The translations under genes and the position numbers were made by a program. DNA of 33,174 nucleotides from Bigelowiella natans CCMP2755 (lineage: Eukaryota; Protista; Cercozoa): contig ADNK01002213.1 in assembly GCA_000320545.1 (NCBI GenBank), positions 1 through 33,174 of the forward strand. Direction: 5' to 3'. Below, piece by piece: positions 1-33,174 of this stretch (positions are counted from its first letter, which is position 1; each line of letters opens with the position of its first letter). The notes under the pieces are model-generated. The model made no database searches. It saw nothing but the letters and a program-made list of their open reading frames with translations, and had not been told where the DNA came from.

Positions 1-26
1 AGAGAGAGAGAGAGATAGAGAGAGAG
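1..26. repeat. (AG)n microsatellite
   Basis: Directly visible, with one interruption. Confidence 0.9.
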
Positions 27-140
27 GAAACGATGAAAAAGTTAAAGAACATGTCTGAAAGAACCTCTCTAAAACATAAATTCCAGTAAAAACCAACTTA
101 AAGCTTAAAATTGCTTCTTCCAAATTCCTCACAAACGTAC

Positions 141-3007
141 CTCAGAAACACATTTTCCGGAAGGAATCGAGCAGCGTCTACATACACGTTCAATCTGGTA
201 CAGTCCAAAGAGTATATATTCTTAGTCTCACGTTTCAATTTAGATACACTCTCATCTTCAGCCGGAGCGAAGCTCATGTTATAAATGCATGAGTCTTAAT
301 CGCAGAGGCAGACTTTGCATATTAGAGCAAATGGAAGTGCTACTATTTGTACGCATCATCGTCGTTGTCCTATTGCATACCCGTCTCCAGACTCGAACGT
401 AATGTCCTTCGACTGGTGAACGTGTAGTATCCATGGAAGGTTGGATCCTCCTTTCGTCTTTTCCTACCCCCCCCCCCCCCAAGTAAGCACACATACATTG
501 ACATACGATAAGTCCACATATAATATTACGTATACTAGAACAGATTGGAAATTGCTAAAGGGCGGCGCAACAACAGAATATAGTAGTACCTCCATCAACG
601 GAACCTCCTCAGCTTCCTCAGGAGGAGGCAACTTGGGGTTATAAATGGACAAATCCAAAGCTCCTACCTGATTTCCCTATTCAAAAGGCAAATATATGCA
701 GTGAACGAGCAAATCTTCAATAATGGATTAATAAGGCTGCTAATACTTACCAGTAATTTTCCAAGATCAAAGAAGGACCCCCTTCGGTTTTCTTCGCGGC
801 CTTCATCTTTGCCCTCCTCGTCGGGACTGGACGCGGACTTGAGGCACTCTTTGATGCCGGTCTCAAAATCGATGGGGGGGGGGTGGAGCGACACTGGAGA
901 AGTTATTCTCGCCAGCCTGAGATATGCGATTGAAAGTCAAACTTATTTTGCTTGTAATAGACGCTGAATTATGTTCCCTCTGATGCTCCTTGTGAGGATA
1001 ATACCCAGACAGACGGAGTAATATAACACAGAAATAATGATATACATACCCCCATTCTGAGGGGCGTGATTTGCTATCATCCTCATCGTCTCCATTATTG
1101 TCTTCAAAATTATCCTCATCGTCACCTGATGGATACTATATCATGCCGTGGACATTGATCTGAAGAACTCCCTCCCCCTCAATTGCTAATTTGTCTGAGC
1201 GTAGGCTAAGATCTTATTCGTTATATACTAGATCATTTAAGGGGATTCTTACTTTGTTCCTCCAATTCATTCGTTGGGAAGAATAGTCTTTTGGTAAATA
1301 TCAAGCAAAATATGGTGATTGAGGCAATTGCATTCGTGAAAAGAGATGCAGGCTATCGCACCTATTTAGGCGCAAAATATGCTATGGTACAGCAACTTTT
1401 CTCTTTAAGAAATAGATAAATGACTGCACAAACGCGATCCGTACGCATATCCCGCATTGGAACGTTGTTTGGAACGAGCATGCAGCATTTTCAACCTCTA
1501 GAGGCAGCAACACGATGAAAATAAGCAGAATTATTACCTCAACATCGTCCACCCCATCAGCTTCTCTTTACTACCACTGCTCGATTTGCCAAAGGATGAG
1601 TCGGGCTGCTTGTAACAATGTACCATAAAAACCACAAAAACCTCTTTCAGATATGAACCAATCATTTTATACCTTTTGGCAAAGGAAAACTGCTCCTCAC
1701 TCTAGTATTCTATTTGTTGAGATGAAAAAGGAAACGTAGTGCGTATCAGGACGCCTTTGTTCGTATACCTTCCCAGAAGTATTGTTGGAGTGTTTCCTCT
1801 CATGCCCCTTTTGTTTCGTTTTATCCTTATCATCTTCAAGCGGTCTATCACTTCTAAGAAACGCCTTGACTAGCAGAAAGACATTCTTCCCCTGATTTGA
1901 TATCATATAAGTAGTTGTTCCGGAGAATAACAATACCAGTCGTTGTCAGTGCTACTTCTTGCGAAAACTGACGCATATTCACAACGTTCAAATTCTTGAT
2001 TAGTACCATGCATCCACAACTAATCATTCGAGACATGTCAAGATTCATTCAAACATTCAAAACATGCGCGACAAAGACGCCAATGACGGACTAAATAAAG
2101 CAGTAAGTTTCTGGGACGATTACATACTGGAGAAATCTTCCCGAAAACATGTCGACGAAGCCACCTACACGGAAGGCGGTATTCCGAAGCAAAACAAGCA
2201 CCAATTATGCACTAGAATCAACCTTCAAGTTGTGTTGATATCTATCTAAGGGAAGTTCTTTTCCAGATCCCCCTTCCTTCTACATTTTCCTCATTTTTTG
2301 AATAAGGATTTATCTTAATCTAGACTATCGGCATCAGAGTCGGCGAGAGGTGTAGATGTGTGTTGAACTCTATGAAGCTCCGTCTTATCTTGGTGGTGGT
2401 GATATCAGAGAGTTATACCGTGTTGTATTTAGTGCCCCAGAGATTCCTCTTTGTGCGTAGGGCAGCGTCCATCGTGGAATAGCCTCCTTCCACTTCGTAG
2501 CAGAACAAACAAGAATGGGATAGAATGCAGAAGCCATAAGAAGAAGAAAGTCGAGAGAAATATAATGCTTTGGTTAATATACGCACACACACACATACAC
2601 ACATATGTGCACATACGCGCAGAACATAGCATGTTGGATATTTGGTCACAAAATAAGAACATACATTCTTGATGTCGTAGTTGAAGTTTGCATCATTCTT
2701 CGGCCGCCAGACCTCGATCTGAGCCGCAACAACAACAAATTAATAAAATAAGTAGGGCGAACATCGATAGCTAAGAATTTCCTTCTGTATGATGAGAAAT
2801 TTCAAATACTACTTTCCATCATTGTAAAGATTATGAATAATATGACCGATATCTCTCACCGTCACCATTTCAATAAATTCGTATAGTAACCTGCAATCTG
2901 GAGTATTGTGGATCTTCCAAAGCATTCCATTCCATGCTTGTCACTAGCAGGCCAAACTAGGTTTTCAACCAACACAGCACACAACACAAACAACACGCAC
3001 GCACACA

Positions 3008-3067
<60 letters not shown>

Positions 3068-3744
3068 GAATCATATTACCACGCGTTGCTTATAATCGAT
3101 AAGCTACATGTATAACTCATCATCTTCCTAATGCTACTACCGATTGCTCTTCCGCCTACCAATCCGATATTGCGCCATGGAGAAGACACCGAAACACACA
3201 TATCATTACTATACGTGAGAAGAGACCAATAAAAGTCACTGTAAAACTATGGCAGCACCTAACACCTCTCAAAGAAATAAATGCATCTGTACATGCAAAT
3301 GAATGCATGTTTATTTATAGATGCTGAGTATTCTTTGAAGCTTATAAAAGCAAGCAGCTGAATTATTTGTCCAATCTAAAGAAATAGTAAAAACAAAAAC
3401 ACCAACGAATCCCATTCTACCTTCTTTCCTGCTTGATCTTCTTCTCTCTCTTCCTCGTCTGCACTGTCCTTTTTATCACTTTCAGCCTCCTTTTTCTTTT
3501 TTAAAGTGGTGAAAAGATGCACGCGATAGATGTGAGCGCCACCTCATCGCTTAGAAGTCAAGAATAGCAAGAATATTCATCCCAAGAGAATAAAAATGTT
3601 CCCCAGTTGTTGCCTCCTCTCTTAAAAAACGCACATTTTTACATGTGTAGTAGTAACCTCATTCTCGTCGTCTGCTGTTGTCACAGTTGTGCTGCATGAG
3701 GAGAGTAGACGAAGGGAAATGCACACTATCAGATTGTTGGCCAT
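141..3744 (-). CDS. Multi-exon hypothetical protein; 3' end lies off the left edge
   Basis: GT-AG bounded exons join in frame: 751-916 (RLARITSPVSLHPPPIDFETGIKECLK...FFDLGKLL), ~590-667 (VGALDLSIYNPKLPPPEEAEEVPLME), ~381-463 (EKTKGGSNLPWILHVHQSKDITFESGD). Further exon-like blocks lie near 1770-2020, 2130-2210 and 3421-3540, with a donor at 140. The candidate ATG at 3744 is tentative, the full model is unresolved and no family was recognised. Confidence 0.5.
3003..3063. repeat. Compound (AC)n(AG)n microsatellite, intronic
   Basis: Directly visible. Confidence 0.95.
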
Positions 3745-3854
3745 TTTCTAGCATTCTTAGGGTATGAAATTTGGTCTTAAAATCGACAGTTATTTACTAA
3801 TGTAAAAAACGAGAAGCAGCCATAACAGCCTAAAATAGCAAATTGTTGTCGTTC

Positions 3855-3977
3855 CTACTCCGAATCATCATCTGAGTTGTTTTCACCCTATTTTTATCAA
3901 ACACGTACATCGTGCATCAGCAATGATGAAAACCATACACAAACCGAATATTCTAGATATCTATACTGCATATTAGG

Positions 3978-4013
<36 letters not shown>

Positions 4014-4213
4014 CATTTATACTTCACACGAAACACGTATTTGGATGTGATATATATCAATACCTCTTTATTTTCTTGCACAGGCTTCGGCGGTGCAGCA
4101 GCTCGGCTTGAACTCCGATTGCTTTGTCTCGGTCTAGTTGGCGTCCAATTTCTTCCAACAAATGCACATATTATTCACTGAACATAATAGAGTAAAGAGG
4201 TATGGGGAATGAC

Positions 4214-4262
<49 letters not shown>

Positions 4263-5482
4263 AGGAGGTTAAGAGAAGGGAGACCTTGGACGTGCATATG
4301 GTCGGTATGGCTGATAGAAAGCTGAATTCTCAGACGCCTTCATCTGCAGTGCTTGCTGGTTCATATCCTGCATGAATCAATCGTCATTATATCTTAAAAG
4401 TAAATCTACCATCTTATTCAGTGCTACTGTGCTTATCATCATCATCATCATCATCATCATAATCATCATCACTACTACTTGCGTGGGAAGCAAACGGAGA
4501 TAGATAGAGCACAAAGGGACAACGGCCGTCACCTAAACACCAACCAAAACAAAGCACAATTGTATTAGCAACTATTCAAACTCACGACCACAAAACAGCC
4601 GCACCTCTGCGAGAGAAGCGAATATTGAGCTTAGAAGAAGCAGAAATAATGTAAGTCCCATGACTCGTGGATAAATGAGTCGTAGGATGAATATTATCGG
4701 TGTTAGTGTTATAATCATCGTACTCCTAAAAGTGCGCTGGTAGCATCTAAGCGTAACGGAGGTCTATGCAGGGGTACCTATAGTAACGCAAATAAATACA
4801 TATACTTTAATACCATGCAAAAACATCAATGGGTTACGTTGCATGTGTGCGTTTCAATATTATCGATTAGCATCGTCTGTAGAATTGCACTTATGGTGAG
4901 ATAGGAAAGCACACAAGACGAAGATGACGGCAAACTGACCCTCCACCAGCCTGTATTGAGCGATTTATCACTGTTGAAGAGATGAAGAGAAGACCACCCA
5001 ACTGGTAGAAGATTAAACAGAATGAAAGAGTAGTATTAGGGGAGGAAATAACACACAAATTCACCACACGATATTTGCAAACGGCATTCCTATGTACTAC
5101 TATGTTCATGTGTAAGTCCCCCAATTTGGTAATGACGATTCGATGACTGACCTGTCGTTGTTTTGCGTGTTTTTTCGTTGAAAATCTAACAGCATTCGTT
5201 CCACAAAGCGGTTAGTAGCAGCCGGACACATGCGAGACCAGAGATTTATACACAGCAACAAACGCACAAAATAAGCGAACAAACTACCTGCACTTGTACC
5301 AACAGCCTGCTCTGAGGGTTGACTGCCAACGACCCTGTGGATTGGTTGAATGGCGGAGAAAGATGAGGCTCGCAATAATCGATGGTACTCTGCATGCAAT
5401 TGGGGTGTGTGGTGGTGAATCATCATCACCGAGATCGACTTTCTTGTTGATGGTTGCCTTGAACATCTGCGTCTGGGCGTCC

Positions 5483-5523
<41 letters not shown>

Positions 5524-5650
5524 GCGATTGTTGAGGCAAAATCGGATACGTTAGTCGTGGTTATGGTGGTAACTTCTCTAACAGAAAGGCGGGTATTTGT
5601 ATTGGTTGTAATGGATTTCTCACCATGATATATATTATAGATCTCTCTCG

Positions 5651-5709
<59 letters not shown>

Positions 5710-7806
5710 TGTGTGTGTTTGATAAAATCTTAGTTATTTGAATACCGCTGCTAGTGGATCATCGGTTGATACTTGTTCTACCACAGGCTTTTGTATTCGC
5801 TCAGCCTAACATGAGAATAATGAGGAGGAGATTGCATGCATTGTTATGAGGAGGTTCTTTATCTTCCTTTGCACTAAGTGACTGAATGTTGCATAGCATT
5901 CTCAATAGTTGGTGTAAGAAGAAGCAGAAAGTTAAAGTCTGCGATTTGACTGAAGAAACGAATTCGTAACTCCACGATGGGCTGCTGCTACTACTACTAC
6001 TACTTATACTAATATTTCAACTGCTACTGTAATACCTTTCCAACCAGTTTACCGTTATCTACCAACTGCCACATCACCTGATTATACACATGAACAGATC
6101 ATCGACATTATATTAACAGACAACATAATGCTGAATCATCATGAGATCTGGATGTGCGGCTCATGGTAGCAAGCACGAGCTGAAACAAATTTCGTCGCTT
6201 TCTGGAACCGTACCAAGGCGTTGAAAGGCCCTTGGCTTCTGAGCCCAAGAACGTAATCATACTGCACGAAGCAACCTGAAGAATGCGTCCAACTCACACA
6301 CAGAAAAATGGGTAATCACACCTCATATCCAAGCGTTGAGAAACCCATCCTCAAAAGATGCTTGGATATCATCATTCTCCACGCCATAACTACGGCGAAA
6401 CTACCTAAACGAGGGTCATAATCCGACGCTTCGATCTTGTTATCGCCCTATGTCCACAACACAACAACGCTTTCCTTAAAAAAGGAGGAAAATCTCCCAA
6501 TGAGCCATAGGGTTTTTTTAGCTATCACTCGTTGAGTTGACATCGATTTTGATGAAAATGCTACTGCATGACACATCTACAGAATCACGTGATATGAGGC
6601 TATACAAGTGAAAATCCTACCTCGATAGTACTGTATGTATACACTCTCGCAACAGGTATATGTATTTTCGGTACATCGCACATCACACCACAACACAGCA
6701 TTCATGATCAGCCCAAAGCAATCCAAATATTTATTTGTTGCAATGGCTGCTGCAGCACTACCCTGTCAGCGATCTTATCCTCGAGAATTTCTCTCGCCCT
6801 TTCAAGATTGATAAGCCGCAGCTCCTGTAGCAGCAAGCTTTCTCAGTGGCGCACACACATTTTGATTGACTTGTAATAACTCATACGAGCACGTGTATCG
6901 TTAGATTGACTGCATAGGGCGGGAGGGGGTGGGGGCTTCTTTTTTCTTTCCTTAGTACCACTGATCATGCTGCGTGGATGAACATACTTAAGCAGGTTCA
7001 AATATTACCTCTTCACGTTCTCTCCTCTTAGCTTCTTTGATCTCCTACTCGTTGATAAATGCAAGATAACCAGAGGAGGAGATGATGCAAGTTAGACTAC
7101 GAATTATGCCACACGATCATGAAATACTGAATCACTCTCCAATAAACAGCTGGAGATGTGATTGATATGCGTGCAGTAAAGCGGTGTATTGGGATGTTGC
7201 GTGAGAGACGTGTTCTGCAGAATAGACATCATTCATTGAATTGAGAACAACTCGTTTCCTACAGTTGCAGCCATAGGCACTCATTTGTTGTTCGTTACCC
7301 TTGCTTGTTCTTTCTCCCATTGCCTCTGTGCGGCTTCGATCTCACTATTAACCAACAATCGTATCATCAATATTGGGGGATCCAGATAAGAAACTTTAGA
7401 AGCATAGTCGGCGCAATTGGCACTAAATATAGTCAACATGCTGCAAACTGCAATACGCCTATGCTATAGAAGGAAAGATGGCACTCTTCAGAAACTCTTG
7501 AGAACATTCCTCCTAACGCATCGTTTTCCCCATAGAATGCCGCGTAACGTAGGATGTGAAAGAATTGCGTGACATATCAACCGTTGTTCAGATAAGATCT
7601 CGTGCTCAAAACGCAACTTTGTCTTTTCCACCAGGTGATCCTACACGGTTTTTAACACACATGAATATGTACGTTCGTACGCTGCTTGATATACTGCTCG
7701 TAGGTATCCAGTAATAGTAATGCTGCTGCAAGATCAGTGCTTTGCCTTTGCATCGCATTCAGACACACACATACACGTGCACAGGCGGGGGGAACTCATT
7801 CACACA

Positions 7807-7858
<52 letters not shown>

Positions 7859-10366
7859 GTATAAGTTGTATAGCTTGCTTCCCTCTGGTAATCGAGCCAT
7901 TTGCGTGTACCTTCGATGACAGAATCACATACCACAAAATGAACAGTCGATGGGCGAACAGCAGACATCAGAAATGAACGATAATAGCACAGAATATGGA
8001 ACTTACAAGGGGTCCATCTGTACTTGTTGAGAACCAGCCATAGGATTGATCCCTCCTCCTTCCATGTTCTTATTCATGGGTATCATCCCTCCGCCTCCCA
8101 TGGCCCCCATCATCATCATCATCTGCATCTGAGGTATAGGAGGAGGAGAGAAAAGACGAGCGACAACACCCATATACTATTAGGGTCATAGCTCACTCAT
8201 TCTCCCTTCTAGCTCCTACACTACTTCAAACACAATGTAGGTGAAATGGTATGTTTGGATGATGAGTAGTCCCCTCTAAGCGGCGACTTGACCTGCTGCT
8301 GATGCTGCCTCATTTCGCTTTGCATCCTGAGTTGTGTGTAGGATAGAGTTTTCACCCCGGCTAAGCCACACCTTTCATCTAAAGCATCATTTTTCTTGGA
8401 GTTGTTCAATGATATTCATAATGCTTCTTTTGATAGAATTATCTTCTTTGAGGACAATCATCACTGCTTCTCTTACAAGATGTCTACCCACCTCTCTTTC
8501 ATCCTCTCTGTCTCGTTCTCAGCCTTTCAGTAAAATAAGGAATGATCCGTCACTCGATAACAGATCAGAAAATGGAGGGGGGATGGGTAGAAGAGAAGAC
8601 TAGGAGAAAGACAGCATGTATCTACGCATGCATGAATGTATGGCAAATCTCTTCAGTTGTCGTGTACTATTTGACACAGTGGTTGCGAGTATGCATATGC
8701 TATCACCGCACCTTCTCTACCATCTCCTTCATCTCTTTCACCAAACGTGTCGCCGTGTCGCCTTGAGGAGTAGGTCTCGCTTCACCGTAATTTTCGTTGA
8801 CCCGTTGACCACTTTGCTGATGTTGGCGGGGGGGATTAGAATACCGCTCTTGGTGACGCGGAGAATAGCTGCTGTTCCGCCAACGATGACCCCCATAACG
8901 TCGTTTCTTCGCTTCTTCCATGTCCTTCAAAACCTGTGCAGGGGAAAAGGACGATGTAAAGAGAACACACATCTTCAGAGCTTTTGAGATTGTAAAAGAG
9001 GGAGGCAGGGAAATCGAGATGTAAGAATCACAATCAAACAACACAAAACCTTTATTCATCACGTTTTAGGCTGTTCCTGCTGCCGCTCTTAGAAGAACAT
9101 GGATGTTTGTTTGCTGTCATTACACCGATTACCTGTGCTTCTCTTTCTAACTCCGATAGAGTCTCAATGAGTGATTCTCTAGCAGGATCCGACGAAGGCC
9201 TATTTATTTCGTTCATCATAGCAATAACAAGAAAGGGAAAAGTATGAGACCAATAAATAGAATGAGTGACAGCCATCTGTTACCTTTTCAATATTTCGTG
9301 GCGAAGCTCTTCAATTTCCTCCAGAAGATTGCCCAACGGGCTATTCCTCTCCACAGCGCCCTCCTCCCCTGGACGGTGTGTTGTAATTTTAATAGCAACG
9401 TCGATATACTACTGTGAATATTGAACAGTAGTCTTCGGTCAATCGGTACCTGCAGCAGCTTGGAAGTCCTTATCTTGATCACACTTGTTCCGTGTCCTGC
9501 CTCCTCCCCTTTAATACCATTTTATTTGATGTTGTGCTCTTACTCATGTCGCTTCTTATGTTGTGGTGGAAAGTAGAAACTCCACTACATTTTCTCATGC
9601 ATGGTACTTGTGTAGAAATCGTGAGAATTCGCGCGCAAACACACACTCACACACACACACACACACATAAGATGCAAGCCTTTTCTCTTCAACATAATCT
9701 TCAAAGAAAACGGTAATTAATATGTTGCTTGGGAATTTCCTTACCATTTTCTGGCCTCGTCATCAACCTGTTCTCCGTTGTTGTTGTTACTACTGGTGCT
9801 ACTGCTTCTCCTTCCATCAAACTCGGTTCTCCTTCTCTGTCTTCTTCTTCCTAGGACACGACTGAAGAGGCGTTAATATTGAATCATCAATCGGAAATTT
9901 CTTAAAACAAAGAATAACCGACGTGCACTGTACCTTTTTCGCGGCCGCTGTTTAGCCGATTCGTCCTCTCCTACAGAATGGTCGGTATCACATAGATATA
10001 TTGACTTTTGTGGGCTTGTGTTAGCAAGAGTAGGATGATTACATAAAAACAATCCAATTAACTGAATATATTTTTTACTTTTTTATGCTTTGCGCACACG
10101 GCTGCTTTGTGTGGGGATCGTTCTTTGCTAGCACTGCATGGCAGCAAGTATACATTTTTGTTGAAGTGACCTGTAACTTTGATTGTAAGCGGCTGAGCAC
10201 CTGCTACTTTCGAGGCTGCTGCTGTTTTCGGGTCGGTCTCTAGGTAACTGTTCTCTTTGAGGTGCCTCGATAACCCACGTAACATCGTAGCCTTTTCCAC
10301 GGTGGAATTAAAGAGACCAAAGCCATCAATGAGCCAGCATAGTGCAAAGATATACGTGTTCATATG

Positions 10367-10406
<40 letters not shown>

Positions 10407-11583
10407 TCGTTACTATGACATACTTTTATGCTTTCTTACCTTCGATGAGTCCGTTGATAGGTCCTTGGCCATGTGTTTCATAGTAGATGCAAAGTTACCA
10501 GCGGGCTGCTCCGCCTCCTCCTCTTTCTCGATAGTCTCACCGGTTTTCCCTTCGAGGGCACTTATCTATACAGATAATCCACAAACAAGAAAAATAAAAT
10601 CTTTGAAAGAAGCCGATATCAGCAATATTTAGGTAATGCCCCTCTCCCTCTCACCATTATTGACCACACCCGCGAACGACGCATAAACACAATCCCAAAG
10701 CTCATGGAAACAATAAAGCTACTTGTCGATTCAGAATGAGTAGGTCCTTCTGGTGCTGCCGATCTTGCTCCGCAAGGGCCTTTTCCATGTCCTCCAAGTT
10801 CAATTCCTCCAGAATGGGTCAAAAAGGGTGAGAAGAGATTTGGCCAAATTGTGAGTGCCATAGAAGAATAACATATACTATGTAGGTGTGTGTGGCTTCC
10901 TTTTTGACTCAAAATCAATATGAATGCGTTTAAGAAAGTTAATATGGAATATTTCCTATCTCAGTATCTATTGGTCAGTGCAAACAACTCTCTCACAACA
11001 ACACCACCTGTTCCAAGCCGCTCTTCCCTGTAACATTAGCTTCGATAGATGTGTCATTCTTCCCTCCACCATCTTCCATTTTAACGCCTCTCTTCTCAAG
11101 CTCCTATTTATAAAAACAATGATATGATTATTAATCGTATCCCAACGAATCTTCTCTTTCTGATTTTCCCTCCTTACAGTTAGCAGCAAACCTTGGAAAG
11201 TTTCGCATTTTCCTCCTCAAGCTTTGTCCTCTCCATCTCGCTCTTAGCCGTGGCAGCTCCCTATTTTTGAGGGCAGAAACCGAGGGGAGGAAGAGAGCCG
11301 TGTTTTCATCAATACCATTTTCGAAATCTCTGGTTGGTGATCGACGTTCAGGGGGTCTATTCCCTCGCATATTAACGGTACTGCTACACGACTACAACTG
11401 CTAGCATTTAGCACTGCTGCCACCTTCCGGTACATCAAAGCGGCTGCACGTCCTCCGTCAAAAAACTCGTTTCGATTTCGGTTTCTTTGCACAATTTTGT
11501 CGCTTGTCACTGCGGCAGGGGATGTGGGTTGGCGATGAGAACAATGATATAATATGTGTGTATTTCATTGTGTATGTGTGTGC

Positions 11584-11614
<31 letters not shown>

Positions 11615-11632
11615 TGTGTGTGTTTGGGTGCA

Positions 11633-11677
<45 letters not shown>

Positions 11678-13733
11678 CTTCCAATACATTCTATCAAGAT
11701 CACCAGATACCATTAACAATAGGAAGGAGGTGTTTAGAAGAAGATCGAAATTGGACTGATAACCGAATTCTATGATTTTTTCCTCGACAAAAGTATATTT
11801 TTGCTATTTGTGGTATTTATGCGATGATGCTACCATCTCCACCCTCTCTTGAAGCAATAAGCCCTTCTTTATTCCTCAAGATCTGGAAGAAGCAAGGACA
11901 CATTCATATTGCCGTTCCCCCCGATTGTGAGCTGCTTAAAGGCGCATTCTACCTTCTTTGTCAACTCTTGGATGTCTTGCCGGAGCTTTTGTTGTTGCTC
12001 TACGAGCTTCGTCTTCTCAATCGCCAACGATTCGGCCTGTGTTGTTTGACATAGGCCAACACGTGCACAAAGAGAAATGGAATGCTCGATGGGGGGGGAG
12101 ACGTTGCAGCAAATACGAAATGAATTTGATGATTTTACCTTCTTCCGTTTCTCCTCGCAAAGAATCGATAGCGAGTCGCCGTCCAGTTGTCGGAGCCTTA
12201 TTGCAGTTACAGTATTGCAAGTTTCTTAGAATCTGCTTCTACACGCAAATAATGAAGAGAAGGAAAACGCTTCCATTCGTTTTCCTGATGAGATTCCTCA
12301 TACATACCAACATGCAACCTATTCGATAAATCTCCTCTCAACTATATCATCTTCGCATTATTAGCTTTACTTTTCTTGAATTCGCCTCTGCTCCACCTAA
12401 CATTGTTAATATGCTCGATTAGCGGAAAAAGTAATTTGGCAATTTGCTGCAGCTCGCTGCGACTCAGCTCAGGCGCGATTCATACTGTTTTGTCGTCATC
12501 TCGCTACAAAATGATGTTTTTTAGAACATATATGCAGTGGTGTTGGTTGTCGTCGCCATATATCTCGATTACTCTCCGTTGGAGTTGCTTTCTCCTCTTC
12601 TCCTGTAGCATGGATATCTACGCAGAACAGAGGAATGTAAGTAGAATTGATGAGGCATGCAGCATTTCGAGTGGTCTCGACGCTGTGGAATTTGTGATTC
12701 TTAACGTTAAATAATTCGGTTACAAGCCCTTTTTTCTCTCATACTTTGGTAGTTGCGATTTCGCATAGTTAGCATAAACGCTACACGTGAGCGTCTAACC
12801 TGATATTTCAATGCCGCAGTTCGCTTCTCCCTCTCCTGTATTATTTTGGCCTGGAATAGAGCAGCAAAGTCACCCTCTTCATTTATTGCCTCTTGTACGA
12901 AATGAAAAGGCACTAATAAACAAAAGCGGGGAAGAAACAGAGATATGTAGAGCTATACGACGATCTGCGCTAGAATTCTTCCTTGCTTAGAAGTGGATGA
13001 ACTTTTTGTTGGGAAAGGTAAGTCACGGCACTTGATTCTCTTTCATAGATTTGAGCTTAACCCCGAAGTTCTTTCGCTGCTCGAATTCCACCTAGATTGT
13101 CGTTAATATTACGAAACGACACACATCTCATCAGGCTACCAAAATTTAAGCTGAAAAGAAGCGCGTGGAGAATCGATATATTTTAGCCTTTTCACCATTT
13201 ACCATCGAAGCAACGATGCAGCAGCCGTTGTAGTTACTATTGTGCTATCAACATCGAAAACTAACTCTGACCTCTTCTTTGAGCTGCTGGAACATTTGTG
13301 GGTCTTTCGTTGACGACTTCCGTGCCTCTTCGATGGTCTTTGCTCCGATCTGATTCCCAATAACATTTATTTGATCATTGATAGAAATGGAGGCAAATGC
13401 GGAGAGAGGTATATGGGAAATCATCTAGTCTTACAAGAAATAGTAATTATTTTGTCGTCATCTTACCAATGAATCTTTAGACAATTCGCCCTTCTCAGCG
13501 AGAAACTTTCGGATATCGGCTAGAGTGGTAGCATTCCTGGTTCATAATCATCTCAGGCACGTCACAAATGGGGACCATTCACGAAAATACAGCCTACTCA
13601 CATTCTGTGCAACATCGACATCAACAAGGAACGAAGAGCAACCAAACTCGGTTGTCTGACACTATTTCGCGATATGCAATACCCTCGTTTTCCCGGTGCA
13701 CAAGCACAACACAACATGTTAAACTATATAACA

Positions 13734-13775
<42 letters not shown>

Positions 13776-14570
13776 AATAGTCACTGTTTTATTCACTAAC
13801 GCTTCAATTGTACCTCTCGCTGGTAAGAGAGCTTTTCGATTCTATCGATCGCTTGTCATTTATCTGGTGATTAAATAGTCGGCACGGGGTACAATATATT
13901 ATAAACGAGTTTCACATTCCGAATGAAGATGGATCCCTTGAAAATATACATGTATTGGGACAGTAGTTTTCGTTGATCGTCTTCGTTTTGTGCAGAGCGG
14001 CTTATGCATGTGCCTATGGCGTGTTGTACATGTATGATCTGGTGATACGGGTACCTGGAGCTCTGACACTATCTTCTTCACTCTCTTTTTGTCGCCAAAC
14101 CTTTCGTAGACGAATCATTCAGCGATAAATATACAGTGAGTGTCACGTAATAACCGCCTTGATGTGCTACAGAGAACATCATTCAGATACATGGAATAAC
14201 CGACTCTGTGTCGACACAGAAATGTGCCAGGTGCACTGCCAGCGCTTTCTTATCGCGGAAGCTGATTTGGGTTAAACAATAGCATCGCTTCTCAAGTGCT
14301 GAACGTTCCGATTCTAAAGCACTGGCGTCGTACCGAATGCCGCATTTCATGCAGCGTAGTGGGGCAGGGGAAGCTGTTCCCCTGCCCATCGTCGATAAGT
14401 CCGGCCCCAGCATTCAGATCATCATCTGGCGAAAAGAATTTAAGCAAAACAAAGCCTGCTGTCTCTCTTTCCCCCCCTCCCCAATGGACAGCATCCGGAT
14501 TGGTCTTTCTCGCTCGGGGAACTGGCTCCAAGAAGATTTCAGATACATCCCCCTTCTTTCTAGGTGTCAT
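3855..14570 (-). CDS. CCDC17: CCDC17-like protein (N-terminal C2H2/C2HC-type zinc finger, long coiled coil, conserved C-terminal domain); many exons
   Basis: ATG at 14570 (MTPRKKGD). Removing intron 14262-14333 gives RCMKCGIRFRDKKALAVHLAHFCVDTE, matching the CxxC-F-L-H-x3-FC N-terminus of CCDC17. Many E/K/Q/R-rich exons lie between 7 and 13.5 kb. C-terminal motifs GCFVQYDYVLGL (exon starting 6275) and VGWSSLHLFNSDKSLNTGWWR (exon starting 5001) resemble the CCDC17 motifs GFVIFYDF..GL and AWASLGLFD....LSGRWR as I recall them. The last exon is 3855-3887 (GENNSDDDSE*). Internal exons were not all mapped. Confidence 0.7.
4214..4259. repeat. (GA)n microsatellite, intronic (another at 3981-4011)
   Basis: Directly visible. 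Confidence 0.95.
5653..5718. repeat. Compound (CT)n(GT)n microsatellite, intronic; (TA)n at 5487-5520
   Basis: Directly visible. Confidence 0.95.
7801..7854. repeat. Compound (CA)n(GA)n microsatellite, intronic
   Basis: Directly visible. Confidence 0.95.
11575..11675. repeat. Compound (GC)n(GT)n and (AT)n microsatellites, intronic
   Basis: Directly visible. Confidence 0.95.
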
Positions 14571-14730
14571 GGCAGGGAATGAATAATACAAACTAGACAA
14601 AAATGACACTTTATTATTGTCGCAATGTAAAATCGGACTAAAATATGGGTAAAATGTGAAATACTCTTTGAACAGAACCCTCTGAAGAGCGTTATTACTT
14701 TGCAGTTACATTTCTCATGCAACAAGAGTC
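14571..14730. promoter_or_regulatory. Candidate compact bidirectional promoter
   Basis: Only 160 AT-rich nt separate the divergent start codons at 14570 (-) and 14731 (+). Confidence 0.45.
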
Positions 14731-16158
14731 ATGACCCCACCCCTCGTTGTGCTCTTGTCTCTTCTCGCTACTCATGCCTCTGCACGAACCGACGCAAGCG
14801 GCAAGCAGAAAATAAATATCAATGAAATAGGCCCATCTCAGTCGCTGATCGATGACGACAGCGGCTACAGCGAGGTGAATCTGGTGTCCTTCATGGCCAA
14901 TTTGAAGCAAAGCACGAGCAAGCCATCCGCTGAGTGTAAGACCGATTCTCTGCCTGATTTTGGGAAAGCAAGGGAGGAAGAGTCGTATTGCTGCCCTCAT
15001 GTGAACAGTAACTTTGCAATGGAGCAGGAAGCCAGAAGGTTAAACATCGGAAAGCCGAAGAGCGGAAAGGGTGCTATTGTCATTCTTGCCCAAAACAAGA
15101 AGCATGAAGTTTACTACCGTGATTGCATTGGTATGCTGAAGAAGAACCTTGACCTTCTTTACAAGAACTACAACAATAAGCAGAAAGATGACATCATCAT
15201 TCTCCACGAGGGAGACTTTGGACCTGAGGATCAGGAGAAGATTATCGATGGACGCAGAGAAGTCTCTTTCATGACCCTTGACGGAGAGAACTGGGCTCAG
15301 CATCCCGCAAGTGGAATTGGCGACAATGACTGTTGTTGGGCTGGCGTTGAAGGTATTGGGTACCGTAAAATGATGCGCTGGTACGCTATTCGTATCTGGC
15401 CTGCAATGAAGGCTAAGGGTTACAAATATGTTGCTCGCTTCGATGACGACTCGTATCTCCTTAGTGAAATTCCTTACAACCTGTTTGGATTTATGGAACA
15501 TTTTGGTATTAATTATGGTTACCGCAACGTTGCTCGTGAGACCGGTCTTATTTGGCCTCGCCCTGACCAGTACAACTCCTTTATCCGCGACTACAGTCGG
15601 CTGAAGCTGAACGGGTCCTTTGGCTGGCTGCTGGATACTTGCGAACAGAAAACCTCCATCCTCGACTTCACTCGCGAGAATTGCGGTGAGCAATACGGAT
15701 TCTACAACAACTTTTTCATCGCTAACATCGACCGATTCTTGGAGGATGACGTCCAGAGCTTCCTATCAGTCCTGGATAACTCAGGGAACATATTCGTCAA
15801 CAGGTGGAACGACTTGATCATCCAGTCTACCACAGTGCAGCTCCTGTTGAAGAAGCAGAACACGTTTCACTTCACAGGGTGGAGTTACGCTCATAACTCT
15901 GGGTTCAACAGCTCCTTGCACTATGGGATTCTCCAGGTGGGAAAGTTCAACAAGAACCCAGTGCAACACTACTACCAAGTGATGGATAGAGATATGGACT
16001 GGTCAGTTGAGGCGCACCAGCACATGCTGTATATGAACAACGGTATCCTCACCCTCTCGAGCCCTGCTCCTGGAAAGTGCTGCGCTGCCAAGCCCGGTGA
16101 ATATTGGCCACACACCGAAGACAGCGGCATTTTGACACCCAACCCGATGATATGTTAA
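14731..16158 (+). CDS. Glycosyltransferase family 15 (Kre2/Mnt1-like alpha-1,2-mannosyltransferase), intronless, 475 aa
   Basis: Uninterrupted ORF with a hydrophobic N-terminus (MTPPLVVLLSLLATHASA). GT15 blocks occur in order: KGAIVILA, GYRKMMRWY (cf. SYRHMCRF), YKYVARFDDDS, IPYNLFGFME...YGY, FYNNFFI, FLSVLDNSGNIFVNRWND (cf. LD..GGFFYERWGD). Confidence 0.85.
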   Translation: MTPPLVVLLSLLATHASARTDASGKQKININEIGPSQSLIDDDSGYSEVNLVSFMANLKQSTSKPSAECKTDSLPDFGKAREEESYCCPHVNSNFAMEQEARRLNIGKPKSGKGAIVILAQNKKHEVYYRDCIGMLKKNLDLLYKNYNNKQKDDIIILHEGDFGPEDQEKIIDGRREVSFMTLDGENWAQHPASGIGDNDCCWAGVEGIGYRKMMRWYAIRIWPAMKAKGYKYVARFDDDSYLLSEIPYNLFGFMEHFGINYGYRNVARETGLIWPRPDQYNSFIRDYSRLKLNGSFGWLLDTCEQKTSILDFTRENCGEQYGFYNNFFIANIDRFLEDDVQSFLSVLDNSGNIFVNRWNDLIIQSTTVQLLLKKQNTFHFTGWSYAHNSGFNSSLHYGILQVGKFNKNPVQHYYQVMDRDMDWSVEAHQHMLYMNNGILTLSSPAPGKCCAAKPGEYWPHTEDSGILTPNPMIC

Positions 16159-16259
16159 CGCGAAGAAAGGAATACTCCCAAATATCTTTAGAACAATGAT
16201 GCTAATGTAGACATAGTTGTGCACCATTTTATTTCTACTAAAAGTTAGTGTATGCTAGG

Positions 16260-17450
16260 GAATATGTGGTCGTGTGCAATGTGTAGAGCGATGCGCGCTA
16301 CAGTTTAAGATGTTTTTTTAATGTGCAGCAGGTATTTGCAACAAAATTGCATGGTCACATTATATAAGCGTTAATACACCATTCACATGCTTACATGTGT
16401 GTGGCAGACATATGGCTTATATATTGTTGGATGCCTTCTTTGTAGCTGCCGATCAAGGCAGTATTATTATGCGCACGTGATACCGTGTAGCCGCTGTGAC
16501 AGATGTTGCACGCAATAGACCAAGTACGATACATGCTAGTACACACGTGCTGACTCGCTCTCTAACCTTGCATGGCACCGCCCAACATCCATCGTCAGTT
16601 CTTTCGATCGTTGTTGTGTTGGTTCACATGCTATGTGTACGTGGCATACATGTTGGTACATCATGGGCGACTGAACGTGCATGCATTCATCATGTCTATC
16701 ATTGTGAGCAGGGATCGTTGTGTTCCAAGGGTGCAAATGGGTGCAAGCTTCCACCCTGAAGCACTAATTGACATTTGCACCCTCGCGCGTACAATTTTCT
16801 GCAGCTTGCTTTGATTTTGTTTGCTCTCATTCCTCGCTAGAATGATGCTTGTTTGTTAGGCAACATGCGATGCCGGCTGCTACACACTGCAATATTGCAT
16901 GTGCCACAGCACATGCATGTGCATGCATGCAATTATAATTGGTTTTTGACGCGTGAAGTTATGAATGGCCATGTGCATTCTGAAAAGCTTCACATTGATT
17001 GTTAGAATGGGTGCAAGGCAAGTCATACTAGCAGACTAGCAGGGACCAAGTGGTGCTGGCTGGCATATGCGTGTCTAGATGTCTCTGCTACGCTTGCCTG
17101 CTGCACTGCGTGCTCCTCATGCAAACACTTGGTGCGGCTGCATGCGATCCAAGACGCTGATGAGGTGCTCCACTGATGAGCACATGCTCTAGTGCTGGCG
17201 AGCCTTTCGAAAAATCCACCTCCTTGTTCCTTCCGTAGCCTAAAAAGAGCTCGCGTAGTGTAGCACAATGGCTGCATGGCTACATGTACCAGCATGACCA
17301 ATGAAAAAATGTGATCATTTCAAGGCATCCATCTCGCATATGCTAGCATGTGCTACAGTGCCAGCGCACCGGGTACATTGTTTTAGTTATTTTTTGACCT
17401 TGAAAATCGTGCAACAACTACACATGCGAAGTGCACTAATCGGAACTTAA
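16260..17450. other. Degenerate intergenic tract, TGCA/CATG-rich and partly TpA-depleted; possible decayed repeat or gene
   Basis: Runs such as gcacatgcatgtgcatgcatgca at ~16909-16931. In 16981-17282, 11 of 13 TpA are in a CTA or TAG context. Only short Cys/His-rich ORFs are present. Confidence 0.55.
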
Positions 17451-17519
17451 ATTGAAGCGCAATCGAGCAAAACCGAGGCGATTGCCGCATGCGCAATAGC
17501 GCATTGCTTGATTGAAAAA

Positions 17520-19229
17520 TCACTCCGTCCAAGCTTTCCCTGATTTCGCTGCTTGTATTTGAGACATTTTTACCGTTGCATGCCTCTTTATAGGGTTCTC
17601 GGCTGGATCATCGGACAACTCCACAGTTTGAGAACCCATTTCCTGGGCTGTTTCCACACCATCCAAGTTGTCACTTAAGACTGCTTCCCACGTGAGGTAG
17701 AGCCAACCCATGTATCCACAGAAGATGAAAATAAGGTGAAGCACCCCCCAAAAGATAAGTCCGACGGTGATGATAGTTTCGTCAATGTCCTTTGCGTAGT
17801 CAGGTCTGGTTTCTTGCTGTTCGAAAATGATGATAGCCTCTATGATCAGCGCAATGTAGATCATGAAATTGAAGAACATGTAGAGATCCATGAAAGTGAT
17901 GTAAGAGACAGGCGGCAGTTGCGAGGATATGGAATTCCGATAGGAGACCGTTGTTAACAAGAGCACGGTTACATAAAATACTCGAGTTTGGAGTGCTGCT
18001 GCACCCATTTTCAGGGATACAATTGCAAGTGAAGTAATCAAAAATTGAGGTAGGATGACATTAAACAGGAAATAGAGTTGATATCGCTGGACGCGGATCC
18101 CAATGAATACCGCATTTGGGTCTGCGGACAAGCCTTTTGTGCTGTATTTAATGTCGACCCATGGTTCTACGATCATGTACTGAGAAAGCAAAGTTGGTGC
18201 AACAGTCACGTGTACATGCGGGTGGAGCCTCAGTGGAATTTTCCAATTGGGTTTTGGTTTAGAAACCACATTCCAGTCGCCAAAATCGGCAAGGCAATAA
18301 ACTTGTAGTAGCTGGCGATCGTATGGGAAGCGGTGAACCTCCATACTTTCGAAAACCGAAACTGTAAAACGATACGATAGCATCACAACTTTGGTTTGCG
18401 TATTGTAAAAGAACTCCTCCTCAAGCATATTAAAAGATCCCGGCGCCATTTGTTCGAAGAGCTTGTCCGTGTTCACGGGGATAGAATCATCTCGTGTGAA
18501 TCTGACTGGCACACGCTTCGGGTCTCTGTTGTTTTTGCCATCTTTAATCTCGATGGCTGTCCCAGAGTTCAGAAGATCATCATCTTCCCAGAATAGTCGT
18601 AGCTCCCCAATCAAAGCAAATATCTCATTTCGAAGGTCAATATTAGTGACTTGGAGCTTCATTGACATGTAAACCTCGGGTCGCTCCATTATTTCAATAC
18701 CAGCGACTTTTCTCATTTCATCGACCAAGCCGGCAACCACAGTCCAATTTTGTTTTCTTGATCGGACCTCGTCAGGGATGTTGTAGTGCTCTCCTGATTT
18801 CGTGACTACAACATTCGAATTAAGATCGTATTTCACTATTGGTCCTGTCTTCTTGACGTTAGACCCTTCCTTCCATTCCAGGAAATATCCCTCATTTCCC
18901 TTTCCTTCTGCCCGAATTTGCCAATCGTGTGCATCGAGATATGTTTTTGTCTCGTCCTTGTCGCTCTTCTTCTTTGGTACGTATAGGTCACGGTATTGAA
19001 TCACCTTCAGGATGAATCCAACATCTTTGAATCCCCACATATGAAAGTCGCTCTTCTCGAGGAGCCCGAGACAGTAACCGTTGATGTCATTCTCCTTCAC
19101 CAGGCTCAACCATTTGTCGAGTTCAGGGCTCTTCTTCTCCTCAGATTTGAATTTGAGCTCATAGAATTTTAACGTCTCTTCTGAGGTCCATCGAGAATAA
19201 GCAGCGGACTTGTTCAGTGCTGGAGGCAT
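17520..19229 (-). CDS. Cys-less (Pro-loop, GLIC/ELIC-like) pentameric ligand-gated ion channel subunit with N-terminal SAM-like domain, intronless, 569 aa
   Basis: Beta-sandwich domain from aa ~184 (VTNIDLRNEIF, LRLFWED, MEVHRFPYDRQLL with no flanking cysteines). Pre-M1 Arg (VQR), M1 YFLFNVILPQFLITSL, M2 RVFYVTVLLLTTVSY, M2-M3 loop LPPVSYITFMD, M3, and M4 IITVGLIFWGVLHLIFIF. Residues 12-83 fit the SAM pattern (WTSEET...KENDINGYCL..L...DF..WG....G...KVI). Confidence 0.9.
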   Translation of the reverse strand: MPPALNKSAAYSRWTSEETLKFYELKFKSEEKKSPELDKWLSLVKENDINGYCLGLLEKSDFHMWGFKDVGFILKVIQYRDLYVPKKKSDKDETKTYLDAHDWQIRAEGKGNEGYFLEWKEGSNVKKTGPIVKYDLNSNVVVTKSGEHYNIPDEVRSRKQNWTVVAGLVDEMRKVAGIEIMERPEVYMSMKLQVTNIDLRNEIFALIGELRLFWEDDDLLNSGTAIEIKDGKNNRDPKRVPVRFTRDDSIPVNTDKLFEQMAPGSFNMLEEEFFYNTQTKVVMLSYRFTVSVFESMEVHRFPYDRQLLQVYCLADFGDWNVVSKPKPNWKIPLRLHPHVHVTVAPTLLSQYMIVEPWVDIKYSTKGLSADPNAVFIGIRVQRYQLYFLFNVILPQFLITSLAIVSLKMGAAALQTRVFYVTVLLLTTVSYRNSISSQLPPVSYITFMDLYMFFNFMIYIALIIEAIIIFEQQETRPDYAKDIDETIITVGLIFWGVLHLIFIFCGYMGWLYLTWEAVLSDNLDGVETAQEMGSQTVELSDDPAENPIKRHATVKMSQIQAAKSGKAWTE

Positions 19230-19287
19230 GAGTCAGAAACGCAAGAATGAGTATTAGACCTGTACGAGTGTGGTCAGAGCGGTGTGT

Positions 19288-19360
19288 GTACGATCGTACG
19301 ATACGATATCGTCGTGGTGTTACGCCCGGGCGGTTTTATAAATATCGTGCCGTTTCGAAA
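19288..19360. promoter_or_regulatory. Putative promoter of the ion channel gene, with a TATA-like box and short palindromes
   Basis: TTTATAAA at 19335-19342 lies ~110 nt upstream of the ATG at 19229 (-). Perfect palindromes occur at 19288-19299, 19303-19312, 19323-19332 and 19353-19360. Confidence 0.35.
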
Positions 19361-19766
19361 TTTTTAATTTCCCAGGAAAAACGAACTACGACTATCTTTT
19401 TATGAGTTTAAACGAAGGGAAAAGGAAAAAAGCAACATGCGAAATGGAAAAGCTAGATCTATTTGTAGTGCGCAAATCTTCCAGTCGCATACGAGTTACG
19501 AAATGCGAGTGGATATCGACTTTTTCCGGCCCGAAGGTGTTGGCGAACGGTGAACTGCTCCTAGCCTCGAGTCGCAGGGGGTGAATATGCCACTGGGCGC
19601 ATTTTTCAATTTTCCCAGTTCATTTTTTAGAAAAGACATAATCGAAGTCATGTCGTAGTTGTAATAATTTAATTTTCGGAGTTTATCCCGTTATTCTCGA
19701 GCACCGACGAGCAGCGACGAGCAACGGAAAACTTCGCGCACGCCCTCCTCCGAAGGGAGGAAGGCG

Positions 19767-22700
19767 ATGCAGTTGGCCACATCGCGGAGACTTGGGGAGT
19801 GGGTTCTATTTTCAATTGCAATATTTATAATATCTTCGTGCTTAAAGGGCAGTGAGGACGAGCATGCTAAAGTCGTTGTCTTTTCAGACGAAAATGGGTA
19901 CTTCGAGAGCAGCTTGCTAGATCGCATCATCGTTGTCTTTTGTACCATTGTTAACGTGCTGCGCTGCCTAGCCTTCGTCCCCAGTACTTTGTAGAACTCT
20001 AGTTCTACGTTTGTTTTTCTTCTTCTTGATACAAATTCCTCGTGTTATACAAGTGCGAGCGGTGTAACTAAGGCGCCCGAGGCAATGAAGATAGCTGTGA
20101 TGATCTCCGGACAGCAATCACGATTTTCGTATAAAGAGGGACTTGATCTTTTGGCGCCCAAAGCTTTACGTTATCTTTTTGAGGGCGGATTTCGAAAAAT
20201 CGACAATGGCACAGAGATAGGGATAAACAGGGAGGGGAACCAGACTCGCCTACCCTCTCGCCGTGTTCAAATCGATGTATTCGTTACTCTTCAGCAAGGT
20301 CATCACACCACCACGACAGGCCACATCCAGATTCAACAATTTAATATAAAAATTTTATTGTATCATGCAAGGCGATCGTAAATTGGACGGTGTGCGTAAT
20401 GATGGAGAATATATCGATGATGTGTGTCTAATGTATAAAGGTTCCATAGGGGCGAAAAACTGGGCAGGTATATAATAAATATATATACCCATTGCAATGA
20501 TAAAATGTGGACTTTTGATTTGGAACAATTAAAACTTCCAAGCTCAAACAGGATCTTATATGAAAATTAAATTTTGGAACGTCCACTTTCATATAACCCA
20601 AGAGATTAATTTGGGGCGCGATAGCTCTCGACGAATGTGACTCTTTACGCAGCAATTGACGATGATAAAATCGAAATTCCTTCTGTCTGAACTATCCACA
20701 TCGCTACTTAAACACCGTATTTCACCACACTTGCTTTGATGTCACCTTATCGAGACTTGTGCTTTCCTGCTATCAGGAGTGAGGCCCCTCCAACCTCCGT
20801 ATGAAGAGGGTGCCTTTAGCACAGAAACCATCCGGAAGTTCTATATTGGCCATGGGGCGGATTATGTCCAGGTTTGACTTTCTCCCTTTTCACAGCACAT
20901 ACAGATACACACATATAAATGAATCAATAAATAAATAAATTCCCATCGTGGTTGTTTTGAGCACAGGTGTGTTTGTGTTTTGATGCATTTGGCTGTATGT
21001 ACCGCCGGCTTGACTCAGGTCAAACACGTAGCAAGCGAAGAAATAGAGAAGGTATATTCTTCAATCAGACAAATGACGACGCATGAGTGCCCAAGCTTAC
21101 GCCTAAGTGAATGCGTTCCGATGTCATCCCCTCCCCCCCCCCCGCTCTTTCTCCCTTGACCATCTGATGGCAGGATCTGAGCTCGTTCAAAGGAGCTATG
21201 CTGGAGAAACACGGGCAGAAATGGTAGTTTTTGAACACAATTTCCATACAGATAGTAGGCGTTTTTTGACATCACAATGATAGGCTCATCACCATCATCA
21301 TTATCATCATCATCATCGTCATCATAATCATTGTCGTCGTCGTCCCTGCTGCTGCTGCTGCTGCTGCTGCTGTAAAACAAATAATAGGTGGAACACGCAC
21401 ATGGATGCGTCCAAGTTCAATAAATATGGAAACCCGTAAGTAGTAACAGCTCCTCCGCTTTCCCATAAATATGTTTTCTCGTGTTGGTTTTTCGTCGTTC
21501 GATGTGAGTAATGACTCCAAAAGAAAAACTTCAAATTGCGTATTCACTTGCTCTGAATAGTATTGCTGAAATTGAAACAGTACATAGCGGTATGTAGTTG
21601 TGAAACTACTTTTAGGAATGCCGTCTATCTTGCGATTAATTGTAGGTTTCTCGGTTCATATGCAATGTTCTATCTACGGCACCGAGTAGTGTATTTTACG
21701 TTTCGAAGAGAGAGATCATCAACAGCTCACATGAATACCAATACCGTTAATATCTCGTGCATGCGGGGTTGATTTCACGCTTTAGATATGCGCCGTTGCA
21801 TCTAGAACATATGTGATATTGTATTCAAACGCGAGGACGTATTTCAGGCATTCCTGGAGGTCATCCACGGAGAGAGGACTCGAGGGGGAAATTCACAATA
21901 TGATTATGTCTTAACACTACGGGAAGACAACTGCTTCATGAGCGTCATTCGTGAAGGCTACTACGGCAAGCTGGTAGTGTGATTGTCTTTACACTACATG
22001 ATGCAGAACCACGATTTTCTCTTGGAAATATGATAAGGTGTCGGCTCTACTATGGGTAAGTGAGTAGTAGCTGCGTATTCTTGTTTTGTTCAGATTCGTG
22101 ACCTTGAATCATCGGCGGCGAAAATCAACTCCACGCAGCACCAGCAACAGGCACTGCCGCAATTGTTTATCTATATGCAATTTTTAAGAAGATCGTGCAA
22201 ATGTTTGGTATTTTATTATGCTTCTTTGATTTCATCGATTGTTATGGAAGATGACATCGTGACGTTTATTCCTCGATGCAATGACTATTTTTCTTTCGCG
22301 GCGACCCGAACCTCGAAAACTATCTCTTCTGATGCTTTGATTGCAGAGAGCCTTGGTGGTTGACCGTTTTCTTGCGTAGTGGCGGCATGTGCATTCGTCA
22401 TTATTCTCGAAATCCTATCTTTGTCCAACGAGAGAGGCATCGTATAGCACCAACTTTACATTTCTCTTCCACCAAGAACCAGTTCTTAGCTCTCTCGCTT
22501 CCCCTTCAGGTCATCGTAGATCATGTATGCGGAAATGGTGGTCTTTCGGATAAAATCCTCCTCCCCAATCGAATGGCGGCCTCAGTTCTATTTGGAGAAA
22601 ACTATGTAATTTCCACCAAAGAAGATAGGCATCGCGCGCACAAAATATGTCGAGGGAATATCCATCTGTTCAGAAGTTCCAAAAGCTTTGAGCGTCGGCT

Positions 22701-23401
22701 TAGATCGTTGTTGCCCGGTCCTAATTTCAGGCCGCGCATATCCGAAACATGGAGCTGTTCATGATGACTCAATTGCGCTCTGAGGTTTTCTATGCTGCCG
22801 CCATTGGGGGGCATCACGTGCCACGTGGCCAGCTGGACAAGGCATACGGTAACAAACAAGTGATTTTGAGAAACGGAGAGAGACATATCGAAATAGCAGC
22901 ACCAATGCGGAGGCAGCTTCTACTTCACCAACGCACACAAAATTTCATACGAATATTTGCCGTCGAGAGAATTCGGATGTAAGATCGCGAACTCGCGAAT
23001 CGTCACTAGTGGACATTTCCTCCTCCACCTCCTCCTTCTTTACAGAAAGCACACAAACGCATCATTCAGGTCACATGCGGGGGATGACGCGGCCGTTTTT
23101 CCGGATAGACGTTCGTTGGAACGAGTTTAGTCCTGGGGTCATAGGGGTAATGCGCCAATAATCATTGCACATGACTAGTACTGCTCTGATCGGAAAGAAT
23201 GAGAAAATAATGATGACCATTAATGCCGGCGGATTTTGTTTGAATACGAATGAAAAGCCTCGCCCAACAGTTTGCGACGTTTTTAAAAGATGATGAGATA
23301 TTGCTACAAACAAGTAGATGGGAGAAAACCACAATTAATGATTTATGCTATTTCTTCAGCCATGTACTCCACGACAATACTGGTACTGCGTGGTTCGGTA
23401 A
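19767..23401 (+). CDS. Multi-exon type II membrane glycosyltransferase-like protein (KIAVxISGQxR / YDxVxxxRxD family)
   Basis: Exon 1 (19767-19897) carries a signal anchor (WVLFSIAIFIISSCL) and joins in phase 2 to exon 2 (20054-20298, MKIAVMISGQQSRF...IDVFVTL). Later exons encode GVRPLQPPYEEG, FLGSYAMFYLRHR, SQYDYVLTLREDNCF, VDHVCGNGGLSDKILL, FFRIDVRWNEF and PCTPRQYWYCVVR*. The motif order fits a GT-A-like family. The 3' end is tentative. Confidence 0.65.
21286..21372. repeat. (CAT)/(CGT)/(CTG)n trinucleotide tract, intronic in the + strand gene
   Basis: Directly visible; it lies between the predicted exons ending ~21223 and starting ~21388. Confidence 0.9.
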
Positions 23402-23899
23402 ATATAAACAGCAGTTGATAGAAAAATAGCACATATGCTGGACTTTTTGCACCTTCAGATCTTTATGTGCATTTTTGTTTCCTGATATCGTGAGATGCAT
23501 GTGATTTTGATAATGAAGTTTGGCGTAACATCTGTTGTTACGTTTTCCCGCTTATCCTCAAAATCATACGTATTTTTAGGATCATATTTCTATCCATAAA
23601 CAAAAACTTGATGTGTTGCATTATTCTATAACGGCACATATTTCAATGTCAATTTCTCGGGCATAAATTTGCAACATATAGACTTTGATTCCATTGTGTT
23701 CAATGGTCTGGTCTAATTTGTAATTGCAGACACAGTGATGTTGTGTTTATGATCTCAATTGATCTTTCAGATATCCTTACTCAAGCAATCGTGCGGAAAA
23801 TCGTCGTGTGATGCATGAAACATTTCAGGCCATGCACATGAGAATGTGTCCGAAATGATGGCACAGAAATTATTGGATCATTCTAGCATTCATTATCAG

Positions 23900-24363
23900 T
23901 GAGTGTCATGATCAGAAAGAACCCACGCAATTGATGGCAAGTGCATCTACATCGAAGCCTGCATGGCAGCATGTTGCTCACAGCTACAATCTGGACAATG
24001 CGGCGCAGCCATTCCAGCATTGCACATCATTCTTCGCATGCACGCAAACAGAGCTGCATTCGTTTTTGGCACGTCGCACAATTTTGTGCACTGTGATCGA
24101 AATTGCACTGCAAAAAAGCACTCTGCAGATTTGTGCTTCATCGCAAACGTGCGCGAGGAGCATTGTCACTTGTTCGTTCACACATGCGTGCCAGCGTGCC
24201 CGCTGCGTGTCGATGCACGTGTCTGAGCTCGTGCACAAGCTAGTCCTGCTGGTGTGCACTGGCCACACAGCTGACCTGTGCCAAACCTGTGCACACATGT
24301 CATTGCATCACTTTTGTGTTGCACGTTCAGATGGTCTGCGGTCCACTTTCAGGACTTTCCCAC

Positions 24364-24401
<38 letters not shown>

Positions 24402-25200
24402 ACGCTGGCACCTTCCAGCGTTCACCAGTCGCAATGTCGACACGATGCACCAATTTGGCAATCTGGCAATGGATTTGTGGCCTCGCATCGGCACCGGAAG
24501 AGACTAGGAGAGCTTGCATGATTTCGGGAGAACTTCCGAGACCAATTCATGCAGCAACCCTGCCTCTGCCTTTCCCCCCTCTAGCCCAAGCTTCCAGAAC
24601 CCAGCTTCAGGTCTTCAACGAGCTCCTTCAATTTGCATCAAGGAACTTTTTCAGGTGCAAATCTGGAAATGCTGTCTCAAATTGACCCTCCTCTGGCAAC
24701 CATCCTTGCCAAAAGTGAAACTCATTCCTTCGAAACCTGGTCGTTGCGACCACGCCCACGACCGTCTGACGTTCCCCTCCTCCCCCCCCTTGCAGTGCAG
24801 TTCCCCGCTCCTTGACCCCCTTGTGAAAACGTGGCAAATTTGATTGCTTTTTGGTCGAACCGCCCTCCTACGCGTTTTGACTGAAACAAGGTTTTTGATA
24901 CTCATTTCATGCAAACGTGAACAATGAAGGTCTCACGATTTTTTCAAAATGTGACGCAAATTTCACGTTTTGACGGGGGAAGATGAAGCGACATGGATCC
25001 CAATTCTTCTTGCGAGATGCCTGGAATGTCATCATCGGAGGTTCTTCTTGTCTCGGTGATTGAAGATTCCCTAGGATTCCGAAGAAAACTCTCCGGTCTT
25101 TTTTCTCTCGATTTGACCAGATACGCATCGTGGCTGACGGAGGCTTTTACGGTGAAAAGTTGGCTACGACTCCGCCAGAAATGTCACATTATGTCACCAA
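23900..25200 (-). pseudogene. Decayed intron-containing gene relic with extreme TpA depletion
   Basis: Exon-like blocks follow AG acceptors: FRRNEFHFWQGWLPEEGQFETAFPDLHLKKFLDAN* (~24630-24736) continuing as KELVEDLK in another frame, and LLVSSGADARPQIHCQIAKLVHRVDIATGERWK (~24412-24512). A (CA)n-containing intron-like segment follows, with a donor reading GTGCC. No intact ORF, and the parent gene was not recognised. Confidence 0.55.
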
Positions 25201-25645
25201 ATTGTGCATGAACGACATCCTAAATCCGACTACGTAATGATGTAAAACCAACATTGAGCTACAAATGTCAAGATAAAAGCTGAACATAGGATAAATATGA
25301 ATTACGTCATTTGAATTTATTTTCATTTAAAAAAAAATGTGTCTCTTCGTGAAGATTCTGTTAATCTGTTTTTTCCGTGAATTAGCGCATCATCCATGTC
25401 GTAAGCGGAAAATGAGTAGTGCTCTTAGATTCTTCGCAAATAGTTTTCGACGTATCCGCGGCAAACACGGCGAGAAGAGGTTTTGCTGGAAACCTCATGC
25501 GTTTCTTATAATTTGCGATATTTTCCTTGTCGTCTATTATAAATGAATTGCATTTTGACGTAATATTTCGACATAATTCTGCCACACCTCCACAGCGTTA
25601 AAGCTTACCCCTCCCAGACAAACCCCACTTGCCACAACCTTCATC

Positions 25646-26956
25646 ATGTTTCCTTCGAAAGGTGTGGTAAATATTTCACTGTTGCCAGGCGTTTTTACTA
25701 TTGATCGAAGAGATAGTACCTAGGTTTTTATTTCTACCACCAAATTTGAATGAATTGTATTGAATTTAGTTTCCGCCCGCATGCAACGTCTGGCTCGACT
25801 TTTCTCAACGAAGCCATCCGTTAAGGTTTGCGCATAAATCGCGTCCCCATCCATTTATAAAATCACTAATGTGGATACCTTTCATAAACACCACTATCCT
25901 TACTTATCCTTTCGTAAATTTCCAGCCGAGTTGCCCTGAGTTCTCCTCCGGGCCTTGTAAGAAGCGACCAGGATGGACCCCCGCTGTTTTCGAAACTGGT
26001 TGTTACATTGATTTTCTACCATCCTACCCCAGCACTATCATACGAATACAATAGCATGTAACGGTAAGGATACAGTTGCCCTAACGTACACCATATCCCC
26101 CACAATTATCCCCCCCCCCCCCCTCCCCCCCCTCCCCCCCCGGTTGTTACAAACACTCCACCTCAGCTGCTCTTGGTCGTTCCCACCGATCGAAAATCGG
26201 CAAGAAGAAGTTGCAGGATGCTATTGAGCAGACGAGAGAGGTTCTAGGCGTGCCTTCGGATTATAAGATCGGCATCATGCCTGCATCTGATACAGGAGCT
26301 ATCGAGGTTGTTTTCAATTGCACTTTGTAGCGCAAATAATAATAGATAAATACCTTATGATTTGCTGCTGGAGAGATAACGACAATGGATCCCTGTAAAA
26401 ACCATGGATTTTTGTGTTATATCCCTGACAACAACACGCTTCTGGCGTTGTGTTCTCCTGCTACTGGCAATGTGACAAACAAGGCTGCTATGTGGTCTAT
26501 GCTCGGAGCCAAACCTGTGGATGTACTGCATTGGGAATCGTTTGGCAAAGGATGGTTCACCGATGTAGCTAAACAACTTAAGCTGCAAGACGTTAACGAG
26601 ATCACGGTACTGATTAGACAGGGTAGGAGGAAGGAGATGAGGGAAAGGGGGGAGGGGGGTTAGAAACCGGGACTCGCAAGCACAACATTGTATGCAATTT
26701 CGGGAGGCGAAGGGGGAGGGGGAGATCTGGTATCATTGGTGTGTGCAAATCTACTACCGTCAGGCTGATTATGGAGAGATTCCTGACTTGAAAGCAACCA
26801 ATCCTGATCATGATATCGTGTTCACATTCAACGGTATTATGGCGAGAGAGAAGAGCAAGAACAAGAACAAGAAGAGAATGGCTAATATTGCATAAATTTA
26901 TACGAAAAAATTAGCTTCAGGAAGTCGTTTTTACGTTTGAAACTTGTAGGTAGATT

Positions 26957-26994
<38 letters not shown>

Positions 26995-27215
26995 TCTCTT
27001 TAATATATAAATTTCTGTAAATAATTATATAATATTGCACACTTGAAAGGAACTACCTCTGGCGTGCGTGTGCCCGACCTCGACTGGATTTCTGACGATA
27101 GAACCGGAATTACCTTCAATGATGCTACTTCAGCGGTACTGCTATAGTATATTTAATGGTCTACATCTTCCTCGTCGAGAATGAGTGGAGGGATTGAGAA
27201 GGCGTTTGTAGCTGT

Positions 27216-27252
<37 letters not shown>

Positions 27253-27532
27253 CGTGTGAGCGTGTTATTTAGCCATCGGAACACTTCATGATTCTTTGGC
27301 CTTCGATCAGGTTTTTGCCATGGATGTTGATTGGTCAAAAGCAGACGTAACGACTTACTCGTGGCAAAAGGTGTGCCTGTGTGTCCCCCCCCCCCCCCCA
27401 CCCTCACCATCTCCTGGAGAAAGGGAAATGGCTCCGCACAATAGTGGAATAAAAAGCACATTTTCGAGTTTTCAAATTTCATTTTGGAGTTGCTCTGTTC
27501 TGTTTTCCTTTGCGTGTGCAGATACTGGGAGG

Positions 27533-27573
<41 letters not shown>

Positions 27574-27653
27574 GTTTATATGATGTATTCCATACAAGGT
27601 GCTCGGTGGAGAAGGAGCTCACGGCGTGCTAATTCTGAGTCCAAGGGTATGCT

Positions 27654-27686
<33 letters not shown>

Positions 27687-28400
27687 TAGAAGTAGTATCA
27701 GAACGCTAATATATATCATGTAAAGCCATAAAGACGTAGCTTTATCAACATAGTTTTTGCGTTTTTTGTGTGTGCTCAAATATCGGTTGTCAGGCTGTGG
27801 AGCGATTAGAAACGTACACCCCAGAGAACCGCCCTCTGCCTAAGATCTTTCGTCTTACCAAAGGAGGAAAGCTCATTGATGGTAGTTGACAGCAAACAAT
27901 TGTGAATTGACCGATAAAGCTGAGCGTTCTGTAATAAAACACGCACATATATTCAAATAAAACATGTTGCGAAAGCTTGAAGATCTTCAATGTATGATAC
28001 ATCGTGCTTCTCTTAGTATTATTCTTATTATTCTTATTACTATTATTCAGGAATTTTCAAAGGCGCTACCATCAACACCCCCTCCATGGCCTGTGTCGAG
28101 GACTACATCGACGCTCTTAACTGGTGCGGAGAGGTTGGAGGCTTGAAAGGCCTCATTGCACGCTCTCAGTCCAACCTCCAGGTTTTCTAATTTTAAACAG
28201 GAAATGAATAGAGAAGGAGGGGGGGGATTGGCAAGGAGTTTATGTAACTATCTATTTTGAAGCCCCACGTTATTCGTTTGCTCTTGCTTCGATCGTATAA
28301 AATTCACACTACTACTACTACTACTGCTACTACTGTTTACTTATACCAGGTGCTGGACGACTTCGTCACAAAGAATGAATGGGCAGGATTCCTGGCCAAG

Positions 28401-28438
<38 letters not shown>

Positions 28439-28972
28439 TGCGTGCGTTTCGTTGGAGGATAGAATAAGAGGCTAACACATCGAGCTCAATAGAGAATATA
28501 CCATATGTATTCTGTGTGTATTCCTATTCATATTCGGTTAAAAAACCTACTGTTTATTAGGATCCTGCGACTAGATCGAGCACCTCTGTTTGCCTCACCC
28601 TTGACACCACACCCGAAAAGATCAAAAAGATTGTTTCTCTTCTCGAGGAAGAGGGGGCAGCTTACGACATTGGAGGGTATTACTACAACTAAATGCAATT
28701 CTCCTACTCCTTGCAAATCAGATAGATGCCTGAGTTTCACGCAGCCAAATCGAGACGTGCAGCTAAATAACGTTTCACTTCCAATGGGCATACAGAAAAC
28801 CAGGACATTCAACGCATTTTTGCATAGATAGCGACTAAAGTTCTACTCATGAATATGTAGGTACAGGGATGCGCCCCCCTCCCTCCGTATCTGGTGCGGA
28901 GCAACTGTCGACAAAGAGGACGTTGAGGCGCTGTGCCCTTGGATTGAGTGGGCCTATAACGAAGTCAACTAA
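25646..28972 (+). CDS. serC: Phosphoserine aminotransferase (alphaproteobacterial/Methanosarcina type), 14 exons, probable mitochondrial presequence
   Basis: Exons: 25646-25661, 25770-25825, 25926-25998, 26167-26306, 26484-26606, 26764-26833, 27050-27135, 27311-27370, 27599-27646, 27794-27881, 28051-28181, 28350-28400, 28561-28676, 28861-28972. The spliced protein has [66 protein letters not shown] (PLP lysine), TINTPS, RSSTSVC and [16 protein letters not shown]. Exon 1 is less certain; an alternative start is ATG 25781. Confidence 0.95.
26110..26141. repeat. Poly-C tract in a serC intron
   Basis: C-runs interrupted by single T. Confidence 0.9.
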
Positions 28973-29399
28973 TTGCACCGAATAAGAAGGTTTCGAGGCA
29001 TTGCTCCAACAACCGTTGACGATCGCGATTCCATCGCGTTCATATTCGCAAGCGAGAGAGCATGACTCTCCTCTCGTCCTCGCTCGGGTGGCGGGTCTTT
29101 GTCTTAATTTGTTATATACATGTTTGTATAGCTTGAACAACCAATGCGCATACCCTTTTCCATATCTCTAGCATTTATATACCATATACATTATAATTCT
29201 CGATTTGTGCGAATATGACAGCGAAGCAAAGTTTATCGTATTTTGTTTGGACTTGCAAGGTTGTATTGCATTGCATTTTTTACACAATATAAAGAAATAA
29301 TAAATATGAACGCATTATTGCACTCTTTGATCATGGCGCGAACCTTTTCAATAAGCGATATTAGATTCTATGCATGCATTGGATATTCACCATCGCATA

Positions 29400-29950
29400 A
29401 GATGGTGCGCGTGTATCATTGTGCCTGCAAAGACATAGCCGGGGCTGCACATTTATCTGCTAGATGCAGCGCATGGCATCATTTCTTAGTGTTCCGTGGA
29501 TCATAATGTACAAAAACAGTAGCTATGTAAATGCTAATGCACTGCAGATATATATCTAGACATCGACCAAATAGTAAGCTATCCGCTCTAGCGCTGTCTA
29601 GCTGTCATTTTGCATCGGATGTGTAGATGTGCAAAACTATGTTCTAGCAAGCAGCTACATCGTCTAGATCATGGTAGTGACACACCACATCTAAACATAC
29701 ACTGACACGACTAGACGACTTAATTTAATCCAAATCTCATGCCATAAGTAGGCATCTATAACATGTTTGCAGTTAACAGCATGTATGAACGTAGGCGTGA
29801 ACATTCCGCAGATCGTACAAGCATTGCGCAGAAATACAAGGAAAGCAAATCGCCTAATAATGCTGGTTGTTGCAAGTAATGATTTCGTCGCTAAAACATC
29901 GAAGTACAAGATAAACTGTGCACAACGTACTGACTTCCATTGCTAGCAAT
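29400..29950. other. Intergenic CTAG/TGCA-rich degenerate tract
   Basis: Seven CTAG occur between 29460 and 29714. In 29581-29715, 10 of 11 TpA are in a CTA or TAG context. Confidence 0.4.
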
Positions 29951-30043
29951 GTGAGTGAATATGAACCGTAATCAGCGTGTCAACATCTAAACGTACAGTC
30001 AGGAGATGTAAGAATGTGCATTTTTCATCAACCCGCCATTGCA

Positions 30044-30199
30044 CTAAACAGCTCTTCTAAGTGCCGTCATATCGAGGGACCCATCAGCTTTGGTTTTCAT
30101 TTTATTCAGAGAGAAAAACTTGTGGGAGACACCTAATACGACGCCAAAAAATCAGAGAATTAAAAGCATGTTTCTCGACCTATTCGCATGAAAATACAA

Positions 30200-30237
<38 letters not shown>

Positions 30238-30919
30238 CCCCCCAGTCTGTGAATAAGATCTTTTATCGCTCATATTTCTACATTACTATATATCGTTACC
30301 GCGTGCTACAATTGGCTTTGCTAGCAGCCGGGCCAAACTAAAAAAGCAAACACGTTTTGTCAAAAGAATAATAAACAAACTCTATTCTTCGATATTGATA
30401 ATGATACCCCCCATCCGCCTTTGCAGTTTCATGCCATTATTCAATACCTTTGTCTCAACTGAGCTGCTTTTGCTGCTTCTCTTTGTTCTTCTCTTCCACC
30501 TTCAAGATCGTATACACTATCATCAACACCCCAAGCTCTACACGGAGTACCACACTTCAGTATGCGCGCGCGCCTTGTCACCAGTTTCGTCCTCGAGAAG
30601 CTCTTCATCGAGATCAATGTCCATCAGGGCTGCGTTTTTGCGAAACCTGACGATGCAACGATGATGCGACTAATAGCGGGTAGGAGAGACGTCTCTTGTT
30701 TTGGAGAAAAACTGGAAATAAACTGAACTACTATCACTTCTTCAACGGCTTGATTTGTGAACAGAGACACCACACACACACACACACACAAATACACAAA
30801 TACACAGGCCGCACATAGAGTATTCACCAGTCGTTCTTCGATTTCTTCCTCTTCGTCTTCGACTCAACCTTATCAATCTGAATCTACGATCGATTCACCC
30901 GAAGCACAGCGTACGTAAC

Positions 30920-30959
<40 letters not shown>

Positions 30960-31468
30960 AAATAAACATATGCGACATTAAAAAACAACGCCCACTATCG
31001 ACGAAACATTGTATACACTGAAAACACTGTCAATCATCGTGCAAACCGGGAAAACGCGAATCCGCTCAGGCAAACGTCGTCTTGCGATAATATACTATAC
31101 TACTACCGCTAAGGAAATCCTGTCACGAATGGCTCGGAGAAACTTCGGATCGACTGGATATCGGGGTATATCTCCAATGCGCCCCATCACCTTAAAAGGG
31201 CAAATAGCAGTACAGTGCGGAGTCATATCGGTTGCAAAAGGCTGCATTCTCCAAATCGCTACTACTAGTACCACTATTCTGTTTGAAACATTGCCTTAGT
31301 AATGAAACACCTTGCAGATCTTGGTGTATGATATCTGGTCATTGGGGCCAACCAAAGACAGTGACATTCCTGGACCAAGAAGCAAACACTCAAAATGGGT
31401 GGGAAAAAAACAGCATGCCTACCTCACACTCGCTCAATCTCTCTCTGTCCCACTCACCCACACACATT

Positions 31469-31514
<46 letters not shown>

Positions 31515-33077
31515 CTGTGTGTGTGCGTGTGTTTGGGCGCAAACGTAAATGCAAAGATTTCTATAACTACACCATAATTCAGTGATAGTGTTGTTGTTGT
31601 AGTAGTAGTAGTAGTAGTAGTAGTAGTCGTGTAGTAGTAGCATATATTGCACGCCTCGGTCGTTGTTTACCTTTTGCCCCTGCGCGACCTGTCCTTCCAC
31701 ACCTGATGCAGCGTTTGAGAAGTGGGAAGGAGGACCCCAGTCATCATAACATGCCAATTCACAGCAGCAACAACAGCAATACGCAGGATCAGCGCCTTGT
31801 GCTTCTTCTGAATCGCACGGTTAACTCTGTGCCCGCTCTCCTCCCCTCCCCACAATCACAACCCCTTCCAAACAACAACATATCAACGAAGGCATGGGAA
31901 TCTATCTTGGATCAAGACCCAAGGAGGTGAGAAGTGCTTGTCGCGCTCTGCATTCTTCCTTACCTGTGGATGTAGACCTCAGCCGATCGAGGAAGCTGGT
32001 AGTTGACGATGTAGTTGATGTCAGCAACGTCTAGCCTGGAAAAGGCACCAAGAAGAAGAAGAAGAAGAAGAAGAAGAAGAAGAAGAAGAACGGAATGATG
32101 ACCATGCGTTTTGCTGCTGCTGCAGTGCCATGGACGTTGCATGTAGAGATATATACCGCATGGTAGTAGAGGAGGGAGACGTCATTCACATTACGTGTTC
32201 TTCCGACGGGTGAGTACAGCATGAAAGCATTGAATCAAAGTGCGACAACCAAACACCAACAGCAGCAGGGATTGGCTCTTTCAGGAATGCCATGAATTTG
32301 TAAACAGTGTATAAATATTGATAATATTGATGCACCCTCGAGCAGCCACGTCAGATGCTATCAACACTCCTGAGGGATCCTTGCGAAACCTGATATTAAC
32401 GACGTGCACATAGCAGCGTTGTGCGTGGAGAATGAGCCGCGGCAGGTAAACTATGGAAACGATATGTACGAGGAGACCGCGTGCAAAAAATATTTTAAAT
32501 GCGATTTTTCCTCCCATTTTATATATTTGGGGATTCTTCAAGCAAGCGGTCGGGCATTAAGCATTTGGGATACATCTCTTTCTCTCTCTCTCACCGATCC
32601 AGGTACTTGAGACGCTGACGTTGCTGCATCTTCGCGTGTAATGGGTAGACCTGTAGAATGGAAGAAGAAGAAGAAGAAACAGAACCATTCAATAGCACGG
32701 AAAATCAGATAGAACAATCACAACGACTGTTTGCTCAATACAAGCAGCCCTCGCCATACAAATAATATGAATGGCTCGCATTCCAATAGTAGCAGCAGCA
32801 CTCCGACAAACATACTGATCATCGTTCAGCACAACGACGACTAGTCCTGTGCTGAGATGGAGTAGGGAGCCATCGATATAATACCCCCACCAACCAGAAC
32901 CAGGGTATACTTTACGAAGCCAATACGTCATTCGTCTCACACGTTGTCAAATAATACGTTAATAACAAGCTATCAAAGAAAAACATGGAAAACAGCATGC
33001 GCCATCACCTTCAGCTCTAATATAGCCAAAATCGCGACGATTCTCCTCAAACATGCAATAGAATTGACGAAGACGAC
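30044..33077 (-). CDS. DDX24: DEAD-box RNA helicase DDX24/Mak5, 3' part (5' end off the right edge)
   Basis: Spliced exons give VVFVNSIACLRRIVAILAILELK (33009-33077) | VYPLHAKMQQRQRLKYLDR | FRKDPSGVLIASDVAARG | LDVADINYIVNYQLPRSAEVYIHR | CGRTGRAGAK | GMSLSLVGPNDQISYTKICK | ...IRDRISLA | IQIDKVESK...NDW | FRKNAALMDIDLDEE | ...LARLLAKPIVAR | GVSHKFF...LRRAV*. These contain helicase motifs IV-VI plus the Mak5-typical LHAxMQQRQRLK and C-terminal tail. Confidence 0.92.
31590..31640. repeat. (GTT)n(GTA)n tract, intronic; also (TA)n 31473-31510 and (AAG)n 32049-32089
   Basis: Directly visible. Confidence 0.9.
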
Positions 33078-33174
33078 CTGTTTAATGATAACGATGAGAG
33101 TACCGCTTCCAAAACCGGAGAGCTCACACAGACATAATGCCATTGTATGTATGAAATTTATAGTATAAATGCAT

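Follow-up and report, generated by a model that had tools for sequence, protein, structure and literature searches.

The pLGICs characterised so far respond, to our knowledge, to conditions outside the cell. The eukaryotic Cys-less 'Pro-loop' receptors, which have been found in protists and some invertebrates (PMC4795631; Johnson et al. 2023, PMC9874803), share with the protein considered here an F/YPxD loop devoid of cysteines, the conserved interface residues, a short M3–M4 loop, a protist host and the lack of a known ligand. The clade was defined by Jaiteh, Taly and Henin (2016; PMC4795631) with terminal regions discarded, and the term 'signal peptide' occurs 0 times in the accessible part of that text; the accessible part of Johnson et al. 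(PMC9874803) treats the ligand-binding domain as extracellular. As far as these two partial texts extend, neither describes a leaderless state, an inversion, or a fusion to a SAM or SANTA-like domain; the leaderless state, the fusion and the probable inversion set the present protein apart. Signal-peptide prediction has been run on molluscan Cys-less receptors (PMC13174522, accessible portion). The prokaryotic channels GLIC, ELIC, sTeLIC and DeCLIC are likewise Cys-less and have the same fold as our model (GLIC, Z 21.0; DeCLIC, Z 21.1), and DeCLIC also carries extra N-terminal domains; prokaryotic pLGICs differ from our protein in having a signal peptide, and their accessory domains are periplasmic (Tasneem et al., PMC549065, in the part available). 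Animal Cys-loop receptors (GlyR, GABA-A, RDL, GluCl) are the closest sequence and structure matches among solved proteins (E 1e-9 to 2e-8; Z 21.9, rmsd 3.6, 306 aligned), but their disulfide, signal peptide, large basic M3–M4 loop and PAR/GEK selectivity motif are all missing from the protein. No description of an inverted or SAM-fused pLGIC was found in the open-access literature, subscription papers lying outside the scope of the search.

Here we analyse a gene in a 33,174-nt stretch of Bigelowiella natans DNA (hereafter the window). The gene is an intronless, expressed minus-strand ORF of 569 codons, with the N-terminus given in the original prediction, and encodes a pLGIC subunit preceded by a SAM domain and a predicted SANTA-like domain. 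We conclude that this leaderless Cys-less layout belongs to a real expressed gene whose product is probably inverted in the membrane. Feature coordinates are collected in Table 1.

Table 1. Features of the channel gene, in window coordinates
Feature	Position	Strand	Basis
SAM + SANTA-like + Cys-less pLGIC subunit ORF	17520..19229	-	RNA contigs colinear, no internal joints
SAM domain, aa 9–88, five helices	18966..19205	-	model, homologue profile, structure searches
SANTA/DUF6634-like small beta domain + helix, aa 94–176	18702..18950	-	predicted fold similarity
pLGIC beta-sandwich 'ligand-binding' domain, aa 180–384	18078..18692	-	sequence match + model
Pro-loop FPYD, aa 301–304, no flanking cysteines	18318..18329	-	sequence
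Transmembrane helices M1–M4, aa 385–506; short acidic M3–M4 loop	17712..18077	-	sequence + model
Post-M4 tail, aa 507–569, W514 + predicted helix	17523..17711	-	sequence + model
Unspliced 5′ leader without ATG, with in-frame TGA at 19235–19233	19230..19311	-	RNA contigs + sequence
TATA-box-like TATAAAA	19334..19340	-	~30 nt above furthest RNA contig end (19311); function inferred from position relative to contig ends

The transcript probably begins close upstream of the start codon

Six marine metatranscriptome runs were aligned to the locus, and the contig ends reported are those among the contigs listed. RNA contigs from five of the six runs are colinear and unspliced across the ATG and end 44–82 nt beyond it, with 5′ ends at 19273, 19286, 19299, 19307 and 19311; coverage in the sixth run (X20) stops at 19119, which leaves it uninformative on the 5′ end. 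A further, independent contig (L054) has its start at 19307 too and retains the in-frame TGA, which lies two codons upstream of the ATG. The runs are evidently RNA: in the neighbouring gene, 7 GT-AG introns are spliced out of them. Two DNA runs continue upstream past the RNA ends, no loose ends occur at the RNA 5′ termini among the contigs listed, and no upstream ATG exists between 19230 and 19437. Six contig ends within 40 nt below the TATA box fit an unspliced leader of 80 nt, with the qualification that contigs are a weak guide to transcription start sites and can only hint at one. In addition, transcriptome-derived proteins from the same cluster begin at the same Met, and two transcriptome contigs encoding the channel protein are ~3.55 kb long, compared with the 1.9 kb covered at the locus. 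A missed upstream exon supplying a signal peptide had been named as the observation that would overturn the original prediction; the RNA contigs contain none, the in-frame stop and the TATA position agree, and such an exon is unlikely.

The ORF contains at least 20 strain differences. All seven of those listed in aa 1–180 are synonymous, and seven of the eight listed in aa 478–534 (window 17628–17798; M4 and tail) are non-synonymous.

The C-terminal two-thirds form a Cys-less pLGIC subunit

Pfam returns sub-threshold matches to both pLGIC domains, and among solved proteins glycine and GABA-A receptors give sequence matches of E 1e-9 to 1e-5. An AlphaFold2 model built from a 63-sequence alignment has a mean pLDDT of 82.9, and its residues 180–516 match pLGIC structures (Foldseek E 5e-17; Z 21.9, rmsd 3.6, 306 aligned). 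The modelled beta-sandwich followed by four transmembrane helices is the arrangement by which the pLGIC superfamily is recognised, and the seven positions that Jaiteh et al. list for the superfamily are all present (F301, P302, D304, Y351 at the W/F/Y site, R382, P394 and P439). M2 retains R0′ (R416) and L9′ (L425), and W514 in the tail is conserved across the clade, being Trp in 109 of the 112 listed relatives that have a residue there.

Cysteines occur only at positions 53, 312 and 504; E294 and L308 replace the pair that flanks the loop in animal Cys-loop receptors, so that the C-x13-C disulfide loop of those receptors is absent and the proposed FPYD loop without cysteines is borne out. The hydrophilic N-terminus, with no hydrophobic segment ahead of M1, likewise stood up to a Kyte–Doolittle scan: the best 19-residue mean is 0.39 for segments starting within the first 60 aa and 0.87 anywhere up to aa 360, as against 1.6–2.5 for M1, M3 and M4. 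The signal peptide typical of characterised pLGICs is therefore missing, there being neither a hydrophobic N-terminus nor an upstream exon in the RNA contigs.

Two folded domains precede the ligand-binding domain

A SAM-like region had been proposed at aa 12–83, and a failure to model as such would have refuted the original prediction. The model of aa 1–180 has five helices at 16–81, and SAM domains fill the top ranks of the structure search, led by CNK2 (Z 9.7, rmsd 3.2, 74 aligned); the SAM domains of CNK2, DGK-delta, SARM1 and Shank3 share the five-helix fold at Z 7.6–9.7. Foldseek gives probability 1.00 and a target TM of 0.75–0.80 for several SAMs, with all E values > 0.001. The channel protein itself does not reach the gathering score of Pfam SAM_1 or SAM_2, and its SAM is in this respect degenerate by comparison with those of CNK2, DGK-delta, SHANK, Scm and SARM1. 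Pfam SAM passes its cut-off in three of the 100 relatives scanned from the 150 listed (P0003, P0006 and P0012, not P0005). A profile made from four homologues, with the query excluded, scores the channel protein at 16.2 bits versus ≤5.8 for 1000 shuffles, and the subfamily SAM profile matches the DGK-delta SAM (E 4e-8). Prediction of a SAM homodimer, with the alignment not used, scored 0.00 and is uninformative on self-association. SAM domains are not strictly cytosolic, that of STIM being ER-luminal; the STIM structure stands at rank 44 in our SAM structure search.

A second domain, overlooked in the original prediction, is modelled at aa 94–176. It resembles the SANTA domain of M18BP1 (Foldseek, 9r6h, probability 0.99, rmsd 2.6, 59 columns; VIA, Z 6.1, 80 aligned). 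Atlas matches comprise SANTA, DUF6634 and small phage proteins at TM 0.58–0.69, those to the M18BP1 SANTA fold at TM 0.58–0.64, and all fall under the naming bar. The SANTA domain of M18BP1/KNL2 (PF09133) and DUF6634 (PF20339) consist of a small beta domain followed by a helix, as is predicted here. Because aa 94–176 match nothing in Pfam or the PDB at the sequence level, the likeness to SANTA is one of fold only; the region also drew no Atlas feature match and no clear match among viral structures. It gives no reason to infer a centromere role for the channel protein. Related beta domains occur in phages (PMC12953894, in the part available).

The SAM-bearing channels form one branch of a wider eukaryotic family

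Relatives were taken as the best 150 of 1460 listed plus 9 cluster members; after removal of 5 animal- or bacterial-type matches and 11 duplicates or fragments, 144 remained, including the query. For comparison we used 47 prokaryotic Cys-less ORFs, drawn from 53 loci, together with 120 GABA-receptor-like proteins of animals as controls. Both control sets are narrow (one bacterial branch with three archaea, and GABA-receptor-like animals), and sequences within the family and within the controls are related to one another, so that the comparisons below overstate significance. Word-index protein searches with the channel protein had recovered only itself and a fragment.

The SAM, SANTA-like and pLGIC layout occurs in the query and four other sequences, which together form a single branch with 95% SH-aLRT in a quick tree of 68 rows; the named members are Amorphochlora, Lotharella and Bigelowiella. 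Named members of the wider family are Paulinella, Foraminifera, Pelomyxa and Hyaloraphidium. In the quick tree, the eukaryotic Cys-less relatives lie on one side of a branch with 96% SH-aLRT that separates them from both control sets, and the channel protein clusters with Cys-less proteins from Rhizaria, Pelomyxa and Hyaloraphidium, the tree having been built without the sequences of Jaiteh et al. Among the 100 relatives scanned, domains of a cytosolic type stand ahead of the ligand domain, namely PH in P0060 and P0135 and GYF_2 in P0150, which also favours a cytosolic ligand domain.

Several individual relatives have features of their own. P0150 carries KOW together with GYF_2, and P0024 has a weak C-terminal TB2/DP1/HVA22 match. 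The Pelomyxa schiedti proteins P0063, P0066 and P0068 have N-terminal extensions of 560–800 aa that lack Pfam matches. A helical stretch immediately ahead of the channel in P0063 looks SAM-like by eye, but its SAM match is weak (E 0.98) and accompanied by spurious repeat matches; given this score, we do not claim that SAM was fused independently a second time. Another leaderless Cys-less pLGIC, P0021 (KAI9031088.1), is annotated in Hyaloraphidium curvatum, which we take to be an early-diverging fungus, and may be a contaminant. Jaiteh et al. (PMC4795631), in the portion available, report no Cys-less pLGIC in Fungi.

Topology signals across the family are opposite to those of canonical channels

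The comparison of N-termini covered proteins in which a Met and no fewer than 20 residues precede β1, and asked for a 10-residue hydrophobicity of at least 2.0 within the first 40 aa. A hydrophobic N-terminus was found in only 2 of 71 eukaryotic Cys-less relatives (of the 144 listed), compared with 23 of 26 prokaryotic Cys-less controls (of 43 with an intact 5′ end) and 42 of 78 animal controls (of 120). The rule is cruder than SignalP and missed 36 of the 78 animal controls, many of which are N-terminally short models; where at least 45 aa precede β1, it detected 42 of 54. The 69 relatives that lack the stretch include genome models with 560–800 aa before β1. Judged by this rule, the missing signal peptide appears to be a trait of the wider eukaryotic Cys-less family that does not depend on the SAM domain. 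P0013 is the sole relative with a strong hydrophobic segment before the ligand domain (~aa 54–73); basic residues follow it directly, which would also put the ligand domain in the cytosol.

Charge distributions point the same way for the clade. The M3–M4 loop, which is cytosolic in studied pLGICs, carries a net negative charge in 114 of 137 listed relatives, whereas that of 33 of 35 prokaryotes is net positive, and a post-M4 tail of at least 15 aa is present in 134 of 137 relatives versus 1 of 35 prokaryotes; a basic loop and almost no tail thus distinguish the prokaryotic controls from the clade. With the C-terminal tail excluded, and with the pre-M1 arginine conserved in all pLGICs contributing to the count, K and R are in excess on the ligand-domain side in 104 of 137 relatives, with 14 showing the opposite bias, but in only 3 of 35 prokaryotes (26 opposite); the bias is also opposite (negative) in 102 of 107 animals, for which other boundaries were used. 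The channel protein's own K/R bias is neutral (–1), the five SAM members giving –1, –2, 0, +4 and 0, and all five show a net-charge bias of inverted sign (+3 to +6). Sequon numbers match the chance expectation for both sets (ratios 1.10 and 1.05) and do not separate them. The proposal that the 'extracellular' domain faces the cytosol is thus strengthened by the family-wide loss of the signal peptide and the flipped M3–M4 charge and is weakened by the protein's own K/R count; the topology itself is inferred, from signals that run opposite to canonical for the clade but, counted as K/R, are neutral in this protein.

Alternatives to an inverted channel

The conventional orientation would require the ligand-binding domain to be exported through a missed leader exon or by signal-peptide-independent translocation, leaving the SAM domain luminal or extracellular as in STIM. 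The neutral K/R bias of the protein would permit this, contigs cannot prove a start site, and the 3.55-kb transcriptome contigs that encode the channel protein leave room for more transcript than is covered at the locus. Export is, moreover, the superfamily norm, signal peptides being present in all bacterial members found (Tasneem et al., PMC549065, in the part available). Against these stand the in-frame stop, the TATA position and the six concordant 5′ ends, the shared Met of the transcriptome-derived proteins, and the 69 of 71 listed relatives, long genome models included, that lack an N-terminal hydrophobic stretch. We also know of no route that moves 385 residues with three folded domains across the ER leaderless, and we regard this orientation as improbable. 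A non-hydrophobic presequence that directs the protein into a mitochondrion or a complex plastid, with the domain then facing an organellar compartment, might be read from the first 16 residues, which contain K and R and no acidic residue. The SAM fold, however, begins by residue 9, the N-termini of homologues vary widely and are often acidic, and import into the chlorarachniophyte plastid needs a signal peptide; this explanation is very improbable.

A rather stronger alternative, although still unlikely, accepts the inversion and disputes the pore: as an accessory or scaffold subunit the protein would supply a heteropentamer with SAM and SANTA-like domains, or it would act as a receptor that conducts no ions and signals by binding proteins. 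The pore residues of M2 are indeed atypical. Bulky, hydrophobic F and V occupy 2′ and 6′, whereas most relatives have S or G at 2′ and 116 of the 144 listed carry T at 6′; at –1′ and –4′, where acidic residues are common in the clade, the protein has T and A; and other SAM members are also odd at 6′ (R, I). The preponderance of non-synonymous strain differences in M4 and the tail points in the same direction. Retention of the seven superfamily positions together with R0′ and L9′, by contrast, suggests that gating coupling is still under selection.

A proposed cytosol-gated channel subunit

We therefore favour an inverted channel, since the absence of an export signal and the presence of a SAM interaction domain suggest that the sensor half faces the cell interior. 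That the ligand-binding domain is cytosolic, with or without a pore, we consider highly probable on sequence grounds. The fuller reading, an inverted and gated channel subunit carrying a SAM and a predicted SANTA-like domain, is reasonably likely. Its extension to a whole eukaryotic branch of the pLGIC superfamily, flipped and gated by intracellular signals, is offered more tentatively; in one subfamily, that of the chlorarachniophytes, the inverted gate would be linked both to clustering through SAM and to partner binding through the SANTA-like module.

A leaderless N-terminus with folded domains stays cytosolic, and the first transmembrane helix then acts as a signal anchor. On this basis, the 385 N-terminal residues would fold in the cytosol and M1 would serve as an uncleaved signal anchor. 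Four helices would then give an N-in/C-in topology, with both termini and the M2–M3 loop in the cytosol and the acidic M1–M2 and M3–M4 loops outside or in a lumen, a placement that agrees with the charges of the clade. Five subunits would assemble, possibly with paralogues in view of the unusually hydrophobic pore face; a homopentamer with F2′ and V6′ might not conduct. A cytosolic cue (an ion, pH, a metabolite or a bound protein) acting on the beta-sandwich could open the L9′ gate through the Pro-loop/pre-M1 interface, while the SAM and SANTA-like domains may dock cytosolic partners or neighbouring channels.

If the branch is inverted, its gating machine would work in either orientation. Inversion would also offer an explanation for the lack of a known ligand among the Cys-less receptors of protists and flatworms, agonists usually being applied outside, and the reducing cytosol would be a possible reason for the missing disulfide. 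The role of pLGICs in single cells would then become a simple question of topology and inside-out patches, and the SAM and SANTA-like fusion would provide a handle on cytosolic partners.

Neighbouring genes

Within the 33,174-nt window there was no Rfam match, and Pfam on the 105 other frames yielded one below-cut-off, low-complexity match only, so that gene context adds nothing on the channel. Convergent with the channel gene is an intronless expressed gene (14731–16158, plus strand) whose product belongs to the glycolipid 2-alpha-mannosyltransferase family (Pfam GT15, E 6e-18) and is hydrophobic at its N-terminus. The divergent neighbour (19740–21973, plus strand) has, according to RNA contigs, at least 7 GT-AG introns and exons down to ~27–40 nt. 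Downstream of the channel gene, the pieces 17180–17197 and 17340–17362 match other DNA-run contigs in opposite orientations and may mark the two ends of a small repeat element.
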